Shown: one piece after another, positions 1 to 64,000 of the stretch | Layout: each line of letters begins with the position of its first letter | Position numbering within the stretch: position 1 is the first letter of the stretch | Sequence record: ON210137.1 | Strand: one strand, 5' to 3' | DNA from: Escherichia phage EC150 | DNA: 64,000 nucleotides | Position numbers and translations under genes: made by a program | The notes under the pieces: generated by a model | The model's input: only the letters and a program-made list of their open reading frames with translations | Database searches by the model: none | Told to the model about the DNA's origin: nothing

Positions 1-38
1 GCACGATGCTGACCAGACTTTAATTCAATGGGTAAGGT

Positions 39-464
39 TTGATAACACTGGCGGCGGCAAGTATCGCTACTATGGCGATGAGCGATTCACCACTAAATTC
101 TATAAGGTACTCGACCATGGCTCATGTTAAAGACGAAGTGTTGTTTGGCGCAGAGATTAAGAAACGTGTCAGAGAAATGGCAGGAGAAGAAATAATGAAG
201 CCGCTGCGAAAAGGTTTTGATCACATCAATGGCGTATCCGGCACGAAGGAGATGGGCGTGTTGGTAAAAGACATCCGCATTGGCGATGTCATGGTCATCG
301 ACCGACAAGCACGAGTCGTTATCCAGGTGCAACCGAACGATGGTGAAGGTTGCGTCCTATTGAAGCTGAAGAAGCTTTCATCCAGCCCAGCAAAGGCCGT
401 CATCAAGAAGGTATGGCCCGAAGGATTACGCAAACTCATTCGTCGACCTGTGGAGAATGTGTGA
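39..464 (+). CDS. hypothetical early protein (141 aa)
   Basis: Long ORF at window edge, first of a tightly packed same-strand array; stop overlaps next start; no recognisable motif. Confidence 0.45.
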   Translation: MITLAAASIATMAMSDSPLNSIRYSTMAHVKDEVLFGAEIKKRVREMAGEEIMKPLRKGFDHINGVSGTKEMGVLVKDIRIGDVMVIDRQARVVIQVQPNDGEGCVLLKLKKLSSSPAKAVIKKVWPEGLRKLIRRPVENV

Positions 465-700
465 TGGAAGATTATATCAACGCCATGTATATGGCATTCT
501 ATGTCGTGCAACTTCCCAATGGCGCGGTATTCTATGGCGAGTATACCTTTGACGTTCAATATGACGTTTCAGAGCGTACAGTGTTAACAAGGGAGTTGAT
601 TGCGGACCTTAAGGACGACATCAAGCGCGTCGCGCGGCAGCAGTTCAATTTGGATGACACCGTCATCGTTCGAATTACCGGAATAACAGAGGTGCAGTGA
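464..700 (+). CDS. hypothetical protein (78 aa)
   Basis: Start adjusted to internal ATG that overlaps the upstream stop (TGATG); same-strand array. Confidence 0.45.
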   Translation: MEDYINAMYMAFYVVQLPNGAVFYGEYTFDVQYDVSERTVLTRELIADLKDDIKRVARQQFNLDDTVIVRITGITEVQ

Positions 701-1029
701 TGACCCGTGATCAGATACTCGCCGCGCATGAGCGTGAAAAGGTTAAAGAGATTTGGAAAAGGCACAACTACTTTGCCGAATCCTATTATTTCTTAAAGAA
801 GTGCATAAAGGAAAATGCAAAGATGGACAGTACAACATTAACATTTCGTTTATCTCCACATATAGCAAAGCTTAATGCGATATGCGCTTGTCGACTAGCA
901 AGTATGAAGTTCGATAGAGGAAATGACGGAGAGTTGACCATCTATCGATTCTCCCACCGGACCGGAGACACGAAGATAACAAGGACGCGTGAAGAGCTGG
1001 AGATTGACCTACTCCACTATGTAAAATGA
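700..1029 (+). CDS. hypothetical protein (109 aa)
   Basis: ATG 7 nt after GAGGTG, overlapping upstream stop; followed by hairpin plus U-tract. Confidence 0.5.
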   Translation: MTRDQILAAHEREKVKEIWKRHNYFAESYYFLKKCIKENAKMDSTTLTFRLSPHIAKLNAICACRLASMKFDRGNDGELTIYRFSHRTGDTKITRTREELEIDLLHYVK

Positions 1030-1038
1030 ATATCAAAA

Positions 1039-1068
1039 AGGTGAGCTAAATGCTTGCCTTTTCTTTTA
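1039..1068 (+). terminator. rho-independent terminator, copy 1 of a duplicated terminator-promoter element
   Basis: 8-bp stem AGGTGAGC/GCTTGCCT (two G-U pairs, so it folds only in plus-strand RNA), 5-nt loop TAAAT, then TTTCTTTTA. Confidence 0.5.
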
Positions 1069-1114
1069 TCAATACTTATACTCTTTTCATCAAGACTAAC
1101 AAGCGAGGTGAATT

Positions 1115-1363
1115 ATGGAACGTTATATAGATGCAGAGTGCTTGATAAGTGCAGGTTTGAATGAGGCTGTAGAAGGAAGTAAATATGCCATCTGTCAATC
1201 TGATTATCCGTACAAAGATACTTTTTGGATTGAATTTGGATCAAAAGGGAGTAAGCACCACGCCACTTATGACGTTTGGAAAGCACCAAGCGGACTTTTT
1301 TACATTTTAAAACGTCATTGCCAGCCAGAGTCAGGCGTATTGGCTGTCTTCAAGGAGGTGTGA
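1115..1363 (+). CDS. hypothetical protein (82 aa)
   Basis: GAGGTG ribosome-binding site a few nt upstream of ATG. Confidence 0.5.
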   Translation: MERYIDAECLISAGLNEAVEGSKYAICQSDYPYKDTFWIEFGSKGSKHHATYDVWKAPSGLFYILKRHCQPESGVLAVFKEV

Positions 1364-1365
1364 TT

Positions 1366-1683
1366 GTGATTTACTTAGGCATCGACCAGGAACAAGACGA
1401 GCGGTTAGGAAGCGTGTTAAACGTAGACTTGAACACAGCTGTACACATCAAGCCTTGGCCAGAGGACCACGGCGACGTAGTTGTACCCGTTGCGCCTTGG
1501 ACGCGTTACGTTGCCATTGACAATAACGGCCTTGTTCATTGTTACTCAGAAAGGCCAACGTATTTCGAGATGTACCGCGAATGGCTGATGACTAGTTGGG
1601 CAAAGGTGCGCTGTTGCGGCGAAGTCGGCCTGGAGGGGTGGAGCTTCGAGGCTAGTGAATCGTGTGTCGAGGTGAAATTATGA
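1366..1683 (+). CDS. hypothetical protein (105 aa, GTG start)
   Basis: GTG 7 nt downstream of AGGAGG, directly after upstream stop; Trp/Cys-rich product. Confidence 0.4.
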   Translation: MIYLGIDQEQDERLGSVLNVDLNTAVHIKPWPEDHGDVVVPVAPWTRYVAIDNNGLVHCYSERPTYFEMYREWLMTSWAKVRCCGEVGLEGWSFEASESCVEVKL

Positions 1684-1898
1684 ATGCCGTGCTGGGTAAG
1701 CTGTCTTTCAACAAGCGCAATGAGTTGCGCATGGTGTCTCGTTTTCAATTTTTATTAAATGCTATGTCAAGCGTTGCCATAGCAATGCTTCGCGCTGATT
1801 GCCCTGCTGAAAAGCGTGAGACTTTATTCAAGCGTCACCAACAATTACGAAATGCTGCTTATAAACTGCAGCAATATGCTATGGAGTATGCAAAATGA
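1680..1898 (+). CDS. hypothetical protein (72 aa)
   Basis: Start adjusted to internal ATG overlapping upstream stop (ATGA). Confidence 0.45.
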   Translation: MNAVLGKLSFNKRNELRMVSRFQFLLNAMSSVAIAMLRADCPAEKRETLFKRHQQLRNAAYKLQQYAMEYAK

Positions 1899-2287
1899 GA
1901 ATGAAGCGTTGCCCTTACTGCCACGATGTAATGCATCTTCCACATGAAGAGTTTGTGCAGCACATGACTAATTGTGATAAGAATCCTAAGAGCGAAAGCC
2001 AGCTTGAAGAAAGAATGTTTCTGGTGTCGTTTAAAGCTTCTGCCTATGGCGTGAAACTGGCTTATGGCGCGAGCGGCGCACCAAGTGCTATCAACTGCCC
2101 AACGACATTGAGAAGTGAAATCGACTCGATGCAGCTTGCGGCTTGGATTAACGTCAAGGAAGGCCTCACGCCGCACTTCATCGCGCGCATCCAGTCCCAG
2201 ATTCTTCAAATCAAGCGCGAATACAACCGCGACGTTACTGAAGTGAAGGTCTTGTCCATCACGCCGATGAATAAGGAGCTGGCTTGA
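1895..2287 (+). CDS. hypothetical protein, possibly zinc-binding (130 aa)
   Basis: CPYCHD...H...C Cys/His cluster near N-terminus; ATGA overlap with upstream gene. Confidence 0.5.
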   Translation: MRMKRCPYCHDVMHLPHEEFVQHMTNCDKNPKSESQLEERMFLVSFKASAYGVKLAYGASGAPSAINCPTTLRSEIDSMQLAAWINVKEGLTPHFIARIQSQILQIKREYNRDVTEVKVLSITPMNKELA

Positions 2288-2544
2288 ATAAGGGACCGAT
2301 GGCGCCACTGGCCCTTGCCGCGCGGAAGCTTCGACAGGCCGTTAATGGGTCGCGGCCCGTGGTGTTAACACTAGACGATGCAAAGGCACTGGTAGAGCTA
2401 CTCGACGAGAACAACCGACGCAAGAATAGAGAGAACACATTAAAGTACCGCGTCACGCCAGCCGGACGCGAGTGTGAAAAGAAAGCTTACTTGCGGCGTA
2501 AGTTAAGGTCAGTCGGTCTACACGAAGAAGCCGACCAGATTTAA
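2284..2544 (+). CDS. hypothetical protein (86 aa)
   Basis: ORF in same-strand array with start overlapping upstream stop; followed by terminator copy 2. Confidence 0.45.
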   Translation: MNKGPMAPLALAARKLRQAVNGSRPVVLTLDDAKALVELLDENNRRKNRENTLKYRVTPAGRECEKKAYLRRKLRSVGLHEEADQI

Positions 2545-2551
2545 TTCGAAA

Positions 2552-2580
2552 AGGTGAGCTAAATGCTTGCCTTTTTATTT
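2552..2580 (+). terminator. rho-independent terminator, copy 2 of the duplicated element
   Basis: Same stem-loop as 1039-1059 (AGGTGAGC TAAAT GCTTGCCT) followed by TTTTTATTT. Confidence 0.5.
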
Positions 2581-2622
2581 GTCTGTATTATACTTACTTC
2601 ATCAAGCAAAGGAGAGGTTATT

Positions 2623-2928
2623 ATGAGTACCGAAGCTATGAAGAGCAAGTTGTTTGAGGTGATGCAGCCCGCTGTCGAGTGCGGAGCTATTCAGGAGTTC
2701 AAAGAGACGCAAGAAGGCGGTGAGCCAGTATTCTTCTTCAAGAACAAGAAAGGTGCGGCGGCTGCGGTGATGCTCTTGAAGAACAGCGACACGACCTTTA
2801 TCCTTTGCGCAGGCGGTTATGACCTTGTTGCCGATGATGCCTACATCACCTGTGCGACGGGTCTTAATCCTATGTTAACGTTTGAGCGTCGCGGCATTCG
2901 TGTTGCGACGTTTGGAGGCGGTTTATGA
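2623..2928 (+). CDS. hypothetical protein (101 aa)
   Basis: Start adjusted to internal ATG 5 nt after AAGGAGAGG. Confidence 0.5.
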   Translation: MSTEAMKSKLFEVMQPAVECGAIQEFKETQEGGEPVFFFKNKKGAAAAVMLLKNSDTTFILCAGGYDLVADDAYITCATGLNPMLTFERRGIRVATFGGGL

Positions 2929-3110
2929 GCACCGAAGTCCATAACGCATCAGCACTGGTAAGCTTTTACCGAAACAAAGGCGTGTCGCTAGTTAAAACGC
3001 CGCAAGGCATGCTGTTCTTTGGCACGCGATTCCTTAAGGCTTCGGAGCGTGAAACGCTGTCTAAATTCGACCAGAAGACATTACACGCAGTTTGGAGAAG
3101 ACAGCAATGA
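2925..3110 (+). CDS. hypothetical protein (61 aa)
   Basis: Short ORF with start/stop overlaps on both sides. Confidence 0.35.
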   Translation: MSTEVHNASALVSFYRNKGVSLVKTPQGMLFFGTRFLKASERETLSKFDQKTLHAVWRRQQ

Positions 3111-3307
3111 CATCAAATCTTAAGGCCCGTTTATTATTCATCAAGCCGCATGTGCCGTATAAGATTAGTAAGCGCACCTGGATTAACATTTACAACCGCA
3201 GCGGCGACCGTTGTTTGTACAAGGCAAAGCGGCGCAAGAAGGTATATTTAAAGGCTGTGATGTCGCAACCCGTCGATGCATTCAACATCGGCGAAAATGA
3301 ACTGTAA
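3107..3307 (+). CDS. hypothetical basic protein (66 aa)
   Basis: Internal ATG overlapping upstream stop (ATGA); track ORF begins with TTG at 3092. Confidence 0.4.
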   Translation: MTSNLKARLLFIKPHVPYKISKRTWINIYNRSGDRCLYKAKRRKKVYLKAVMSQPVDAFNIGENEL

Positions 3308-3339
3308 ATCGGCTATCAAATTGAACTCGGAGTAAAGAA

Positions 3340-3849
3340 ATGAAAATCGAACAACTCGAAGCAGTATTGGAAATGGCTGTAAAGGCAGGCGCAATCAGAA
3401 GCTATAGCCGCGAGAAGTCGGATGACGCTGCGCACTTTTGTCGCAACTTCTATATCGTCGGCAACCTTAATGACCACTACACCATCGAGTGGTATACTAA
3501 TATGATGGCTCTTAAGTCGCGCACCATGGAGCTTTGGTGTGATGATGTCTGCTTATCCAACACCCATCCATCCTACGACGTTGCGTTAGCATTCTATTAC
3601 GGAAGCCGTCAACCTGTCGCCCACATCGGTGAGAAGTATGAGCACCTTAAGGCGCGACCAGAGGAATCAATGGACGGTTGGATTTATTGGGCTGGCGTCA
3701 ACAATCCTGTTCCTGGTAAGAAGGTCATGTTTAAATTGCGCTTCGGCTATGAATCTAAATCACCTGCTCTTTCAGATGATTTGAGATGGGAGATTGTTGA
3801 CGATGCTTATGCAACTGACATCATTGCTTATCGAGTCATGGAGGAATAA
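3340..3849 (+). CDS. hypothetical protein (169 aa) sharing a C-terminal domain with 5004-5429
   Basis: C-terminal ~58 aa (W.G.NPVPGK.V.F.L..GY.SK...SD.L.W...AYRV) is paralogous to the C-terminus of the 5004-5429 product. Confidence 0.55.
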   Translation: MKIEQLEAVLEMAVKAGAIRSYSREKSDDAAHFCRNFYIVGNLNDHYTIEWYTNMMALKSRTMELWCDDVCLSNTHPSYDVALAFYYGSRQPVAHIGEKYEHLKARPEESMDGWIYWAGVNNPVPGKKVMFKLRFGYESKSPALSDDLRWEIVDDAYATDIIAYRVMEE

Positions 3850-4190
3850 TGGAAGAGCAAGAAGGCCGTGAGCTAACGTTCGACGAGCAAATGCAAGAGC
3901 TTCAGCGCACATCGTCGCTGCGCGGTAAGGTTGTTGACATCGAGGCGAGCGAATCCAACCTCACCCAGTGGCGGCTCAAGTGCACCAGCACAAGCAAGGA
4001 TATGTTAAGCTTCAAAGTCGGTCAGACTTATTTGCTTTATGAGGCAAAAGGACTTATTATTGATGGAAGGCAAATTGTCTTCACGGTAGTCAGCGGAATG
4101 CATTGGTTCGTGAAGCGTGATGTCGAGGGCCGTGACATGTTTGTCGCAGGATTTCCAGAAACAAGATTCCAATTGGAGAAGGTTAAATGA
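3849..4190 (+). CDS. hypothetical protein (113 aa)
   Basis: ORF in same-strand array; start abuts upstream stop. Confidence 0.5.
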   Translation: MEEQEGRELTFDEQMQELQRTSSLRGKVVDIEASESNLTQWRLKCTSTSKDMLSFKVGQTYLLYEAKGLIIDGRQIVFTVVSGMHWFVKRDVEGRDMFVAGFPETRFQLEKVK

Positions 4191-4519
4191 AATTGAAATG
4201 GTACGTGGACCCTGAGACGACAGGCTCATACAGGTCATTCCAACGTCGCGGCTGGCCGATTTGTTACAGCGGCAATCCCGATAAAGAAGACTGCGAGATG
4301 CTCGCCGCGATAGTAAGTCTTAATCATGACGGCTATGAAGGCCACTACGCGAGAGCAACCAACCTTCGGCTCAAGGTGCGCATCCATTTCAAGGTCGCAG
4401 GCGAGGACCGCACCGGACTCTCCAAAGAAGAGTTCAGCAGCATTGCCGAAGCAAAGGCATGGCTAAAGGCGTTCTACAAGGCCAATCCTAAATTTTATCC
4501 AACTAAGGGTGCATCATGA
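4187..4519 (+). CDS. hypothetical protein (110 aa)
   Basis: ORF in same-strand array; ATGA overlap. Confidence 0.5.
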   Translation: MKLKWYVDPETTGSYRSFQRRGWPICYSGNPDKEDCEMLAAIVSLNHDGYEGHYARATNLRLKVRIHFKVAGEDRTGLSKEEFSSIAEAKAWLKAFYKANPKFYPTKGAS

Positions 4520-5007
4520 CTAACAAAACGCAACGCATCAATTTTGAAGGTAAAGAATACGAAATAGACGCTCGTGCAAGATTCGTTGCGCGCGATTCTA
4601 ACGGAACCATCTGGGCGTATGAGGGAAAGCCTGCATGGAACGATTGGTGCGGCCAGTGGGGATATGCAATTGGCGATTCACTTTGGTGTAAGCAAATTGG
4701 TGATGGAAAGATGTTCAAAGAGAATAAACCATCATCACGTGATTCATTGAAGGAAGTCGAATCAATCAAAATCCAAGACCAAGCGCCATCGACAGATAAC
4801 CAATACGCAGTCGGGCAACGTGACATCGAGCAACTCGACGAGGGCGGCTATTATACGCGCCACATCTATGCCATGACGCATGAAGGACTTTGCAGCAAGT
4901 CGGACATCGCCGCTGAACTGGCCCATCGTGACTTACAAATCGACCTTCTCAAGATAGAAGTGCAGAACTTACGAAACACCCTGTTAAATACTTGGAGCTT
5001 AAAATGA
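4516..5007 (+). CDS. hypothetical protein (163 aa)
   Basis: ORF in same-strand array; ATGA overlap. Confidence 0.5.
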   Translation: MTNKTQRINFEGKEYEIDARARFVARDSNGTIWAYEGKPAWNDWCGQWGYAIGDSLWCKQIGDGKMFKENKPSSRDSLKEVESIKIQDQAPSTDNQYAVGQRDIEQLDEGGYYTRHIYAMTHEGLCSKSDIAAELAHRDLQIDLLKIEVQNLRNTLLNTWSLK

Positions 5008-5429
5008 TACAACGTTACGACCTGACATATGATGTGGTATCAGAAGATTGCTCCATCACTCCCGTTCCAGAGAGTCATGAAGGACGTTTTGTTGCATATG
5101 AGGACTATGCCGCGCTGGAAGCGAAATACAGTGAAGCGCAACGCGAGTTGGTTGCATTACGCTCACAGGTCCGTGATGCATCGGTGCTTGTTAAGCAGTT
5201 GCACGACGTTGTTGCTACTATAGGCGTGGATGATGATGCGCCGAAGGAGGAAGCGTGGACCGTGTGGCTTGGTGGCGCGAATCCGGTGCCTGGGAAGATG
5301 GTTGAGTTTGAATTACTCAACGGTTATAAATCAAAAGAGGCCGTCCCTTCGGATAATTTGAACTGGGGTGCAGTGGCAAGCCCGACTGGCGCAAAGATTG
5401 TTGCTTATCGGGTCGTTAAGGAGGGGTGA
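5004..5429 (+). CDS. hypothetical protein (141 aa) sharing a C-terminal domain with 3340-3849
   Basis: Internal ATG overlapping upstream stop, GGAG 6 nt upstream; C-terminal ~58 aa paralogous to 3340-3849 product. Confidence 0.55.
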   Translation: MIQRYDLTYDVVSEDCSITPVPESHEGRFVAYEDYAALEAKYSEAQRELVALRSQVRDASVLVKQLHDVVATIGVDDDAPKEEAWTVWLGGANPVPGKMVEFELLNGYKSKEAVPSDNLNWGAVASPTGAKIVAYRVVKEG

Positions 5430-5962
5430 TGGGCGGCTTTTGGCGTAAAGCTAAATACTCTAAAGACTTGCATTACTTCTTGGATAATGAAGGCATAAGT
5501 ATATGTGGTAGGTACAGAAGGGATAATGAATCAGCGTCGCAAAGTAATAAGGCTGAATGGTTACTCAAGGAAGAATGCAAAGTTTGCCGCAAACGTTTTT
5601 GTGACAAAACTAGCATAACTGATTACATAAAGGAGCTTAGAAAAAGATGTAAAAGCCCGCAAGAGTTTGCCATAGCTCTTTGGGATGATCACCCTGAGTT
5701 GAGAAGCGAATGGTTAAAGACTGATGCAATCAATTATATCTTCAAATCGAAATACAGGACGACAGCAAGATATAAAATGGATGAAGCAGTAATTCAGAAG
5801 GTATTTTCTTATTGGAGGGATACAGTCGATATTGTGAAAATAAAGAAATACCAAAACGAAGTGCTGCTGGAATTGGAGAGGATTGGCTATAAAGTCACCA
5901 ATAAAATGATAAAAGAAGAAATAAAAAGGAGAACGGAAAAGGGACTGATGCCTAAGATATAG
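5426..5962 (+). CDS. hypothetical basic Cys-containing protein (178 aa)
   Basis: AT-rich coding region whose composition differs from neighbours; no recognisable domain. Confidence 0.45.
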   Translation: MMGGFWRKAKYSKDLHYFLDNEGISICGRYRRDNESASQSNKAEWLLKEECKVCRKRFCDKTSITDYIKELRKRCKSPQEFAIALWDDHPELRSEWLKTDAINYIFKSKYRTTARYKMDEAVIQKVFSYWRDTVDIVKIKKYQNEVLLELERIGYKVTNKMIKEEIKRRTEKGLMPKI

Positions 5963-6209
5963 TGAATAAACGAACACTGTTTACGTGTTTTGAAGAATGG
6001 AATGTGTGCAATGGGTCGCTTTATGCGGCCTTTTGTCGTTTGGGTCGTGTTTTGCGATGGAATAATTATGATGAGGTGTTTTATTTATTGATTGTGCGGA
6101 AATATTTAGAAATATATTTCATAGGTCGTGTCTATTGGTCCGTGGTGTTTGTTAGATTATATCTATGGATTGAAATTTTAGTGTCGTGAAACGTGGTGTT
6201 TGAACACAT

Positions 6210-6575
6210 TTGATACGCCTAAAATACGGCTAAAAATTAAGCGTATCATGGCTGCAGGCCGCGTCGTTCCTGGATTCTTCTTTTTAAAATTGGTACACCC
6301 TTACGTCATGATACGTCATGGTTTTTTATCCGTATCAGTGTACAGCCCTTGCCGCGCCTGGCTTGTACATTAATCTTACGGATGATACGGATAAAACTGG
6401 GCATCGTTATATATAAAACTCCAAAAATAAATAAACTCCATTTTAAAAACATTTATATTAATTTTTTTCATATCCTCATACTTATGTTAATTTATATATT
6501 TAACGTATCATCCGTAAGATATAAGTAAAAACAAAGACTTGCGGCAATACGGATGATACGTCATGATACGCTTCA
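6210..6575. repeat. repeat-flanked AT-rich element, copy A
   Basis: Multiple copies in both orientations of CGTATCATCCGTA / TACGGATGATACG (9-mer unit TCATCCGTA) flanking a ~100-bp AT-rich core (6400-6500); homologous to 22190-22460. Confidence 0.6.
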
Positions 6576-6717
6576 ACCAGCCAGCAGCGGCTAAGTCATT
6601 GATTTGCATAACAAGCGGCGAAAGGGATGGATTTCTTTTATACGTATCAAACAGTACACCACGCACCACGGTCCGCTATTCATTCAGTACTATGATTTGT
6701 GTACGTTTACAGCCAAT

Positions 6718-6746
6718 TTGAACATCAATCTGCACTTGAATATAAT
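6718..6746 (+). promoter_or_regulatory. sigma70-type promoter, near consensus
   Basis: TTGAAC, 17-bp spacer, TATAAT, about 50 bp upstream of the ATG at 6799. Confidence 0.55.
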
Positions 6747-6774
6747 GTTCATTCATTGTATAATTCACACTATT

Positions 6775-7981
6775 AATTTGCACTATGGGATTTGCACTAT
6801 GAGTCAAGATTATGTAGCAATGCCTGAAGACTTTGAAGACCCGCGATTTGCAGAGCATAATCAGGCATTATTCGATGAGTTCATTGACCTTGTTATTCAG
6901 GGCCATGACATGCGCGCAGCTTTTGCACTAGTATTTGGCATGGAGGTTGCGACCGATAACTACACTGGCCAGCGAGTCCTCTGCACGCAACGCAATCCGT
7001 ACTACAAGATGCGCTACAAAAAGCGTATGGAAGAGATGCCATTGAAGGAATTGTGGAGCGTAAAGAGTTCCATCCACAATTTAGTGAAGCTTGTGCGTGA
7101 TCCAGAAGTCGCGGCGTCAGCCAAGCTTAATGCCATTCGTGAACTGAATATCATCTACGGCATCACGATGATTGATGAGAATGGCAATAGTAAAATGGGC
7201 CGTTCCATGGACGATTTCTACAAGGATTTTGGAGAGGCAGCCAAAGAGGGTGAGCAATTCTCCCGCCACTAGCCAATTTGCACTATAAAACGGCCCTAGA
7301 ACACATTTTCTCCACTTCTAGGGCCATCGGTAATACGACGGGGAAGGTTACAACCATAAACGCGTTAGAAAGTGTATTATTATAAGTCATCTTTTAGTCA
7401 CTTTACGTAACAATTTACGACCTTCCGCCGTCCAGTCGAACGACTCCACCAGCAGATTTGCACTATAACCTAAGACGATGCGCCCTTTCTCGTTATCGAC
7501 CCGCCAACAAGTCTCGAATAGCATTCGATTTGCACTATTAACTATCGCCGCAACGCGCGCTGGGTAAGCGCAATTTGCACTATGGTCGTAAAGGGATAAG
7601 GTGCGACCACTTCCGATGGACAACGTAGCGATGAGAATAAGCGTATTCATAAGCCACCAATTTGCACTATGAAAAGCGACCCCGAAGGGCCGCCATTCGA
7701 TTAGATGATCTGGAATGTGTATGACTTGTTGCCGAACTCGAAGTTCAAGCGCCCAGCTTCCTTAAGCTTCATGCGGAAGCGAATGTGCTTGCTATCCGGT
7801 AATCCCAGCGCGATGAAAGCTACGCGGACCGATTTGAACTCGCCTACACCCTCGACCATAACGCCGTTACGGGTGAGACGCTTTTGCGCCACTTCCTTAT
7901 TATCCCAACTTTTTGCAATGCCTTCGCTATTCGAACGGCGATGGGAAGAAGTTCCATTTTGCACTACGCAATTTGCACTAT
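6775..7981 (+). repeat. array of 9 same-orientation copies of an AATTTGCACTAT-like 11-12-mer
   Basis: Copies at 6775, 6790, 7275, 7456, 7528, 7572, 7659, 7956 and 7970; irregular spacing; two copies overlap the start of the 6799 gene. Confidence 0.6.
6799..7272 (+). CDS. hypothetical protein (157 aa), possible regulatory or DNA-binding protein
   Basis: ATG embedded in a motif copy and downstream of the near-consensus promoter; function is inference only. Confidence 0.5.
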   Translation: MSQDYVAMPEDFEDPRFAEHNQALFDEFIDLVIQGHDMRAAFALVFGMEVATDNYTGQRVLCTQRNPYYKMRYKKRMEEMPLKELWSVKSSIHNLVKLVRDPEVAASAKLNAIRELNIIYGITMIDENGNSKMGRSMDDFYKDFGEAAKEGEQFSRH

Positions 7982-8327
7982 CGTTTAGGCCGCTCTTAAC
8001 GAAGGCTTCATACTCTTCGTCGGTCATCGCGTCGAGTTCTTCCTGAGTCGGCTCAGACTTTTTAACGACCGCACGCGCCTTATGCGTTTTTACATCGCTG
8101 GGCACTTCCTCGCGCGGCTTCGCGTCGGGAATGGGCGATTCGTTGGACGGCTCATCGAGCGCGTTCAAGGACTCGATTAACGCGATTACGCGAGTCTCGG
8201 CGGTCCGGCGGTCCGCGAACTTTTTAATCGGCTTCGAACCGGAATTTGCGTTGTAAAATGCAACGAGGTCGGCGGTCTTAGTTGCGATAACGTCGCCGCT
8301 AGTCGAGAAGCGATTTAAGCTAACCAT
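7701..8327 (-). CDS. hypothetical protein (208 aa)
   Basis: AGGAG 6-7 nt upstream of start at 8327; 5' half CpG-rich like the adjacent island; 3' part overlaps two motif copies so extent is uncertain. Confidence 0.5.
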   Translation of the reverse strand: MVSLNRFSTSGDVIATKTADLVAFYNANSGSKPIKKFADRRTAETRVIALIESLNALDEPSNESPIPDAKPREEVPSDVKTHKARAVVKKSEPTQEELDAMTDEEYEAFVKSGLNDSANCVVQNGTSSHRRSNSEGIAKSWDNKEVAQKRLTRNGVMVEGVGEFKSVRVAFIALGLPDSKHIRFRMKLKEAGRLNFEFGNKSYTFQII

Positions 8328-8407
8328 AATAAACTCCTATTTGTTAGGGCGCTAAGCGCGAAAGAATTTTATTAAAGCGCCGCGCACGACGCTCTTAAAA
8401 TCCTCTC

Positions 8408-8692
8408 TTACGCTTCGACGAGGGAGAAGGTTTCAAATTCTTCTTCGCCCATAACGAGTAAAATATTCCCGATTTCGACCGCTTCGAAGAAGTATCCGTT
8501 AACGTTTACTTCGAAGGCTTCGCGGTCCGATTCCGGTAACGCCGCGTAAAGTTTAAAAGCCTCGGCGACCGTTACCCCACCCGCTTCGATAGTTTGGTCT
8601 ACGTTCGCGGCGTAGACTTCGGATAAATTTTGTTTTACGCCGTAGTTCTCGACGATAGCGTTACGGATAGAAGAAACGTTAAGAATAGCCAT
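8408..8692 (-). CDS. small acidic protein (94 aa), paralog of 9326-9616
   Basis: N-terminus and V.(V/I)NG(Y/F)...(V/I)EIG block align with the 9326-9616 product; conserved leader CTCCCAACTAGGAG upstream. Confidence 0.55.
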   Translation of the reverse strand: MAILNVSSIRNAIVENYGVKQNLSEVYAANVDQTIEAGGVTVAEAFKLYAALPESDREAFEVNVNGYFFEAVEIGNILLVMGEEEFETFSLVEA

Positions 8693-8832
8693 TTTAAACT
8701 CCTAGTTGGGAGAGGCGTTAACGACCTATTCGTTAACTCATCCCGTCCCGATATGAGTACATTATAATATAGTGTAGAAAAAAGTAAAGCACTTTTTCGA
8801 TAAAAATGCGATAAATTATTTTATCTTTTTCC

Positions 8833-8860
8833 TTTACTTCTTCGTACACTCGCGTATACT
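8833..8860 (+). promoter_or_regulatory. sigma70-like promoter, duplicated element copy 1
   Basis: TTTACT, 16-bp spacer, TATACT; whole ~45-bp unit (CTTTACTTCTTCGTACACT ... TTTATATCGAGA) repeated at 9229-9272. Confidence 0.4.
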
Positions 8861-8915
8861 TGTTTATATCGAGACGGGCGATGGCCTTCCTTCTACTAGC
8901 ATCGGGAGTTTTATT

Positions 8916-9218
8916 ATGACTACTTTAATCTCTTCTATCCTTACTTACGACGAAGACCGTTTAACCGTTCGTTCTCTTATCGCCGCCGTTAACGCGGAAC
9001 TAGAATCCACCATCATTAAGGTCCGCGCGGTCGCTTTCGTCGGCCTTTCCTTCGACGATATTAAGTATGCCGAACGTAGCGCCATCCGCTTCGCGAAGAC
9101 CGACGACGAAGCCGTTACCCTTATCGAGACGGTTACGCCGCGCGGCGAAGCGTTAATTATCGTCGAGTATATCGACGTAGAGGGCGATAAGGCTTATAAA
9201 TATTTTATCGCAAAATAA
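8916..9218 (+). CDS. small acidic protein (100 aa)
   Basis: ORF with its own copy of the duplicated promoter; CpG-rich codon usage unlike the rest of the window. Confidence 0.5.
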   Translation: MTTLISSILTYDEDRLTVRSLIAAVNAELESTIIKVRAVAFVGLSFDDIKYAERSAIRFAKTDDEAVTLIETVTPRGEALIIVEYIDVEGDKAYKYFIAK

Positions 9219-9229
9219 CGAAAAAGTGC

Positions 9230-9258
9230 TTTACTTCTTCGTACACTAAGACTATAAT
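9230..9258 (+). promoter_or_regulatory. sigma70-like promoter, duplicated element copy 2
   Basis: TTTACT, 17-bp spacer, TATAAT; same unit as 8832-8874. Confidence 0.4.
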
Positions 9259-9325
9259 GTTTTATATCGAGAGGGGAGAGGAAGCGAATAGGTCGCCTTC
9301 CCGCCCTCCCAACTAGGAGAATATT

Positions 9326-9616
9326 ATGATTACTTTATCCGCTATCCGTTCCGCTCGCGTCGAGACTTCCGAAAACTCTAACGTATTTGGCGAAACCTTA
9401 GAGAGCGTTTATCTCTCTAACGTCGACGCGACTATCGAATCTATTTATGAGCCGATCAACTTCCTCGACCTTTACAAGTATCGCGACGAGGACATCGTAT
9501 CATCCCGCGTAACTATCAACGGCTTCGTCTATACGATTACCGAAATCGGCGGCGAATATATCGCGGTCCCGCAACTCGGCGGCGAAGTAACTTATTTTAA
9601 AATCGTCTCCTTATAA
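9326..9616 (+). CDS. small acidic protein (96 aa), paralog of 8408-8692
   Basis: Aligns with the 8408-8692 product; AGGAG RBS inside conserved leader CTCCCAACTAGGAG. Confidence 0.55.
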   Translation: MITLSAIRSARVETSENSNVFGETLESVYLSNVDATIESIYEPINFLDLYKYRDEDIVSSRVTINGFVYTITEIGGEYIAVPQLGGEVTYFKIVSL

Positions 9617-9781
9617 TACCCTTCCGTTACTAATAGGCCGCGCTTAGTCGCGGCTTTTCTTCGTCCCTATCCCGATGCGCGTCTACGCGAAAACTCCTTT
9701 ATCCTTCCCTTCGTCGTCGCATAATCTTCTTCGAGATGCTCCTTAGTTCGCATAACAGGTATTACGTTAAATGGAGAACAT

Positions 9782-9854
9782 CGCGTAAGTCCTTGTTTTA
9801 TATAGACACCTATATCGGACCGTTAGGGCGGGTCGCGTAAGTCGTTGTTTTATA
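9782..9854. repeat. 21-bp direct repeat, 2 copies
   Basis: CGCGTAAGTCCTTGTTTTATA at 9782 and CGCGTAAGTCGTTGTTTTATA at 9834. Confidence 0.4.
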
Positions 9855-9979
9855 AAGGCGCAAAACTTTCCCTTCGTTCCGAACTAAAACGAGAAATGTG
9901 CCGACCCTTCGCCCGAAAATAGTACGTATGCGAAATTACATGCATCTCGAATAATCCCTCCCGATATTATCCTACACGC

Positions 9980-10042
9980 AATCATTCGCTTTCGAATCAT
10001 TATGCTTCATATTGTTATGCGTCGAATCATTCGCTTTCGAAT
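9980..10042. repeat. 18-bp direct repeat, 2 copies
   Basis: AATCATTCGCTTTCGAAT at 9980 and 10025. Confidence 0.4.
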
Positions 10043-10131
10043 TGTAACGCTGGAAACTGTAACGGCGATTGATTATTGCGTTCGTGTGGTTTTTATGGCA
10101 TGGGTCTTTTGGTGCGTTTTGGTACTTGATG

Positions 10132-10244
10132 AAATTTGCAGTACACTAATCAAAATACGACACATTTGGTCCACTAACTTTTCAAAGAAAAAGTCCTAGA
10201 CAGTACCGTACTATTTTGTACCCACAGGAAATTTGCAGTACACT
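10132..10244 (+). repeat. 16-bp direct repeat, 2 copies, related to the AATTTGCA motif family
   Basis: AAATTTGCAGTACACT at 10132 and 10229. Confidence 0.4.
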
Positions 10245-10314
10245 CCTGCGCGGCAGGCAAAACAAAGGGCCGCACTAAGCGACCCACGATTCACGGTTAA
10301 ATCAGCAACACCCA

Positions 10315-10695
10315 CTATTCGCTCTTATGGGCATCACCAAAGCCATCCGCAATCTGGCTGATCAATGATTCAATGGACACAGTTTTACCAATTGATCGAG
10401 CGGTAATAGCAAGCATATTATCAATCAAACCATGATTGGATGCGTATGGTTCAGGTTTTGAATCATCTTCAGGACAACCAAAAAGCTGGTCGCGCAAACT
10501 TTCGAGAGAACGCTCAACATTTTCCAACTTCTCTTCTAAATCGGATTGGCGACGTAAAACCCATGTCAAGTCACGGTTGCCAACTTCCAATCCATCAGAA
10601 TAGCAAGGTGGAGCGTCAATTTTGTTGCTGGAACCAAAAGCAGTGCCGCTGCCTTTAGTATAAGTATGGCTCATAGAATCATTTTTATTTGACAT
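10315..10695 (-). CDS. hypothetical protein (126 aa)
   Basis: Minus-strand ORF in accessory block; no recognisable domain. Confidence 0.45.
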   Translation of the reverse strand: MSNKNDSMSHTYTKGSGTAFGSSNKIDAPPCYSDGLEVGNRDLTWVLRRQSDLEEKLENVERSLESLRDQLFGCPEDDSKPEPYASNHGLIDNMLAITARSIGKTVSIESLISQIADGFGDAHKSE

Positions 10696-10769
10696 ATCAT
10701 TACCTTTAATATTTGGTGATTAACAATAACTATAATAAAGCCGCATAGCGCGGCATTCAAATCGATTTA

Positions 10770-11018
10770 TTAATTGTGACGATTGGATTCATCAATCGAT
10801 ACCAATTGTGCAGGGTTGCCGGATACCGTTGCGCCGATGATTCCCATTTGAGAGAAAAATTCTGAATAAACCTCTTTCCAGTACTTGCGCGCTGCTTTCT
10901 GGGCTTGACCTTTGCGCTTATAACTTTTGCCTTGAAAGATGAAGCGGTCTTTTGGAGCGTAATACTCCACCACACCTTCCAGCCATTGTAAGAATGCTAC
11001 TGATTCATTTTTATTCAT
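10770..11018 (-). CDS. hypothetical basic protein (82 aa)
   Basis: Minus-strand ORF in accessory block. Confidence 0.4.
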   Translation of the reverse strand: MNKNESVAFLQWLEGVVEYYAPKDRFIFQGKSYKRKGQAQKAARKYWKEVYSEFFSQMGIIGATVSGNPAQLVSIDESNRHN

Positions 11019-11025
11019 GTTAACC

Positions 11026-11481
11026 TCAATATTTTAATAAGAAAGCGCCCAACCAACTTTCCTCAATCTCGCGGCCAGTAGCCACACGGTCGGTCTTTGA
11101 TATGGGTCTGGATTCGCCACAGGGCAACCCGTCCTGTAGTTGTGTACTATTGCCAATCCTCACCAGAACCTTTCCATCAGGGTCGATATAAGCGCGACAA
11201 CCCATGATTTCGAGTCGTTGTAGACACTGGCGAATCGTTTTCAGCTTCTCACCGGACCTGATAGAGCGCGGTCGCGACCGCTGACCGTTCTTATTCACTT
11301 TGCGCTTTGCAACCGGAATATCATTGATGCGCTGCGACTTGGGTCGATAATAGGCTTCTTCGCCAGGAGTTGCACCTGGCGTCAGTTCGCGTTTGAGATC
11401 CTTTTCAATATCGATGATCATGATTATGCCGCTGCAGCGTAAACAATTGCATAAGCAATTCCAAACAGCGCAGCAATACAT
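11026..11481 (-). CDS. hypothetical basic protein (about 151 aa)
   Basis: Start set at first ATG (11481); track ORF begins with TTG at 11493; Cys-rich N-terminus, Arg/Lys-rich middle. Confidence 0.4.
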   Translation of the reverse strand: MYCCAVWNCLCNCLRCSGIIMIIDIEKDLKRELTPGATPGEEAYYRPKSQRINDIPVAKRKVNKNGQRSRPRSIRSGEKLKTIRQCLQRLEIMGCRAYIDPDGKVLVRIGNSTQLQDGLPCGESRPISKTDRVATGREIEESWLGAFLLKY

Positions 11482-11522
11482 ACCGTGCCCCAAAATGCAA
11501 AGCGTCGTGACTCTTTATCCAT

Positions 11523-11768
11523 TTATTTATCCCCCAACGTCCATGAATTAAACACTAATTTTGCCATTTCATCTTGTGAAACCACATTATAGTGCTTAGG
11601 CAAATCGCTTTCTGATAATACCTTCTGGGCTTCTTCTTTTGTCTCAAAGAGAGGGATGAAAAAGACCAAGCGGTTATCTTCAGGATCAATGCCGCAGATG
11701 ACGTATTTTGGCAATGCTTTTGCTTTTTGAGTCTTATCAATATCTTCAAATTTCATAATACACCTCAC
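11523..11768 (-). CDS. hypothetical protein (81 aa)
   Basis: ORF immediately downstream of the tail-fibre gene on the same strand. Confidence 0.45.
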   Translation of the reverse strand: MRCIMKFEDIDKTQKAKALPKYVICGIDPEDNRLVFFIPLFETKEEAQKVLSESDLPKHYNVVSQDEMAKLVFNSWTLGDK

Positions 11769-11810
11769 TTGTTAACGTATAATGAGTATAACTTAATCGA
11801 GCATAAAGTA

Positions 11811-11830
11811 AAGGCGCTTTTCAGCGCCTT
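11811..11830 (-). terminator. putative terminator after tail-fibre gene
   Basis: Hairpin AAGGCGC/GCGCCTT with 5-nt loop, then a T-rich stretch on the minus-strand transcript. Confidence 0.4.
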
Positions 11831-11837
11831 GAGTGAA

Positions 11838-14153
11838 TTATTTTGCTGATTTCAGCACGGCTATCTCTGCCTTGAGTTCATCAATCTGATCCATCAATGC
11901 GAGAATAGCCTCGTGGTGCAATGCCGCTGCAACGCCGTAAGTGTCAACTGACTTGATATCTTCGACAACAGTCCCATCCTTGAGTTCCGTGTTTGAATAT
12001 TTCAAAGTTTTTACTGCGTCAGGAAATACACCTTCTACATCTTGAGCTATAAATCCGATGCCATTCGGTTTCTCTGACTTATCAAGGCGCTCCCAAGTCA
12101 CACCCTTGATCAATCTCATCTTTCCTAACGGGTCGGAAATCCTTTGAATATTTGTTTTGACCCTCTCATCAGACGTGCTGACCCAGTTCCCTGCAGTAGC
12201 AGTACCATCAGGCATAAATTTGAAATCTGCTGCAGCGCCTTGCCCATTGTTTATGGATATTTGCGCGTGCATCAAATCAGTTCCAGTACCTCGAACGCCT
12301 CCGAATGTATAGCTGCCAGCATACCAATCCCCTGAAAAATATGATACATACCCAGGCGTTGACTGGTTGAAGTTTATCATCCTCATACCGTTGCTTTCAT
12401 ACGCTGAAACGCCTACTGAATTCAACGGTTGCACAACAAGGTCTTTTGGTCTGAGATATGCATTAACATTCAGCGCCCCGTCTGTCCTTTCCGTACTAAT
12501 TTGATTTATGGAGTTAGGGAAATAAAATGTGCCATCTTGCGCAAACTTCCATTCTTGCACCCCATTAGATATCACAGCACCTTGTTCAGACGTTAATCCA
12601 TCAATCTTACCGTATGCTTGCAAGAATGCTTGATACGCAATGTTGGTGCCAATTTTATATTCAGATTTTACACTGCCGCCACTGACAAGCGTTCCGGTTG
12701 CAGGTTTTACTGCGTCACCATTAATAACGCTCCAAGTCGTATTCGCAGCAGCAAATCCACCCGATGCACGAATCACCCAAACGCCTACAAAGTTACGACC
12801 CATTATTTCACTGTTTGAACGGCCATAAACCGGACTTACTCGCGAAGCATCAAAACTCACCCTAATAACACCATTACCAGTTACCGGTTCTGGTGACAAT
12901 GGTGTTTCTACCTGACCCGGTACAATAGCACCCGTCTGCCCGTAGGCGACGACGCCACCAATATCCCCGTAAATGTTTGGTGCAGCTGAATCAAACACAA
13001 CACCATCAGCGTTGGAGTTTGCGGTGCCATTTCCTGCGCCGTCACCTCGTCCATAAAGAGCGGCTAATGAACCGACTTGAACGCCGTTTTTGTCGGGCAC
13101 ACGGAAAGTCGTTGAGCCATTACCAAGAGAATACTTTCCGCGCTTTGTTGGGTCCGCAAGCCAATCCGCATCAGCAATAGGAGTCAGCATTTGAGCATAT
13201 GCCCAAAGCTCAGGCCAGTCTGCGCGGTTAAGCAATTGCCCGTCTGCAACAACTTCATATGGCTGGATGTAAGCACGGCTATCACGAAGATGAAAATCAC
13301 CAACACCATAGTTCATTACACCGTTCATGTTCGGTCCAACGGTGCCAGTGTTGATAAGGTTTTCAACCCAACGTTTAGTCGCAGCATCATAATCATTCAC
13401 AGGGTCACCAGCAAGCGGAGTTGGGCCTGTCGGTCGAATATTCAACCAAGCCTGCGCATTATCCCCTGATCCTGTGCCGCCCATGGAAGTGGGCACGATA
13501 TTTTGATCAGCGACTTGTCCGAATCCAAAAGCAGACTTCATGCCCTGAATAGTACTCTGCCCTGTGCCACCGTTTGCCACTGGTACTACATCAAGTTCGC
13601 TATAAACCTTTTTCCAAGGTGACCAAAAGTCGCCATTAAATACCCTGTTGTATTCAGGGCCAACCGTTGCTGTGTATTTTTGTGAACAAGCATTTGCTGA
13701 AATTTGGATTACTTCCAATACTCCAGACGATAAGGTTGGGTAGTTCAAAGCAGGTGATGCTGATAGACTGTTCGGCTGGTAATATTGGCCAAACCATGAA
13801 CCAGTCAAAGCATTGAGATTTATTCCGTTAGGAATCTCTCCAAAGTTTCGGACAGTACCCGTCAAAGTCGCAGCAGTAGTTCGAATGGAAAGCATGTCGC
13901 CAGCCGCCCATGCACGCGCTGCAGTTCCTTCCTGTGCACGCTGCACGGTCAGGACGTTTCCAACAACGGCTGTTACTGTGACGATTTCGAATTGGAGGCC
14001 TGTCGCAGCGTCTACGATTGTCGCCACTACACGCTCGTTTGCAGCCAAGGTCGGAAATCCCGACCCTGAGCGAATTGTGATTGTGGTGTCTGAAGTCGTC
14101 GTTGGCTGAGCGAGCGCGACCTCAAAGTTGTTTTTGAATATTAGCCTTGGCAT
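11838..14153 (-). CDS. tail fibre/tailspike with C-terminal intramolecular chaperone (peptidase S74-like) domain
   Basis: 771 aa; DAATKRWVE collar-like motif; Gly/Ser/Thr-rich body; C-terminal SDERVKTNI...ISDPLGK...GVTW...GFIAQDVEGVFPDAV typical of auto-cleaving chaperone domains. Confidence 0.85.
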   Translation of the reverse strand: MPRLIFKNNFEVALAQPTTTSDTTITIRSGSGFPTLAANERVVATIVDAATGLQFEIVTVTAVVGNVLTVQRAQEGTAARAWAAGDMLSIRTTAATLTGTVRNFGEIPNGINLNALTGSWFGQYYQPNSLSASPALNYPTLSSGVLEVIQISANACSQKYTATVGPEYNRVFNGDFWSPWKKVYSELDVVPVANGGTGQSTIQGMKSAFGFGQVADQNIVPTSMGGTGSGDNAQAWLNIRPTGPTPLAGDPVNDYDAATKRWVENLINTGTVGPNMNGVMNYGVGDFHLRDSRAYIQPYEVVADGQLLNRADWPELWAYAQMLTPIADADWLADPTKRGKYSLGNGSTTFRVPDKNGVQVGSLAALYGRGDGAGNGTANSNADGVVFDSAAPNIYGDIGGVVAYGQTGAIVPGQVETPLSPEPVTGNGVIRVSFDASRVSPVYGRSNSEIMGRNFVGVWVIRASGGFAAANTTWSVINGDAVKPATGTLVSGGSVKSEYKIGTNIAYQAFLQAYGKIDGLTSEQGAVISNGVQEWKFAQDGTFYFPNSINQISTERTDGALNVNAYLRPKDLVVQPLNSVGVSAYESNGMRMINFNQSTPGYVSYFSGDWYAGSYTFGGVRGTGTDLMHAQISINNGQGAAADFKFMPDGTATAGNWVSTSDERVKTNIQRISDPLGKMRLIKGVTWERLDKSEKPNGIGFIAQDVEGVFPDAVKTLKYSNTELKDGTVVEDIKSVDTYGVAAALHHEAILALMDQIDELKAEIAVLKSAK

Positions 14154-14191
14154 TTTACGGTCCTCGTTTTGTCGACAACCGTATTATAACC

Positions 14192-14533
14192 TTAATTTCT
14201 TTTGAGAGGAATATGGCGGTTGCTGTCATTATTTGGTTTAATAATGAGCATAAAAACGATTAGAAAGATGATGGCTGATATACTTAATTCAATCAGCGCG
14301 GCTTGAGATATAGATTGATCTTCATGATACTGCTTTTGCATTTCTGCTTTCTTCTGAGCGCAAACTTCAGGTGATATGTAATCGCCTTTTGAGTTGCCAT
14401 AATAAATCTCGCCATTCTCAGAAATAAGCCTGCCGCAAATATCCGTGTCAGCCTTTGCGCTTGACATCATAATAACGGTGCCGATGATAGCGGCAATTGT
14501 CCAGATTAGCAGTTGTGATAAGGTATTATTCAT
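14192..14533 (-). CDS. membrane protein (113 aa)
   Basis: Hydrophobic segments at N-terminus and near C-terminus. Confidence 0.5.
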   Translation of the reverse strand: MNNTLSQLLIWTIAAIIGTVIMMSSAKADTDICGRLISENGEIYYGNSKGDYISPEVCAQKKAEMQKQYHEDQSISQAALIELSISAIIFLIVFMLIIKPNNDSNRHIPLKRN

Positions 14534-14728
14534 GATAACCTCTTTAATTCCCTTCCCATATCGGGAAGGGTGAATATTATTTTACGCGAAAGAATAGGCG
14601 CGTGCCACACAGCGAGTCCCAACGGCCCTCACCATCCCATATCGACCCAACACCAGCGGTGATTGGGCCAGCAGAATTGGCGGCATTGGCCCAGGCTAGA
14701 CGTTTCAACTTCCAACTGCACCAACGAT

Positions 14729-14962
14729 TCACATTTCATCTCCAGATTGCAAAACAAGTCCCGCATAGATGATTGCTAAAGCTAAAGGCGCACCACTTCC
14801 CGCCTCTCTGTTCTCTTTAATCTGAAGAGCATCCTTAAGGAATTGCAACTGAACGTTGAATTCATTTTCAATTCCAAGCACTCCAGACAATCCTTTTACA
14901 GAATCTGCATATGCCTTGTCTAGCACTTCTTTTGGTACTGTTAAAGTCAATTCATTTGCCAT
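14729..14962 (-). CDS. hypothetical protein (about 77 aa)
   Basis: Start adjusted to internal ATG (MANELTL); overlaps upstream gene by a few nt. Confidence 0.35.
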   Translation of the reverse strand: MANELTLTVPKEVLDKAYADSVKGLSGVLGIENEFNVQLQFLKDALQIKENREAGSGAPLALAIIYAGLVLQSGDEM

Positions 14963-15173
14963 TTTCTTTCCACTCCACGAATGTACTGCCACTTGTTTCT
15001 CTATTTAGCAGGTATCTGCCGCGCATTCCATGAAGGCTGAACTCAACCGTCGATGGATTAGATTTTGAAAGCCACATCACTTGACCGTCGAATGGTCCGC
15101 CGATGCATGTGTATTTGGCCTTTGGCTCACTCCTTTTGGGTCGCTTTGCCCGCTCTTTGATTGATAGTCTCAT
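14952..15173 (-). CDS. hypothetical basic protein (73 aa)
   Basis: ORF abutting the stop of 15173-15388. Confidence 0.4.
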   Translation of the reverse strand: MRLSIKERAKRPKRSEPKAKYTCIGGPFDGQVMWLSKSNPSTVEFSLHGMRGRYLLNRETSGSTFVEWKENGK

Positions 15174-15388
15174 CAGTCTTCACCTTGAGATTCAAGACAA
15201 GTAAGGACAAGCCACGTCATCGGAAGAATCAAAACCAGAGAAATAAGTGACCAAATGGACCAACACAAGATGACAGACTTGAATGTGTGAACGTCGCCAA
15301 ACGTAGCAGTGAAACAAAATCCCATTACGAAAGCAATCGCTGTGGAGTGATTATCAATGGCTTTGATGGCGCGGTCGATGAGTTTCAT
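15173..15388 (-). CDS. small membrane protein with two predicted transmembrane segments (holin-like)
   Basis: 71 aa; hydrophobic stretches TAIAFVMGFCFTATFG and VILCWSIWSLISLVLILPMTWLVLTCL; holin role is inference. Confidence 0.4.
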   Translation of the reverse strand: MKLIDRAIKAIDNHSTAIAFVMGFCFTATFGDVHTFKSVILCWSIWSLISLVLILPMTWLVLTCLESQGED

Positions 15389-15566
15389 ATTACCTCCGGT
15401 TTTGAGTTAATATGATTATAATGCAGAATTTCAGAAAGGCAAACTTTTTGTGAATTTAAATTAAAAAAATGGCCAGAAATAATCTGGCCAAAAAGATCAC
15501 CCTTTATCCACTACTAAGCTGGAATCATAATTTTACTTGATATAGCTGTCTCAAGCAAACTATAAT

Positions 15567-17027
15567 ATGAATAAAATATTAACACATAATTGGAAAGTCA
15601 TGTACCAGTTGAATCCTGCTTTAAGAGAAGTCTGGAAGACGAAAGCGCGATACAAAGTCATATACGGCGGTCGTGCATCTTCCAAATCGCACGATGCCGC
15701 TGGTTTTGCTATTTATTTGGCGGCAAACTTCAAATTAAAATTCCTTTGCGTTCGACAATTCCAGAACAAGATTTCTGAATCAGTATATACGCTATTAAAA
15801 GACAAAATAGAAATTTCTGATTTCAAAGACGAGTTCAACTTATTAAAGAACTCTATTGAACACAAAAGAACAAAATCTGAATTCTTATTTTACGGTATCG
15901 CACGCAACGTTGATGAAATCAAATCAACAGAAGGCGTTGATGTTCTTTGGCTTGAAGAAGCGCATGCGCTGACTGAAGAGCAGTGGGACATCATTGAGCC
16001 GACAATTCGTAAGGAAGGGTCCGAAATATGGATCATATTTAACCCTGATGAAGAGGCTGATTTTGTCTACCAGAACTTTGTCATGCGACCGCCGAAGAAT
16101 GCCATCGTTAAGAAGATTAACTGGCAAGACAACCCATTCTTGTCGCAAACAATGCTGGATGTTATCGCTGGCATGTATGAGCGCGACCCGAAAAAGGCAG
16201 AACACGTTTATGGCGGAGTACCGAAGACTGGCGGCGACAAGTCGGTAATCAACCGTGCATTCGTCAAGGCCGCGCTAAACCTCCACAAACACCCTACGCT
16301 GGGATGGAGCTTGTCAGGGTCTAACCGTATAGGCTTTGACGTGGCGGACGACGGCGACGACTTAAACGCCACAGCATTTGTCACTGGCAACGTATTGCGC
16401 GGCATCAAGACATGGGAAGGTCTGGAGGATGAATTGCTTAAGTCCGCAAGCGGAGTCTGGAAAGACGCATTGACATTCGGCGCATCAATCACCTATGACG
16501 CCATCGGTGTTGGTGCATTTGCTGGTTCAAAATTTGATGAGCTTAATGAGTGTGCAATCCATGAAAATCCAACATTCCCAAGAATCGAATTTAATGCGTT
16601 CAACGCGCAAGGTGCTGTTGATGATCCTGATGACGTTTTCCTTGAGTTACCACACGTTGAAATACTCAATAAAGACCATTTCGCAAACATAAAAGCGCAA
16701 AAATGGACTGAGATTGCCGAACGATTCAGAAAGACATATGAGTATGCGACAGGGCAAGCCGTATATCCGACCGATGAGTTGATTTCCATCGACACAGACG
16801 GCATCCCAGAACTTGGTATTCCCGCTTGGTCTGCGGAAGAGATTGAGACGTTTCTTTTTGAGATGTCAGCGCCGCGCAAAGATACGTCTGTTCTTGGTAA
16901 GTTCAAAGTTGAATCGAAAAAAGATATGGCAAAGCGTGGAGTCAAATCGCCTAACAAAGCGGACGCAGCAATCATGGCATTGATGAAACCAATTGTTGCA
17001 GCATCCGGCTTCTTCTCTAACCTTTAA
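15567..17027 (+). CDS. terL: terminase large subunit
   Basis: 486 aa; Walker A-like GGRASSKS; LWLEEAH Walker B-like; C-terminal nuclease-like region with acidic residues. Confidence 0.9.
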   Translation: MNKILTHNWKVMYQLNPALREVWKTKARYKVIYGGRASSKSHDAAGFAIYLAANFKLKFLCVRQFQNKISESVYTLLKDKIEISDFKDEFNLLKNSIEHKRTKSEFLFYGIARNVDEIKSTEGVDVLWLEEAHALTEEQWDIIEPTIRKEGSEIWIIFNPDEEADFVYQNFVMRPPKNAIVKKINWQDNPFLSQTMLDVIAGMYERDPKKAEHVYGGVPKTGGDKSVINRAFVKAALNLHKHPTLGWSLSGSNRIGFDVADDGDDLNATAFVTGNVLRGIKTWEGLEDELLKSASGVWKDALTFGASITYDAIGVGAFAGSKFDELNECAIHENPTFPRIEFNAFNAQGAVDDPDDVFLELPHVEILNKDHFANIKAQKWTEIAERFRKTYEYATGQAVYPTDELISIDTDGIPELGIPAWSAEEIETFLFEMSAPRKDTSVLGKFKVESKKDMAKRGVKSPNKADAAIMALMKPIVAASGFFSNL

Positions 17028-17030
17028 CAA

Positions 17031-17270
17031 TTAAATCATTCCGTGCTGAAGGTCGAGCTTTCTTGCGGCAAACGACCTGGCACGGAATCGCTTACCCGCC
17101 CTTACTGCCTGTCGAATTTTCTTTTGCAAACACTTACGGTCAAAATCGTTGCGGTCGACGGCTTCGAGTAAATCGCGACGCAGTGCACCCAGTGTCGACT
17201 TTTCGGAGACTTCAACGCCCAGCGCGGCTGCAACATCTTTCAAAACATCGAGTTCGGTTAAAGTTCTCAT
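17031..17270 (-). CDS. small HeH/SAP-like domain protein with basic tail (79 aa)
   Basis: LTELDVLKDVAAALGV...STLGALRRDLLEAV resembles Rho-N/HeH motif; C-terminus Lys/Arg-rich; 4-nt overlap with upstream gene. Confidence 0.45.
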   Translation of the reverse strand: MRTLTELDVLKDVAAALGVEVSEKSTLGALRRDLLEAVDRNDFDRKCLQKKIRQAVRAGKRFRARSFAARKLDLQHGMI

Positions 17271-17683
17271 TTGATAATCCCCTTGATGTCTGATTCTGCC
17301 ATAAAGATTGGAGTGCCGCCGCCAGGAACAATAGAGCGCGTGACCTTGTCAAACATATCGTTTTCTTCAACTTGAATACGATAAAATTTATTTTTGGATG
17401 AAGATGGGCACAATCCCATAAATTTTCCGATGCCGCGAACGCATTCATCTTCAAAGTATACTGTTTCACCTTGAATGGAGTCGATGTCGTCTACTGGATA
17501 GACCTTGCGACCCAATAGCCACTCATCCAAAGTCGCCTGCAAGACGTTGCGCGCATCTAAAATCCACGGGTCAATAGTAGCACCTTCATATCGCGCAGCA
17601 GTGGCCTTTGCCAGTTCTTCATATTCGCATACGTTAACGACTTCGCCGTTGTGCAAGACGACAAATACAATTGTTGTGCTCAT
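17267..17683 (-). CDS. hypothetical protein (138 aa)
   Basis: First gene of a two-gene minus-strand cassette inserted between terminase and portal. Confidence 0.5.
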   Translation of the reverse strand: MSTTIVFVVLHNGEVVNVCEYEELAKATAARYEGATIDPWILDARNVLQATLDEWLLGRKVYPVDDIDSIQGETVYFEDECVRGIGKFMGLCPSSSKNKFYRIQVEENDMFDKVTRSIVPGGGTPIFMAESDIKGIIK

Positions 17684-17778
17684 TTCAATCTCCTTTCGTT
17701 TGGTTAACTAAAATATAACTCAAAATGATACAAAAGCAAAATATTTTATGAACTATTTATGATCACCATACATATCAT

Positions 17779-17807
17779 TTGCTTACAAACACATGAATAT
17801 TTATAAT
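17779..17807 (+). promoter_or_regulatory. sigma70-type promoter upstream of portal gene
   Basis: TTGCTT, 17-bp spacer, TATAAT in the AT-rich divergent intergenic region. Confidence 0.5.
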
Positions 17808-17845
17808 ATAGATTGATTCCCTTTCACTGTCAGGTGGCGTTAACA

Positions 17846-20221
17846 ATGAAAATTCTTGGCATAAAACTCTGGGAGAAGACGCAACCAGAAGCCGAACCAG
17901 CGGAGATGCCGCCAGGCGACCCATTGGCACCGTTTGAACGCCTTGAAAGGCGCGGCAGCGGTCAACGCTGGGAAAAGACTGAAAGCAATCGACCGACCTT
18001 TAAAACGGTTGATGACTTCCCTTTATATGAGCCTGATATTAATGGCGATGGTGTTGCAATCATAAAAGGTCGTTCAGTCGATTCCGCAACAGTATCCAAA
18101 AAGGTTATGGATAATGCCTTAAAGAACATCAGTTCAGAAGGGCAAGTCAACCCATACACAGTACCTATTCAACTTCAAAACTGGTATTTGTCACAGTCAT
18201 TCATCGGCTATCAAGCTTGTGCCATCATCGCACAGCATTGGCTGGTGAACAAGGCATGTTCCATGGTAGGCCGCGATGCGGTCCGTAAAGGTTGGGAAGT
18301 CAAATCCAGTTCTGAGTCAGAATTGTCAGTACAGGCAAGCGAACGCCTAAAGCAAATTGATAAAGAATTTAATATCAAAGAGCACTTAGTTGAAGCCGAA
18401 CGATTCAAAAATATTTTTGGTATCCGCGTCATCATATTTGATGTGCGTAGTGATGACCCAGAATATTACAGCAAGCCTTTTAACATTGATGGTGTGACAA
18501 AGGGGTCTTATAAGGGAATCATTCAGGTTGACCCTTATTGGATGATGCCGTTTCTGACGTCTGAAAACACAGCAGACCCTGCATCACAGCACTTCTATGA
18601 CCCAGAATATTGGGTAATCAGCGGACAACGTTATCATCGCAGCCACCTCATAATCTTGCGCAACGATGAGCCAGCTGATATTCTCAAGCCGACTTATATT
18701 TACGGCGGCATTCCTCTGACTCAGCAGATTTATGAACGCATCTATGCCGCTGAACGTACCGCCAACGAAGCGCCATTGCTGGCGATGTCCAAGCGTACAA
18801 CGACGCTGCGGACCGACGTTGACAAGGCTATTGCCAATGAGCGGTCTTTTGCAGAACGTCTGATGATGTGGATCAAGTACCGCGACAACTATGCAGTCAA
18901 AGTGCTTGGCCAAAAAGAAGAGATGGACCAGTTTGACATCAACTTGTCAGACTTCGACAGCATCATCATGAACCAGTACCAGCTTGTGGCCGCAATCGCA
19001 AAAGTTCCGTCGACCAAACTGCTTGGGACTTCGCCAAAAGGCTTTAACGCCACTGGTGAATTCGAGATGGTCAGCTATCACGAAGAGTTGGAAACGTGCC
19101 AGCAGCATGACCTGACAAAAATTCTCGACCGCCATTACAAAATCCTTCTCAAATCAGAAGGGGTGGATGTCGATGTTAAGGTTGCATGGGAACCAGTTGG
19201 CTCACTTACTGCTACTCAACTTGCAGAAATCAATGATAAGCGAGCCAACACTGGCAAAACTCTTATTGATGCTGGCGTCATTTCTCCTGATGAAGAGCGC
19301 GACCGCATCAAAGACGACAAAAACAGCGGCTACAACCGTCTGCCGGAAGACGCAGCAGAAGAAACCCCAGGGATGTCTCCAGAGAATATGGCATTGCTTG
19401 GCAAGTCTGCTGGTGAAGTCCTGCAAGGTAAGGCCGATATTGAACAGGCGAAAGCTGATGTCGTTAAGATGGGCGGCCAGTTCTATAGCGAAACAGGTAT
19501 TATGCCAGAGGGTGCCGCGCGCGGTGAGTTGGCGGAAAACCCTGACAAAGCGCCTGTCGAAATCAACATGGACGATACCGATGATGAATCGAGCCATCAC
19601 ATTGATGTCCTAACGCAGTTGAAAGAAGGGCTGGAGGGTATTGCGGATTACTACCTGAAAGAAGGTCAGGATGTGGATTTTGACCCTCAAAAAGATTCAC
19701 GGTCGGTGCAACCGTCTACCCTTCCAAGCGTTAAAGGACACGTAGTCAACTTACGCCACAACGTGGGTAAAATGGACGCAGCATCATTACCTAAGATGAA
19801 GTTGCACGGAATGATTCTTGGCATTGAGAATCCGCGAAACAGCATTCGTAGAGGAAACAGCATTGACGGTGAATGGGCCGTGAAGATGCCGCACCACTAC
19901 GGATTCATCAAGGGCACCAAGGGCGCAGACGGTGATGAAGTCGACTGCTTTGTGGGTCCAAATCTGAAGTCGCCGAAAGTCTTTATTGTGAACCAAAACG
20001 ATAACTACTCTGGCGAGTTTGATGAACACAAGTGTATGCTTGGATTCGATTCAGCAGAAGAAGCGAAAGAAGCTTATCAAGCATCATTTGGTAACGGTTG
20101 GAACGGCTTCGACTCAATCCACGAATTAGATGTGAACTCATTCAAGGAGTGGTTGAAGGGTGATTGCTCTCAAGCATACGGAGCACTCAATAATCCTACT
20201 AATTCACCGAAGCAAGGTTGA
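17846..20221 (+). CDS. portal protein with C-terminal inorganic-pyrophosphatase-like extension
   Basis: 791 aa from ATG after AGGTGG; position after terminase; C-terminal ~150 aa contains HYGFIKGTKGADGDEVDCFV, matching the family I pyrophosphatase signature as recalled. Confidence 0.8.
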   Translation: MKILGIKLWEKTQPEAEPAEMPPGDPLAPFERLERRGSGQRWEKTESNRPTFKTVDDFPLYEPDINGDGVAIIKGRSVDSATVSKKVMDNALKNISSEGQVNPYTVPIQLQNWYLSQSFIGYQACAIIAQHWLVNKACSMVGRDAVRKGWEVKSSSESELSVQASERLKQIDKEFNIKEHLVEAERFKNIFGIRVIIFDVRSDDPEYYSKPFNIDGVTKGSYKGIIQVDPYWMMPFLTSENTADPASQHFYDPEYWVISGQRYHRSHLIILRNDEPADILKPTYIYGGIPLTQQIYERIYAAERTANEAPLLAMSKRTTTLRTDVDKAIANERSFAERLMMWIKYRDNYAVKVLGQKEEMDQFDINLSDFDSIIMNQYQLVAAIAKVPSTKLLGTSPKGFNATGEFEMVSYHEELETCQQHDLTKILDRHYKILLKSEGVDVDVKVAWEPVGSLTATQLAEINDKRANTGKTLIDAGVISPDEERDRIKDDKNSGYNRLPEDAAEETPGMSPENMALLGKSAGEVLQGKADIEQAKADVVKMGGQFYSETGIMPEGAARGELAENPDKAPVEINMDDTDDESSHHIDVLTQLKEGLEGIADYYLKEGQDVDFDPQKDSRSVQPSTLPSVKGHVVNLRHNVGKMDAASLPKMKLHGMILGIENPRNSIRRGNSIDGEWAVKMPHHYGFIKGTKGADGDEVDCFVGPNLKSPKVFIVNQNDNYSGEFDEHKCMLGFDSAEEAKEAYQASFGNGWNGFDSIHELDVNSFKEWLKGDCSQAYGALNNPTNSPKQG

Positions 20222-20222
20222 T

Positions 20223-21074
20223 ATGGCTTTTAAAGCTTCGAAAAAACGTGAACGCCGCTCACCCGATAGAGTCGGGCGCGGCAGTCCGATAATCCCATCC
20301 AACGCTATTGCGATGGCCTATCGTCGTGAGATGAAAGGTCTTTGCTATGCGATGATTGACGACTATCAAGCAGGAATTGCTGAGTGGCTTGAAAAGAAGC
20401 AGGTTAAAAAGTTCTTTGCGCAAGACTCTGCTGATTCAACTTTTCAGACCTTGATGAAGCGACTGCAACTGAAATGGGCAAAAGCTTTCGCCCGTGTCGG
20501 GTCAAAGATTGCCGCAGATTTCATCAAGTCAGTTGAAAAGGGCGCCACTTCTGCTACATTTGCAAGTCTTAAATCTGCAGGAATAGAAGCGCCAAAAGCC
20601 ACATATAATAAATTCGTTGAGAACACTCTTAAAACAAGCGAGACGTTCAACACGACTTTAGTGACTAAGGTTGGCGAAGATATTCACAACAGGGTGTACG
20701 AAGCGGTGATGCTTTCGCTGACTTCGCCAGACCCAGCACAACAAGGCACGTCAGGCATTCAGGCGGCATTGCGAAACGTAAAACACTTCTCTGCAAAGAG
20801 AGTCGACTTGATCGCTAAAGACCAGACAAGCAAGTTGTATTGCGTTCTAAGCGATGAAAGGATGCGCCAGAATGGAGTCGAAGAATTTGAGTGGGCGCAC
20901 TCAGGAGCAGGAAAGGAGCCGCGAATCTCTCATGAACACGTCGACGGAATGAGATTCAAACTTGATGACAAGCGCCTATGGGAAGTTGGCGGCGAATTGA
21001 AGTTCAAAAAGGGTGACATCGGTCCTCCTGGATGGGCAATACACTGCAAGTGCAGAAAAATACCAATCATTTGA
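20223..21074 (+). CDS. head morphogenesis protein (MuF/SPP1 gp7-like)
   Basis: Start adjusted to internal ATG right after portal stop; position and length typical of minor head protein. Confidence 0.7.
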   Translation: MAFKASKKRERRSPDRVGRGSPIIPSNAIAMAYRREMKGLCYAMIDDYQAGIAEWLEKKQVKKFFAQDSADSTFQTLMKRLQLKWAKAFARVGSKIAADFIKSVEKGATSATFASLKSAGIEAPKATYNKFVENTLKTSETFNTTLVTKVGEDIHNRVYEAVMLSLTSPDPAQQGTSGIQAALRNVKHFSAKRVDLIAKDQTSKLYCVLSDERMRQNGVEEFEWAHSGAGKEPRISHEHVDGMRFKLDDKRLWEVGGELKFKKGDIGPPGWAIHCKCRKIPII

Positions 21075-21081
21075 GGTCATT

Positions 21082-22002
21082 ATGACGATACCAATCAGCA
21101 CGTTTCCTCTATCTGGACAAACGCCAGTATTGCCTGCTGTATATGCTAACGGTTTGGCGATTGTTTCAGAATTTACATCCGATAAAAACCTGATTGTTCC
21201 ATTGAGTCCGCCATTGGCATCTGGATACAATTCAGTTGGTCAATTCTTTATGATCGGTAATGATGGCGATTCTACCAGCAAGCCGAATCTGACACTTTCA
21301 GTTCCCAAAATGAACATAACAGACGTGCAGACTGGTTTAACTGCATCTACAATCACCATCGCTTTTGGAGAAGCAGTGATTATAGGCATGGAGTCTGGAG
21401 GGTCCAAGAATGCTGTCGCCGTTAAGGTAGTCAAATCCAGCGGCAACCAATACACGTTACCAGCGGCAACGGCTTCTGTTCTCGGCGGCGTCAAGATAGG
21501 AAGTGGCATAAGTGTTGCAGGTGACGGTACAATTAGTGTTACTCAATACTCGTTACCGATTGCATCAGCATCAACCTTGGGTGGCGTAAAAGTAGGAACG
21601 ACACTATCAATTGATGGTTCTGGAGTTCTTAATGCTGCTGCAAGCAATGTGCAAAACACAAGCAATAGTGTAAGCAATCCTCCGACAACTCTGGTGAATC
21701 TGGCAACATTAAACCTGCCTGCAGGGAAATGGCTTGTGACAGCAAGTCAGTTGACTGTCGCAACAGAAGGAGTTCAAGCGAATACCGGAATTACAGTAAA
21801 ATTGTCAACAAGTAATTCAGATATTACGGATGATGCATTCACGATGTCTGCTGGCATTCGGGCTGCAGGTCGTTTCGGCGGCAATATTCCAACAAAGATA
21901 ATTACTCTTGCCGCGCCTGGCAACGTGTATCTAAACTATCAATGCACAGACGCATTGACATCTACCGTTTACGGACAGATCACCGCAATTAAGTTGAACT
22001 AA
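21082..22002 (+). CDS. structural protein with fibre-like repeats (possible head fibre or decoration)
   Basis: Repeated ...A(T/S)AS(V/T)LGGVK(I/V)G... units; Gly/Ser/Thr-rich; GAGG RBS. Confidence 0.55.
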   Translation: MTIPISTFPLSGQTPVLPAVYANGLAIVSEFTSDKNLIVPLSPPLASGYNSVGQFFMIGNDGDSTSKPNLTLSVPKMNITDVQTGLTASTITIAFGEAVIIGMESGGSKNAVAVKVVKSSGNQYTLPAATASVLGGVKIGSGISVAGDGTISVTQYSLPIASASTLGGVKVGTTLSIDGSGVLNAAASNVQNTSNSVSNPPTTLVNLATLNLPAGKWLVTASQLTVATEGVQANTGITVKLSTSNSDITDDAFTMSAGIRAAGRFGGNIPTKIITLAAPGNVYLNYQCTDALTSTVYGQITAIKLN

Positions 22003-22012
22003 AGAGGAAGTT

Positions 22013-22150
22013 ATGCAAAAGATTATGCAGTCACGTTACGTTAAAGTGCGAAATATTAATTGCAACTCTTTGCTTTCTTGGAAATGGGCTGTTTACGACT
22101 CGATGCTGATTGGCGTTTTAGTTGCTGGAGTGCTTTTTAATATTCACTGA
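22013..22150 (+). CDS. small hydrophobic peptide (45 aa)
   Basis: ATG 5 nt after AAGAGGAAG; product has hydrophobic C-terminal half; below the size cut-off of the ORF track. Confidence 0.3.
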   Translation: MQKIMQSRYVKVRNINCNSLLSWKWAVYDSMLIGVLVAGVLFNIH

Positions 22151-22189
22151 ATCGCCTGGCAATGGATTGCCGCAGGATTTCACGCGTAT

Positions 22190-22460
22190 AATGACGTATC
22201 ATCCGTATCAAGTAAGTAGTTGTTTTCAAAAGAATCTTACGGATGATACGGATGATACGCGTTGCCGCGATACTTTATAGGAATTCAAATAAATTAATTT
22301 AAAATTATATATCTAATTTAATTTTATTTTTTTATAAACTCTTATATATGAAAAGTATCCGTATCATCCGTATCATCCGTAGCACACCAGTGATAGCGCG
22401 GCTTATACACCGATACGGATAAAAATACGCCTCATTTTATCCGTATCATCCGTATCACAC
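22190..22460. repeat. repeat-flanked AT-rich element, copy B
   Basis: Tandem and inverted copies of TCATCCGTA / CGTATCATCCGTA around an AT-rich core (22280-22350); homologous to 6210-6575. Confidence 0.6.
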
Positions 22461-22574
22461 TAATTAAGGCGCGCGGCTATATCGGTTGTTATACATATTC
22501 AAACCATAATTATTGTTTGCCTAAGTTTTTTTCATTAGATATAATACACAATACTTATTTGAGGGTGGATGCGA

Positions 22575-23987
22575 ATGCAAACGGCACGCGAAATTGACAA
22601 AAATGGATTCTTGACGATTGTGGGTTGTCCCATTTCGTCATTTGGCATTTTTGATTATTCTGCAGGTCAGGTTGGACTTGATGGTGATCCGAATCGCATC
22701 GTAAAAGTTTATCGCCCAGAGTCAGCGGTGAAAGACCCCGAAGCGATAGATTCATTCAAAAATATCCCTTTCATCGACAATCACGAAATGCTTTCTGGAT
22801 TCGAAGGTGATGAGGATAACACAGCACCCGAAGAGTATGGCGTTGATGGCGTTCTAACTGGCAATGTTTATTATGACAAGCCATGGATGCGCGGCGACCT
22901 TAAAGTTTTTAGCCGTCGTCTGAAGAAAGCCATCGATTCTGGAAAGGTTGACTTGTCTTTGGGCTATGACTGTGAATTCATCATACAGTCTGGAGAGTTT
23001 GACGGGCAGCCGTATGAAGTGGTACAGACAACTCTTCGCGGCAACCACATTGCTCTCGTGGACGTTGGTCGAGTACCAGGTGCACGGGTGCTGGATGGTC
23101 GTTGCTTTGACCATCTTTGTTTGACGACTGTAACACCATCCAACGAGGATTTAGACATGCCAAAACCGTTAAAAGGTAAAGCGCGTGATAATGCTGTTGA
23201 ACAGCTGAAGTCGCTGATCCCTGCGCTCGAACAATTTCTGAATGAAGAGAGCACCGAAGCTGCTCATCAGGACGAAGTTGAAGTGAAAGCAGAAGAGAAG
23301 GATTCAACCGAAGAACGTGAAGAAGTGATGGTTGATCCAGAAGTCAAAGCAGAAGCTGAAGAGACTCCAGAAGGTGAAGAGAAGTTTGAAGTTGAAACTG
23401 AATCTCACGCTGGCGGCGAGCTTCCGCAACTGATCAGCCAAATCGAAGCACTTATTGCAAAACTGAAAGGTGGCGCGGTAGGTGATGAAGAAGAAGTTGA
23501 AGCCGAAGTCAAAGACGAAGAAGTTGAAGTCAAGGCTGAAGATGTATCACCTTGCGACAAAGCTGAAGATGTGGTTAGCGGCCTGCAAAACAGCAACGTA
23601 AAGGGGGCTTCGGTCGAAAAAGATGACAAACCGACAAAAGCGGCGAAAGCGTCGCCAGGTCCAGCAAAAGGGGAACACTCAATGGCATCTGATTCAGCAG
23701 TTGCTGCTTTCTACGCTGATTCTGCTCGTAAGAATAGCCTCTACCAGCGCCTGTCTAAAGTTGTTGGTGCCTTTGATCATGCAACTATGGACTCCAAGTC
23801 CGTAGCGAAATATGGCGCTAAAAAGTTAGGCTTGAAGTGCGTTGATGGTGCTGAGTTTGACGTGGTGGATAATTATCTGCGCGGCGTTGAACACGGTCAA
23901 AAACAGCGTGTAGTCGCAAAACAAAAGGCTGCTGCGGATTCTGCAGCAACTGACGAAGCGTTTGAAGCTTGGTTGAAAGGGGAATAA
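22575..23987 (+). CDS. scaffolding protein (possibly with prohead-protease-like N-terminal domain)
   Basis: Position between head morphogenesis and capsid genes; highly acidic Glu/Val/Lys-rich central region; start adjusted to ATG 6 nt after GAGGGTGG. Confidence 0.55.
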   Translation: MQTAREIDKNGFLTIVGCPISSFGIFDYSAGQVGLDGDPNRIVKVYRPESAVKDPEAIDSFKNIPFIDNHEMLSGFEGDEDNTAPEEYGVDGVLTGNVYYDKPWMRGDLKVFSRRLKKAIDSGKVDLSLGYDCEFIIQSGEFDGQPYEVVQTTLRGNHIALVDVGRVPGARVLDGRCFDHLCLTTVTPSNEDLDMPKPLKGKARDNAVEQLKSLIPALEQFLNEESTEAAHQDEVEVKAEEKDSTEEREEVMVDPEVKAEAEETPEGEEKFEVETESHAGGELPQLISQIEALIAKLKGGAVGDEEEVEAEVKDEEVEVKAEDVSPCDKAEDVVSGLQNSNVKGASVEKDDKPTKAAKASPGPAKGEHSMASDSAVAAFYADSARKNSLYQRLSKVVGAFDHATMDSKSVAKYGAKKLGLKCVDGAEFDVVDNYLRGVEHGQKQRVVAKQKAAADSAATDEAFEAWLKGE

Positions 23988-23989
23988 AC

Positions 23990-24607
23990 ATGACTTTCCA
24001 AACTAGTGTAGGCCGTCAATATACAACTGGCTTTCCTGGCGACATCGTTCGCGACGGCCCACAGCGTGGGAAGCCAGGCCGAATTGCCAACGCTAACGAA
24101 GGCGCAAACGTAAACGCCATCAGCCGTGTGTTCGGTTTTAAGACTGACGTATCCTTAATGGGTACTGGTCAAACCAAAACTTTGGGCGCGCAGGACTTTG
24201 AAGTTGAGCTGGGCGGCACTAACTACTACGGCATCCTCGGCAATAGCAAGCGTTACGCGCTGTATGGCAACTCTACTGGCCCTTTGGGTGCCAGCATGGT
24301 TCTGCCTCAATATAGCGAAGGCGAGTTCTATGATATGTGCACGGGCCTCGTAGTTGAAGTATTCAACCCAAGCACCAGTCCGCAGACGCTTAACTATGGC
24401 GACCTGCTTGCTTATGTACCTAAAGGCATTTCCAGCGGTAACAACCCGAACAACTTGCCTATTGGTGCAATTATCGCCTATACTGGCTCATTGCCAACTG
24501 GCATGGTTGCCATCCCAGGCGGTATTGTGATTGACCCGACGACTATTGCCCTTTCCGGCCCAAGCGTCCAGTCTTCCACTTATACCATTGTACAATTGAC
24601 TCGTTAA
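23990..24607 (+). CDS. head protein (about 205 aa)
   Basis: Gly-rich ORF between scaffold and major capsid genes; start adjusted to internal ATG. Confidence 0.5.
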   Translation: MTFQTSVGRQYTTGFPGDIVRDGPQRGKPGRIANANEGANVNAISRVFGFKTDVSLMGTGQTKTLGAQDFEVELGGTNYYGILGNSKRYALYGNSTGPLGASMVLPQYSEGEFYDMCTGLVVEVFNPSTSPQTLNYGDLLAYVPKGISSGNNPNNLPIGAIIAYTGSLPTGMVAIPGGIVIDPTTIALSGPSVQSSTYTIVQLTR

Positions 24608-24621
24608 TAGGCAGGTGAATA

Positions 24622-25761
24622 ATGACTCGCATTAGCCAAACACACTCTCGCCTCCCAGCGAGCAAGGTGCGCCCTTTTGATATGCAATCCGTGACCGACG
24701 CGGCTGTTTCCCAGCTTGCGCGTATCGGTATTGTGTTTGATTCCGCGATTGTGCGTGATCAGATTGAGCACTTAAACCGTGCAGGCGCTTTCCGCGTAGG
24801 TGACGCCGCATTTACTGCGCCGCAGACCACGCCATCAATCCCGACCCCGCTGCAGTTCCTGCAACAGTGGCTGCCTGGCTTCGTCAAAATCATGACCGCT
24901 GCCCGTAAAATTGACGAGCTGGTTGGTATTGATACTGTTGGTCAGTGGGAAGATGCAGAAATCGTTCAGGGCATCGTTGAACCAGCTGGCACCGCAGTTG
25001 AATATGGTGATTTCACCTCTATTCCTCTGGCAAGCTGGAACGTGAACTTTGAACGCCGTTCCATCGTTCGCGGTGAAATGGGCATGGCAGTCGGCATGCT
25101 GGAAGAAGGCCGCGCGTCTGCGATGCGTCTGAACTCTGCAGAGACCAAGCGCCAGCAGGCTGCTGTATCTCTGGAAATCATGCGTAACGCAATCGGCTTC
25201 TATGGTTGGTATAACGGGAACAACCGCACGTTCGGCTTCCTGAATGATCCAAACCTGCCAGCGGCAATGACTTCAAACACCACTTCCGGCTGGGCTACTG
25301 CGACCTTCCAACAGGTGACTGCAGACATCCGTTTGATGGTTCGTCAAATCCGTGTCAACTCTCAGGACCAGATTGATCCAGAGAAGGTTGATATGACTCT
25401 GGCGCTGCCGACCAACTCTATTGATTGGCTGTCAAACACCACCGACTTCGGTATTTCTGTACGTGACTGGATCACCCAGACTTATCCGAAGATGAAGATC
25501 AAATCTGCACCGGAACTCAACGGCGCACTTGGCAGTGACCCGACTTTCCTGAACGTGGCATATCTGTACGCTGATCACATCGATTCCTCAATTGATGGCT
25601 CAAGCGATGATGGTTCCGTATTCAGTCAACTGGTCCAGACTAAGTTTATGACTCTGGGCGTTGAGAAACGCGCTAAGAGCTACGTTGAAGACTACGCAAA
25701 CGCAACAGCAGGCGTTCTGCTCAAGCGTCCTTTCGCAGTCGTCCGTATGACTGGTATCTAA
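24622..25761 (+). CDS. major capsid protein
   Basis: 379 aa; position after scaffold; followed by a stem-loop (25787-25816). Confidence 0.7.
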
Positions 25762-25876
25762 TTGCTGTGATTACACAGTAAAACACATGGGGCGTGGTCG
25801 AAAGGCTTCGCCCCATATCAATAGACCTCAAGGGCTGTAGGGGCTTATCTGAGGCTTATATAAATAGGACTACAAA

Positions 25877-26341
25877 ATGCCAAAATACATCGTTTCAACT
25901 ATGTCTATGTCAGTCAACTACACTTTCTATACGGAAGTGAAAGAAAACCCGAATGCAAAAGCTGGTTCAGGCGCTCTTCCAAATATTCGCAAACAGATTC
26001 TGATCAAGGGCGGTGCTGGTCTTACTTCGGCAACTTCCGGCTTTGGTGAAATGGCAAAAGGCGCTGATGGTGCACCTTTGTGGACTCCTGAAGGAATCGT
26101 CACCGTTGTAAGCGATGCTGATTTTGAACATTTAAAAGATCATCACGTATTCAAGCAGCACCTTGAAAAAGGTCTGGTTAAAGTGGTTAACCACGACATC
26201 GTTGGCAATCATAAAGCTGTCGCTAAAGAAGCGCGCGGCATGTCAGATGACCCGTTCGCACCTATGACGCGTGAGACGGCTGACAAGCGCATCAAGGTTA
26301 AATTGAGCGGCGAACAAGAAGATGATTTGTTCCGCGTTTAA
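25877..26341 (+). CDS. hypothetical head/neck protein (154 aa)
   Basis: ORF in structural operon. Confidence 0.5.
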   Translation: MPKYIVSTMSMSVNYTFYTEVKENPNAKAGSGALPNIRKQILIKGGAGLTSATSGFGEMAKGADGAPLWTPEGIVTVVSDADFEHLKDHHVFKQHLEKGLVKVVNHDIVGNHKAVAKEARGMSDDPFAPMTRETADKRIKVKLSGEQEDDLFRV

Positions 26342-26346
26342 ATAAG

Positions 26347-26811
26347 GTGAATGCCATGTCATTAGATTACGAAAAGTTCAGAATAAAATTTCCACAGTTT
26401 GCTGATCAGGTAAAATTCCCTGACACAACGCTTCAAGTATTCTATGACATGGCATGTGAATTTATTGAATCACAAGACAGTCCTTGTCGTGTTTTAAATG
26501 GCAGTAAATTGGAGCTGGCATTGGAATATATGACGGCTCATCTTTTATGCATAGCCACAGACCAACAGGTGTCTGTGTCTTCTGGTGACGGAGTTGAACA
26601 AGGCGGCTTCGTGACTGGTGCAACAATCGGTGACATCACCGTGAATAAGGTAGCGCCGCCTGCAAGTGATGGTTGGGAATACTGGCTTTCAAGCACTCCT
26701 TATGGCATGGCGCTTTGGGCGCTTCTGCAAGCACTGGCTGTCGGCGGCTTGTCGTTTGGCGGTCTTCCAGAGCGCGAAGGATTTCGTAAAATTGGTGGGG
26801 TATTCTGGTGA
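26347..26811 (+). CDS. head-tail adaptor-like protein
   Basis: Position between capsid and tail genes; 154 aa. Confidence 0.45.
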   Translation: MNAMSLDYEKFRIKFPQFADQVKFPDTTLQVFYDMACEFIESQDSPCRVLNGSKLELALEYMTAHLLCIATDQQVSVSSGDGVEQGGFVTGATIGDITVNKVAPPASDGWEYWLSSTPYGMALWALLQALAVGGLSFGGLPEREGFRKIGGVFW

Positions 26812-27194
26812 GGATTCCTGGCGTAAACTTATATCGAGTTGCGACAAAGGTCATCGGTCGCCAACCGATTCAATATTACATGTACAAGGGGCGCACTCTT
26901 GATAAAATGCGCAACTACGTTACCACTTATGAAGAACCAATCACGCTACTTGCTTCGGTGCAGGCTGTTCTTCGAAATCAATACGTCGAGCTTGGATTGG
27001 AGCTTCAAAAGAACTATGTCAAAATCTGGGTAGACAAAGACATTGTTGACCTTGACCGCGACGCTTCCGGCGACTATTTTGTGTTTGGTGGGAAAACGTA
27101 TAAAATGGAAGATGAAACGACATGGTTTGACCAAGATGGTTGGACGACTTGCCTTGCCGTGGAAATAAAACAAAGCTTTCCAGTGTCTACTTGA
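26808..27194 (+). CDS. neck/head-completion protein (128 aa)
   Basis: ORF in structural operon with overlapping start. Confidence 0.5.
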   Translation: MRIPGVNLYRVATKVIGRQPIQYYMYKGRTLDKMRNYVTTYEEPITLLASVQAVLRNQYVELGLELQKNYVKIWVDKDIVDLDRDASGDYFVFGGKTYKMEDETTWFDQDGWTTCLAVEIKQSFPVST

Positions 27195-27195
27195 G

Positions 27196-27777
27196 GTGTA
27201 TATGACAGATGTCGACCTGATTGACATGCTGGCAACGCGAATTGAAGAAGGTCTGGCGGCGTATAGTCGTGCAGACCTTTCTGCTGTTCCGGTCCAGAAA
27301 AAGTATCAACCGACTCAACAGGGTATTCCGACTGGTGACCAAATTTGGTTTAACCTTTTATTCTCAGTTCCGTTTGGATGGTCCATGAGGAAAAGTGAAT
27401 TTGTCAATGATGAGTCTCAATTTGTAAACGGAAAATTCAAAGATATTGAAGATCAAATATACGCTACACGTTTTCAAATCAGCGGCTTATTTCCAGAAGT
27501 TCCTGGCAATCCAGAAAAGCCTACTGCTAATGACGTATTGACTTATTTGGCAAGATTCATAACTCATAAAGCGAATTTGAGGGATTGGTTCAAAAAGCAT
27601 CAGGCATCAGTATATCGAATCGACATGAATAATAATGAAAAGTTTTATGATGACATGTCGCAATTTGAATCATTCCCTTCTTTTGATTTGGTAATACTTC
27701 ACAGAAACGCAATTTCAATTGATACTCCTGCTGTTGCAAGAGCTGTTAATAATGATTTGGGTGATATTCCGGTGTAA
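27196..27777 (+). CDS. neck/tail-completion protein (193 aa)
   Basis: ORF in structural operon. Confidence 0.5.
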   Translation: MYMTDVDLIDMLATRIEEGLAAYSRADLSAVPVQKKYQPTQQGIPTGDQIWFNLLFSVPFGWSMRKSEFVNDESQFVNGKFKDIEDQIYATRFQISGLFPEVPGNPEKPTANDVLTYLARFITHKANLRDWFKKHQASVYRIDMNNNEKFYDDMSQFESFPSFDLVILHRNAISIDTPAVARAVNNDLGDIPV

Positions 27778-27778
27778 T

Positions 27779-28264
27779 ATGACAAAATCAAAAATGATAG
27801 AAAAACAGATTAAGGCGCTTCAGTCTATGAAGGGTCTTACTGTTGAGGCAGGATGGTTTGATTCTACCAGATACCCTTCAGAAACTGGTGGAGAAGGAAT
27901 ACTGGTGTCAGAAGTCGCGCGACTTAACGAGTTTGGTCACATAGCTGTTTTGAACTTTGGACAAGGCCCAGTCAGGGTAGAAGTGCCACCCAGACCATTC
28001 ATGAGATATGCCTATGAATTATTCGTTAGTGAGCGCAGTGAAATAGAGAATAAAATTGCTAAAAAGATTTTTTCCGGTAAAATAGACGCTAGACAGGCAT
28101 TGGGTCAAATTGGGCTTGCGATGGAAGCAAAGATTGTCGAATCAATTAAAAACGGACCGTGGCAACCAAATGCCAGATATACTGTACGTGTGAAGGGATT
28201 CGACAAGCCTTTGATTCACACTAGCCTCATGTGGCAATCTGTCAGCAGCCAAGTCATTAAATAA
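27779..28264 (+). CDS. hypothetical structural protein (about 161 aa)
   Basis: Start adjusted to internal ATG just after upstream stop. Confidence 0.5.
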   Translation: MTKSKMIEKQIKALQSMKGLTVEAGWFDSTRYPSETGGEGILVSEVARLNEFGHIAVLNFGQGPVRVEVPPRPFMRYAYELFVSERSEIENKIAKKIFSGKIDARQALGQIGLAMEAKIVESIKNGPWQPNARYTVRVKGFDKPLIHTSLMWQSVSSQVIK

Positions 28265-28276
28265 GAGGACACCGAC

Positions 28277-29815
28277 GTGATCAGTCAATCTCGTTATATT
28301 AAAATTGTATCAGGGGTCGGAGCAGGCGCGGCTGTTGCAGTTCGCAAACTGTCGCTTCGCGTCATGACTTCTAATACAGTTCTGCCGCCGGGCATTGTAG
28401 CAGAATTTTCAACGGCTGATGCTGTTGGATCATATTTCGGTTATTCTTCCGAAGAATATAAGCGCGCAGCATTATATTTTGGATTCATCAGCAAGCAAAT
28501 TAACTCGCCTGATTCAATCAGCTTCTCGCGTATTGTTTCAACTGCGATTCCAGCAATGGTCATCGGTGATACTGAGCCTAAAGTGCTTGCTACGTTTCAA
28601 GCATTCACTGGCGCTATTTTAAGCATCACTTATGATGGCACAGACTACCTGACTGACGCAATTAACCTTTCAGCGGCAACAAGTCTGGCGAATGTGGCTG
28701 AACTTCTGGAAACGGCAATCAATACTAAATTTGCAGCAGAAGGTGGCACGTCGGTGCCTGCACTTGCTGATGCAGAAGTGTATTGGAACGCTAATACTCA
28801 GCAGTTCACGCTGGAAGCAGCGCCGTCGACCGCTGGCGCAGGCAACCTGTCTATCAACGTCACAGGCCAACCGACCGACCCGTCTCAAGCATTGGGTTGG
28901 ACCACCACTGGCACCGTAACCGTTGCAGGCCAGGGCGTTTCAAGTCCGGTAGAAGCAATCGCAGCATCTGTGGAAATCTCCAACAACTTCGGCTCATTCC
29001 TTTTTGCTGGGGCTGACCGAACTCTGGAAGAAATTACCGCTGTGGCAGCGTGGAATCATTCGCAGAATAATATGTACATGTATTTATTCTCGACTTCGTT
29101 TGCTAATATCGGGTCATACTACACCGCTCTGAAAGGGTACTCAGGCGTTGGCATGATGATTCGCGCAACTAACCTTGCCAACGATTACATCGACCAAGCA
29201 CCTGCTGAAATCCTCGCGGCAACAAACTATAATACTGTGAATGCGACTCAAAACTACATGTATTATCAGTTTGATACTCGCAACGTGACTGTTTCAACTG
29301 ACTCTCGCGCAGATACTGCTGATCAAAACCGTGCGAACTACATCGGCGCTACTCAGCAGGCCGGACAAACCTTGGCATTCTTCCAGCGCGGCGTATTGAT
29401 GGGCGGGTCAACAGCAGCAGTTGATATGAACACTTATGCCAACGAAATGTGGCTCAAGTCTGCTATTACATCTCAGCTGTTCAGCATGTTCTTGAATCTT
29501 GGTCGCGTCCCTGCTAACGAAGAAGGGAAAGCGACTGTGCAAGCCATGATTCAGGTTGCTGTGGATAACGCAAAAGTGAACGGCACCATCTCTGTTGGCA
29601 AGGCGCTGACTGAGATTCAGAAACAATACATCACGCAAACTTCCGGTGACAACACTGCTTGGCGGCAGGTTGAAACTATCGGTTACTGGCTGACTGTAGA
29701 TTTTGATACTGAAACCACTTCCGATGGGCGCACCGAATACTATGCAACATACACGCTAATCTACTCTAAAGATGATGCTGTGCGTCGCGTTGAAGGTCGT
29801 GACGTTCTTATCTAA
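28277..29815 (+). CDS. tail sheath protein
   Basis: 512 aa; immediately upstream of tube genes; Gly/Ala/Thr-rich. Confidence 0.7.
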   Translation: MISQSRYIKIVSGVGAGAAVAVRKLSLRVMTSNTVLPPGIVAEFSTADAVGSYFGYSSEEYKRAALYFGFISKQINSPDSISFSRIVSTAIPAMVIGDTEPKVLATFQAFTGAILSITYDGTDYLTDAINLSAATSLANVAELLETAINTKFAAEGGTSVPALADAEVYWNANTQQFTLEAAPSTAGAGNLSINVTGQPTDPSQALGWTTTGTVTVAGQGVSSPVEAIAASVEISNNFGSFLFAGADRTLEEITAVAAWNHSQNNMYMYLFSTSFANIGSYYTALKGYSGVGMMIRATNLANDYIDQAPAEILAATNYNTVNATQNYMYYQFDTRNVTVSTDSRADTADQNRANYIGATQQAGQTLAFFQRGVLMGGSTAAVDMNTYANEMWLKSAITSQLFSMFLNLGRVPANEEGKATVQAMIQVAVDNAKVNGTISVGKALTEIQKQYITQTSGDNTAWRQVETIGYWLTVDFDTETTSDGRTEYYATYTLIYSKDDAVRRVEGRDVLI

Positions 29816-29862
29816 ATAATTGCCGCCGTAACTGGCGGCCATCTCTCTGAGAGGAATCTGTA

Positions 29863-30330
29863 ATGATTAACGTTTCCGGTTTTGGCGCTTCGATTCGTTT
29901 AGTGGCATCAAACACTTTTCCAAATGGTGTAACCCTTTCTGATTTCGCAGATGATGCTGATCCGATTGACGCGCCTGATCTTCAAATCTCTGAAGCCGCA
30001 ATGGGGCTTAACGGTGACCTGGTAGTCTGGAACCGTGCCAACCCTCTTGAAGTAGGCGTCAACATCATCCCTACTTCTGAAAGCGATGTAAACTTAGATG
30101 TTCTGGCAGCGGCTAACCGTGTAGGCAAGCGCAAGAACTCTGCGAAAGACGTGATCACCCTTATTCTGACCTACCCTTCTGGCATGGTCATTACACTGAA
30201 CAAGGGCACTTTGACGACTGGTTCAGTAATTCCTGGCATCCAGTCTCAGGGTCGTGTAAAAACACGTCAATATCGCTTTAAGTTTGAGAACGTAGTCAAA
30301 ACTGGCGTGAGCAACCAAGAGATTTTATAA
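29863..30330 (+). CDS. tail tube protein
   Basis: 155 aa directly after sheath; N-terminus MINVSGFGASIRLVA; paralog at 31281-31778. Confidence 0.65.
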   Translation: MINVSGFGASIRLVASNTFPNGVTLSDFADDADPIDAPDLQISEAAMGLNGDLVVWNRANPLEVGVNIIPTSESDVNLDVLAAANRVGKRKNSAKDVITLILTYPSGMVITLNKGTLTTGSVIPGIQSQGRVKTRQYRFKFENVVKTGVSNQEIL

Positions 30331-30659
30331 TGTATCAAATACCACTTGACAGCGTACCTAACCAGAATATCAGCTTTAACGTTGACGGGGCTTATTGGCA
30401 GCTGCACATATTCGCCGCAATTGAGCACATGTGCGCAGATGTTTACCGCAATGGCGAATTGTTGATTCAAGGGGTGCGCTGTTTTGGTGGTATACCAATG
30501 GTGCCTTATAAATATCTCATGATTGGGTACGGCAATTTTATTTTTGACAGCACGCCCGATTATGAGAACTTTAATTCTGGCGGCTGTAATTTATATTACA
30601 TGTCAGAATCTGAGTTGGCTGAATTCCAGAAAACTGCTGAAGCGGAGTTTGCAATTTGA
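30330..30659 (+). CDS. hypothetical tail protein (109 aa)
   Basis: ORF in tail operon. Confidence 0.45.
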   Translation: MYQIPLDSVPNQNISFNVDGAYWQLHIFAAIEHMCADVYRNGELLIQGVRCFGGIPMVPYKYLMIGYGNFIFDSTPDYENFNSGGCNLYYMSESELAEFQKTAEAEFAI

Positions 30660-31012
30660 CAACTCTAACGATTGAAGTTAATGATAACAACGACCTGTTT
30701 CTGCCTGATGGAAGAAATTTGAATATTCTGTCAGGAGAAAAGGCCATGGTACAAGTTATCAAGGCAGCGCATCAAATGCGACTTGGTGAAGACTTGTACG
30801 ATGTTGAAAACGGAGTCGATTATTTAGGCACTGTTTTCAAATCGCCCGTTGATGAAGACGGTGCGAGAAAGTCGATTGCAGATGCTATTCTGAAGAAAGC
30901 AGACGTTGCCGGAATCGACTCATTGACTGTCACCATCCAAAACGGTATTCTTGGATTCACCGCTGAAGTGGTGACTATTTATGGCGAACGTATAAAGGTG
31001 AGTAATCAATAA
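30656..31012 (+). CDS. hypothetical tail protein (118 aa)
   Basis: ORF in tail operon. Confidence 0.45.
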   Translation: MTTLTIEVNDNNDLFLPDGRNLNILSGEKAMVQVIKAAHQMRLGEDLYDVENGVDYLGTVFKSPVDEDGARKSIADAILKKADVAGIDSLTVTIQNGILGFTAEVVTIYGERIKVSNQ

Positions 31013-31278
31013 TGGCACAAGTAATTCATTTTGCTAATGGCGTCATGAAATTTGGCGAAAAATTTGAAGACGCATCTGAATTATTTAACAAGACTTCAAA
31101 GCCTGTTGTGGAGAAGAAAGAACAGGTTGAAGAGAAGGCAGTAGAATCGAAAGTTGATTTTGATTCGATGAGCGTCTCTGAATTGAAGGCTTATGCAAAG
31201 GAACATGAGATTGACATCAAAGGTCTTTCTTATAAGGATGAAATTCTTGCAGCAGTTAAATCTGCATCTGCGGAGTAA
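31012..31278 (+). CDS. small protein with C-terminal HeH/SAP-like motif (88 aa)
   Basis: MSVSELKAYAKEHEIDIKGLSYKDEILAAV resembles Rho-N/HeH DNA-binding motif. Confidence 0.45.
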   Translation: MAQVIHFANGVMKFGEKFEDASELFNKTSKPVVEKKEQVEEKAVESKVDFDSMSVSELKAYAKEHEIDIKGLSYKDEILAAVKSASAE

Positions 31279-31280
31279 AC

Positions 31281-31778
31281 ATGGTCAATATTAGTGGATT
31301 TGGCACAAGCATTAGAATTGTCGCTCTCCAATCTTTTCCTGTTGGGCTGAATATCAGTTCTTTGTCTGATGACCAGGATTCGCTAATTATTGAGGAAGTT
31401 GAATCAGTAGGCTATCAACTTACTTATGACGGCGGCATTTGTATTTATGACAAGGCCGCCGTCGTTCGCGTATCCATTGCGGTGATCCCAAACACTGAAG
31501 ATGACATAAACCTAAAGCTTTTGCTTTCCGCTCGTAAAGGCGGATTCAAGTGGCTTCCTATACAGGATGTCACGTCAATGCTTATTACATATCCTGATGG
31601 CGGCAGAGTAGCATTTTCGAACGGGACCATAATCAGCGGTCCGCTTGGCGACTCCATTGAGCAATCCGGTCGTCGCAAGACAAACAGATATACATTCGTG
31701 TTTGCCAGCTACGGCGGCGCACAGAGCACATCGCAAATTGCAAAAGGCGTGGTGCAGAGCATATTGGGGTCAATTTAA
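31281..31778 (+). CDS. tail tube protein paralog
   Basis: N-terminus MVNISGFGTSIRIVA and overall pattern align with the 29863-30330 product. Confidence 0.6.
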   Translation: MVNISGFGTSIRIVALQSFPVGLNISSLSDDQDSLIIEEVESVGYQLTYDGGICIYDKAAVVRVSIAVIPNTEDDINLKLLLSARKGGFKWLPIQDVTSMLITYPDGGRVAFSNGTIISGPLGDSIEQSGRRKTNRYTFVFASYGGAQSTSQIAKGVVQSILGSI

Positions 31779-32311
31779 TGGCTATCGATTTATTGTCATA
31801 TAGTCTTTCAAACAGAAGCTTCAAAATAAGAAGCTTCAACCTTGGGGAAGTGTCAACGCTTGGTTGGGCTATTGTTAACGTAAAAATAAGACTCCAAGCA
31901 AAGATATTCAAAAACCAAAGGGAAGACGGAAGCTATATCGTCGATGGCAGAGTCAAAATGCCTAGAATATTGACTGTGACTGTAATAGCACAGACAAAAA
32001 GCGCGTCCGACGCAATCGCAAAGATGTTGCAGAACAGGTCCACGATATACACAATAAATTCTCGTGGGCTAATCTTTGAACGTATGGTACTGCAAAATAA
32101 CAATTTCAGCCAAGATGCTGACAATATAACCTCACAACCCATACAACTAGTCTTCCATGAGATATTAACACAGCAGGATGTGTCTATTCAAACAGCGCAA
32201 GCAGCCGACTCAACTGTCATTGAGCGCGGCATCGCTTACATAAAAGAGACTACTGCCAGCGTCACTGGCGTTGCAACAAAGGTGATGAATGGCATCAAGG
32301 GGATGTTCTGA
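31778..32311 (+). CDS. hypothetical tail protein (177 aa)
   Basis: ORF in tail operon. Confidence 0.45.
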   Translation: MAIDLLSYSLSNRSFKIRSFNLGEVSTLGWAIVNVKIRLQAKIFKNQREDGSYIVDGRVKMPRILTVTVIAQTKSASDAIAKMLQNRSTIYTINSRGLIFERMVLQNNNFSQDADNITSQPIQLVFHEILTQQDVSIQTAQAADSTVIERGIAYIKETTASVTGVATKVMNGIKGMF

Positions 32312-32871
32312 TGGACTTTGTTTCGATTCTGCTTTCTGGTCAATCTCTGACCATAACGAATGAGTCGACAGGGCTTCCTGTCTGGACAAGGCTTTCTCCA
32401 GTGTCTGCAGAAATAACATCACCAGCAGAAACTACTCAATTTCCACTTGCTGGAACGGCGATGCAGGTGGTGGAAGTATCAAGCACATCCTCAGTAAGCA
32501 ATTTACAGGCGGCAAAAGTAATAATGCCAGCGCACATGGCGCTAAACGTAATTTGCAACGACCAATCGACTATTGAAAACATAATTAATACATTCGACAA
32601 TGATGAAGTCACATTTTCAATAGCTTCTCGAAGCATAATTGCAAGTAAAATGTCGATGTCTGATGTCGAAATAACTCAGTCAGAAGAAAACCTGAATGGA
32701 GTCTCAATTGTAATAACATTTGAACAGACGTCATTTAGTATTCAAGGAAGCTTTGACCCTAAACAGTCCGCAGATGAATCGTCAAATGGCGTGGCTATTA
32801 AAGAGCCAGTCAGTTTGACTACAACTGTGAGTTCGTTATATAATAAAATAAAATCAACAGTAGGAATATAA
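32311..32871 (+). CDS. hypothetical tail protein (186 aa)
   Basis: ORF in tail operon upstream of tape measure. Confidence 0.45.
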   Translation: MDFVSILLSGQSLTITNESTGLPVWTRLSPVSAEITSPAETTQFPLAGTAMQVVEVSSTSSVSNLQAAKVIMPAHMALNVICNDQSTIENIINTFDNDEVTFSIASRSIIASKMSMSDVEITQSEENLNGVSIVITFEQTSFSIQGSFDPKQSADESSNGVAIKEPVSLTTTVSSLYNKIKSTVGI

Positions 32872-32872
32872 A

Positions 32873-33289
32873 ATGAAGATCACCAATAAACAAACTGGTC
32901 GTAAAGTAGAAATTAAAATCAGCAAAATGACTGCGATGGAAGGTTGGAACATACAGCGCCGATTTATCGAATTTGCAATGTCAAAAGACCCTGCATTCCG
33001 TTCAGAATACACAATGGAAGTATTAAGCTTTGCAAAGGTTGAACTTGATGTCGGGCAAGAAATTCCGCTGAGCACTGGCGCACTTATTGACAACCATCTT
33101 GGCGACTGGGAAAACTTGAAATTGGTTTTCGAAGCGGTGTTGATGGAAAACGGAATCAACCCAGAGACTCACGCTGAACGTGAAGGATACTGGGAACAAG
33201 CTGGCGGCGAAATGGCTGCAGCATTTATTGGCGAATCGATGCGATTAATCGCGCCATTCCTCAGCGGCGAGACTCCAAACAAGGGGTAA
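32873..33289 (+). CDS. tail assembly chaperone-like protein
   Basis: 138-aa ORF immediately upstream of tape measure gene. Confidence 0.45.
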   Translation: MKITNKQTGRKVEIKISKMTAMEGWNIQRRFIEFAMSKDPAFRSEYTMEVLSFAKVELDVGQEIPLSTGALIDNHLGDWENLKLVFEAVLMENGINPETHAEREGYWEQAGGEMAAAFIGESMRLIAPFLSGETPNKG

Positions 33290-33292
33290 ACT

Positions 33293-35473
33293 GTGTCTGA
33301 CTCATTAGAAAAATTTGTTCTTCAATATACGGTGGACTTGAAAGAGTCCATCAATCGTCTTGAGCAATTGCAAGATAAGGTTGATCGGTTGATCAGACAA
33401 ATAAAGGCCGCTGGTAAGGACTTCACCGGAGCATTCAAAGATGTGTTTGGTGAGCTGAAGCCTCTCACAGCTGAACTGGGGTCCATTGACGGAATCCTTG
33501 CGCGGCTTACTTATCGCTTTGCCGCGCTCGTTCCTGTTGTCGCAGGATTGGCTGTCGTAGTCAAATCCATTGTTGATGTTCGAAAAGAATACGAAGCGCA
33601 AAGGAAGCTGGGTTTTGAAGCAGGACTTTCACCAATTGGCGTGGAGCAACTACAGCGACAATTGAATGAGAGTTCAGGCGGAGTTCTTGGTGCGCAAGGG
33701 TCAAGGGATTTGATCAGCAAGGCTTCTAATCTCGCATTCAACGCATACACCAACCCAGATGTTATGAACAAGGACAACTTGTTACTTAACAAGATGGGAA
33801 CCAGTCCTTTCAACAGTAACGGCGGCATCAAAGACACAAACCGGCTGCTTGATGAAATTGGCACAAAGCTGAGAAGTGTGAATGAGCAAACCGCTCGTGC
33901 TATTGGTGCTCTGGCAGGTTTTACCGCTGATGAAGTCCGTGCGCTTCGTGAGCGAAATCAATCAGTCAAAGAAAGCACCCGTATAAGCGACGAAGAAACC
34001 GCGAAGCTGCAAAGACAGCAGGTCGCACTTGAAACGATACGAAACAGCATGGGCCAAATTCAAGAAGACTGGCGACGCATTGAACTGGTAATCGGCGAGA
34101 ACGTGATGCCGGCATTCTCGACGCTTGTCAGCAAGACTGCCGATACAGTCGAAGGATTCCAGATGATGTTTCAAAGAATGTCTGATGGATGGTCTGAATT
34201 TGTCGACAATTTCATCGCTGACTTGAAACACCCGTTTGATAAACAGGCGGCTGTCAACGAGCGCCACGAGCGTGCCGTTGATAGATGGATCACTCAGATG
34301 GCTGACGGCGATGTGAAACGCCAGAGGAGTCAGGAGCAAAACGCGGCTGAACAACGTTCTGCGCAAGCACTTTTCACTCGCGATATAAACCTGTTTTCAA
34401 GCGCCGTTTCAACCTTTGCTGGTGTTATTGATGAGCGACAAGCGTGGGCTGCATGGGCTGGTGAGATAGGACGAAGCGCAGGCCAATCCGCAATGCCTGG
34501 CACGCCAGCACTAAGCACTGGTGCGACCGTAGGCAACAACTTGGGGTCAGGAAATCCGACTGCATATGACTCAATCTATGAGGAAGCCTCCAAGCGTTAT
34601 GGAATCCCTGTTGCGATGATGAAGGCCGTCACAGAAGTCGAATCTGGATTCAACCCTAATGCCGTAAGCGGAGCAGGCGCGACCGGACTGATGCAAATAA
34701 TGCCTTCCAACTTCAAGGGACTTGGTATCACAGACGGTAATGACCCAAGACAAAACATTATGGGCGGCGCTCAACTTCTCAAGGAATATTTAACTGCTGC
34801 CAATGGCGATTGGAATCTTGCACTGACTATGTATCACGGCGGATATGACCGCAGCGGATGGGGAAAGAACACCCGTGCATACCCTGGCAAGGTGATGGCC
34901 GCTCTCGAACGACAGGCGAATGGAGAATACGCCACGGGAGCGCCGCAAGGTGCACCAGTTACTCCAGTGCTTAGCGGTAGCGGAGTAGAAGCGTCAAAAG
35001 GCAGCTACGCTCCAGTACAGGGCCAATCCCGCCAAACGGTGCAATACAGACAGTTGCAAGAAGCCATTGCAGGATACCTAAACGTGCCAGTTGAGCAGCT
35101 GATGCAAGGACAAGTCAACAAAGGTGATATTGACTTTGCTCAAACTTACCTTAAACTTGGAACGCAAAGGGATTATATTAAAAACATGCAGCTGGCTTCA
35201 ACTCCAGGTGTAAGGCCGAACATTCAGGCCGAAGCCATGAAGAATGCTCGTCTCGCGGCATTCCAGCTTGAAGCATTCCAGAAATACGGCGGCGACCTTT
35301 CCGCGAATAGTCGACCTGGTGGGCGTGATATTACTATGGGTCAGAAAAACGTTGTCATCAACGTCAACGGCGCTCAAGACCCAAGAAGCACGGCGATTGA
35401 GACTAAGCGTGTGCTTGAACAAGATGATATAAACGACATAAACAACCTTACTGCTACACCTTTGAAGTGGTGA
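33293..35473 (+). CDS. tape measure protein with lytic transglycosylase (SLT) domain
   Basis: 726 aa; coiled-coil-rich N-terminus; TEVESGFNPNAVSGAGATGLMQIMPSNF ... YHGG matches SLT catalytic region. Confidence 0.85.
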   Translation: MSDSLEKFVLQYTVDLKESINRLEQLQDKVDRLIRQIKAAGKDFTGAFKDVFGELKPLTAELGSIDGILARLTYRFAALVPVVAGLAVVVKSIVDVRKEYEAQRKLGFEAGLSPIGVEQLQRQLNESSGGVLGAQGSRDLISKASNLAFNAYTNPDVMNKDNLLLNKMGTSPFNSNGGIKDTNRLLDEIGTKLRSVNEQTARAIGALAGFTADEVRALRERNQSVKESTRISDEETAKLQRQQVALETIRNSMGQIQEDWRRIELVIGENVMPAFSTLVSKTADTVEGFQMMFQRMSDGWSEFVDNFIADLKHPFDKQAAVNERHERAVDRWITQMADGDVKRQRSQEQNAAEQRSAQALFTRDINLFSSAVSTFAGVIDERQAWAAWAGEIGRSAGQSAMPGTPALSTGATVGNNLGSGNPTAYDSIYEEASKRYGIPVAMMKAVTEVESGFNPNAVSGAGATGLMQIMPSNFKGLGITDGNDPRQNIMGGAQLLKEYLTAANGDWNLALTMYHGGYDRSGWGKNTRAYPGKVMAALERQANGEYATGAPQGAPVTPVLSGSGVEASKGSYAPVQGQSRQTVQYRQLQEAIAGYLNVPVEQLMQGQVNKGDIDFAQTYLKLGTQRDYIKNMQLASTPGVRPNIQAEAMKNARLAAFQLEAFQKYGGDLSANSRPGGRDITMGQKNVVINVNGAQDPRSTAIETKRVLEQDDINDINNLTATPLKW

Positions 35474-35477
35474 TAAT

Positions 35478-36350
35478 TTGAAAAAGAGAATCCTTAAGGT
35501 CACCTTATCTATGCCGGATGGCACAAGCCAAGTTCTTGATGAAGGATTGATGCTCAGATGCCGAATCAAAAAGGCAGCACTTTCCGTTCAGAATAAGGCC
35601 ACGATTGAAGTCGCAGGATTAACAGGGTACTTGAGAGAGTACCTGCTTTCCAACTTCACGGCATTCAACAAACGTCTGCGTGATCAAGGTCAGTTGGCGG
35701 CGAACTACGTTAATGTGACTATTGAAGCTGGATACAGAGAAGGGAGCGTAATCAGCAGCAACTTGGTATACAAGGGACAGGTGACTACGGTGGAGATAAC
35801 AGCGCCGCCGCCGAATATCGTCATCAGAATCACGTGTTATACAAACCAAATAAACAGAACGAAGTTCATAACTCAAGCCGCGCCATCCAACCCGACTTTC
35901 AAAGAGTTTGTGGAATGGTCTGCAAAGCAAATGGACATTGATACTGTTATTTGCGACACGTCGATTAACAATCAGCGCCTTGTAAACCCAGGAAGAACGA
36001 CATATGTTGCTGCTGCGCTGCTGCTTGAGATCCAGAACTATCAACGCAACTCCATCGCGGCATACATTGATGACGATACGTTAATTGTTAAGGATAAAGA
36101 CAAAATTCTAAATCCAGACCAGATTACGGTCATTGAGGAATTTGTCGGAATACCGATGTGGAACGAGTGGGGTGCAGACTTCACTTGTATGTATAACGCA
36201 GATTTGAAGCTTGCACAAGGTGTTAAATTCAAATCAGTCTTAAACCCAAGCTTGAACGACACCACATTTGTCATCATGCAACTTGAATATGATTTAGCGA
36301 GTCGTGATGACATATTTACGGTGACGGGCGGCGTTGCACCATCGGCATAA
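35478..36350 (+). CDS. baseplate hub-like protein
   Basis: 290 aa directly after tape measure. Confidence 0.45.
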   Translation: MKKRILKVTLSMPDGTSQVLDEGLMLRCRIKKAALSVQNKATIEVAGLTGYLREYLLSNFTAFNKRLRDQGQLAANYVNVTIEAGYREGSVISSNLVYKGQVTTVEITAPPPNIVIRITCYTNQINRTKFITQAAPSNPTFKEFVEWSAKQMDIDTVICDTSINNQRLVNPGRTTYVAAALLLEIQNYQRNSIAAYIDDDTLIVKDKDKILNPDQITVIEEFVGIPMWNEWGADFTCMYNADLKLAQGVKFKSVLNPSLNDTTFVIMQLEYDLASRDDIFTVTGGVAPSA

Positions 36351-36352
36351 AT

Positions 36353-36874
36353 ATGAGAAAGAATAAAATAATCGACTTGTTTGGCGTAACTTATGAAATT
36401 CATCAATTCAGCGCAATAGATGCATTTGAAATGGTCGATGACATAAGTATATTAACCCCACTTGAATTATTGAGTGAATGTTATGTAATAAAATACGACG
36501 GGTCCAAAGTAAGGCTTAATTCTGAAAAAGTAATTAGTGAAGAAGTGAAAAGTATTCCTAATCACTTGCCGCCTAATCTTGTGTTGAAAGTGTTAATGGA
36601 AGCCGTTAAAAAGCACAACTTTGGATTCCTTAGCGATTGGAAAAGCACCAAAATTCCAAATAGATTCTTGGCGGATGCACCGACAGTAGAGCCTAATTAT
36701 CTTGAGCCAATGGTTGCAAGTCTAATAAATAACGGCCTTGCATCTTTAAAGGAGTTGGAAGAATACTATTCACTGCGTGATGCATTTGCTATGTTTGATG
36801 GTTTAATAGCAAAATCACTTAATGAAGCCTACTCAAACGAAGCTGCCATTAAAGAATCAAAGTCAAATCGCTAA
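36353..36874 (+). CDS. hypothetical protein (173 aa)
   Basis: AT-rich ORF inserted between baseplate genes. Confidence 0.45.
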   Translation: MRKNKIIDLFGVTYEIHQFSAIDAFEMVDDISILTPLELLSECYVIKYDGSKVRLNSEKVISEEVKSIPNHLPPNLVLKVLMEAVKKHNFGFLSDWKSTKIPNRFLADAPTVEPNYLEPMVASLINNGLASLKELEEYYSLRDAFAMFDGLIAKSLNEAYSNEAAIKESKSNR

Positions 36875-36934
36875 AATATTGCTTATAGACTCCTTATAGA
36901 TTATAATTTGTTGATCAGATATAAGGAGTCTATG

Positions 36935-37660
36935 ATGGCAGAAAAGTTAACCCAACTTACAAGCCCCAACCAAACTGACAAATCAAGTATGTTTGCCGCG
37001 CTTCAGGGAATGCTGGACCGTGGCAAGTATACCACTGATGGCATGATTCCTGCGCAAGTAATATCTTATGACCGCAAGAAAAATTTAGCAGTCATAAAAC
37101 CTGTTATTCATTTCGTAAGTCTTGATGATAAGCCAGTGGAGCGTCAACCTTTGGTGTCAATTCCGGTACTGGCAATCGGCGGCGGCGGATTCGTGATCAA
37201 CTTCCCTTTGAAGGAAGGCGACTTGGGCTGGATATTCGCTGGCGACCGCGAGTTGTCGACATTCCTTGAAGAATTGAAGCCGGCCGCGCCTACCAATGGC
37301 CGTGTAAAAACTTTCGCTGATGGACTGTTCATACCGGATGTATTCCGAAAATACACCATAAGCGGAGAGGATGCAGGGTCAATGGTAATTCAATCCCTCA
37401 GCGGCGCTGTGAGAATTGCACTAAGCGATGACTCAATAAACATAATTGCGTCTGCTGGAGTAAACGTCAAGACCCCGATAACCACTATCGATCAACAATT
37501 GATAGTAAATGGAAAGGCAACATTCAATGGTGGGATAGAAGGCAAAGAAGGAACGACGGCAACGCTTCCGACTGGCACAACGGTCGGTGGCATTGATGTA
37601 TCCACTCACGGGCATATCGGTAACGGGCCTGGAAACAGAACTGGGAATATGATAGAATGA
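36935..37660 (+). CDS. baseplate spike/central-spike-like protein
   Basis: ATG 6 nt after AAGGAG; Gly-rich VLAIGGGGFVINFPLKEGDLGWIFAGDRE segment. Confidence 0.45.
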   Translation: MAEKLTQLTSPNQTDKSSMFAALQGMLDRGKYTTDGMIPAQVISYDRKKNLAVIKPVIHFVSLDDKPVERQPLVSIPVLAIGGGGFVINFPLKEGDLGWIFAGDRELSTFLEELKPAAPTNGRVKTFADGLFIPDVFRKYTISGEDAGSMVIQSLSGAVRIALSDDSINIIASAGVNVKTPITTIDQQLIVNGKATFNGGIEGKEGTTATLPTGTTVGGIDVSTHGHIGNGPGNRTGNMIE

Positions 37661-38928
37661 GTGCACAATATTCTTACATAGTAAGCACTGGTGTGATCAC
37701 CATTGACACGGCAGATTTATTGGCTGATATTCAAGGTGAATGGATTGAGTCTTTAGGGGTCGGGCTTGATGTTGATGCTTCGACGCCGCAAGGCACGCTA
37801 ATCGCAACAGAGACGTTGGCAAGAACTTCAGTGATGAAGAATAATGCCGAATTGGGAAGTCTCATCAACCCTAACTACTCATATGGAGTATACCTTGATG
37901 CAATAGCGGCGCTTCTTGGCATCGAGCGCACAAAGAATGTAAGCACAATGTTGAAAGGTGTGACTGCAGAGGGAACGCCGCTGCTGGAAATTCCTGCTGG
38001 AAGTCTTCTTACTGATTCAAATGGTACATACTGGTATGTGCTGGAAGACGTTCAAATCACTTCGACTGGCAAGACAAGCAATATGACTCTTGCTTCAAAA
38101 GAGTATGGCTCATTCACTGTTGCGCCTGATGAAGAGTTTACAGTTGTGCAAGGTTATGACGTCATCGGATGGTCAAGAACTTATTCAACATCATCAACGA
38201 CGACCGTGCCAGGCACGCAATACATGGGCGACGGAGCATTAAAGGCCGCTCGCGTTAAGCGTCTTTACCAGCAGGGAATCGCATCGCTTGGTGCCATTCG
38301 CGCTCGCGCCATGTCGGTCGACGGTGTAGAATCTGTGATGGTCGTGGAGAATGACACGGGAGTCCCTGGAACGGTGCGCGGCATTACGTTCTCAACGCCT
38401 AACGGTGTTTGGGTATGTGCAAGCGGAACATTTGACAAGCAGGTGTTTGCGGAGACGATATTCAAGGCGAAGATGGGCGGTCAACCTTGGGACTTTGGTG
38501 CTACTAATCAAGGGAATCCGGTAAACTCGCCTGATGGAATCGAAGTGGTCGATGCAGAATCACAGTTGTCTTATTTCGTCAAATTTAACACTGCAGTGAT
38601 ATATGATTTGTATGTTGACATAACCGTTTCAAGAGGAACGGCGACCGCTGATGCAGAGTCCATTATTGCCGCTGTACTAAATTACGGAAATGGCAATTTT
38701 AACGGTGAGCAGGGATATACAGTAGGCCAATCTCAATCTTCTTTTGAAATTGCTTCGGCAGTATCCTGCGAATATCCAGGACTTTATATCAAAGATTGCA
38801 AAATTGCAGCAGTTAAAAGCGGACAGGCAGCGCCAACTTATCCTTCCGATTATGGCAGCGAGTGGATTGCCAATCCTTGGGACAAGGCCAATACTATGCG
38901 CGGCTTCATCAACGTTAAATTTGTGTGA
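37657..38928 (+). CDS. baseplate J-like protein
   Basis: 423 aa; position after spike and before wedge/fibre genes. Confidence 0.5.
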   Translation: MSAQYSYIVSTGVITIDTADLLADIQGEWIESLGVGLDVDASTPQGTLIATETLARTSVMKNNAELGSLINPNYSYGVYLDAIAALLGIERTKNVSTMLKGVTAEGTPLLEIPAGSLLTDSNGTYWYVLEDVQITSTGKTSNMTLASKEYGSFTVAPDEEFTVVQGYDVIGWSRTYSTSSTTTVPGTQYMGDGALKAARVKRLYQQGIASLGAIRARAMSVDGVESVMVVENDTGVPGTVRGITFSTPNGVWVCASGTFDKQVFAETIFKAKMGGQPWDFGATNQGNPVNSPDGIEVVDAESQLSYFVKFNTAVIYDLYVDITVSRGTATADAESIIAAVLNYGNGNFNGEQGYTVGQSQSSFEIASAVSCEYPGLYIKDCKIAAVKSGQAAPTYPSDYGSEWIANPWDKANTMRGFINVKFV

Positions 38929-38934
38929 GGAACT

Positions 38935-41673
38935 ATGCAAAAGTTTGACACAAACCTGTTGCAAAACCTTAAGTGGATGCAGAACAACGCGCCAAACATC
39001 ACATCTTTGGTTCAGAAGAAGAGTGATTGGTATGAGCGATATCAAGATCAGTTTTGGATTGACTGGTACAAAAACATATTCAACATTGATACTTGTGATG
39101 CAATGGGCATCTATATTTGGTGCGACATCCTATGCATACCAAGAGACTTTGTTGACTTAAGTAACTATGAGCACAACTGGGCATTCGGGCCAACACGCGA
39201 CAACTTTGAAGGGCCGGACAATATCGGCGGCAACTTCTTTGGTGCTGGCGGAAAGGTTGTGAAAAACATTGAAGAAGCGCGCATCCTTCTGAAGCTTCGT
39301 TATCTGACGCTTACAAGTGATGGCCGCATCGAAAGCATCAACCGTATGCTTAAGTGGATTTTTAACCGTGGGGAAGCTTGGGATTACTCTTCATCCCGAT
39401 ACGCATATGTGACAGACAATACTCAAGGCGCGGTGTCTTCTTCTGAATCAACAAACGGTTCATTCCTTCTGTATGACTGGCAGGGGTCGACTGAGATTCA
39501 GCACGATTATAAACAAATTCTTTTGAGTCACGGCAACAACGCAGGACTTACCATAAGTGGGGTGGCAGGGACTGTTTCGCGAATGGCACACCCAGACTGG
39601 TATTCATGGGGTAATGGGTCCGGCGCTGGTATTGTCGGCGGTGATACACGCCAATATGGCGGCCCTGACTATTACGGCCAACTGTGCGGTGATTACCCAG
39701 GAGAGGCCATAGAGAATTTCGCCAACGCAGTACGGGTCATCAAGACTGCTTCCAGCGGCGAGCCTGTGTATTCTTTGGCCAGTAATCCAAGTGCCCAATC
39801 TATTGCGCTTCCTTCTCAGGCTGGTGTCAACGTTTGCTATAGCTTCTACATAAAAGTGCTTTCTGAAAACGTGGCTTCTGTTTCCGTAACAGAGAACAGT
39901 GATGCATCGAGTAATGGAAAACTTTTCGACCCAGTGACTGGGCAGTTCAACCTTGACTCTTCTTTGAGTTATTTCATCACAGGCAAGTTCGACGGTGTGA
40001 GAAGGGAATCAAACCGTGGTGGCATCAAGGCAATCGGCGGCGATTGGTACAGAATCTGGATTGTAGAACAAACTGCGAACGCGACAGCTGGGGTAAACAC
40101 AAGCTTTTCAATTGAGTTGAAAGCAACTGCCGCTGGATCAACCCAGACTCGCGAATTGCCTGAAGGGTCTGATGCACTTCTTTTTGGATACTCCATTTGC
40201 GTTTGCGACCCTGTTCAGAATCCTAATGGGCCTGAGCCTTATTTCTATGGGACTCAAAATCCGCCTGCAGATGGAACAGCAATTTTGTCTGTCACGGCAG
40301 GAACGCTCAACAGCATTTCTTGCGCAAACGGTCCGTTGACGACAAGAAATGGCGTGGTGGGCGAGTCATTTATGCAGCCTGGGTCATCACTTGCGTACTC
40401 TGGTTCAATCGGCGGCTACCCGTACCCAGGAAACGCCACTCTAATCGCAGAAACAGACGGAATCAGACGCTCATGGAACGTTAGCCGATTGGACGGAGTA
40501 CCGCCGCCGCCGACCGCTGACTATTACATGGAATACGTCATCGGGCCTTATTTCGCCAACAACTTGTCTGATAACTTTAAGACGCTAGTTGGTGACAGGA
40601 ATGAAGGATTCTTGCCAGCAAATGCCGGAATACGTTGGCAGCTTTACCAAGAAGTCGCAGACTTATCTGATATTGATTTGACTGTCAGCAACATAACAGA
40701 CACGCGAGTAGGATTCGAAACGGAAGGTGTCGCATGGATTAACACTGACGGCATCATCAGAGTTGGCGGCATTAACGAGTGGCCGTTGAACAACTTCAAA
40801 GGTGTTATACGACAGCTTGAGTCTTTGAAAGGTGTGAACCAAGTTATCGACGGCGCACTTGTCAACGACTATTCAATCTCAAAAGCATCAAGAGATGACT
40901 TTGGTCGTGAAATCCCACGTGCCGCGATCACAAACTACTGGCGATACACACAGCCCAATGACGGCACATCTTTTGGCAACATCGTCAAGGACGGAGACAA
41001 CACGGTAACGGCAACGCCAATAAGCGGTGTGCCCAACCAGTTTCCATCATTCAAGCTTTCCGCTACAATAGGGACTGTGCCAGCGTCCGGCTATGCACGC
41101 GCTGTACTTGCTACTAAATACACTGGCAGCCTGACTGGTCCTTTGTCATTTATCGCAATAGTTAAAAACAACACGGTAAACGGTCAAAAACTTTTCGTAA
41201 CCGTACCGGATGGTATGGGCGGCTATATCCCTAAATTCTACAGCATAGGCGCAGGTGATTTGCAACGTATCGAAATTGACCTTGCCGCTGAGATTGTTGC
41301 AGGAACGACTTGGGATGGTTCGACGGGTGGAGTCAGTATTGGTTTGATATCAGGGAAAGACTTGCCGACCGAAGTTGGTACGACTCTTGAACTTGATATT
41401 TTAAGCTTGATGCTTGTTTCTGGTAATACGATGAATGCGCTTGCGATTTCAACAAGCGAAGATTTTGCAAAGAAAACTGCAACTTCTATATACATCAAAA
41501 ACCCAGGGTCACTGGCGACTGGAGTGCAATTGATAGCTTCGAATGGGGATGTTGTAGCGACAGTAAACTTTCCAAGAAGTGCTGCTGGCGGTTATGTTTC
41601 AAGCATGAATATAACTGACTTAACTGGTGATTGGGCATCAACCCTTTTATCAAAAATTAAATACATCGTGTAG
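38935..41673 (+). CDS. baseplate wedge / tail-fibre-associated structural protein (912 aa)
   Basis: Large Gly/Ser/Thr/Asn-rich protein downstream of baseplate J-like gene. Confidence 0.55.
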   Translation: MQKFDTNLLQNLKWMQNNAPNITSLVQKKSDWYERYQDQFWIDWYKNIFNIDTCDAMGIYIWCDILCIPRDFVDLSNYEHNWAFGPTRDNFEGPDNIGGNFFGAGGKVVKNIEEARILLKLRYLTLTSDGRIESINRMLKWIFNRGEAWDYSSSRYAYVTDNTQGAVSSSESTNGSFLLYDWQGSTEIQHDYKQILLSHGNNAGLTISGVAGTVSRMAHPDWYSWGNGSGAGIVGGDTRQYGGPDYYGQLCGDYPGEAIENFANAVRVIKTASSGEPVYSLASNPSAQSIALPSQAGVNVCYSFYIKVLSENVASVSVTENSDASSNGKLFDPVTGQFNLDSSLSYFITGKFDGVRRESNRGGIKAIGGDWYRIWIVEQTANATAGVNTSFSIELKATAAGSTQTRELPEGSDALLFGYSICVCDPVQNPNGPEPYFYGTQNPPADGTAILSVTAGTLNSISCANGPLTTRNGVVGESFMQPGSSLAYSGSIGGYPYPGNATLIAETDGIRRSWNVSRLDGVPPPPTADYYMEYVIGPYFANNLSDNFKTLVGDRNEGFLPANAGIRWQLYQEVADLSDIDLTVSNITDTRVGFETEGVAWINTDGIIRVGGINEWPLNNFKGVIRQLESLKGVNQVIDGALVNDYSISKASRDDFGREIPRAAITNYWRYTQPNDGTSFGNIVKDGDNTVTATPISGVPNQFPSFKLSATIGTVPASGYARAVLATKYTGSLTGPLSFIAIVKNNTVNGQKLFVTVPDGMGGYIPKFYSIGAGDLQRIEIDLAAEIVAGTTWDGSTGGVSIGLISGKDLPTEVGTTLELDILSLMLVSGNTMNALAISTSEDFAKKTATSIYIKNPGSLATGVQLIASNGDVVATVNFPRSAAGGYVSSMNITDLTGDWASTLLSKIKYIV

Positions 41674-41683
41674 AGGAACGGCA

Positions 41684-43471
41684 ATGCCAACACTTATTAA
41701 CAGACCTTTCGCGCAAAGCGGTGATGTATCCGTGGTGCCGGATGCAAGCCCAAGCGGTTATGTGAACTTCCAGCGCGGCTACACCCCTGACTATGCACTT
41801 GCCCTGGAGGCTGGAAACGTCGCCGCGAAAGCTGTTGAGCGCGAATCAATGAACTGGTTGCTGAATTTGATTACAGACAACCTTATGTTTATTCAAGATC
41901 ATGGCGCTCAACAATATTTCTCTTCTGACTTGAAGCCGGATGGATACCCGAAAAACGCCATCGTAGTAAGCAACTCTGGAACGCCTTCAGCGCCTGAGTG
42001 GCGCATCTTTCAAAGCGTGGTCGACGGCAACACAAGCGCCGTACCAGCTAACGGAGAAACGGAATCTTGGCAGGAATTAACGTTGCCCAGCGAAGCGCGA
42101 AAATACATTCCGATGCCTGCTGGCGGCGATGCGCAAAACCCGTACTTTGTTCGCGGATTGATTTCAAGTTTTGTGGACTTCGATAATATTACGACTTCCA
42201 CCACTATTGTAATTCAATCCGATTCCGTCGCTGCTCTGTGCTCTAACATCCCGAATGCGGTTGGCGCAACGAAGGTTGCAGGTCGGCTGCAGGTCTGCGC
42301 TTGGCAGGTCGATGCACAAACATTTGCCTTGCAGCAATATACATCAATGAATGGCTATTTGTTTACTCGCTCTTACACTTCTGGTGCTTGGAGTGCTTGG
42401 ATTCAAAATGCCACTGTTCAAGACGTGCAAATCGGAACTCCAAACCTTGCATCTGGTAAAGGCGCGCAAGATATAATCCTCACCGTTCCAGCAGGGTATT
42501 CATGGCCACCTTCTGCGGGTAGTCGTTTGACCATCGTCAATGACGTGACTACTACCGGACCTGTCACCGTGACCATTGGTGTAAACAAAGTTGCCGTTCT
42601 TGGATTCGACGGCGGCGAGTTACCAGCTGGCGCTATCGTAGGCTTGTTGCCATTCACCATCATTTATGACGGCGCTGTTTGGCGTCTCCTTCAGGCATTT
42701 GGCGCGGCGCAAATCGGCGTTGATGCTACTGAGCCGCAACAGTTTGTTACAAAGCGCCAACTCGATGCTTTGGCTGCGAAGTTGATCACTATGGGTGATG
42801 TATTCGAAGTAGGTGAGACTCGATTCCTCACCAACGGGACCAACCCAAACACTAAACTGGGCGCTTACGGTCAGGTATGGACACGACTTCCTGATAACAT
42901 GGTCATCAGAACATCTGGCACGGCGCGAAACGGTCTTGCCACTGGCGGCGCGGACTCTGTTACTCTTACCGCCGCCATGCTTCCTCTCCACAATCACAGC
43001 GTCAACATAACAACGCGCCAGAGCGGACCATGGTCCAATACAACTGGAGACGCAGGTAACCATAACCACACAGGCGATACAAGCCAAAACGGCGCTCACG
43101 TCCACGGTATGGATGCAGCAGGGAATCACCATCACGACAGCGGTTGGGGAGAGTCAAACGTTCAAGATGCAAGGTACGGCGTTTATGATGGAACGCAAAA
43201 CAACTTCGGAAGTCGAAAGGGCGGCGACTGGGATAACTACAAATACAATACTTCAACTAATGGCAACCATGTCCATAATATTCAATCTTCTGGATCACAC
43301 ACCCATGGTTTGAATATAAATTACGCTGGTAATCATAGCCATGGCTATACACTTCCCGCTCACACTCACGATGTGGTCGGGAATACTGGCGATGCAGGAC
43401 AGTTGGTGCCAACGGCTGTTGCGACTTTGCCGCGATACGTTGTTTTGAATGGCTGGTACAGAAGCGCATAA
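41684..43471 (+). CDS. tail fibre with His-rich repeated C-terminal region
   Basis: 595 aa from ATG after GAGGAA; C-terminal HNH...NHNHTGD...HVHG...NHHHD...NHVHN...SHTHG...NHSHG...HTHD repeats. Confidence 0.7.
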   Translation: MPTLINRPFAQSGDVSVVPDASPSGYVNFQRGYTPDYALALEAGNVAAKAVERESMNWLLNLITDNLMFIQDHGAQQYFSSDLKPDGYPKNAIVVSNSGTPSAPEWRIFQSVVDGNTSAVPANGETESWQELTLPSEARKYIPMPAGGDAQNPYFVRGLISSFVDFDNITTSTTIVIQSDSVAALCSNIPNAVGATKVAGRLQVCAWQVDAQTFALQQYTSMNGYLFTRSYTSGAWSAWIQNATVQDVQIGTPNLASGKGAQDIILTVPAGYSWPPSAGSRLTIVNDVTTTGPVTVTIGVNKVAVLGFDGGELPAGAIVGLLPFTIIYDGAVWRLLQAFGAAQIGVDATEPQQFVTKRQLDALAAKLITMGDVFEVGETRFLTNGTNPNTKLGAYGQVWTRLPDNMVIRTSGTARNGLATGGADSVTLTAAMLPLHNHSVNITTRQSGPWSNTTGDAGNHNHTGDTSQNGAHVHGMDAAGNHHHDSGWGESNVQDARYGVYDGTQNNFGSRKGGDWDNYKYNTSTNGNHVHNIQSSGSHTHGLNINYAGNHSHGYTLPAHTHDVVGNTGDAGQLVPTAVATLPRYVVLNGWYRSA

Positions 43472-43479
43472 GGTGATTT

Positions 43480-44124
43480 ATGATTAATGCAAACGTAATA
43501 TCTAAAGGGACCGGATGCAGCATGGATGTTGCAGAGAAATGGGTGGACCCTTTCAAGCAGGCTTGTGAGCACTACGGAATCAAAAGCAAGAATGCCATCG
43601 CGGCATTCCTTGCAAACGTAGGAGTAGAGACGGGCAGCTTGAAGACCTTTGTGGAAAATCTCAACTACTCTGCTCAAGGTCTTGCCAATACATGGCCTAG
43701 TCGTTACAGCGTCAGCGGTCGCTCTGGAAGTGCCCCGAACTCATTGGCCCTGTCGATTGCCCGTAAACCTGTGGAAATCGCCAATAATACATATGCAAAC
43801 CGCATGGGCAACGGTTCAGTAGCATCTGGCGACGGTTGGAAGTACCGTGGCCGTGGTGCCATTCAGCTGACTGGAAAGGCCAACTATGCGGAATATACGC
43901 GTCAATCAGGCTATGATGCATTGAACAATCCTGATATTCTGACTGAACCAAAATACATTGCTGACAGCGCGGCATGGTTCTTTAAGAATAGCGGCTGTAT
44001 TCCTCTTGCGGATGCAGGAAATTTTGATTCAACCGTTAAGCGGATTAACGGGGCCGCGCCGAACGCAGCAAACCACGGTGAGTTGCGAAGAAAGCGTTAC
44101 AAAGATGCACTAGCAGTTATGTAA
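43480..44124 (+). CDS. endolysin, glycoside hydrolase family 19-like
   Basis: AIAAFLANVGVETG and GDGWKYRGRGAIQLTGKANY motifs typical of GH19 lysins; no signal peptide. Confidence 0.8.
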   Translation: MINANVISKGTGCSMDVAEKWVDPFKQACEHYGIKSKNAIAAFLANVGVETGSLKTFVENLNYSAQGLANTWPSRYSVSGRSGSAPNSLALSIARKPVEIANNTYANRMGNGSVASGDGWKYRGRGAIQLTGKANYAEYTRQSGYDALNNPDILTEPKYIADSAAWFFKNSGCIPLADAGNFDSTVKRINGAAPNAANHGELRRKRYKDALAVM

Positions 44125-44150
44125 GAAAAAGGCCCATATGGGCCTTTGTT
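44125..44150. terminator. bidirectional rho-independent terminator
   Basis: Palindrome GGCCCATATGGGCC flanked by an A-run upstream and T-run downstream, between convergent endolysin and minus-strand genes. Confidence 0.6.
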
Positions 44151-44380
44151 TATTTTACGGCTTCAACTTGGACGGGCGGAGCGGAACTTGTATCAATGTC
44201 TGGTAAGTCGAAATAATACCCCGCCATACCAATTGCACCCACAATCGCGGCCCGTGCCACCTTGCTGCTAATTGACTCCCCAATAAGCTTTACCAACAGG
44301 GATAAGATTTGAGACATCAAAGCCTTTTTCAGCCTTTTGTTTTCTTCCAAATCTTTCTGCATAACTACCACCCATGTCAA
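44150..44380 (-). CDS. hypothetical protein (76 aa)
   Basis: Last gene of the minus-strand block; contains hydrophobic AAIVGAIGMAGYYF segment. Confidence 0.35.
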   Translation of the reverse strand: MTWVVVMQKDLEENKRLKKALMSQILSLLVKLIGESISSKVARAAIVGAIGMAGYYFDLPDIDTSSAPPVQVEAVK

Positions 44381-44919
44381 CGCACTTCCTGTGTCTTAAC
44401 ATTACCTGAAGCATCTCTCAAGGGCAGTGGATAGTAGGCCATTTGGTAGTCTGATACGCCTTCAATGTGATAAAACACGATTACGTCTTTGCTGTTGATG
44501 AGCATGTTAACGATATCTGATTTATCTTCTGGAGTGAGTATTAGTGCGCCGCCTGTCCTGCTGTCTACTGCAACAGGGTATGTCTTGTCGACAAGGCCGC
44601 TGTCCAATGTATTATACCTGACAACGATTTCAGGGGCATCAACTTTTTCCATTGACATTCCGAACACAAACGACACGACCTGCCGACCGCGATCATTCAT
44701 TACGCACATCTTTTCTTTGTCAAATCTTTCTTTTATTGCGTCGTATTTATTCCAGCAAAACTCAAATGACTGCCCATTGTTGAAATATCTTGTCAAAACT
44801 TTTGCACTTCCATTCGGCGGCGTAAACATATTTTCAGCCGATGCAGTCTTGGTGAAGAATATAACTGTCAGCACAGCCATGATGATGATCAAAACAATCT
44901 TTAACTTGTTCGCTTTCAT
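44377..44919 (-). CDS. secreted/periplasmic protein (180 aa)
   Basis: N-terminal signal-peptide-like sequence MKANKLKIVLIIIMAVLTVIFFTKTASA. Confidence 0.5.
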   Translation of the reverse strand: MKANKLKIVLIIIMAVLTVIFFTKTASAENMFTPPNGSAKVLTRYFNNGQSFEFCWNKYDAIKERFDKEKMCVMNDRGRQVVSFVFGMSMEKVDAPEIVVRYNTLDSGLVDKTYPVAVDSRTGGALILTPEDKSDIVNMLINSKDVIVFYHIEGVSDYQMAYYPLPLRDASGNVKTQEVR

Positions 44920-45003
44920 TATAATTCACCTTTTGATTATGAATATTAATAGTATAGGCTCAAGGTTTTGAAAGTAAATACGCCGAAAGTAAATAAAAGA
45001 AAA

Positions 45004-45022
45004 GCCGGAAATTTCCGGCTTT
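45004..45022 (-). terminator. rho-independent terminator after ligase gene
   Basis: Palindrome GCCGGAAATTTCCGGC flanked by A- and T-runs. Confidence 0.55.
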
Positions 45023-45094
45023 ATGTATACACTGTATATTAAATTCTAGAAAACGGCGCGATAGATTATACGCACCAATTATTTATCCAGTGTG

Positions 45095-46072
45095 TTAAAA
45101 ATACTCCATATCGGTAATATCACGGAAGCATTTATACAAGGCAGAGCGCGGCACGTCAACGATGCCAAAGTTGAAGAATTTATATGTCAGATACTTGTTG
45201 CGATAATTCTCGCGATTCTCCCAAAGCATTTTTCTCTCTGCCATAGGCATTGAACCAGCGGATACGCGGAAAGGAATCATTTCACCTTTCTCATCAACAT
45301 ATTTTGGATTGACAACCACAAATGATCCAAGGTATCCTTTTGCAACTAAGCCTTCAGCCTCTTTCGAACGCTTAGTGCGACCCAACTCATCAATGAATGC
45401 TTCGTTGTTATTCTCCATCATCTCAACGAAGTCTATGATCAGACCTTCTTCATCGGTCCACGGCTTGTCCTTCCACACATCACGTGACTTTGGCGTCGCG
45501 CGGCCATGCTTGTATTTGCCCGTCCAAGACTTGCCATACAAGCCTTCATAGCCAAGCTGGTCTGCTTCGATTTGCATCGCCGCGTACTGTTCCATATTTT
45601 CGATGTTTCGATATTCGAGAGCGCGAAGGAATGGGCGTCGACCATGGTTGAGGAGGTGCTGATTGACTTCAGCAACTCTAGCGCGATAGTTTGCATAACG
45701 CTTTTCAAAAGGCAAATCAGGGTCGCTGAAGTCATCAAACACCCACCATGTAAAGTTAGTGATTGCATCAGTGTTCATGCATGCAGTATAGGCCTGTTGC
45801 ATGACGTTCTTGTCGTTCGGATTACCGTCAATTAGCTCTCCATCAAGTCCGTGAATCAATTCACCCAAGAATAGGAACTCTTTTTTGATTTGAATATTGC
45901 GCAGCGCCATGCCGGACGTGCCCATTGGCAAGTTGTCATACGCCATCGCGCGTATGCCATCGACCTTGAAGGATAATCCGCAAGGCAGCGGCACATCTTC
46001 GCCGCGCTCGATGATTTGTTTACGCTGACAGCCTTTCATTGGTTTTAATGCTTTGATTTCTCCTGCCATCAC
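45095..46072 (-). CDS. ATP-dependent DNA ligase (nucleotidyltransferase superfamily)
   Basis: 325 aa; adenylation motif I KxDGxR present as SFKVDGIRA. Confidence 0.65.
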   Translation of the reverse strand: MMAGEIKALKPMKGCQRKQIIERGEDVPLPCGLSFKVDGIRAMAYDNLPMGTSGMALRNIQIKKEFLFLGELIHGLDGELIDGNPNDKNVMQQAYTACMNTDAITNFTWWVFDDFSDPDLPFEKRYANYRARVAEVNQHLLNHGRRPFLRALEYRNIENMEQYAAMQIEADQLGYEGLYGKSWTGKYKHGRATPKSRDVWKDKPWTDEEGLIIDFVEMMENNNEAFIDELGRTKRSKEAEGLVAKGYLGSFVVVNPKYVDEKGEMIPFRVSAGSMPMAERKMLWENRENYRNKYLTYKFFNFGIVDVPRSALYKCFRDITDMEYF

Positions 46073-46662
46073 TCAAACTCCTTATTCATCACTTGTTCCA
46101 GCGCATAGGCATAAGCCTGATCAGTCGATTTGATAAACGTTCCGTTGTACATCACACCTTTACGGTCCTTGATGTCTTCATAGGCGGCTTGAGCGCAATC
46201 AGACAGTCGAAGTCCATAATCATGTGCTACGCCGGAAAGATAATCGACTGCGCCCATGATGGTGACATCAATATCCATACTTTGATTTTTAGCAATGGCG
46301 TCACCAAGCCGTCCAAGAGTCTTTGCCAAGCGAAGGATAAACGAGTGAGGGTGAGCGCCTTTGTCAGCGCAACCGCCGCCGTTGATGTCTTCGATTTTTG
46401 CACCGTTTTGCGCGGCAAGAATAGTTAACACAACAAGGCAATCGCCGATGTCATCCTTGATTGCGGATTGTAAATCACAGATGGCCTGCTCTGTATATCC
46501 GATTTCAGGGTCAAAGAACACAAGGTCATGTAATTGATCAACGTGGTCGGTCAACTCCCCAAACTCGCTAATAAGCTTCGGGTATTGGTCCTTAAGGTCG
46601 CAGCCTTGGATGATGTTACGTTCAGAAGCCCACTGGCGAATGTTTGCATAAATCTGGTTCAT
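46069..46662 (-). CDS. mazG: MazG-like nucleoside triphosphate pyrophosphohydrolase
   Basis: KLISEFGELTDHV and DIGDCLVVL motifs of the all-alpha NTP-PPase fold. Confidence 0.7.
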   Translation of the reverse strand: MNQIYANIRQWASERNIIQGCDLKDQYPKLISEFGELTDHVDQLHDLVFFDPEIGYTEQAICDLQSAIKDDIGDCLVVLTILAAQNGAKIEDINGGGCADKGAHPHSFILRLAKTLGRLGDAIAKNQSMDIDVTIMGAVDYLSGVAHDYGLRLSDCAQAAYEDIKDRKGVMYNGTFIKSTDQAYAYALEQVMNKEFE

Positions 46663-47177
46663 TTATTTTCCTTTGATGCGTTGAATTGATCGATTTTAAT
46701 TTTAGCCTGATTATAAGTATCAATCAAGCTATTAACCTTCTCTTTTAATCGGTTTGTTTCTGCGGCGAACTGAACAAGAAATCTGACATCGTCTTCTGAT
46801 AGTCCACAGTTTCCTTCTGGGATAGAGAGGCGTCCAGTGGTCGCAGAGTCGGGCACACTCCTGAGTAACTCACGGGAGCAGCTGAGTTGCTCGCGCAGCT
46901 TGATATTCCCAGACTTGTAACGAGCAATAGTGTCATCAGCAACCAGTTGCGCTTCCTGGCGACCCTTCTCATATGCCGATGCCGATTCAACCTGTAAAGA
47001 TGCAATTTGCTCTTCGAGTGCATTTATCTTGTCCTTACGCTCATTAAGCGATGTCAGATATTGATTATCCTTTGCCAGTGATGCGTTGGTTTGCTGCAGG
47101 TCTTCAACGTATGATCCAGCGGCAAACGCGCCAACAAGGGCAAGAATCTTCAGGAGCGGTACAATTCTTTCTATCAT
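46659..47177 (-). CDS. Rz-like inner-membrane spanin (i-spanin) candidate
   Basis: 172 aa; N-terminal transmembrane segment IVPLLKILALVGAFAAGSYV then coiled-coil-like domain with Cys residues; o-spanin-like ORF embedded in +1 frame. Confidence 0.45.
   Translation of the reverse strand: MIERIVPLLKILALVGAFAAGSYVEDLQQTNASLAKDNQYLTSLNERKDKINALEEQIASLQVESASAYEKGRQEAQLVADDTIARYKSGNIKLREQLSCSRELLRSVPDSATTGRLSIPEGNCGLSEDDVRFLVQFAAETNRLKEKVNSLIDTYNQAKIKIDQFNASKENK
46745..46972 (-). CDS. embedded Rz1-like outer-membrane lipoprotein spanin (o-spanin) candidate
   Basis: Alternative frame inside 46659-47177; MRRVARKRNWLLMTLLLVTSLGISSC gives basic n-region, hydrophobic core and lipobox-like ISSC; short Pro/Cys-containing mature part. 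Confidence 0.35.
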   Translation of the reverse strand: MRRVARKRNWLLMTLLLVTSLGISSCASNSAAPVSYSGVCPTLRPLDASLSQKETVDYQKTMSDFLFSSPQKQTD

Positions 47178-47234
47178 GATGCACCAGATAAATAAAAGGC
47201 CGCCAATCGGCAGCCTTGTTGATTTGATTGTCGA

Positions 47235-48095
47235 TTAAAACTCTTCTGCGTCGGTCGGAGTTTCATTGACAGGACCAGCGGCACCGCTTGCTTCTTCCTG
47301 CTTGCTGCGGTCAATGTTAACGTTGCCGCCAACTACGTCGTTGTGGAATGCTTTGGCGACTTCGTACAAACCTTTGTCCTGCACCAGACCTTCCAGCTCA
47401 AACTTCAGAACTGACCATGTGTTGCCGTCTTTGGACTGGGATGCAGTACCCATGCGAACGATGTTCATAAAGGTCGGCGGCGTTTTCAGACCCTGCGGAG
47501 TCTGAACTTTCTTCTGCTGCAGAGCGGTCATCAGCATGCGAGACGGCTTGATCATGGAAGAAGTCAGAGACAGCATTGCGCTACCAAATTCACCAGTTTC
47601 TTCGTTCAACAGAATCACAAAGTGGTTGCGTGTATCTGCGTAGTAAGGCGATTTCTTCTCGTGCACCTTGCCGTTTTCGTCCGGCACGAATACCTTACCG
47701 TTGATCTCAACAGCGCGGCCTGCCGCGACTTCTGCATCAACGTGCTCTTTGGTGAATTCACCTTTAAAGCCTTTATCGTCGGACTCGCGACCGCCCCAAA
47801 GGATGAAGGTGCGTTTGAATGCGCAAGGGATGATCTGCACGCCTTTCTTACCGTCATACAACTCACCAGTAACGGTGTTGTAAAGCATTCCGGCTTTTGC
47901 GCCAGGAACGTGTTTTGGATCATCTTCGTCGACCATAGGAGACATCTTCTGCAGGACGACGATAAAAGGAATGGCATACGCATCGGCATCGGCACCTTCA
48001 AAACCAGCGCCAAAATCGGTCATGTCGACAAAATCAGCCATAGCGGACATCTGGGTGTTTTTCACTGCAACTTCGGTAGTTTCTTTCTTAGACAT
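47235..48095 (-). CDS. hypothetical protein with acidic C-terminal tail, possible ssDNA-binding protein
   Basis: 286-aa ORF is solid; C-terminus ...TDAEEF is an acidic tail ending in Phe as in some phage SSBs; function is inference. Confidence 0.35.
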   Translation of the reverse strand: MSKKETTEVAVKNTQMSAMADFVDMTDFGAGFEGADADAYAIPFIVVLQKMSPMVDEDDPKHVPGAKAGMLYNTVTGELYDGKKGVQIIPCAFKRTFILWGGRESDDKGFKGEFTKEHVDAEVAAGRAVEINGKVFVPDENGKVHEKKSPYYADTRNHFVILLNEETGEFGSAMLSLTSSMIKPSRMLMTALQQKKVQTPQGLKTPPTFMNIVRMGTASQSKDGNTWSVLKFELEGLVQDKGLYEVAKAFHNDVVGGNVNIDRSKQEEASGAAGPVNETPTDAEEF

Positions 48096-48154
48096 TTGAT
48101 ATTTTCCTATAGTATCAAGTTTCGTGGCAACCTGATTTCAAGATAAAGGTTAAA

Positions 48155-48712
48155 TTACTTTTTGCTTTTAGGCAAGGTTATTTTAGCTTCTTTGTATTCA
48201 AAAACGCTAATATCTTCACTAACTGGATTGCCTGCTTCCAGCTGTTCTTTTACAAATGACTTCAGTGTAGCAGAATGAACGCCTTGTTTCAAGGTGGCTT
48301 CAACACCATCTTCACGCAGCGCGGCAACAATCTCTTGCGCCTGTTCGATTTCTTCGCGACCAAACTCAGCCGTGACGCTGGACTTGATCAGGCCGCCGTA
48401 ACCGTTGTTTACAAGCCAATCGAAAACTTTTAATTCGTTTTCTTTCTTGATTGAAGCGTTCACCTTGGACTCGACCTTGATTTTGGTCTTGTCCTCAAGC
48501 TTGATTTCGGACACGCCAAGCTCATCCATAACGCCAGGAAGCAAAACAGTTTTGATTTCACTGATACGCTGCTTTTGCATATCAGCTTCATCTTCAAGCT
48601 CTGTCAAAGCTTCTTGGCGTTCTGCCAGTTCAGATACTAAGCGCGCAAGGCGCTCTTGAATGCTCTCAGGAGCAACCTGCGGCAAATCATCTTCCCAATT
48701 AATATTGCTCAT
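48155..48712 (-). CDS. hypothetical acidic protein (185 aa)
   Basis: ORF in replication block; coiled-coil-like N-terminus. Confidence 0.5.
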   Translation of the reverse strand: MSNINWEDDLPQVAPESIQERLARLVSELAERQEALTELEDEADMQKQRISEIKTVLLPGVMDELGVSEIKLEDKTKIKVESKVNASIKKENELKVFDWLVNNGYGGLIKSSVTAEFGREEIEQAQEIVAALREDGVEATLKQGVHSATLKSFVKEQLEAGNPVSEDISVFEYKEAKITLPKSKK

Positions 48713-48972
48713 ATTTTACCTTCTTGCATTAGCCCTTCAACACGGGTCATTTGATAACGTTCAGGTTTCCAAGCCGCCAAAGCCTTCTCAGCGCCTTTTA
48801 AGGTTTTATACGCCTTGATGCCAGGCGTGATAACAGTATTCACCCCAGCACCGTTGCCATAATCAAACTCTTTAACAACGCGAAACATTCCGTCAATTTC
48901 TTTGACCAAAAGACGTTTGAAAGCGATTGCGCCAGTAGCTTCATTTTTGTAACGTTCAAGGATGCGTACCAT
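48709..48972 (-). CDS. hypothetical protein (87 aa)
   Basis: ORF with 4-nt overlap to downstream gene. Confidence 0.45.
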   Translation of the reverse strand: MVRILERYKNEATGAIAFKRLLVKEIDGMFRVVKEFDYGNGAGVNTVITPGIKAYKTLKGAEKALAAWKPERYQMTRVEGLMQEGKI

Positions 48973-49046
48973 TTTGTATTCCTCTGTTTCGTTTCGATGA
49001 AGTAATTATGACTCATCTTCCATGACAAGTCAAATTATTTTTGATA

Positions 49047-50570
49047 TTAATTCATCTTTTTGCCGTCGAGGATGTGATCAGCAAGCATAGATTTCATGCT
49101 CAGTGAACGCTGAATTTCTTCGTCGATGGTATCAACGCCAATAAAATCAACATACAACACGCTTGATTTGGTGCCGATGCGGTGATTTCGGTCTTCGGAT
49201 TGTTTGCGCAGCTCGTTGTCGTAGTTGCAAGAATAATAAATTGCCAAGTCAGCGGCGGTAAGCGTGATTCCGATGCCTGCCGCTGCAGCGTGACAAACCA
49301 AGACTTGCGTTCCACCGTTCTCGACTGTGTTTTTCTGGAAGTCATCAATCAAGAACTCGCGCTGCTCTTTTGACGTCTCACCGTTATATACACCAGTGAC
49401 CACGCCTTCAGACTCAAGCCAATCCTTAATCTGGTTCATCTCTTCCTTAAAGATGGCCCAAACGATGAATTTGCGCTCTGGGTCGTCTTCCAGCACCCCT
49501 TCCACATAATCCTTAAAGGCCGTGAATCGTGGGTTGTCTTCCATGTAAACCATCTCATCATACACCTTAACAAAGCCTGATGTCACCTGCTTCATCTTAG
49601 TGCGCGACGCGATCATCTCAAACTTGACGTTTTCTTCTTCGCCCTTGTATTCCATCAAATAGTTGTACTCATTCTTGAGTTCATCGTAAACATCACGTTG
49701 TTTAGGCGACAACTCGAAGTCAATAAACTTGTACACCTTCTCTGGAAGGTCAGGCAAGTATTCTGCTTTTGTTGCACGAAAATAGTGCGGTTCCATCAGC
49801 CGGATAAGCTTGTCAAGGTTTTTGTACATCGGTCGGCCAAACTGGTCTTTGCGCGGCACTTGCGGAATCCCATAGCCATTGCCGCCGATTTTCTTGAGGA
49901 TGGCTTGCATCTCTGGGTCGTGCGCTTCAAGCAGCACTGTAAATTCAGAGTTAAAGGCACGGAATGATTTAGTGCCGAGCAATCCTGCTTCAAGGAAGTG
50001 GTATTGCATGTAAATATCCGCAGGCGAGCGCGGCAACGGCGTGCCAGAAAGGATTCGACGGGCCTTTGCCAGCCGTCCCAATTCCACAACCTTGATGGAG
50101 CGTTTGGCTGTGTTATTCTTGATGCGCGTTGATTCGTCGATGATCATCAGGCAGCGGTACTTCTTCAAGACCGACTCGATGTGTTGATAACCGACTGGTG
50201 TGTTGACAGTGTCGATGTTGAATGAGAAGATGCGCGCAGGCACTTCGCCTTCGGGGTAGTGATCAGCAAACATCTTCTCCCAAAGCGCCTTGCCCTTTTT
50301 AGTTTTCATCTTATCGTTGCCGCGCCAGTAGTGTCCAATCCACTTGATGGAAAGGTGCTCTGGTGCTTCACGACGAATCCAGTTTGAGTGGACACCGTTT
50401 GGAGCGATGACGACCATGGCATCGAACGCGCCAGCGGCGAAGTGCTTTTCAAACTCTGCCAAAGCGGTCCAAGTTTTACCAAGACCCTGTTCCATGAAAT
50501 AGGCAAAGTATTTTCTGCGGCCTGCTTTATCAAGCGCCAGAAGCTGGTGGCGCATCCCTTGTGTTTTCAT
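49047..50570 (-). CDS. SNF2/RAD54-family helicase
   Basis: Walker A GLGKT, DExx box IIDESTRIKN, C-terminal helicase domain. Confidence 0.8.
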   Translation of the reverse strand: MKTQGMRHQLLALDKAGRRKYFAYFMEQGLGKTWTALAEFEKHFAAGAFDAMVVIAPNGVHSNWIRREAPEHLSIKWIGHYWRGNDKMKTKKGKALWEKMFADHYPEGEVPARIFSFNIDTVNTPVGYQHIESVLKKYRCLMIIDESTRIKNNTAKRSIKVVELGRLAKARRILSGTPLPRSPADIYMQYHFLEAGLLGTKSFRAFNSEFTVLLEAHDPEMQAILKKIGGNGYGIPQVPRKDQFGRPMYKNLDKLIRLMEPHYFRATKAEYLPDLPEKVYKFIDFELSPKQRDVYDELKNEYNYLMEYKGEEENVKFEMIASRTKMKQVTSGFVKVYDEMVYMEDNPRFTAFKDYVEGVLEDDPERKFIVWAIFKEEMNQIKDWLESEGVVTGVYNGETSKEQREFLIDDFQKNTVENGGTQVLVCHAAAAGIGITLTAADLAIYYSCNYDNELRKQSEDRNHRIGTKSSVLYVDFIGVDTIDEEIQRSLSMKSMLADHILDGKKMN

Positions 50571-50989
50571 GACAATTCCTCTAAATACTTGATGATGTGG
50601 TGAATAGTTCCCTTCACGATTATCTCACGTTGAACGTCTGCAATATTATAACGCTTTAATTCAATCGAAGGGTGGACTAAATAAAACATCTTCTCAGAAT
50701 CGACTTTAAGCAAAACAAATGATGGGTATTTCCAATCATTCCACGAAGAAAGAAAGCTGCACTGACCTTTCTCAAATGCATTTCTGAAAGGTGCAGTGGT
50801 GGCCCTTGCAGGCCACGATTCAAAGAACTTCATTTCAAGCCAAAAGCCGCGCCCTTTCCGGTTGGTGCCGATTACATCCGGCACACCATCACCCGTCATG
50901 GATTCGATTCTTTGAAGCTTCAATGCTGATTCTGAATGCTTCTTCAGGGGCACAAAAATGTATTTTTGTTCACGGTTGTTTGTTGCCAT
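50567..50989 (-). CDS. VRR-NUC domain nuclease
   Basis: GVPDVIG...GFWLEMK matches PD-(D/E)xK VRR-NUC pattern; start adjusted to internal ATG (MATNN). Confidence 0.6.
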   Translation of the reverse strand: MATNNREQKYIFVPLKKHSESALKLQRIESMTGDGVPDVIGTNRKGRGFWLEMKFFESWPARATTAPFRNAFEKGQCSFLSSWNDWKYPSFVLLKVDSEKMFYLVHPSIELKRYNIADVQREIIVKGTIHHIIKYLEELS

Positions 50990-53873
50990 CTGGATACACC
51001 TGTTTGATAACGTCGACGATGAACATATCAATGCCTTCAAGCTTGCGGCCTTTCATCAGGAAGAATGCACCGTTCCCGACGTACTCTGCAATGTACTTCC
51101 CGTATTTCTGGAACTTCTCTGGGCGAATCCTGAAGCGCATTGGCGAGTCGGTCGAATCGTCCTTGCACATAAGGTCGATGAATTGAGTTTCAAGCTTGTT
51201 TCCATACTGGTCAAATTCTGCGTAGCGGCCATCGGCCTGAAGACCCTTTTTAAGCTTGCCGTGCTTTGTATAAATGCCGCGCTCAAGACGTTTACGGATG
51301 CGTGTTGCTTCGTTCTCGTCTGCCAGCACTTTCTTGGTCAGCTTGCCGATTACTATTGCACGCTCATCATCGCCTACTTCCTTCATCTGGCGTATTGAAG
51401 CGCCGGAAGTGACGCCAATCAGATATGGGTCATTATATGCCCAGCCGAACTTGGTGTGCATCTCTGTAAGGTCGCCGTATTTAACTTCAGCATTGGCCAA
51501 TGCATCCTTCTGCTTTTGCGTTAAGGTTCCGGCTTCACGTGCTTCGATGTACTTCATCGCCTTCACCATTCCGTACCCTTTAGCGTTCATGATGCCGCCG
51601 ATTAGCTTTCCGTTAGCGATGGTCCAGTTCATTGAAGAGTGATCAGGGTCGATTGGCACATAATCCACGCCTTCCTTCGCAAGTTCACGTAATATCGCAA
51701 TCGTCTGGTCTTCGTCCTTAGCAGCGCGTAAGCAAGCAGCGGCAAATTCCAACGGGTAGTGTCGTTTAAGCCACAAGGTCCAGTAGGTTACGACCGCGTA
51801 TGACACGGAGTGTGACTTGTTAAAGCCCCATGACCCGAACGTCGCCATCGCCTGCCAAAGCTTTCTTGCATCCGCTTCCGGTACGCCGTTATTTATTGCG
51901 CCTGCAACGAAGTCTTCGCCAAGCTTGTTAAAGTATTCCTCGCCCTTACGACCTGACATCGCCTTACGCACGGCTGATGTTTTCGCCCAGTCGAATGAAC
52001 CAATCTCTTTAACCACGGCCATGATTTGCTCTTGGTAAAGAAACACGCCGTAAGTCTCTTTTAAGTACGGCTCAAGCTGCGGCACGTCGTACTCAATCGG
52101 CGCACGCCCTGCCGCGCGTTCAATGTATTTCTGGGCCATACCGGATGACAACGGGCCAGGTCGACCAAGTGCTGTCAGGTTATCGATTTTGTTGAAGTTG
52201 TCAACGTGCACAAAGTTGGTTACTGAGCGCACAGCGTCACCTTCAAACTGAAAGATTCCTGACATCTTGTTTTCGTTAAGGATATCAAGGACGCTTTGGT
52301 CATCAAGCTTGATTCCGTATAGCGTTTCAGCATCTATCACGCCAGTATCAGAAATGATTCCGAGGGTGCGAAGACCCAACGCATCAAGCTTCAAAAGGTT
52401 AAGGTATTCGCTGTCAGGCTTATCAATTTGCGCAATCCCTTCCGCCGTTACCGTACAGTAATCAGAGATTGGGTCATTACACACGATGATTCCCGCTGCG
52501 TGAACGCCAGTGTGGGAAGGGTGAATCTCAAGGTCACCCATGCATCGCGCGGCGTCAGGATATTTCGCCACGAACTCTTGGCCCGTGGTCGTTGTTGCAA
52601 AAGTATCCTCCAGGCCGTGACCATAACGGGCGTCACCGGATGAGTATTCAAGCAATGCGTTTTTAATGTTGGCCGTTTCGTGATATCCAATGTTGAACTT
52701 CTTACCAACCTGAGCCATTACTGAGTTGGCCTTAAGCGTGTTGATGTTGCCAAGCTTTGCAACGTTCATTTCGCCATATTTTTCTTTAAGGTAATCAAAC
52801 ACCATATAACGTTTGGTGTCCTCAAAGTCAATATCAATATCAGGGAGGTCGGCGCGGCTTACGTCGATGAATCGGGCAAATAGCAGCTTATACGGGATTG
52901 GGTCAACTTCCGTGATGCCGAGGCAATAACAAACCAGTGAACCAGCCGATGAGCCGCGTGCAGGACCGACAAGCATTTTTGTTTTTGCGAATCGTACAAG
53001 GTCCGCTACTACCAGAAAGTATGAGTCGAAATCTTTCAACTGAATCTGGTGAATTTCTTCGTTGAAGCGGTCCTCATATTCCTGAGTCCATTCTTTGATG
53101 TGACCTGCTTTGAGACGGTACTCCATCCCCTCACGCGCAAGCTTTACCATATCACCAGCAAGGTGAATAATCGGTGCCTTGCGTAATTTCAGGTCAAGTC
53201 CGACTATGCCGTTTGCTATGTCAACAGCATTGGCCGTTGCCTGATTCAGCTCATCTTCCGTCAAGATGCCTTTAAGCTGTTTGCGCAAGTCTTCCGCGTC
53301 AACGATGCAGTGCGGCTTGACCGTGTCGCGCACTTCCCAAGCATAAGCAAAGTCAACGTGCTCAGGTGAAGGCATGTGGTTGTATCCGGTTAAAACCAGC
53401 GGCCTTCCGTTGCTGCGGTGAGCCAACACCTGGCGCTTAGCCAAAAGGAACGATGATGGGTTGACGTCTATATAATCGTAGTCCTCTGGCCGCAGCAGCT
53501 CAACGGCACCGCCACAGAATTTAACGACGCCATCAAGCGCACCGAACTCTTCACGGGTAAGCCCACCGCGCTGCGTTGAAAGTGTTGTAGCGTTGTAAAA
53601 AGATTTTAAGTCAAGGGACAGTATCCAAGCCTTCGGTTTGAATCCCTTTTTCGGGTCCGCATCAGGGTCGATGATTGGAATCTCCATCCCAAACATAGGC
53701 TTAATATCATTTTTCTGGCATTCCTTTTCCCAGCGGACGTGACCCCATGTGTTGTTATCAACTAATGCCGCGACTTCGCAGCCCAACTCTTTGAGCCGTG
53801 CTATAATTTCAGGATGCCGTCCATAAACTTCTTTGAACGTGTAACCGCTGCGAACTCTCAATTGTGGAAACAT
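50970..53873 (-). CDS. dnaE: DNA polymerase III alpha-type (DnaE-like) replicative polymerase
   Basis: 967 aa; GPARGSSAGSLVCYCLGIT, PDIDIDF and YQEQIM motifs; N-terminal PHP-like region lacks the usual His pairs (LRVRS). Confidence 0.9.
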   Translation of the reverse strand: MFPQLRVRSGYTFKEVYGRHPEIIARLKELGCEVAALVDNNTWGHVRWEKECQKNDIKPMFGMEIPIIDPDADPKKGFKPKAWILSLDLKSFYNATTLSTQRGGLTREEFGALDGVVKFCGGAVELLRPEDYDYIDVNPSSFLLAKRQVLAHRSNGRPLVLTGYNHMPSPEHVDFAYAWEVRDTVKPHCIVDAEDLRKQLKGILTEDELNQATANAVDIANGIVGLDLKLRKAPIIHLAGDMVKLAREGMEYRLKAGHIKEWTQEYEDRFNEEIHQIQLKDFDSYFLVVADLVRFAKTKMLVGPARGSSAGSLVCYCLGITEVDPIPYKLLFARFIDVSRADLPDIDIDFEDTKRYMVFDYLKEKYGEMNVAKLGNINTLKANSVMAQVGKKFNIGYHETANIKNALLEYSSGDARYGHGLEDTFATTTTGQEFVAKYPDAARCMGDLEIHPSHTGVHAAGIIVCNDPISDYCTVTAEGIAQIDKPDSEYLNLLKLDALGLRTLGIISDTGVIDAETLYGIKLDDQSVLDILNENKMSGIFQFEGDAVRSVTNFVHVDNFNKIDNLTALGRPGPLSSGMAQKYIERAAGRAPIEYDVPQLEPYLKETYGVFLYQEQIMAVVKEIGSFDWAKTSAVRKAMSGRKGEEYFNKLGEDFVAGAINNGVPEADARKLWQAMATFGSWGFNKSHSVSYAVVTYWTLWLKRHYPLEFAAACLRAAKDEDQTIAILRELAKEGVDYVPIDPDHSSMNWTIANGKLIGGIMNAKGYGMVKAMKYIEAREAGTLTQKQKDALANAEVKYGDLTEMHTKFGWAYNDPYLIGVTSGASIRQMKEVGDDERAIVIGKLTKKVLADENEATRIRKRLERGIYTKHGKLKKGLQADGRYAEFDQYGNKLETQFIDLMCKDDSTDSPMRFRIRPEKFQKYGKYIAEYVGNGAFFLMKGRKLEGIDMFIVDVIKQVYPDGNKQP

Positions 53874-54415
53874 TATTTACTCCAGATGTCATATACGCCA
53901 ATTTGTTGGCAGACTTTGTGCAGTAATATTACGTCGTCTAATGCACGGTGCTTCTGTTCATATTTTCCGAAATATAATTCATACAGCTCTTGAAGCTTAA
54001 CTCTTCGGCCAAAAATAGGCAAGGTTTGCTCAACTGTACATATGTTTATTTCTGGAAAATTAACATCATCAAGCGTAAGTCCTTCGCGCTGTAGTGCATA
54101 ATCAAGAATGTTTTTATCGAACGCATGGTTGTGCGCGATAGTTGCATCAGTCTTCTTGAAGATTTCTTTTAGCTGCGGGACGAAATTGATGAACGGTGGA
54201 TTGCACTCAAGGTCTTCATTAGTTAATCCGGTAATCTTTGTGATGATTTCTTCAATCACAATTTCAGGATTAATTATGAATTCAAACGTTTCAAGAATCT
54301 CTTTGCCGTCTGTCAACAGACCTGCAAATTCAATAGGACGCGGCTGCATCCCAAGCGGCGCTTTCGGGTGCACGGTCAATCCGGTTGTTTCGAAGTCATA
54401 AGGGAGAAATAACAC
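53873..54415 (-). CDS. DnaQ-like 3'-5' exonuclease (DEDDh)
   Basis: Exo motifs YDFETTGL, AHNHAFD and HRALDD. Confidence 0.8.
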   Translation of the reverse strand: MLFLPYDFETTGLTVHPKAPLGMQPRPIEFAGLLTDGKEILETFEFIINPEIVIEEIITKITGLTNEDLECNPPFINFVPQLKEIFKKTDATIAHNHAFDKNILDYALQREGLTLDDVNFPEINICTVEQTLPIFGRRVKLQELYELYFGKYEQKHRALDDVILLHKVCQQIGVYDIWSK

Positions 54416-54426
54416 ATTAGCCTCCT

Positions 54427-54453
54427 ACAAAAAGGCCGCCCATTAGGACGGCC
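54427..54453 (-). terminator. putative terminator after accessory operon
   Basis: Imperfect hairpin GGCCGCC/GGACGGCC preceded on the plus strand by an A-run (U-run in the minus transcript). Confidence 0.35.
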
Positions 54454-54469
54454 ACAGATTCACGATTCG

Positions 54470-55021
54470 TTATACGGTGTACGGAGTACCGTCTTGATTC
54501 AAGCGCACGATAAACTTAAGGTCGACGCCAATAATATCACGCGTGTCAAAGATCACATAGTTGTAGCGACGTTGACCAGCAATGTTAGGATTGGTGTGGG
54601 AGTCGGTGATGACTTCCTGCGCAACCTGAATATGTTCGTTCTTAAAGAACTCACGCCATTCGGCAAGTTCTGCGGCAGTCACGTGCATGCCAAGGTGGCT
54701 AACCTGATTATCGTGCGCATCGATGTATTCAATGTTTTCGTTAATCCAGTTGCAGCCCTTTGTGTAGTCAAGGATTTCAAGCTCAAGAGGCTTACCAGCG
54801 CTGCCATCAGTTCCGTTTCCAGCTTGATAGTTGAAGCGTAAATCAGCTTCGTTGGTGCAATCGCCGCGCTGGCCTTTAAAGTCATCAGATTCAAATACGC
54901 GACCAGTAGCAACAACGTGATCATGGAACCATTCTGTCAGGCCGATTTTAGCCAGGAAATTCTGTGCGCGCTGAGCACCTGGGATTGACAGGGCGATTTG
55001 TTCAATTTTAAAATGTGGCAT
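54470..55021 (-). CDS. VOC/glyoxalase-fold protein
   Basis: FKIEQIALSIPGAQRAQNFLAKIGL and VSHLGMHV fit the two-module pattern of glyoxalase-like proteins. Confidence 0.4.
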   Translation of the reverse strand: MPHFKIEQIALSIPGAQRAQNFLAKIGLTEWFHDHVVATGRVFESDDFKGQRGDCTNEADLRFNYQAGNGTDGSAGKPLELEILDYTKGCNWINENIEYIDAHDNQVSHLGMHVTAAELAEWREFFKNEHIQVAQEVITDSHTNPNIAGQRRYNYVIFDTRDIIGVDLKFIVRLNQDGTPYTV

Positions 55022-55117
55022 TTTGTTTCCTTAATTAAATATTATTGATTAATTACTGTGTTATCTTCGTCCTGTTTCTTTTCAGGAGCGGGTGTGACAA
55101 CTTCAAATGTTCGTGAT

Positions 55118-55801
55118 TTATTTCCCAAATGGAATATCAGTACCAGACATAAAGCGCCATGCGCCCGTAATTAAGATATGGCGAATGAAGTCAGCAATTA
55201 CTTGCGGCTCAGTCTCCAATCCATTCATCAGTGCCTTTTTCTGGTATTCAGCAGCATACTCAGGAGTCCAGCCGCGAGTCGCGCAAACAGCATCTTCAAT
55301 CTGTTTGGACATGCCAGTACCACGTAGCTTGTTAGGACTAATAGAGAATACCGTGATGCCGTATTTAGGCGTAAGCTCGTGAGCCATCTGCTTGCTAATC
55401 ATAAGCGCAGCAGCCTTGGATGCATTATAACACAAGCTGGACGTCATAGGAATGTGCGCAGCGTTAGAAACGATATTGATCACAAAACCTTTGTTGTCGA
55501 TAAGACTTTTCAGCGCGGCTTGAGTCGTGTTAACGAAAGAGAATGCGTTGGTGTGCATAACGCGATTGAACTCTTCGTAGTTAACATCTTCGAACCAGTT
55601 GTTGGAGTTGACGCCAGCGCAGTTGATCAAGCCTTCTACATCATATGGGCTTAAAATTTCTTTCATCTGTTTAGCGTCGCGGACGTCATATCCGTATGCT
55701 GAATCGATGCCAAGCACGTTATGACCGTAAGCGCCAAGGGTGTCAAAAATAGATTTACCAAGACCGGAATTGGAACCTGTTACAACAATTACTTTTTTCA
55801 T
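55118..55801 (-). CDS. short-chain dehydrogenase/reductase (classical SDR)
   Basis: TGSNSGLGK cofactor-binding motif, NCAG, catalytic YNASK. Confidence 0.8.
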   Translation of the reverse strand: MKKVIVVTGSNSGLGKSIFDTLGAYGHNVLGIDSAYGYDVRDAKQMKEILSPYDVEGLINCAGVNSNNWFEDVNYEEFNRVMHTNAFSFVNTTQAALKSLIDNKGFVINIVSNAAHIPMTSSLCYNASKAAALMISKQMAHELTPKYGITVFSISPNKLRGTGMSKQIEDAVCATRGWTPEYAAEYQKKALMNGLETEPQVIADFIRHILITGAWRFMSGTDIPFGK

Positions 55802-55866
55802 TTATTTATCCTTTTTGGACTTCGTTTCGATGAGATAAATATAACTCATCGAAACGCACAAGTAAA

Positions 55867-56739
55867 CTATTTATTGAAATTAATATTATGGGTGTTGACA
55901 AGACGTTCACACATGGCGCTGTAAACACCATCGTCGTGTATTGAGTCTTCGTGCTTCAGGCCGCTGATTGCGAAGCGTGTAAGCTTGACAATCTTAAGCT
56001 CGAACAGATGCCACATGTGGTAGTCTTCCGGCGTTTTCAACGTTACGCCATTAGGGAAAAGCACCTGCATAACCTGGCCTACCATCACAGCGTTATCGCC
56101 ATAGACAGCGTTGCGCTCACGAAAGGTTGCTGCCATTGCATCAAGAATATCGGCGGCAGTTGCCGGAGATTGTTCAACTTCCACAGCCTTAGTCTCTTCT
56201 TGCCCTGTTGCGCTTGGATCAATTGCTAATTGTTGCACCACTTCACCTGCCTTGCAAAGATTAAATGTAAAAGCGATTTTATTTTGAGCAACGGAATTAT
56301 AATACAATGCTTCATCTTGCATCCGCGCGAGTACGTCTTGTCGGTCGTCGAATACGTTGATGATTCGATAATCGCCGTGGCGCAATGCGTGCGATAGCCA
56401 TGCAGATTTCATAATAGTTGATGGACGTTTGTCGCCATAGTCTCTCATCTTGATTGTAAATTCATCAAAAGGAAAAACATTGTCCAGACGTTCAAAAGTC
56501 ACTTGTCTGTATTTTTCTGGCCTTGCAGTCCAATATTCAACCGCCTCACCGCGAAGAGATGCCGACTCTACTGCTGATGCAATGTGAGGATAGAACTGAT
56601 CATAACCAATACCGCTATGATAGTCATCATAGTCTGACAACGGACCTGCCACCTTGATGCGGTCTAAGCGCCAACGGTCATCAAACAGCGTTCCGTCAAG
56701 GTCGAATACGTTTAAGATTTCGCTGTTTTTAATGCTCAT
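55867..56739 (-). CDS. HAD-superfamily phosphatase (T4 Pnk phosphatase-like) fused to an uncharacterised C-terminal domain
   Basis: VFDLDGTLF motif I; later DDRQDVLARM resembles the Pnk phosphatase domain; C-terminal ~140 aa unassigned; 4-nt overlap with upstream ThyX-like gene. Confidence 0.65.
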   Translation of the reverse strand: MSIKNSEILNVFDLDGTLFDDRWRLDRIKVAGPLSDYDDYHSGIGYDQFYPHIASAVESASLRGEAVEYWTARPEKYRQVTFERLDNVFPFDEFTIKMRDYGDKRPSTIMKSAWLSHALRHGDYRIINVFDDRQDVLARMQDEALYYNSVAQNKIAFTFNLCKAGEVVQQLAIDPSATGQEETKAVEVEQSPATAADILDAMAATFRERNAVYGDNAVMVGQVMQVLFPNGVTLKTPEDYHMWHLFELKIVKLTRFAISGLKHEDSIHDDGVYSAMCERLVNTHNINFNK

Positions 56740-57539
56740 CCTTTTGATACTCCATCTTTAGCAACTGGATTGTTGGTGATTGGCATCGCACTCCAAAACT
56801 GGATGCGCAACTCTTCTTGCTGTGACGTGGTATCCATCCAATCACGATACCAAGGGCAATGGGCTTTGCCATGACGAGGAAACGCGCATTTACCCATACC
56901 GATGCATTGCGGCTGTAATAATGGATTTGCCCACGGGTGCACCTTGAGGACTTCCGCAACCATTGCGCGGAATACTTCTTGATACTCGCCTTGAGTGCGC
57001 GTGCACAAGCGGTTTGACGCCATCTGCTGCAGCGTGCGCAAGTTGAACTTTGCCATGATATGCGTTTGCATATTAGAAGGCAACACGGCACGTGCATCTT
57101 GAATCTCTGCGCCAGCCGCGCGAAGCTCTTGATACAAAGCATCGATAGTCGCCATCGCATCATCCCACTTCTCTGCCAGTTCAGCGGCCTTCTCGTCATG
57201 ACGAGTCCATCCCTTTGGATCATCCTCTGGGTAAGTGAATTTAGCAGGACGAATCGCATCAAATGCAGACGACTCCTGAGCGCGGCTGGTGCGTTCTTGA
57301 TATGCGCCTGTGCGTGTGCGTACCATCTGATGGGTCATGTTCTTTGATACATCTGTGATATCAAAGATATAGTCCACAAAGTCAAAAGGCGACTTGATTG
57401 TATCAAGCATGTAGCGCCAATGCTCTTGCTTCTCTGATTCCGTCATCTCAGAGACAGGCTTACCAGTCATGCGCGTGTTCTTTGTTTCCAGCAAAAGGTC
57501 AAGTGCATCTTGGGTGTATCGAATTAATTCAACTTTCAT
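56736..57539 (-). CDS. thyX: flavin-dependent thymidylate synthase (ThyX)-like protein, divergent
   Basis: 267 aa; QMVRTRTGAYQERTSR aligns with the ThyX signature region but His of RHR is Thr; C-terminal TRTQGEYQ...HPW resembles the ThyX SHAQ.E...CPW region. Confidence 0.65.
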   Translation of the reverse strand: MKVELIRYTQDALDLLLETKNTRMTGKPVSEMTESEKQEHWRYMLDTIKSPFDFVDYIFDITDVSKNMTHQMVRTRTGAYQERTSRAQESSAFDAIRPAKFTYPEDDPKGWTRHDEKAAELAEKWDDAMATIDALYQELRAAGAEIQDARAVLPSNMQTHIMAKFNLRTLQQMASNRLCTRTQGEYQEVFRAMVAEVLKVHPWANPLLQPQCIGMGKCAFPRHGKAHCPWYRDWMDTTSQQEELRIQFWSAMPITNNPVAKDGVSKG

Positions 57540-57552
57540 TTTAATTATCCTA

Positions 57553-57999
57553 TTAACGGTAATTCACTAGTTGCTGATCACCAGAGAAGGTGCAATGATA
57601 AACGAATTGTGCGTTATAAAGCAACTGAAAACTTTTCTTTGGTTCATTATTAGAACTCATCGATGTAAAGATTTCTGCACCAGAACGGTTTTCACCAATC
57701 AGATTAATAAAGCCGCCAGTTGAACGAGGCTGGACGAAAGTGAAACGTTGCATCCACGGAGTACGGTTGGCACCTTTCCCTGTGAATCCCTGAATCTGAA
57801 TATTCAGACCTTCTTGCTCGTTCACACCGATGTAAGTGGTAATCTTCGCACCAGTCGTTGCTGCGGTCTTACCGTCCATCGCTTCGCAATCGTAAACAGC
57901 GATTGAATCGGAAGTACGGATGGCAGCTTCAGTCGCTTCCATATACATGGTGCCGAGAATAGCAGTTGCGGCAAGCGCGATTCCAGTGATTCGTTTCAT
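57553..57999 (-). CDS. secreted protein of unknown function (148 aa)
   Basis: Signal-peptide-like N-terminus MKRITGIALAATAILGTMYMEATEA; two Cys in mature part. Confidence 0.5.
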   Translation of the reverse strand: MKRITGIALAATAILGTMYMEATEAAIRTSDSIAVYDCEAMDGKTAATTGAKITTYIGVNEQEGLNIQIQGFTGKGANRTPWMQRFTFVQPRSTGGFINLIGENRSGAEIFTSMSSNNEPKKSFQLLYNAQFVYHCTFSGDQQLVNYR

Positions 58000-58064
58000 T
58001 TCCGTTTCCTCTATGAGTTCTGCTTCAATGATTAAAGTATACGCCCATTGAAGCAGAAAGCAAA

Positions 58065-59060
58065 TTATTTATTAGCAATATAAGCAAATTTTTGATAGTT
58101 ATTTGCTTTGATGAGTTTTTCAACTTCAACAAGGTCATGAGCGACGTCATCAAGCAAAATGTTGCGCCAGGTAGCAAATCGACCGACACTAAACACGTTC
58201 AAATCCATGGTCAGCTGCAGGAGTAGGGCGTGTCGCAAGTCTTTCGGAATGTCGACAATCTTGCCATATTTCTGGTCGACCTTTTCAACTTCTTCAAGAG
58301 CAATGTCACTCCATGAGAGGCCAAAAGCTGTCAACACTTCGTCGACTTCTGCGCGCAGCTTGATGTCACGGTAACGAGTGATGCCGCCAGCGGCTTCAAC
58401 TGCAGCTTCACTCACGCTGACCAAAGGAATTGTTTCAATGATCAGTGTGTCGCCAGTGATTGATGCGCGGTAAGTTCTGACGGAGTAGTCAGGGAAGTAA
58501 ATTGTTTGATACAAATCACACTTACGTTTAATCTTAAAGCGGTAAACGCGAATGTTTGCTTTATCAAATGAGAAATCAAGCTTTTGATCAATCCCAGCCA
58601 GCTTCATCATGACTGGCAGCGGCGACGTGTTGATGATTGGCGTCTCGCTATAGCCGCAAAGAGTATCAACCGGAGTATTAAAGAATATGCGGTCACCCAG
58701 TTTGTCGACAAGCTGATCATAAAAGTCATCAGGCGCAATATAACGTGTTGCAGTCTTAAGCTTCATGATTGAACGGCTGCCAAACTGATTGGTGACCTTC
58801 ATGGAATACATATTGGCAAGGTTGATTGGGCAATGGTCGTGGTAGTAGTTGCCGCGAAAATACACAGCCTTGTCAACTGTCACGGCCTTGAAAGGGATTC
58901 CGGTAATACGGCTTACTTCTTCGCCGCGAAAGCGTAGAAGCGCCTTGTGCTGTTGCGCTCGTTCCCCTGCTTCGTACACAATAGAGTTCGGGAAGTGACA
59001 CGCTGTGATAAGTCCTGCCAGTCCGCCGCCGATAATCATTACAGGTTGTTTCATGTTCAT
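58065..59060 (-). CDS. FAD/NAD(P)-binding oxidoreductase
   Basis: N-terminal Rossmann dinucleotide-binding motif VMIIGGGLAGL; 331 aa. Confidence 0.65.
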   Translation of the reverse strand: MNMKQPVMIIGGGLAGLITACHFPNSIVYEAGERAQQHKALLRFRGEEVSRITGIPFKAVTVDKAVYFRGNYYHDHCPINLANMYSMKVTNQFGSRSIMKLKTATRYIAPDDFYDQLVDKLGDRIFFNTPVDTLCGYSETPIINTSPLPVMMKLAGIDQKLDFSFDKANIRVYRFKIKRKCDLYQTIYFPDYSVRTYRASITGDTLIIETIPLVSVSEAAVEAAGGITRYRDIKLRAEVDEVLTAFGLSWSDIALEEVEKVDQKYGKIVDIPKDLRHALLLQLTMDLNVFSVGRFATWRNILLDDVAHDLVEVEKLIKANNYQKFAYIANK

Positions 59061-59137
59061 TTGTCCTTTGTGGGTGATATGAGAAGTATAATAGCTAAAT
59101 TATTTTACAGCAACAAGTCATTTTATTTAGTACAGAT

Positions 59138-59165
59138 GAAAAAAGACCCACAACAAGTGTGGGTC
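59138..59165 (-). terminator. rho-independent terminator after Lys/Ala/Glu-rich gene
   Basis: 8-bp stem GACCCACA/TGTGGGTC, 5-nt loop, U-run in the minus-strand transcript. Confidence 0.5.
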
Positions 59166-59192
59166 AATTACCGCTGCATAACCGTCCTAAGG

Positions 59193-60038
59193 TTATTCCG
59201 CTTGATCACCGTCTTCGGCATCTTCGTTGGATTCAACATCGACAAACTCGATGTGACCCATCTCTTCCAGCTTGCTCAGGTAGGAGCGAACTGAAGCGCC
59301 AAACAGTTGATCTTTAACTTTTTCGCCCAGCTCATCGATAGACTGTGCCACGCCAACTTCGCCTTCTTTGATCGCCGCCAGAACGCGTCCACGGGTGGAA
59401 TGCTCTTGCGGCTGACTCAGGCCATTGCCAGTGTAGATGAAGTGAGTAGCTTTTGCACGACGCTGACCATTGGCCTTTTTGGCAGCCTTACGTTCTGCGA
59501 TGGCTTTGCGACGTTCTTCAGCTTCTTGCTTACGCTGTTCTTTCTGCTGTTCTGCAGCTTCTTTCGCCGCAATCTTAGCAGCTTCACGCTCTGCCTTGCG
59601 TTTCGCTTTGGCTTCTTCTTTGGCCTTCTCTTTTTCGGCCTTCGCTGCAGCACGGGCTTGATCACGCTCTGCTTTCTTAGCAGCAGCTTGTTCAGCTTTC
59701 AGGCGCTTGGCTTCTTCTTTAGCCTTTGCCTTTTCGATTTCTTTCGCTGCTTTAGCGGCTTCACGCTCTGCTTTCTTAGCAGCAGCCTTTTCTGCACGCT
59801 CTTTGGCCTTCTTGGCTGCTTCTTCAGCACGCTTCTGAGCCTTCTCATCAGCAGCCTGCTTGCGTTTCAGGGCAGCTTCTTCACGCTTGGCTTGTTTTTC
59901 CTGCTCACGCTTCTGGCGTTTTTCTTCGGCTTCTTTCTTTTTAGCCAGACGTTTTTCTTCAGCCACGCGACGACGTTCTGCTGCAGCTGCTTGTTTTTCT
60001 TCTTTAGATAATACTTTGATTGCTTCGGCCATGTTCAC
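59193..60038 (-). CDS. Lys/Ala/Glu-rich low-complexity protein with acidic C-terminal domain
   Basis: About 190 aa of charged helical repeat (EEKR..KAK.EA...) then a ~90-aa C-terminal domain ending in an acidic tail. Confidence 0.6.
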   Translation of the reverse strand: MNMAEAIKVLSKEEKQAAAAERRRVAEEKRLAKKKEAEEKRQKREQEKQAKREEAALKRKQAADEKAQKRAEEAAKKAKERAEKAAAKKAEREAAKAAKEIEKAKAKEEAKRLKAEQAAAKKAERDQARAAAKAEKEKAKEEAKAKRKAEREAAKIAAKEAAEQQKEQRKQEAEERRKAIAERKAAKKANGQRRAKATHFIYTGNGLSQPQEHSTRGRVLAAIKEGEVGVAQSIDELGEKVKDQLFGASVRSYLSKLEEMGHIEFVDVESNEDAEDGDQAE

Positions 60039-60191
60039 AGTCCTTAAATAAATTAGTTTATTTTATATTCCCCGTTTGGGATAACTTAATTATGCCTTCA
60101 GTCGCCGCCAGTAGCAACTAAAAACTCTGGCAGCAATGCCACTTTAATTAAACTGATTTTCAGTTTTATTTTTCGTAAATTTACGTCAACA

Positions 60192-61376
60192 TTAACGCGC
60201 TTTCAAATCACGGTACACGGTCAGATTCTTTTTAGCGCGGGTAATAGCGGTGTACATCATCTTTGCATACGGAACGCCGCGCAGGATTTCTTCCAACACG
60301 CACACATTGTCCCACTCGCTGCCTTGCGATTTGTGCACCGTTATGACATAGCCATAGTCCATGCCTCCAACGGCTCGTTGGGCCTCTTTGCGCACTTCCT
60401 GATCAGTAGAGAAGGAAAGAGGATTTATCTTCACCTTTATATCTTTGCCATCGGTAAGCGAGCGCAAGTTGACATACATGATTTCATTAGACTCGTCTTC
60501 ATCCCTTTCAAAGTCCGGCACTGGCTCATAACTAATAACAATCCCTTGCTCGCCATTACAGAATCCTGGACCGTGTTGGTTGAATGTGCAAATAACTTTC
60601 TCTCCGATTCCTGGCATCGGCGTTATACGTCCGCTCACTTGCCGCAATAATGAATTCCATTTATCTTTGGTGCTATTATATGAGCAAATAATTTGATCAT
60701 CTTCGCCCATGAATTTCTTCAACGCAGTAACGCGCGGCGATTCAGCCAACACCTTGACATCATCGTATTCACGCGGAGGAAGTCGGTTGCCCTGTCGCAC
60801 GAAGAAGGAAGCGCGGATGATGTTGGACTCTTTCCCTTGCCGCATGATTTCGGTTAACAGTACGTCAACGGCATCTTCAGTAAAGTAGGCGGCGGCTTTT
60901 ACCGGAGGGACTTGTCCAATGTCGCCTAATGCCAGAACAGGGATGCGGTGATCAAGAAGGCGCTCTGCGTCCCACTCGCCAACCATTGAAGCTTCATCAA
61001 GGACGACAAGATGCGGCCTTTCATCAAGCGTTGACTTCCTTGCAAAGATTGGTTCATTGTCATCGTTAACGCCGCGCACGTTATAGATGAACTGGTGAAG
61101 GGTCTTAGCGCCACGACACCCTTTCTGCTTCAATCGGCTGGCGGCCTTTCCGGTCGGCGCAATATAAATGGCACCGTACTCACCGACACAACGGCGCACA
61201 ATCTCACGCGCAATAGAGGTTTTACCTGTTCCTGCATAGCCAGCGATGAAAAACACGCGCTTCGTTGTTTTGCCGTCCTGCAATCGCTTGTACCATGCAA
61301 CGGCCTTTTCGATGGCGTCAATCTGTTGCGCGTTAAACTGAATCACTGGCTCATCATTAAATTCTGGAATGTTCAT
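60192..61376 (-). CDS. SF1 helicase (Dda/RecD-like)
   Basis: Walker A GYAGTGKTS, Walker B VVLDEASMV, C-terminal HKSQGSEWD motif. Confidence 0.8.
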   Translation of the reverse strand: MNIPEFNDEPVIQFNAQQIDAIEKAVAWYKRLQDGKTTKRVFFIAGYAGTGKTSIAREIVRRCVGEYGAIYIAPTGKAASRLKQKGCRGAKTLHQFIYNVRGVNDDNEPIFARKSTLDERPHLVVLDEASMVGEWDAERLLDHRIPVLALGDIGQVPPVKAAAYFTEDAVDVLLTEIMRQGKESNIIRASFFVRQGNRLPPREYDDVKVLAESPRVTALKKFMGEDDQIICSYNSTKDKWNSLLRQVSGRITPMPGIGEKVICTFNQHGPGFCNGEQGIVISYEPVPDFERDEDESNEIMYVNLRSLTDGKDIKVKINPLSFSTDQEVRKEAQRAVGGMDYGYVITVHKSQGSEWDNVCVLEEILRGVPYAKMMYTAITRAKKNLTVYRDLKAR

Positions 61377-61702
61377 TATAACTCCACTACGCTTTCAAGG
61401 TCCAGATATACTGGAATAAAATGGCAATCTTCTTTTCGTTCAAACATCTCACCGTCAACATGACTGAAGAAAACAGTTGTGTTTGGTATCTTCCACCCTT
61501 GCTCGCCGCGCACTAGGTATGCCATGGATTCAACAGGGATGTAAAGCGATACCGGATTTGCGGCAAAGATGAATTTGATTCTGTCTGGTTGACCAAGGAA
61601 TCGCATAATTGTAAGACTTGAATTCAGTCTTGTATTAAGGAAGGACTCAACGATGCCGACGTGTGTTGCACGTTCGCGTTGCTTCGTATCTTTTTCGTTC
61701 AT
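61376..61702 (-). CDS. hypothetical protein (108 aa)
   Basis: First gene of the minus-strand replication block. Confidence 0.45.
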   Translation of the reverse strand: MNEKDTKQRERATHVGIVESFLNTRLNSSLTIMRFLGQPDRIKFIFAANPVSLYIPVESMAYLVRGEQGWKIPNTTVFFSHVDGEMFERKEDCHFIPVYLDLESVVEL

Positions 61703-61862
61703 TTCAGGCGACCTTTGTTAGTGCGGAAATATTTTCTGATAGTATAATTGCAGATATAGTATAAAGCAAAGTAAATCGAAATTGTGAACTAAATGGTAAA
61801 TATTGTTGACTTTGTATCACTCAATATTATACTGCAGGTATTGATCACCGAAGGAAAGAAAG

Positions 61863-62945
61863 ATGGCTAGTTTAAGAGAAGAAGCAAAAATAATCGAAGA
61901 GTTTTTGACAGAACTCCAAAGAGGCATTCCAGAAGATGAACGCGTCATGACCGTGTTTGCGCCTGAAGCAACGGTGCAGACCGACGAGCGCGGCAAAAAG
62001 ATTAACAGCAGCTTCTGGCCTAAGCCTTGGAAGCTTGGCAAGCCGCTGATGCAACATCAGAACGGTTACGCCTGCATAAGTTCAATGCGTAAGTCTCCCA
62101 ACCCAAAGACAGGCGAGATGCGATACTGGCGCACGGAATCGGCTTTCGGTCATGGCATGGCGATGATGGTCGACGACATCGGTCACGGTAAAGGGTCCAA
62201 AGGCGATTTAGATTTAGAGTTCTTTTTCGAGCGTCTGAAGCCAACCGTCATTGTTGAGACTTCACCGAACAACCACCAGCTGTGGTATTTCTTTAAAGAC
62301 CCGATTGACCATCTTATCCAGTTCAAAGCATTCCTTGGGTCTTTCGTAAACATGGTACTCAAGAAGGGCGGCGACAACACGATTAAAGACGTGACGCGCG
62401 TGGGCCGTGTTCCTGGTTGCATCAACAACAAGCGTGTGACTCACGACGGCCCTTACAAATATGTCGATGAGAACGGCGACCCGTTCCGCTGCCGACTTGT
62501 CCATGCAGACTATTCTTTGCGATACACAATCGAAGAGATTTGCCAAGCCTTCGGTTTCCACGTCGTTATGCCGCAAAAGCGTGAAATTCAAATTGACGTT
62601 GACGAATACAAATATGATGCTGTTTGGTATAAAATAGCCCAGCAAATCCTTTCGCGCAATAAGATGGGTGAAGGGTCCGATGGCGATGTTGTTGAAAACA
62701 TGTCAGGTAAATGCCGCATCATCTGCCCTTGGGGTGAAGAGCACACCAACGGCGACCCATATGGCGCTTACTTTCGCGGCCCAATCCCTGGCGCTGAACA
62801 TGAATTCGTTTTCGGTTGCGCTCACGACTGTCACCGGAAAGGTGAAGGTAAGAAAGGCTGGACAGCTTTTGTTGAAGCAGTAGTCATGCCTTATATTGAG
62901 AATCAACTTGATATGATAAATCGTCGCGCAGGTGGCATAAAATAG
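61863..62945 (+). CDS. primase-like / replication initiation protein with zinc-binding region
   Basis: 360 aa; MMVDDIGHG acidic motif; Cys/His cluster CRIICPWGEEH...FGCAHDCH; assignment is tentative. Confidence 0.4.
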   Translation: MASLREEAKIIEEFLTELQRGIPEDERVMTVFAPEATVQTDERGKKINSSFWPKPWKLGKPLMQHQNGYACISSMRKSPNPKTGEMRYWRTESAFGHGMAMMVDDIGHGKGSKGDLDLEFFFERLKPTVIVETSPNNHQLWYFFKDPIDHLIQFKAFLGSFVNMVLKKGGDNTIKDVTRVGRVPGCINNKRVTHDGPYKYVDENGDPFRCRLVHADYSLRYTIEEICQAFGFHVVMPQKREIQIDVDEYKYDAVWYKIAQQILSRNKMGEGSDGDVVENMSGKCRIICPWGEEHTNGDPYGAYFRGPIPGAEHEFVFGCAHDCHRKGEGKKGWTAFVEAVVMPYIENQLDMINRRAGGIK

Positions 62946-63003
62946 TTTGCTTTTATTTTTCTAGCAACTATAATCATTTTATGAACTGAAGCAGAGGTGA
63001 TTT

Positions 63004-63150
63004 ATGAAAAGCGAAGAATTGAATATCGAGCTTGAAGGTCTGTTAAAGTCGTTAGAACCTAAGCCCGTAGAGCTTCCCACCCTTGAAGGTGTCATGGCTC
63101 ACCACCAATCGGCTGCGGCCAAACACTACTATGAATTTATTAAGGAATAA
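63004..63150 (+). CDS. small protein (48 aa)
   Basis: ATG after GAGGTGA; stop 2 nt before the next gene; below ORF-track size cut-off. Confidence 0.3.
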   Translation: MKSEELNIELEGLLKSLEPKPVELPTLEGVMAHHQSAAAKHYYEFIKE

Positions 63151-63152
63151 AA

Positions 63153-63443
63153 ATGAACGAACCAAAAATGATGACTGTTGAAGAAGCGCAAAAGCTTCGT
63201 GTTGAAAACGAGCTTAAGCTTGTCAACCAGATTCTTCCCTTGTTTGCAGGCTACGCAGTTGAGGAAGTTGTTGGTGCAATCCTTAACGTATCCACGCACG
63301 TAGCGATGAATCTTCAGGCCGAGCGATTCAACACGCTGCTGACTATTAAAAATCTTACGGTCAGTGCAACGTTCACCGTTGAGCCAGTCAATTTTGACGA
63401 AGCTTCAGCCGCGATTCAACAGCAAAGAGATCAAGAGGTGTAG
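63153..63443 (+). CDS. hypothetical protein (96 aa)
   Basis: ORF with AAGGAATAA upstream. Confidence 0.45.
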   Translation: MNEPKMMTVEEAQKLRVENELKLVNQILPLFAGYAVEEVVGAILNVSTHVAMNLQAERFNTLLTIKNLTVSATFTVEPVNFDEASAAIQQQRDQEV

Positions 63444-63444
63444 C

Positions 63445-63708
63445 ATGGGCGCTTTCCGTAACGAGTTCATCTGGAACGTTACTAGCAATCTCTCGACTTG
63501 TCCTAACTGTGCGAGCGATGTGATCAAGGTGCGGCAGCATCGCAACGCAGAGGAAGGTGCCTGGGAGGACGGCGACCTTGTAGAGTGCCAGTGCTGCTCT
63601 CACGAAGGCGTGGTGGAGCTTTACGCAGGAGAAGGTTGTCCACCAGCAGAACGTTCAGCACGCGTTGAATGGGATGCGACAGACTCCATCGGTGATCCTC
63701 AACAGTAA
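63445..63708 (+). CDS. small zinc-ribbon protein (87 aa)
   Basis: CPNC...CQCC Cys pairs; start adjusted to internal ATG right after upstream stop. Confidence 0.45.
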   Translation: MGAFRNEFIWNVTSNLSTCPNCASDVIKVRQHRNAEEGAWEDGDLVECQCCSHEGVVELYAGEGCPPAERSARVEWDATDSIGDPQQ

Positions 63709-63726
63709 ATTTAGGTATAGATACAT

Positions 63727-63831
63727 ATGAAAGCCGTAAAGAAATACACATTAATCATTTCCCTTGTTATCATCCTGGGGCTATTATATGTATTGGATAT
63801 GGCATATTATTTGGCAGGGGTGAGTAAGTGA
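63727..63831 (+). CDS. small hydrophobic peptide (34 aa)
   Basis: Single hydrophobic segment; overlaps the start of the next ORF. Confidence 0.25.
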   Translation: MKAVKKYTLIISLVIILGLLYVLDMAYYLAGVSK

Positions 63832-64000
63832 ATATTGTAATTCTTTATGGTGAGAATATCAGCGATGACGACATCGAAGTTGCCGTTGATGTTTACGGTA
63901 TCGATGAGGTGAAACGTGTTGAAGAAATTAATGGCGCAAATCTTAACGAGATTGTCAAAGAAGCTGGTTGCCCTTCGGAAGAGATTCTGGTGGTTACTAA
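63828..64000 (+). CDS. hypothetical protein, 5' part only (runs off window)
   Basis: Open frame from GTG 63828 to window end. Confidence 0.3.
   Translation, partial: MNIVILYGENISDDDIEVAVDVYGIDEVKRVEEINGANLNEIVKEAGCPSEEILVVT

Follow-up and report, generated by a model that had tools for sequence, protein, structure and literature searches.

A candidate terminator-promoter cassette present in two copies among small accessory genes of a Wifcevirus-like Escherichia phage

Described composite elements and the locus compared with them

The closest described counterparts of the locus reported here are the promoter-early stem-loops (PeSLs) of T4-like phages, which are composites of about 70-90 nt located between small ORFan genes (PMC2839356; PMC4122927). 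In the order given for PeSLs, a terminator stem-loop is followed by a sigma70-like promoter, a Shine-Dalgarno (SD) sequence and an ATG (PMC4122927). For the PeSLs of nt-1/KVP40, the consensus stem is reported as A3-4G3-loop-C3T3-4 and the -35 consensus as TTGYVH, and the descriptions cited place the PeSL -35 apart from the stem, behind an AT-rich region. PeSLs occur in dozens of copies.

The DNA analysed here (64,000 nucleotides from Escherichia phage EC150, hereafter the window) belongs to a Wifcevirus-like E. coli myophage, whose relatives are 87-92% identical overall. It carries two copies of a unit with the PeSL order of components. The stem (AAAAGG...CCTTTT) resembles the nt-1/KVP40 consensus, the -35 hexamer TTGCCT fits TTGYVH, and, as with PeSLs, there are indels between close relatives at the edges of the element. 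The region is rich in ORFans and variable in gene content. There are also several differences. The phage is a Wifcevirus, allied to the Pbunavirus group (the BASEL preprint names Pbunavirus as relatives of Wifcevirus, and the kaset record places the genus under Lindbergviridae), and is not T4-like. It has two near-identical copies and three or more elements of the same design but different sequence, rather than dozens of copies. Its -35 lies inside the stem, its -10 is TATACT, and exchange between neighbouring copies is not seen in the genomes and contigs examined. Our verdict is that the locus is a PeSL-like composite cassette outside the T4-like phages, the 'stem-loop plus promoter' design having already been described in T4-like phages.

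Two more familiar systems are also comparable. Like intrinsic terminators of E. coli and its phages, each copy has a stem-loop with a 5-nt loop and an immediate U-rich tract, on the coding strand and just past a stop codon; the A-tract upstream could lengthen the stem. Unlike in those terminators, the core is only 7 bp, two neighbouring G-U pairs within it are conserved, not repaired, and the descending arm also serves as a -35 hexamer. One jumbo coliphage has a perfectly paired look-alike, AAAAAGGAGAGC-TTAAT-GCTCTCCTTTTCTTTTAT. The 38-nt jumbo-phage matches in JNE01 and Turkey5 are a generic terminator of this fully paired type between convergent genes, and were rejected as relatives. The locus also recalls morons and accessory gene cassettes: next to promoter and terminator signals, at exact positions between genes, individual small genes of unknown function occur in some genomes and are missing from others. 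However, the regulatory unit is resident and conserved here while genes come and go beside it, and the inserted genes bring no promoter-terminator pair of their own, relying instead on 18-35 nt of cassette sequence already present, which they reuse or duplicate.

Homology to phage WFC places the cassettes downstream of the DNA primase in an extended series of small ORFan genes; their position is at the right end of the unique sequence, adjoining a 3.8-kb terminal repeat. The genes that flank them are co-directional, and PHROGs and Pfam assign the neighbouring genes only to families of unknown function. The first-pass annotation of this DNA called the locus part of the early region, a label that is a guess. 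A literature search found no promoter, terminator or transcriptome study of Wifcevirus.

Anatomy of the two copies

The two copies and the genes beside them consist of the following features.

1036-1062, plus strand: cassette 1 hairpin, with 5′ arm 1036-1046 (AAAAGGTGAGC), loop 1047-1051 (TAAAT) and 3′ arm 1052-1062 (GCTTGCCTTTT)
continuing to 1067, plus strand: cassette 1 U-rich tract (TTTTCTTTT)
1054-1082, plus strand: predicted cassette 1 sigma70-like promoter, with -35 TTGCCT at 1054-1059, a 17-nt spacer and -10 TATACT at 1077-1082
1086-1117, plus strand: cassette 1 putative start region and leader, with TTCATCAAG at 1086-1094, a variable 5′UTR, SD GAGGTGA at 1105-1111 and ATG at 1115-1117
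1115-1363, plus strand: gene for an 82-aa ORFan, inserted directly after the cassette 1 ATG
1366-2544, plus strand: gene module between the cassettes, with four small genes (1366-1683, 1680-1898, 1895-2287 and 2284-2544)
2548-2576, plus strand: cassette 2 hairpin, with 5′ arm 2548-2559 (GAAAAGGTGAGC), loop 2560-2564 (TAAAT) and 3′ arm 2565-2576 (GCTTGCCTTTTT), followed by ATTTG
2567-2594, plus strand: predicted cassette 2 sigma70-like promoter, with -35 TTGCCT at 2567-2572, a 16-nt spacer and -10 TATACT at 2589-2594
2598-2625, plus strand: cassette 2 putative start region and leader, with TTCATCAAG at 2598-2606, SD GGAGAGG at 2611-2617 and ATG at 2623-2625 (gene 2623-2928)

The first-pass annotation had reported a unit of about 70 bp occurring twice, and this is borne out by an exact 26-nt match, AAAGGTGAGCTAAATGCTTGCCTTTT, at 1037-1062 and 2550-2575 (0 expected from shuffles), together with a second shared block, TTATACTnnnTTCATCAAG, at 1076-1094 and 2588-2606. 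Since the distance between the copies is 1513 nt for the first half and 1512 nt for the second, the spacer contains a 1-nt indel. BLAST aligns copy 1 with copy 2 at 83.9% identity over 62 nt. The duplication had thus been recognized correctly, but its limits (1036-1100 and 2549-2610) had been set too narrowly: the shared unit extends over about 1033-1117 and 2546-2625, reaching the SD sequence and ATG of the next gene.

With up to 3 mismatches allowed, AAAGGTGAGCTAAATGCTTGCCTTTT has no third match within the 64-kb window. The search for further copies that had been proposed as a check was run across the whole window, filters off, using a covariance model that extends from the hairpin to the start site. 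It found no further significant copy, and its weak matches at 8.8, 49.0 and 47.2 kb (E 0.15-1.9) are other promoters or terminators. An Rfam search of positions 1-7500 of the window, with E up to 1, returned no family. The unit has no match in the 5,426 E. coli genomes searched, and a host origin was rejected. Segmental duplication together with genes was also rejected: the genes that follow the two copies are not paralogues of each other, so the cassette did not duplicate along with them.

Both hairpins lie on the coding strand at the end of the upstream gene, beginning 7 nt past the stop codon of gene 697-1029 in cassette 1 and 4 nt past that of gene 2284-2544 in cassette 2. The stems are 11-12 bp long with 4 G-C pairs and a core of only 7 bp; the two G-U pairs of cassette 1 are T1042-G1056 and G1043-T1055. 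Calculated fold energies are -13.7 kcal/mol for copy 1 (z -5.0) and -15.1 kcal/mol for copy 2 (z -5.2), which is 9-10 kcal/mol better than shuffles, and 0/200 shuffles were as stable. Directly 3′ of the stem is the U-rich tract (GCC-TTTTCTTTTAT in copy 1, GCC-TTTTTATTTG in copy 2), and in both copies the hairpin and U-tract pass a terminator scan. Both orthologous hairpins are independently annotated as terminators, by an ARNold-type prediction, in the GenBank records of WFC and WFH. The TAAAT loop, the two G-U pairs and the U-tract are all present as first described. The accompanying statement that the hairpin folds only in the plus-strand transcript was right in that the antisense fold loses 4.4-6.9 kcal/mol through the G-U pairs, but 'only' is overstated: minus-strand RNA folds at -9.3 kcal/mol (copy 1) and -8.2 kcal/mol (copy 2), with a 2x2 internal loop.

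A promoter scan calls TTGCCT-N17/16-TATACT in the two copies, with both -35 hexamers sitting within the 3′ arm of the stem. These candidates have 9/12 consensus matches, and 31 such sites are found in 12 kb versus 20 expected by chance. The conserved segment that begins with TATACT and leads into the next gene's ribosome-binding site, as the earlier annotation had it, is found in both copies and is followed by an SD sequence and ATG. Transcription is predicted to start at A1089 in cassette 1 and A2601 in cassette 2, 7 nt after the -10. In T4 middle promoters, the MotA box lies about 12 nt from the -10; TGCTT was considered as a MotA box and rejected, being ~20 nt away.

TATACT is over-represented in the window (27 versus 16.5 +/- 3.9 occurrences), and it also stands behind other coding-strand intergenic hairpins at 11.8, 45.0 and 59.1 kb, where the -35 hexamers are TTTACT, TTTACT and TTGCTG, respectively. 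As it recurs at these three places, a hairpin followed by TATACT is the phage's usual design. Beyond the two copies, we thus count three intergenic elements of like design, one of them with significant similarity; only the two copies share sequence. The similar one is a possible third, diverged relative:

11754-11837, minus strand: hairpin AAGGCGC-TGAAAA-GCGCCTT at 11830-11811, TTTACT-N16-TATACT at 11812-11785, then TTAACAAGTGAGGTGTATTATG, with ATG at 11756-11754

In global alignment with cassette 1 this unit has z = 8.6, and 0/500 shuffles reach its score. Its stem differs from that of the cassettes and is fully paired, and the hairpin-to-start-site covariance model does not recover it.

Conservation and the terminator-promoter reading

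All relatives carry the unit in two copies. BLAST finds two places per record in 28/28 public relatives, and both copies occupy the same two gene junctions in 18/18 fetched relatives. Exact-pattern scans of IMG/VR and metagenomes matched only Wifcevirus-type contigs, and every such contig long enough to span both sites has both copies. Within the public records, IMG/VR and metagenome contigs searched, the unit is confined to Wifcevirus sequences. In the relatives, the genes of the module between the cassettes keep their order, the one departure being an additional copy of one gene family in some of them, and the gene directly after the cassette 2 ATG is one of four different genes.

We analysed conservation in 38 copies from 19 genomes. 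The stem is intact in 37/38 copies, and TATACT and TTCATCAAG are intact in 38/38. The copy 1 stem is invariant (19/19 sequences); the single stem change is a stem-breaking G>T in copy 2 of SP13, which is uncompensated. As there are no compensated changes among the 38 copies, the stem has no covariation evidence. The copy 2 loop varies among relatives (TAAAT, TAAGT or TATAT). Both promoter hexamers are kept in all 38 copies, and the spacer length is fixed at 17 in copy 1 and 16 in copy 2, while the spacer sequence differs between the paralogues, drifts slightly in copy 1 and varies among copy 2 orthologues. The paralogues share only the hairpin, -10 and start blocks; spacer and 5′UTR vary. Cassette 1 has 12/80 variable columns versus 45% in the flanking genes (P about 2e-8), and cassette 2 has 16/81 versus 29% (P about 0.04), although part of this invariance reflects shared ancestry, given that the relatives are so similar overall. 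Read from the alignments, the pattern is that of a promoter, in which the hexamers and start region are fixed and the spacer is free in sequence but fixed in length.

On balance, we think that each copy probably stops one transcript and starts the next, forming a composite terminator-promoter cassette within co-directional small accessory genes. The first-pass annotation had read the unit as terminator plus promoter, and this reading fits every feature that can be computed (stem-loop, U-tract, hexamers, an A 7 nt on, SD and ATG). As polymerase leaves the upstream gene, the transcript would fold into the GGUGAGC/GCUUGCC hairpin, which A-U pairs lengthen and behind which the U-tract lies. The hairpin would then act as an intrinsic terminator, whose action, given two G-U pairs in a 7-bp core, is probably partial. 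The same DNA would be a promoter of the host sigma70 type, in which the descending terminator arm supplies TTGCCT as the -35 and TATACT follows 16-17 bp on. Transcription would begin at the A of TTCATCAAG, and a leader of 22-26 nt would carry the SD sequence of the next gene. We infer termination and initiation at these sites, and likewise their timing and the use of host polymerase, from this layout. The gene cluster would in this way fall into units with separate initiation (up to 1029, 1115-2544, and from 2623 on). On this reading, the two copies are old paralogues that became fixed before the genus diversified, with purifying selection maintaining the hairpin, the -10 and the start region in both. 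If confirmed, these would be the first transcription-unit boundaries for the genus Wifcevirus, which has so far had no transcript map and which is reported to replicate unusually fast (reference 87 as cited in the BASEL preprint). The current view of phage gene regulation would be unchanged by the cassettes.

Besides the chance frequency of such promoter matches, the lack of compensated stem changes and the shared ancestry noted above, two features of the stem count against this explanation: a 7-bp core with two G-U pairs is weak for a terminator, and the explanation gives no reason for the 5′ arm remaining GGTGAGC when GGCAAGC would pair completely. The hairpin is the best-supported part of the unit, while the promoter match of 9/12 is one that many sites reach by chance, and the co-directional genes on both sides could be expressed through read-through alone. 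The hairpin could be only a terminator or a 3′-end stabilising structure, with TATACT...TTCATCAAG a 5′UTR or translation signal, or a site for an RNase or regulator, and with the downstream genes transcribed wholly by read-through from upstream. We consider this unlikely, though the strongest of the alternatives. What the paralogues have in common is precisely the -35, the -10 and the site 7 nt further along, whereas the intervening sequence and the true leader differ, a pattern of sharing that a UTR or translation signal would not predict. The constant spacer length of 16-17, the TATACT that follows other hairpins in the genome and its over-representation likewise argue for a promoter.

Gene turnover at the cassette edges and the remaining alternatives

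The first-pass annotation further suggested that the transcription units can be shuffled by recombination between the two repeats. Of this we find no trace: among the copies inspected in relatives and in IMG/VR and metagenome contigs, there is no deletion, triplication or copy 1/copy 2 chimera, and the two copies are in the same places everywhere inspected. Gene flux of another kind does occur at the cassette edges, by comparison of the genomes, via short repeats of cassette or translation-start sequence. All four cassette sides are indel junctions among the 19 genomes. Four independent insertions abut cassette edges and are flanked by direct repeats of 18-35 nt of cassette sequence, three of them imperfect. 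In WFC, SP13 and HansTraber, the 21-nt direct repeat AAATGAATATCAAAAAGGTGA lies on either side of a 64-aa gene; the repeat includes the hairpin 5′ arm, and this arm serves as the gene's SD sequence. The 82-aa gene of the window (1115-1363) is flanked by an imperfect repeat of the SD region, CAAGcGAGGTGaATTaTG (1100-1117) and CAAGgAGGTGtgATTGTG (1351-1368); none of the 18 fetched relatives has it at this place, and Shigella phage CWP003 is alone in the phage collection in carrying it, at the same place. In RCIP0319, an insertion of 1.45 kb abuts hairpin 2 on its 5′ side and shows an imperfect AATAAC...GGTGAG repeat; in VerenaG, the 24-nt repeat TCAAGCAAAGGAGAnnTGATTATG stands on both sides of an extra gene. 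The slot after cassette 2 contains 1-4 genes in many combinations.

The repeat-flanked indels on all four sides and the many combinations in the slot after cassette 2 raise the question of whether the unit is primarily a recombination linker, that is, portable homology for gain and loss of accessory genes in PeSL style, possibly with excised mini-circles, regulation being secondary. This appears improbable to us. Exchange between the two cassettes is seen in no genome or contig examined, and about ten other indel junctions within the same 6 kb lack a cassette, so that a causal role of the cassettes in gene flux is only suggestive. Moreover, by any mechanism, an insertion is better tolerated where neighbouring genes do not overlap than at a coupled ATGA junction, and the event counts are small and not corrected for phylogeny. 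A further proposal, which can be offered tentatively, is that the cassettes, along with translation starts resembling the 5′ arm (AAGGTGAGCTA...ATG), may serve as portable short homologies for the insertion and excision of single accessory genes. This would be PeSL-type shuffling in a lineage unrelated to T4, and the conserved G-U pairs might be kept so that the 5′ arm reads as an SD sequence reused by inserted genes and the 3′ arm as a -35. If the cassettes themselves are confirmed, the T4-type 'stem-loop plus promoter' cassette and its link to accessory-gene turnover would be extended to an unrelated myophage lineage. In addition, the two cassette edges are natural, tolerated insertion points for the engineering of Wifceviruses, which are used against E. 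coli O157.

The stem sequence itself is invariant in 37/38 copies and its G-U pairs are never repaired to G-C or A-U, which could also be explained if the hairpin were a sequence-specific RNA or DNA target of a phage protein, such as an antitermination, processing or recombination factor. Such a target would account for the 26-nt identity including the wobble pairs, and the PeSL authors speculated about a protein recognising the conserved stem (PMC2839356). We regard this as very unlikely here. The copy 2 loop varies freely, there are only two sites per genome, and no candidate protein was found, the neighbouring genes matching no family of known function. The stem also overlaps the -35 and its 5′ arm resembles an SD sequence, so its sequence is already constrained.

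Finally, it is hardly credible that the 5′ arm and loop (AAGGTGA-GCTAA-ATG) are the real translation start of a small hydrophobic peptide or N-terminal extension and the hairpin incidental: an SD-like sequence does lie 5 nt from the ATG in the loop, the ATG at 2563 in the window is in frame with gene 2623-2928, and small ORFs or extended genes are annotated in Bas98_0076, Bas99_0075, kaset_CDS0079 and AV128, but the reading frame is not conserved, and the small-ORF reading was rejected on this ground, with 1-nt leader indels in WFC, WFH and RCIP0363 (copy 2) and in RCIP0319, SP13 and ManiWeber (copy 1), a CGA>TGA change that places a TGA in frame in about half of the copy 1 sequences, different frames of copies 1 and 2 relative to the next gene, and copy 2 substitutions that are non-synonymous in that frame.

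Anatomy and conservation of the duplicated unit

The first-pass annotation had described a duplicated terminator-plus-promoter cassette in the early region, and the duplication itself is borne out. The block AAAGGTGAGCTAAATGCTTGCCTTTT has exact matches at 1037-1062 and 2550-2575, and no other site in the window comes within three mismatches of it (chance expectation 0); downstream of it, TTATACTnnnTTCATCAAG is found at 1076-1094 and 2588-2606. The copies are offset by 1513 nt in the first block and by 1512 nt in the second, so the spacer contains a 1-nt indel. The two units, cassette 1 (about 1033-1117, plus strand) and cassette 2 (about 2546-2625, plus strand), have these parts in order:

Hairpin: starts 4-7 nt after the upstream gene's stop codon and is followed by a U-tract
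-35 element, TTGCCT: within the descending arm of the stem in both units
Spacer from TTGCCT to the -10 element, TATACT: 17 nt in copy 1, 16 nt in copy 2
Predicted start block, TTCATCAAG: its A lies six nt past TATACT in both units
Leader: 22-26 nt, contains a Shine-Dalgarno sequence and ends at the next gene's ATG

In plus-strand RNA, the 11-12-bp hairpins have folding energies of -13.7 and -15.1 kcal/mol (z about -5 for both). Their 5′ arm, GGTGAGC, resembles a Shine-Dalgarno sequence and yields two G-U pairs, where a fully complementary arm would read GGCAAGC. These pairs, on which the first-pass annotation based its claim that the element folds only in the plus-strand transcript, are confirmed, but ‘only’ is too strong: the antisense RNA also folds, with a 2x2 internal loop and 4.4-6.9 kcal/mol more weakly.

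Twenty-eight phage records are 86-92% identical to the first 6 kb of the window; every one is a Wifcevirus-type myophage of E. coli or Shigella with a genome of 67-72 kb (among them Ro157lw, ManiWeber_Bas99, vB_Eco4M-7, WFC, WFH, FEC19 and ECML-117). As none is identical, the phage studied here is a further Wifcevirus member. Exactly two sites are present in each of the 28 records, and the same arrangement is seen in IMG/VR and metagenome contigs. Among the 38 copies in 19 genomes inspected, TATACT and TTCATCAAG are always intact, and the core stem is intact in 37, the sole change being an uncompensated G>T in copy 2 of SP13; because the stem does not vary, conservation provides no covariation evidence. 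The loop of copy 2 reads TAAAT, TAAGT or TATAT, and spacer length is constant within each copy. The two paralogues have in common only the hairpin (including the -35), the -10 and the start block, and differ in spacer and leader. In cassette 1, 12 of 80 alignment columns are variable, versus 45% in flanking genes (P ~2e-8), and in cassette 2, 16 of 81, versus 29% (P ~0.04). The pattern is that expected of a terminator fused to a sigma70-type promoter.

Interpretation and known systems

The corresponding region of the relatives belongs to a long series of small hypothetical genes that follows the DNA primase gene on the same strand. The 3,784-bp direct terminal repeat of WFC maps to about 6440-10190 of the window, which makes the cassette-bearing cluster the rightmost part of the unique sequence, with its transcription directed towards the terminal repeat. 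The best explanation of each unit, and one that we consider reasonably probable, is a predicted partial terminator combined with a re-initiating promoter. Anatomy, fold and conservation pattern all fit this reading. Taken as a whole, what the first-pass annotation proposed is borne out in part. The recombination between repeats that the first-pass annotation also envisaged has left no trace, as none of the genomes and contigs examined shows the loss of a copy, an additional copy or a chimera of copies 1 and 2. The genes that follow copy 1 bear no relation to those that follow copy 2, which indicates that no genes were duplicated along with the cassette.

The reading as a small ORF that begins with the ATG in the loop was rejected, since the genomes do not preserve its reading frame. 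Small ORFs and N-terminally extended genes annotated across the cassette in some of the relatives' GenBank records (loci L003, 3997-4089; L008, 3990-4082; L006, 5283-5639; L011, 5274-5636) are thus probably mis-annotations. An element common with jumbo phages was dismissed because the jumbo-phage match is a generic terminator, and neither a known RNA family (Rfam) nor a host-derived sequence (E. coli genomes) gave a match.

The element is of an ordinary kind. Among described systems it comes closest to the promoter-early stem-loop (PeSL) of T4-like phages, where a terminator stem-loop sits just before an early promoter of sigma70-like type, which is followed by a Shine-Dalgarno sequence and an ATG. 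PeSLs are found in ORFan-rich hyperplastic regions, and inter-copy exchange produces indels and mini-circles (PMC2839356, PMC4122927). Architecture and genomic context are alike. However, the Wifcevirus cassettes differ in host lineage and copy number, have the -35 inside the stem and show no inter-copy exchange, and are therefore not PeSLs proper. The terminator half is not new, since the WFC and WFH GenBank records already label both hairpins putative terminators; in the literature on Wifcevirus, our search returned no study of promoters, terminators or the transcriptome.

Genes inserted beside the cassettes

Among relatives, the cassette edges are indel junctions. Immediately upstream of cassette 1, WFC, SP13 and HansTraber carry a 64-aa gene bounded by a 21-nt direct repeat, AAATGAATATCAAAAAGGTGA, in whose left copy the hairpin 5′ arm provides that gene's Shine-Dalgarno sequence. 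Directly after the cassette-1 ATG, an 82-aa ORFan found only in this window and CWP003 is bounded by imperfect repeats of the Shine-Dalgarno region. In RCIP0319, an insertion of 1.45 kb abuts hairpin 2 on its 5′ side and is accompanied by an imperfect repeat, AATAAC...GGTGAG; VerenaG has an additional gene after cassette 2, bounded by a 24-nt cassette-leader repeat (22/24 identical). The slot after cassette 2 holds one to four genes in many combinations, including zero to two tandem paralogues that each have the same translation-start sequence. About ten further indel junctions within this 6-kb region fall at gene junctions without a cassette, and spaced junctions are more insertion-tolerant than overlapping ones, so the association between insertions and cassettes is suggestive, not demonstrated.

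A gene family whose products begin MSTEAMK or MSYDERF (window 2623-2928; loci L001-L018 in relatives) has zero, one or two tandem copies right after cassette 2, depending on the Wifcevirus, every one preceded by GGAGAnnTGATTATGAGT. Window genes 2623 and 2925 have their first 13 nt in common (ATGAG[TC]ACCGAAG), which looks like a possible substrate for unequal crossing-over. A gene start in the variable slot, AGAGGGTGAGCTATG (L011, AV128, about 5620-5635; also L013 and L014), has the 9-mer GGTGAGCTA in common with the cassette 5′ arm and loop, and may be a relic half-cassette or a chance likeness.

Related hairpins and other features of the window

The first-pass annotation had proposed looking for further copies; a covariance model from hairpin to start site, searched against the window, gave no significant E-value beyond the two. 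The hairpin-plus-promoter design also recurs outside the two cassettes. The window has more TATACT hexamers than expected (27 versus 16.5 +/- 3.9), and TATACT stands behind further coding-strand intergenic hairpins at 11.8, 45.0 and 59.1 kb (-35 TTTACT, TTTACT and TTGCTG, respectively). The unit at 11837-11754 (minus strand) is similar to cassette 1 from end to end, and significantly so (z 8.6). Most of the likeness lies in the -10 and in TAACAAG(C/T)GAGGTG(A/T)ATTATG; the unit's stem differs but is fully paired.

Another terminator-like hairpin, GGGTCGCTT(TA/AG)TGCGGCC with a T-tract behind it, is also present twice, at 6013-6030 (plus) and 10285-10268 (minus), against a chance expectation of 0.05 matches. 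The two lie just outside both boundaries of the WFC terminal-repeat match and point inward, as if they would keep transcription of the neighbouring clusters out of the repeat. The left boundary of that match falls within 6190-6800, about 600 nt of AT-rich sequence without a convincing gene. Strong promoter-like sites stand there at 6718-6764 (TTGAAC or TTGAAT, N17, TATAAT), together with GATACG-type repeats and a 27-nt inverted repeat (6363-6389 / 6504-6530). Inside the match, ATTTGCACTAT has at least six plus-strand sites in 6777-7983 and may be a regulator or promoter motif. Also in the terminal-repeat homologue, at 8.7-9.3 kb, are three divergently arranged copies of a longer promoter-like repeat, AAAGTGCTTTACTTcTTCGTACACT...TATA(A/C)T...TTATATCGAGA, at 8749-8802 (minus), 8820-8881 (plus) and 9216-9279 (plus), which are likely the phage's strongest host-polymerase promoters. 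Finally, the products of two plus-strand genes with no assigned function, 3340-3849 and 4992-5429, share a domain at their C-termini; it spans about 58 aa and is 47% identical between them (E 1e-14).

Follow-up and report, generated by a model that had tools for sequence, protein, structure and literature searches.

It is well known that phage accessory genes carry small, portable domains. In this study, we describe a domain shared by two proteins of a virulent phage which resembles one such case, DUF551 (PF04448), a portable small domain of lambdoid accessory proteins found for example at the C-terminus of Ea22 variant 2 and in YfdS of CPS-53. Both domains are about 60 residues long, begin with G-W-I and lack an assigned function, both are found terminally on unrelated proteins from accessory regions of the early or nin type, and both have the same kind of fusion partner, a dATP/dGTP pyrophosphohydrolase (PMC10834534). 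They also meet in nature: a Pantoea lambdoid prophage protein (L009:3635-4207), encoded between lambda P and NinB homologs, carries the shared domain fused behind DUF551, and in Pantoea phage AH01 the two domains are found in neighboring genes. Homology between them was considered and rejected. An hhalign comparison gave a probability of 0.6% over 5 aligned columns, a weak test given the shallow DUF551 alignment of 6 sequences, and the DUF551 Pfam model (gathering threshold 22 bits) had no match at E <= 1 among 108 diverse domain instances and the proteins of the window, by which we mean the whole 64-kb stretch of DNA analyzed here. The end motifs differ as well, THWMPLPxPP in DUF551 versus DI[I/V]AYRV in the shared domain; a DUF551 protein appears at rank 50 of a BFVD fold search (E = 0.22).

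Ea22 (Ead_Ea22, PF13935), an early accessory protein with no known partner (PMC10834534), offers a likeness in layout. A short N-terminus, a coiled coil and a swappable C-terminal domain follow one another in Ea22 as they do in one of our two proteins, the product of gene B, and in gp2 of Pantoea phage AH01, where a coiled coil is followed by the domain as in gene B; the C-terminal domains are acidic in both systems. The C-terminal domain of lambda Ea22 is, however, a mixed alpha/beta dimer and differs from the beta domain described here, and gene B had no match to PF13935 or to any other Pfam family at E <= 1. Ea22-like proteins are built on a tetrameric coiled coil from which the C-terminal domain is decoupled. 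Since the phage studied here is virulent, a pro-lysogenic role of the Ea22 type is inapplicable. The portable C-terminal domains of the lambdoid accessory proteins, DUF551 and Ea22, are the best functional analogues.

A further likeness lies outside accessory genes. Tail-fiber RBD swapping and DGR variable regions likewise combine conserved flanks with a hypervariable center that is exchanged horizontally, and the tail-fiber RBDs of Wifcevirus are swapped in this way (BASEL paper, 10.1101/2024.09.12.612763). In contrast to these systems, the two genes discussed here, genes A and B, sit in a block of small accessory ORFs and not in the tail module.

Gene organization and similarity of the two proteins

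The window belongs to a Wifcevirus-type E. coli myophage. The region under study is 86%–95% identical to the Wifcevirus genomes RCIP0319, Ro157lw, Bas98/99/101, vB_Eco4M-7, FEC19 and WFH, and the gene A product is 100% identical to a hypothetical protein of phage EC150. Homologs of gene A (n = 54) and gene B (n = 134) are all of Wifcevirus type, the gene A set coming from contigs of about 68 kb, and the homologs that are annotated are called "hypothetical protein" in every case.

Genes A and B belong to a plus-strand block of small ORFs that overlap at their start and stop codons (3340-3849, 3849-4190, 4187-4519, 4516-5007, 5004-5429 and 5426-5962). Gene A (3340..3849) starts with ATG and encodes 169 aa. 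Its N-terminal domain (aa 1-101, 3340..3642) corresponds to phrog_21861 and is joined by a linker (aa 102-111, 3643..3672) to copy 1 of the shared domain (aa 112-169, 3673..3846), which was delimited by BLASTP, HMM and matches to phrog_9174, 11995 and 26870. The linker is predicted to be disordered, with pLDDT < 50 at residues 102-110, and differs in both length and sequence among homologs (alignment A6). Gene B (5004..5429) encodes 141 aa: a short N-terminal module leads into a probable coiled coil, and a linker then connects to the shared domain. The coiled-coil assignment comes from inspection of a helix-prone, heptad-like central segment (aa 37-72, ALEAKYSEAQRELVALRSQVRDASVLVKQLHDVVAT, 5112..5219), which exists in two alternative versions across homologs. 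Copy 2 of the shared domain occupies aa 83-141 (5250..5426), as delimited by BLASTP, HMM and an AF2 model. The ORF list places the gene B start at TTG 4992; all homologs begin with MIQRYD at ATG 5004, a codon that shares bases with the stop codon of the ORF upstream (ATGA).

The three small plus-strand ORFs between the two genes (3849-4190, 4187-4519 and 4516-5007) have start and stop codons that overlap those of genes A and B. No copy of the domain was found in them with an HMM built from both copies, and the gene content of this stretch (3849..5007) differs among Wifcevirus genomes. Upstream of the block, a hairpin with a sigma-70-like promoter element (2546..2594, plus strand; second copy at 1033-1082) is a possible start of the transcription unit; the WFH record labels the equivalent hairpin as a terminator. 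Downstream of 5426-5962, with which the block closes, a predicted terminator-like hairpin (6013..6031, plus strand) is a possible end. From this layout, we infer that genes A and B would be co-transcribed and expressed early.

The sole experimental datum we found concerns the gene B ortholog vB_Eco4M-7_16, of which mass spectrometry of a vB_Eco4M-7 lysate preparation picked up 2 peptides, with 24% coverage and a score of 4.64 (PMC7048862, Table 1). This is weak evidence, and since the sample also contained non-structural proteins such as a helicase, it speaks for expression and not for location (PMC7048862). The Wifcevirus literature (the BASEL expansion and the vB_Eco4M-7 study) does not mention genes A and B beyond this list.

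An initial sequence-only reading had proposed that the two products share a homologous C-terminal domain of ~58 aa while their N-terminal parts differ, and this proved right. The ORFs at 3340-3849 and 5004-5429 and the peptides quoted for them are exact, and BLASTP aligns residues 112-169 of the gene A product with residues 83-140 of the gene B product without gaps (27/58 identical, 34/58 positive, E = 7e-16), a significant similarity. No other BLASTP segment had E < 5, thus the N-terminal parts of the two proteins are unrelated. Both copies score 125–131 bits against the HMM seeded with them, and the same HMM finds no third copy in a six-frame translation of the 64 kb, the next best hit having an E-value of about 8. 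There is next to no prospect that the resemblance is a matter of chance or composition with no genuine shared domain behind it: apart from the ungapped pairwise score, an independent profile retrieves thousands of relatives with the motifs in the same order, the PHROG profiles 9174 and 11995 match both copies, and independent AF2 models give the two copies the same secondary-structure pattern. At the DNA level, the domain-coding sequences agree at about 60% of positions and have a single repeat in common, 22 nt long and encoding IAYRV, which indicates old paralogy and not a recent duplication. A DGR mechanism or silent cassettes in the window were rejected, judging by repeats, as the two copies are this divergent and there is no near-identical template repeat.

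Structure prediction, which the same reading had suggested, gave a confident small beta domain. The AF2 model of copy 2, made with the alignment of 21 diverse Wifcevirus copies used below (A2), has a pLDDT of 86.4 and a pTM of 0.72, with strands at about 4-5, 16-22, 27, 32-33 and 50-58 of the domain and a block of lower confidence at 41-50 which coincides with the most variable loop. The gene A product is modeled as two domains (pLDDT 81.6). Foldseek matches in BFVD are all uncharacterized phage proteins. When profiles of the domain and of gene A, as well as gene B itself, were searched against PDB chains, no genuine relative emerged. Matches to a designed TIM barrel, consensus TPRs and NrdI (E >= 3e-4 to 0.5) were dismissed as spurious. 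The idea of an autonomous, portable module attached to unrelated N-terminal parts is supported, and in the gene A product the predicted disordered linker forms the join.

A large family of portable domains

To define the family, the profile A2 was used in an exhaustive HMMER search of 1.84 billion cluster representatives. It retrieved 3,635 representatives at E <= 1e-3 and 293 at E <= 1e-10. The family consensus, taken from the best 145 of these, reads [D/E]GWIxWxGGE[C/N]PVPG..VEV+LR[D/N]G.......[A/S]..LRW.H.G...DI[V/I]AYRVV, in which the order of the scaffold is W-x2-W-x-G-G-x-[C/N]-P-V-P-G, a V-x-V strand, W, and D-I-[I/V]-A-Y-R-V, with two variable loop regions between. The scaffold residues W3, W6, G8-G9, P12, V13, V18, W39, I50, Y53 and R54 are all present in copy 2, and copy 1 is complete except for G9, which is replaced by V (AGVNNPVPG).

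Pfam, NCBIfam and PADLOC hold no model that covers the domain in the window proteins, and neither 144 full-length members nor 108 isolated domain instances revealed one in Pfam. The six proteins of the block and four family members had no PADLOC-DB match at E <= 0.01. PHROGs 9174, 11995, 26870 and 16943, all of unknown function, match one or both window proteins (E 5e-8 to 4e-4). They contain the domain as whole-protein clusters and none defines the domain itself, which is N-terminal in PHROG 9174 and C-terminal in 11995 and 16943.

Carriers identified with tblastn are spread over Wifcevirus, rV5-like phages, Salmonella Jerseyvirus SS3e, Klebsiella and Pseudomonas siphophages, Burkholderia phages Bcep781 and BcepNY3, Rhizobium phage 16-3, and Caulobacter and Sinorhizobium phages; the domain is unannotated in all of these, with source names of "hypothetical". 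Bacterial carriers include prophages of alpha-, beta- and gamma-proteobacteria and MAGs of other phyla. Of the best 145 of the 3,635 representatives, 71 carry the domain at the C-terminus, 36 at the N-terminus and 20 internally, and 18 consist of nothing else; copies per protein number one in 46, two in 75, three in 17, four in 6 and five in a single case. The stand-alone proteins are 59–70 aa long with nothing attached. Nearly all members are soluble, a TM-like segment being present in 3 of the best 145 of the 3,635 representatives, and the domain is mildly acidic (median pI 5.2), which together argue against a classical DNA-binding or membrane role. DNA binding in particular was set aside as unlikely on charge. 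We are highly confident in this descriptive picture of a homologous, portable, cassette-like domain belonging to a large uncurated family.

The sequence-only reading had gone further and taken the domain for a targeting or binding module attached to different effectors. The module itself stands, as it is shared and portable on unrelated N-termini. The part about targeting and effectors finds no such support, as a search for an effector fold drew a blank and the domain is also seen by itself. The host-takeover pattern and the early expression read into the two genes would follow from their position in a block of small same-strand ORFs. The domain-only proteins and pure tandem arrays suggest that the domain may be the working part and not an address label. 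It could then be the effector itself, a small ligand- or nucleotide-binding unit, a sponge or a decoy that acts alone or multivalently, with the N-terminal parts providing oligomerization in gene B and an unrelated function in gene A. This would invert the picture of an address label plus an effector. Besides the 18 domain-only proteins and the arrays of up to five copies among the best 145 of the 3,635 representatives, the N-terminal part of gene B resembles a stalk and not an enzyme, and several polar or aromatic residues are semi-conserved across the family (R23 82%, H41 63%, D49 80%, Y53 91% and R54 86% in the same best 145 of 3,635). Fusion to domains associated with NTP pyrophosphohydrolases is also repeated. 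There were 13 such Pfam matches among the 144 full-length members. The only recurrent partner domains are dGTP_diPhyd_N (4), DUF3310 (4), DUF6378 (4) and dATP-dGTP_PPHyd (1). RHH was also seen as a partner, every partner occurred in small numbers, and papers on DUF3310 were uninformative. On the flip side, copy 2 retains neither R23 nor H41 and copy 1 lacks H41, which makes a single conserved ligand site doubtful here. There is no likeness to known sponge families or to any PDB entry, and the allelic diversity of the loops, described below, suits variable macromolecular targets better than one small ligand. We consider it rather unlikely, though the main rival of the role proposed below, that the domain is itself the effector in this sense.

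Cassette behavior within Wifcevirus

Variation within Wifcevirus is sharply localized. In an alignment of 34 gene A homologs, the N-terminal domain is near-invariant and the linker after it is variable; beyond this come the conserved stretches GW.xW.GG.NPVPGK and DIIAYRVVEE, which enclose a very variable middle. Mean column entropy is 0.23 bits in the gene A N-terminal domain, 0.2–0.6 bits in the flanks of the shared domain and 1.5–1.6 bits in its middle (~33 residues) at both loci. Each locus has its own conserved flanks, and the middle segment falls into 16 clusters (65% identity, single linkage) among 177 Wifcevirus domain instances. Two of these clusters are common to both loci, one with 16 gene A and 4 gene B members and the other with 40 single-copy gene B members and 1 from gene A.

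The exchange between loci can be followed in WFH, where gene B has a 5′ flank of B type (56/60 identical to window gene B in DNA) and a middle of A type (61/69 identical to window gene A versus 49/69 to window gene B). Judged from these identities, WFH gene B is an inter-locus recombinant. The allele pairs of four genomes are all different and reassorted, and tandem two-copy domains are found in 7 gene B homologs. Losses are seen too. Of the 175 homologs of genes A and B retrieved, all of Wifcevirus type, 168 have at least one intact copy; the 7 without an intact domain are all gene A products (P0167, P0168 and P0170-P0174) with a truncation or frameshift in or ahead of the domain, which no gene B homolog lacks. 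Counted over gene A cluster representatives, 7 of 54 (about 13%) lack an intact copy, thus the domain is dispensable at that locus. P0200 looks like a downstream domain-only remnant of gene A, and P0001 is a 70-aa domain-only product in which a deletion joins the start of ORF 4187 to the domain of gene B. The reading frame is kept across recombination joints. These inter-locus swaps, tandem pairs and losses indicate that the domain is an exchangeable, duplicable and losable cassette.

Such behavior need not carry functional meaning. An easily folding module could be spread as neutral baggage by illegitimate and homologous recombination, with no function common to its carriers. The frequent loss, frameshift and fission at locus A, the deletion variant P0001 and the mosaicism of the entire gene block across Wifcevirus genomes are in keeping with such neutrality. 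It is less likely, however, because the scaffold residues are kept over thousands of clusters and several phyla; the retention of an intact copy in most gene A and all gene B homologs and the preservation of frames through the recombination joints speak against it as well. We therefore regard purely neutral spread as improbable.

Proposed role of the domain

We propose instead that the domain may be an exchangeable recognition module with a variable intracellular partner. Genes A and B are accessory genes of one tightly packed same-strand block, each ending in an all-beta domain of ~55 residues. The many very different middles of this domain have been exchanged by recombination between loci and phages, duplicated in tandem or deleted. 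On the conserved frame, variable loops would be displayed for binding to a variable partner within the infected cell, for example a component of the host or of its defenses. Tandem copies or the coiled-coil stalk of gene B would supply valency, and the conserved N-terminal domain of gene A would have a separate, constant function. This role is suggested by the combination of a conserved frame with hypervariable loops, multivalency and position in an accessory block, from which both binding and an intracellular target are inferred. No source record of the family members names a ligand, partner or phenotype, all being "hypothetical". The diversity of the middles could also have built up as old alleles were taken in from a huge pool with little constraint, and not through selection for new specificities, and the semi-conserved R23, H41, D49 and R54 could mark a common small ligand and not variable targets. 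Weighing these points, we see a recognition module as the most plausible of the roles considered, with the odds about even.

A more specific and far more speculative version would be an intracellular "antibody-like" scaffold, in which a constant beta frame bears two hypervariable loops, loop cassettes are shuffled between two expression sites (genes A and B) and with other phages, and the resulting repertoire neutralizes or evades variable host immunity proteins. We think it improbable that so much of this holds together.

Significance for Wifcevirus and related phages

A conserved frame with a hypervariable center and exchange between two loci is usually a sign of a molecular arms race. The cassette behavior seen in Wifcevirus, a well-sampled genus, is possibly driven in this way. 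The domain is an uncurated yet abundant addition to the known class of portable phage accessory domains, occurring in thousands of clusters and several bacterial phyla and yet absent from Pfam, NCBIfam and PDB. As a small and defined target that can probably be expressed with ease, it also lends itself to structure determination and to screens for partners, and tractable Wifceviruses that infect E. coli K-12 are available in the BASEL collection (Bas98-101). An allele-specific host or defense partner, if found, would sharply raise the importance of the domain. Were the antibody-like version true, the relatives that other phages carry by the thousands would make up a general class of counter-defense recognition modules that has yet to be named. 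If no partner comes to light, the pattern would be one of ordinary mosaicism; if one is found, a sizeable piece of phage "dark matter" would be annotated.

Variants and relatives of genes A and B

Both fission and fusion variants of genes A (3340..3849, + strand) and B (5004..5429, + strand), whose products have in common the 58-aa C-terminal domain, occur naturally in related Wifcevirus contigs (homologs P0167, P0170, P0171, P0174, P0200 and P0001). In the gene A variants a frameshift falls inside the domain, and one of these, P0171, was found on 12 contigs. P0200 is possibly a separate domain-only ORF lying alongside a frameshifted gene A. In P0001, a 70-aa product, the first six codons of ORF 4187 (4187-4519, between the two genes) are joined to the domain of gene B. 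The N-terminal half of gene B (window equivalent 5004-5250) is also mosaic, as seen in the homologs P0014, P0015 and P0075. The N-termini of the homologs take two alternative forms, the probable coiled coil likewise exists in two alternative versions, and some homologs carry insertions that repeat a 'G-x-Y-V-x-F-x-D-Y-x-A-L-E-A-K' unit.

In a Candidatus Pantoea haifensis prophage (L009:3635-4207), a 190-aa nin-region protein contains DUF551 followed by the shared domain and is flanked by lambda-P and NinB homologs; in Pantoea phage AH01 the same two domains are split over the neighboring genes gp2 and gp4. In Ottowia flava (L007:2168-3613), an IS605 OrfB/TnpB-type gene (Cas12f1-like TNB domain) lies directly upstream of the domain-bearing ORF, with a phage-type integrase ~2 kb downstream. 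The large high-GC family members P0209 (915 aa) and P0211 (1031 aa, on a 67-kb contig) have three domain copies each, in or close to the C-terminal third. No Pfam model matched the long, conserved N-terminal part of these proteins, in which an ELEVY...ERDGSL...GFEVVT motif is, by eye, reminiscent of amidoligase-type enzymes.

Other repeated elements in the window

A second shared module may be present in the window, in the products of 4516-5007 and 1276-1683 (pairwise E = 5e-4). A 28-aa motif is common to the N-terminus of the former (RFVARDSNGTIWAYEGKP) and the latter (RYVAIDNNGLVHCYSERP), and aa 4-85 of the 4516-5007 product match phrog_1972, 11307 and 23941.

At the junction of the + strand small-ORF block with the - strand ORFs 7387-8327, the 11-mer ATTTGCACTAT or close variants form at least eight direct repeats (6772-7984), among which adjacent pairs occur twice. 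These look like a putative binding-site array, whether operator, iteron or phage-specific promoter motif. The 38-nt hairpin element AAAAGGTGAGCTAAATGCTTGCCTTTT is present in two copies with 89% identity (1033-1082 and 2546-2594), each overlapping a promoter-like TTGCCT-16/17-TATACT, and its equivalent is annotated as a terminator in the related Wifcevirus genome record WFH. The hairpin and promoter-like element together are a predicted terminator/promoter cassette, present twice and partitioning the block of small ORFs.

Follow-up and report, generated by a model that had tools for sequence, protein, structure and literature searches.

Our analysis covered a 64,000-nt stretch of Escherichia phage EC150 (ON210137.1; hereafter the window), which derives from a Wifcevirus, an E. 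coli myovirus whose genome of ~68 kb is extended by a direct terminal repeat (DTR) of 3.7 kb. At positions 5962-6798 (locus A), immediately upstream of the small terminase (TerS) gene, the original prediction had placed a large non-coding region with a repeat-flanked AT-rich core, a G/T-rich stretch to its left and a promoter to its right. Repeat, composition and promoter searches bore out these coordinates and this layout. The features of locus A, of the terminal repeat and of a second copy of the element (copy B) are as follows.

5990-6205, plus strand: G/T-rich left arm, G skew +0.52, with CGTGGTGTTTG at 6141 and 6192
6013-6031: terminator-like hairpin for the upstream gene, within the G/T-rich left arm
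6211-6337: outer-left putative binding-site units, TGATACG at 6211 (+), 6242 (-), 6309 (+) and 6331 (-)
6302-6321: tandem 10-mers TACGTCATGA-TACGTCATGG, within the outer-left units
6342-6371: GC-rich imperfect palindrome GTACAGCC-CTTGCCGCGCCT-GGCTTGTAC
6377-6394, plus strand: inner-left array TACGGATGA-TACGGATAA, invariant up to 6392 in 10 Wifcevirus genomes
6396-6503: AT-rich core, 12-22% GC
6439/6440: left physical end of virion DNA, the DTR start, at the C/A junction of AACTCC/ATTTT
6504-6516, minus strand: inner-right array CGTATCATCCGTA, counterpart of 6377-6389 in inverted orientation
6533-6547, plus strand: island ACTTGCGGCAATAC, directly right of the core
6548-6571, plus strand: outer-right array TACGGATGA-TACGTCATGA-TACG
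6592-6604, minus strand: single IHF-consensus match AATCAATGACTTA, weak evidence
6641-6674: short right arm, with TGATACG at 6643 (-) and a C/A-rich inverted CGTGGTGT copy (ACACCACGCACCACGGTCC)
6718-6764, plus strand: two overlapping sigma70-like promoters reading into TerS, invariant in 10 genomes
6776-6801, plus strand: two copies of the motif ATTTGCACTATG, overlapping the TerS start
6799-7272, plus strand: gene for TerS (157 aa), the leftmost gene of the terminal repeat
10109-10190: right DTR boundary, at 10109/10110 in two PhageTerm-based records and at 10190/10191 in WFC
10134 and 10231: AAATTTGCAGTACACT, around the right DTR boundary
22180-22460: copy B, a paralogue with six exact 13-mers and arrays on both sides of an AT-rich core at 22262-22355
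22517-22545: promoter downstream of copy B, followed by the head protease gene at 22569-23987

The predicted repeats flank the core in both orientations, with exact copies of TACGGATGATACG at 6377 (+), 6504 (-) and 6548 (+), and the core is indeed ~100 bp of strongly AT-rich DNA (12-22% GC at 6400-6500). When up to 2 mismatches were allowed, TACGGATGATACG matched the window 11 times compared to 1.04 expected, a count reached in 0 of 100 shuffles, and 9 of these 11 matches fell in locus A or in the second locus at 22195-22454. The 7-mer TGATACG was similarly concentrated, occurring nine times at 6211-6643, eight times at 22195-22451 and only four times elsewhere; the nine units in locus A lie in both orientations and provide the repeated element expected of a pac/cos-type site. 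An inverted repeat with 27-nt arms (85%; 114 nt between the arms) brackets the AT core. The G/T-rich stretch also stood, but the GGTCGTGT-like repeats ascribed to it did not prove to be a significant motif: two exact copies occur in the locus, and with up to 1 mismatch we counted 39 matches genome-wide against 35 expected, an absence of enrichment that rules out GGTCGTGT as a repeat family. CGTGGTGT occurs at 6141 (+), 6192 (+) and 6656 (-). Several of these elements extend to other phages, as equivalent G/T-rich arms are found in JG024, Hera and Gekk3-15, the GCCGCG island of the 6342-6371 palindrome also has a counterpart on the left side of the JG024 and Hera cores, and the ACTTGCGGCAATAC island is kept across genera as CCTTGCGGCACTA in JG024 and ACTTGCGGCCATAC in Gekk3-15. 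A scan of IMG/VR for the 14-mer returned almost exclusively single, chance matches, with clusters only in ECML-117 and FEC19.

No convincing gene emerged at 5962-6798, in agreement with the original prediction. The region is empty in the WFC annotation, and the small ORFs annotated in other records (Bas100_0088-0091, Mansfield_001, F13_0020) were rejected as they carry no Shine-Dalgarno sequence. The ORF at 6563-6721 follows a non-coding pattern, since its variable sites among 10 genomes are spread 12/6/7 over the codon positions without third-position bias. Rfam gave no family at the gathering threshold across the whole window, and thus no known structured RNA. The near-consensus sigma70 promoter predicted at 6718-6746 is present (TTGAAC-17-TATAAT) and is joined by a second at 6736-6764 (TTGAAT-17-TATAAT), each with 10/12 matches. 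Just downstream, the two ATTTGCACTATG copies are the first members of a one-directional array running to 7971.

Homology to the records of other phages places a genome end within the core. All five linear GenBank records considered (WFC, WFH, Ro157lw, SP13 and Mansfield) have the homologue of 6440, in the middle of the AT core, as their first base, and their ends were determined from read pile-ups or with PhageTerm by three groups (PMC6563267, PMC6454146, PMC6753283). No variation occurs in the AACTCC/ATTTT junction sequence among 10 genomes; together with everything rightward of it, the junction belongs to a nearly invariant stretch in these Wifcevirus genomes, with mosaic sequence left of ~6375. 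The product of 6799-7272 matches PDB 7uxe_A, 'Small terminase', over residues 3-147 (phmmer E=1.3e-32), an entry that describes the TerS decamer of phage E217, and the Mansfield record labels its homologue as TerS. Locus A therefore carries a physical end, assigned by homology, at 359 bp from a TerS gene, as would a pac/cos-type site; an end is likewise placed in Myosmarvirus and Pbunavirus, and the adjacency to TerS is kept in four genera. At the right DTR boundary we found no arrays of the locus A type, so end formation must depend on more than the arrays.

The layout of locus A recurs upstream of TerS, and again encloses a genome end, in Serratia Myosmarvirus and Pseudomonas Pbunavirus. For MTx and MyoSmar (Myosmarvirus), the PhageTerm DTR boundaries map into the equivalent AT core, directly upstream of the TerS homologue. 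For Pbunavirus JG024, 36 of 161 long reads begin at 59,376 +/-5, where a putative pac has been reported (Ipoutcha 2024), and the three independent records of PB10, PS44 and Ab28 begin at 59,376/59,377 within the Pbunavirus element, ~600 bp upstream of TerS. Intergenic 'AT-rich boxes' or 'conserved intergenic motifs' were described in Pbunavirus before (Garbe 2010; Ceyssens 2009), with no function given to the boxes by Garbe et al., and in the Pbunavirus literature that we searched no link is drawn between the two loci, or from them to TerS or the terminus. Their position upstream of TerS and of the head protease, their AT core and their short conserved islands mark these boxes and the JG024 pac as orthologous elements, although the Pbunavirus repeat unit is GTAATTTGG as opposed to TGATACG and the Pbunavirus genome is reported to be circularly permuted (headful) rather than to carry a DTR. 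The primase-helicase gene is separated from A by ~8 kb of small genes in Wifcevirus and adjoins it in JG024, Hera and Gekk3-15; despite such differences in flanking synteny, the element remains beside TerS. An exact Chi complement occurs in the right arm of JG024, Hera and Gekk3-15. Chi sites guarding the new end were discarded for the phage studied here, from which the exact complement is absent (only two 7/8 matches).

Closer inspection of copy B revealed that it holds twice as many exact 13-mers as locus A (6 vs 3) and is the more conserved of the two, being nearly invariant with its core included. It has neither the AACTCC/ATTTT junction nor the skewed arms, and no genome record or paper searched puts an end there. 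Myosmarvirus and Pbunavirus likewise have a paralogue ahead of the head protease gene; Aeromonas phage Gekk3-15 has the A element and homologous replication genes, with no B paralogue in the 37 kb examined. Within each genus, A and B are far more alike than either is to its counterparts in other genera, for which reason the two copies appear, from this sequence comparison, to co-evolve. Their apparent inversion was dismissed as a meaningful feature: both orientations align significantly in Wifcevirus because the element is pseudo-palindromic, and only the direct one does so in JG024 and Hera. The B core of JG024 is flanked by a perfect 21-bp inverted hairpin pair. Hairpins of the ssiA/ssiB kind for a RepB-type primase were also rejected, as hairpin potential is not kept in JG024 A or in Wifcevirus. 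We infer that copy B binds the same protein as A and remains uncut, with TerS synapsis partner, origin and regulator as candidate roles.

Given that the left end lies in the AT core just upstream of TerS, a site at which the packaging enzyme cuts is the most likely identity of locus A, over a replication origin. We estimate a probability of about 60% that it is a pac/cos-like packaging-recognition and end-forming site at the left DTR boundary, an assignment that builds on the anatomy established above, the terminus position, the identity of TerS and an arrangement shared by three genera. The terminase would assemble at locus A on replicated concatemers, with TerS supplied from the gene directly downstream under two strong promoters; the large subunit would cut directly at 6439/6440 within the AT core, and packaging would probably proceed rightward through TerS. 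The 9-10-bp TACGGATGA and TACGTCATGA units, inverted across the core, may be recognised by a DNA-binding protein of the phage that forms rings or oligomers, with TerS as the most likely candidate. This protein could grip both flanks and expose the readily deformable core to nuclease cleavage. By analogy, this array-cut-array layout, spanning ~260 bp, appears to match that of known pac sites. Counting against TerS binding to the arrays, the solved E217 homologue shows no appreciable DNA binding in vitro (review PMC9611059).

The original prediction had instead proposed a replication origin or a heavily regulated promoter. The origin proposal held insofar as locus A is a cis-acting non-coding site with binding-site-like arrays both ways round an AT core and a strong promoter after it, but DnaA- or IHF-driven initiation found no support. 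DnaA boxes (TTATCCACA, up to 1 mismatch) are absent from A and B, and 13 occur window-wide where 14.4 would be expected; the IHF consensus, with its one match at 6592-6604, occurs seven times in the window against 4 expected, which is not significant. Neither was retained as a candidate origin factor. DnaA boxes are not obligatory in phage origins. In a version with a phage initiator, the array-flanked core would be an origin present twice, in A and in B, with a VapE-like SF3 helicase and/or a RepB-type primase binding the 9-mers and opening the core, and the terminase cut in A would be a separate signal in or near one origin, so that this explanation is compatible with packaging from the same locus. 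We regard it as possible but doubtful. A repeat array adjoining an AT-rich unwinding region is the classic iteron and unwinding-element layout, the presence of two copies with the same repeats may parallel SPP1 oriL/oriR or P4 ori/crr, and copy B is almost invariant though not a terminus. A RepB_primase and a VapE-like protein are among the phage's gene products, the primase-helicase gene of JG024, Hera and Gekk3-15 is immediately followed by A, and shuffled versions of the 6320-6580 single strand fold much less well than the original (z = -4.7). Against an origin stand, besides the missing DnaA boxes, a local skew of the wrong polarity (the top strand is G-rich left and C-rich right of the core, the reverse of an origin-type strand switch, and skew tracks gene orientation window-wide), the lack of B in the examined part of Gekk3-15 despite its shared replication genes and A, and the position of Wifcevirus A, 8 kb from the helicase gene yet abutting TerS.

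A promoter is likewise present, as predicted, but its heavy regulation is weakly indicated, since the arrays do not cover the promoters and are found 150-500 bp upstream. The nearest TGATACG (6643) still leaves 75 bp to the -35 hexamer downstream, and the main arrays are 150-340 bp upstream, whereas operator repeats would overlap or abut the hexamers. We consider it quite unlikely that A and B act as upstream modules controlling two late sigma70-type promoters, serving TerS and the protease-scaffold-capsid operon, with a phage regulator on the arrays timing or boosting transcription. Each copy does have a 10/12-match sigma70 promoter 150-280 bp downstream that reads into a late gene, an arrangement repeated in JG024, Hera and Gekk3-15, and a promoter prediction by Garbe et al. 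falls within the B core of JG024. Such modules would leave the genome end in the core of three genera unexplained, other late units (TerL, portal) have no copy, and the pseudo-symmetric element is not consistently oriented with respect to the promoter. Short repeats do build up in AT-rich spacers, but functionless products of chance or slippage in a low-complexity spacer are scarcely credible here: the excess of TACGGATGATACG matches over expectation and over every shuffle, the almost complete lack of variation among 6-10 genomes whose remaining sequence diverges by 5-9% and the syntenic two-copy elements in three genera all oppose this explanation, which the conservation data already contradict.

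A pure packaging role for locus A does not explain copy B, which is richer in 13-mers and more conserved yet has no end. That copy B appears to co-evolve with A and is never an end implies an extra function for the same DNA-binding factor. One unlikely proposal is that A and B are co-evolving sites of a single ring-shaped protein (stackable TerS decamers), with cut A paired with uncut B at the head-gene operon to license packaging, a generalised 'twin-ring pac synapsis', or else that they form a shared dual-purpose origin and packaging unit priming the synthesis that duplicates the 3.7-kb repeat. If either were true, it would offer a handle on the making of long DTRs. Locus A bears on the question of how long DTRs with precise ends arise, as it is a sharply defined left DTR boundary with symmetric putative recognition arrays, adjoining TerS, and the right boundary differs from it in sequence. 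The mechanism making long repeats has been stated to be unsolved (Casjens and Gilcrease, cited in PMC6454146). The group has a solved TerS homologue (7UXE) and a synthetic reboot system (vB_Eco4M-7, PMC11074155), and the BASEL isolates Bas98-101 grow on an E. coli K-12 derivative without cryptic prophages and with O-antigen restored. Because Wifcevirus and Pbunavirus share a homologous site and terminase, yet Pbunavirus is reported to be headful, the pair constitutes a natural experiment on the conversion of a pac into a precise end.

Among known systems, the SPP1 pac (pacL-pacC-pacR, in which pacL and pacR present pacC) and the hexamers of the P1 pac have repeats on both sides of the cut. Like locus A, these sites occupy ~200-300 bp by the TerS gene, with recognition repeats flanking the cut and AT-rich or bendable DNA between. 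SPP1 and P1 package by headful with imprecise later cuts, whereas Wifcevirus has precise ends and a 3.7-kb DTR, a product that therefore needs a second, different boundary at ~10109-10190; their repeat units are also unrelated in sequence to locus A, and only here does a second full array copy lie 15.8 kb away. The T7/T3 concatemer junction and long-DTR phages such as T5 share fixed ends and a DTR with Wifcevirus, and T7 has short-repeat arrays next to the boundaries of its 160-bp repeat. The terminase and motifs of T7, T3 and T5 are unrelated to those of Wifcevirus (Terminase_3 TerL, E217-type decameric TerS). SPP1 oriL/oriR, P4 ori/crr and RSF1010 oriV each place the same initiator repeats at two distant loci near AT-rich DNA; unlike locus A, none of these origins is known to lie at a genome terminus, and at the Wifcevirus loci, which have no DnaA boxes, initiator binding is putative. 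In T4, the proposed 'twin-ring pac synapsis' would pair pac-like sites in genes 16 and 19 through stacked TerS rings, a model possibly limited to T4 (review PMC9611059), and these sites are short and lie within genes, unlike Wifcevirus A and B. The C-terminal helix of E217 TerS has been proposed to stack rings, and T4 resembles Wifcevirus in having two homologous putative TerS targets in one genome.

Locus A (5962-6798), a non-coding element originally predicted to be a replication origin or a heavily regulated promoter, is 90-95% identical to sequence in 28 phage records. All belong to Wifcevirus, E. coli/Shigella myoviruses distantly related to the Pseudomonas Pbunavirus group (including WFC, WFH, ECML-117, FEC19, vB_Eco4M-7 and BASEL Bas100). 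In the linear 72,472-bp WFC record the first gene recurs at the right end, indicating a terminal repeat of ~3.78 kb; upon alignment, WFC base 1 falls at window position 6440, in the core of locus A, and its last base at 10190. WFH, Ro157lw, SP13 and Mansfield begin at the base homologous to the WFC start (ATTTT...). The left end of the repeat is thus the same in all five public records, whereas the right boundary differs by 81 bp between records and is less certain:

10109|10110: right repeat boundary in Ro157lw and Mansfield (both PhageTerm-based records)
10190|10191: right repeat boundary in WFC

These ends were determined independently by Korf et al., who linearised assemblies at the abrupt end of most reads (repeat ~3.7 kb; PMC6563267), and, using PhageTerm, by Liao et al. 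(3,533-bp direct terminal repeat (DTR), T5 type; PMC6454146) and D'Souza et al. (3,673 bp; PMC6753283). Across ten genomes the left-end junction, AACTCC|ATTTT, is invariant and the sequence to its right near-invariant, while the ECML-117/FEC19 and RCIP0319 subgroups carry a different sequence left of ~6375. A mosaic breakpoint lies at ~6373, where ECML-117, FEC19, WFH and others keep the sequence right of the inner-left array and carry unrelated, G/T-rich sequence to the left.

The anatomy of locus A largely bears out its first description. Exact TACGGATGATACG sites lie at 6377(+), 6504(-) and 6548(+), and with up to two mismatches the window holds 11 against 1.04 expected, a count that no shuffle reached. 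TGATACG occurs nine times in 6211-6643, eight times in 22195-22451 and four times in the rest of the window. In locus A the units, 9-10 bp long (TACGGATGA or TACGTCATGA), follow one another head to tail and point inward from either side of an AT-rich core with GC down to 12-22%, and two overlapping sigma70-like promoters (6718-6764) follow where one had been proposed. No convincing gene is present: the WFC annotators left the locus empty, and ORF 6563-6721, annotated in some records, is not coding-like, having no ribosome-binding site and variable sites distributed 12/6/7 by codon position (ten genomes). The upstream G/T bias is real (5990-6205), but the GGTCGTGT repeats described there are not significant.

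The adjoining ORF (6799-7272) matches PDB 7UXE chain A 'Small terminase' (E=1.3e-32, residues 3-147), and its homologue is annotated as the small terminase (TerS) in Mansfield. The large terminase gene (TerL, Terminase_3) lies 8.8 kb downstream; according to PMC9611059, 7UXE is the decameric TerS of Pbunavirus E217, whose gene is likewise far from TerL. In Serratia phage Hera (Myosmarvirus) the TerS homologue is preceded by a 745-bp spacer with a G/T-rich arm on the left, a C/A-rich arm on the right, and repeats and an AT-rich core; MTx and MyoSmar have their PhageTerm DTR boundaries in the AT-rich core of this spacer type. For Pbunavirus JG024, Ipoutcha et al. found that 36/161 long reads start at 59,376 +/-5, where they proposed a pac site. 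This position, ~600 bp upstream of the TerS homologue gp79, sits in an AT-rich island whose GC content is 25-30%, against 55% for the genome, and the PB10, PS44 and Ab28 records start exactly at JG024 59,376/59,377. Aeromonas phage Gekk3-15 has an arm-core-arm spacer like that of Hera upstream of its TerS homologue. Between genera only short islands are conserved, such as ACTTGCGGCAATAC directly right of the core. G skew in all four phages is +0.45 to +0.55 in the left arm and -0.24 to -0.51 in the right. The C/A-rich right arm of JG024, Hera and Gekk3-15 holds the exact E. coli Chi complement, CCACCAGC, oriented such that it would halt RecBCD that enters from the new left end; in the window phage, which has an E. 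coli host, the matches (6574 and 6581) reach only 7/8. Positions in the extracted stretches are:

1455: CCACCAGC, JG024
19737: CCACCAGC, Hera
16485 and 16497: CCACCAGC, Gekk3-15

Further repeats were noted in the window. A second motif, (A/G)ATTTGCACTAT, has eight exact copies and one variant (7958) in 6776-7971; AAATTTGCAGTACACT occurs at 10134 and 10231, close to the right repeat boundary, and three GAATCATTCGCTTTCGAAT-like sequences lie in non-coding DNA directly inside that boundary (9960-10050). ATTTGCA[CG]TA has ten matches (0.2 expected), all on the + strand and inside the terminal repeat or at its edge, several within minus-strand ORFs (7387-7650, 7701-8327) and none at locus B, the second copy of the element. 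Such a one-directional array near a genome end suggests a role played at the DNA level, whether in packaging, in ejection or in forming the end. Over the whole window, both strands together, TGCCGCG is present 40 times (7.8 expected), mostly within genes, and few 9-mers in the genome are more frequent than the related AGCGCGGCA and GCGCGGCAA; this abundance may reflect a site of modification, a primase site or codon effects. A 33-nt inverted repeat (88%; 8770-8802 / 9216-9248) brackets ORF 8916-9218 within the terminal repeat, two direct-repeat copies of 38 nt (89%) lie at 1033-1070 and 2546-2583 in the early-gene region, and tandem 99-nt-spaced repeats (59608-59828) lie within a minus-strand gene annotated TolA-like in FEC19.

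Locus B has a small ORF on one side and, on the other, the promoter of the head protease (DUF2213) gene; its alignment with A extends ~260 bp:

22180-22460: locus B, AT-rich core at 22262-22355 flanked by six exact 13-mers

JG024 and Hera also carry B at the syntenic place; Gekk3-15 has no B paralogue within the 37 kb examined. Within single genomes A and B align with scores of 90, 110 and 128, against 19-32 for all cross-genus pairs and a maximum of 40 for block-shuffled controls. High scores within a genome and low scores across genera suggest that the two copies evolve in concert, which would imply one binding factor common to both and specific to the lineage. Repeat units differ by lineage (TGATACG in Wifcevirus, GTAATTTGG in JG024, CTTTTCG-type in Hera). 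Across six Wifcevirus genomes B varies hardly at all, less than the adjoining coding DNA. The left half of A in ECML-117 and FEC19 is 75-79% identical to B in direct orientation, suggesting exchange between copies. B has neither the AACTCC|ATTTT junction nor skewed arms, and a genome end at B is given in no record or paper. Locus A's 9-mers are absent from the right repeat boundary. In JG024 the AT core of B is flanked by a perfect inverted repeat, reminiscent of the priming hairpins that face opposite ways in RSF1010 oriV, but conserved neither in copy A nor in Wifcevirus:

12942-12962 and 13157-13177 (extracted stretch): 21-bp arms AAGCCTACTGCCGCGAGGCTT / AAGCCTCGCGGCAGTAGGCTT, each a hairpin

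The DTR start and TerS annotation are already in individual GenBank records, and Garbe et al. noted JG024 'AT-rich boxes' of unknown function; none of the papers that could be searched was found to describe how arrays and core are laid out at the terminus, that this layout is conserved across genera differing in packaging mode, or the putatively co-evolving second copy. Rfam gave no match.

The existence of copy B keeps other readings of the element alive. A and B could be a pair of origins, since the phage encodes a RepB-type primase and a VapE-like helicase, and SPP1 and P4 offer two-site precedents; we consider this unlikely. DnaA boxes are absent, and a single site is the evidence for IHF. 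That both are upstream control elements of two late promoters is more doubtful still. Given the end position, TerS adjacency and conservation observed at locus A, we infer terminase cleavage and TerS binding there, the latter weakened in that E217 TerS reportedly shows no appreciable DNA binding in vitro (PMC9611059). B may be a TerS synapsis partner of A, by analogy to the T4 twin-ring model treated in that review. Collectively, we favor, at a probability of roughly 0.6, a reading of locus A in which terminase recognises and cleaves this site, the arrays serving as recognition elements and the cut creating the left DTR boundary. Its closest analogy is the pacL-pacC-pacR layout of the SPP1 pac region.
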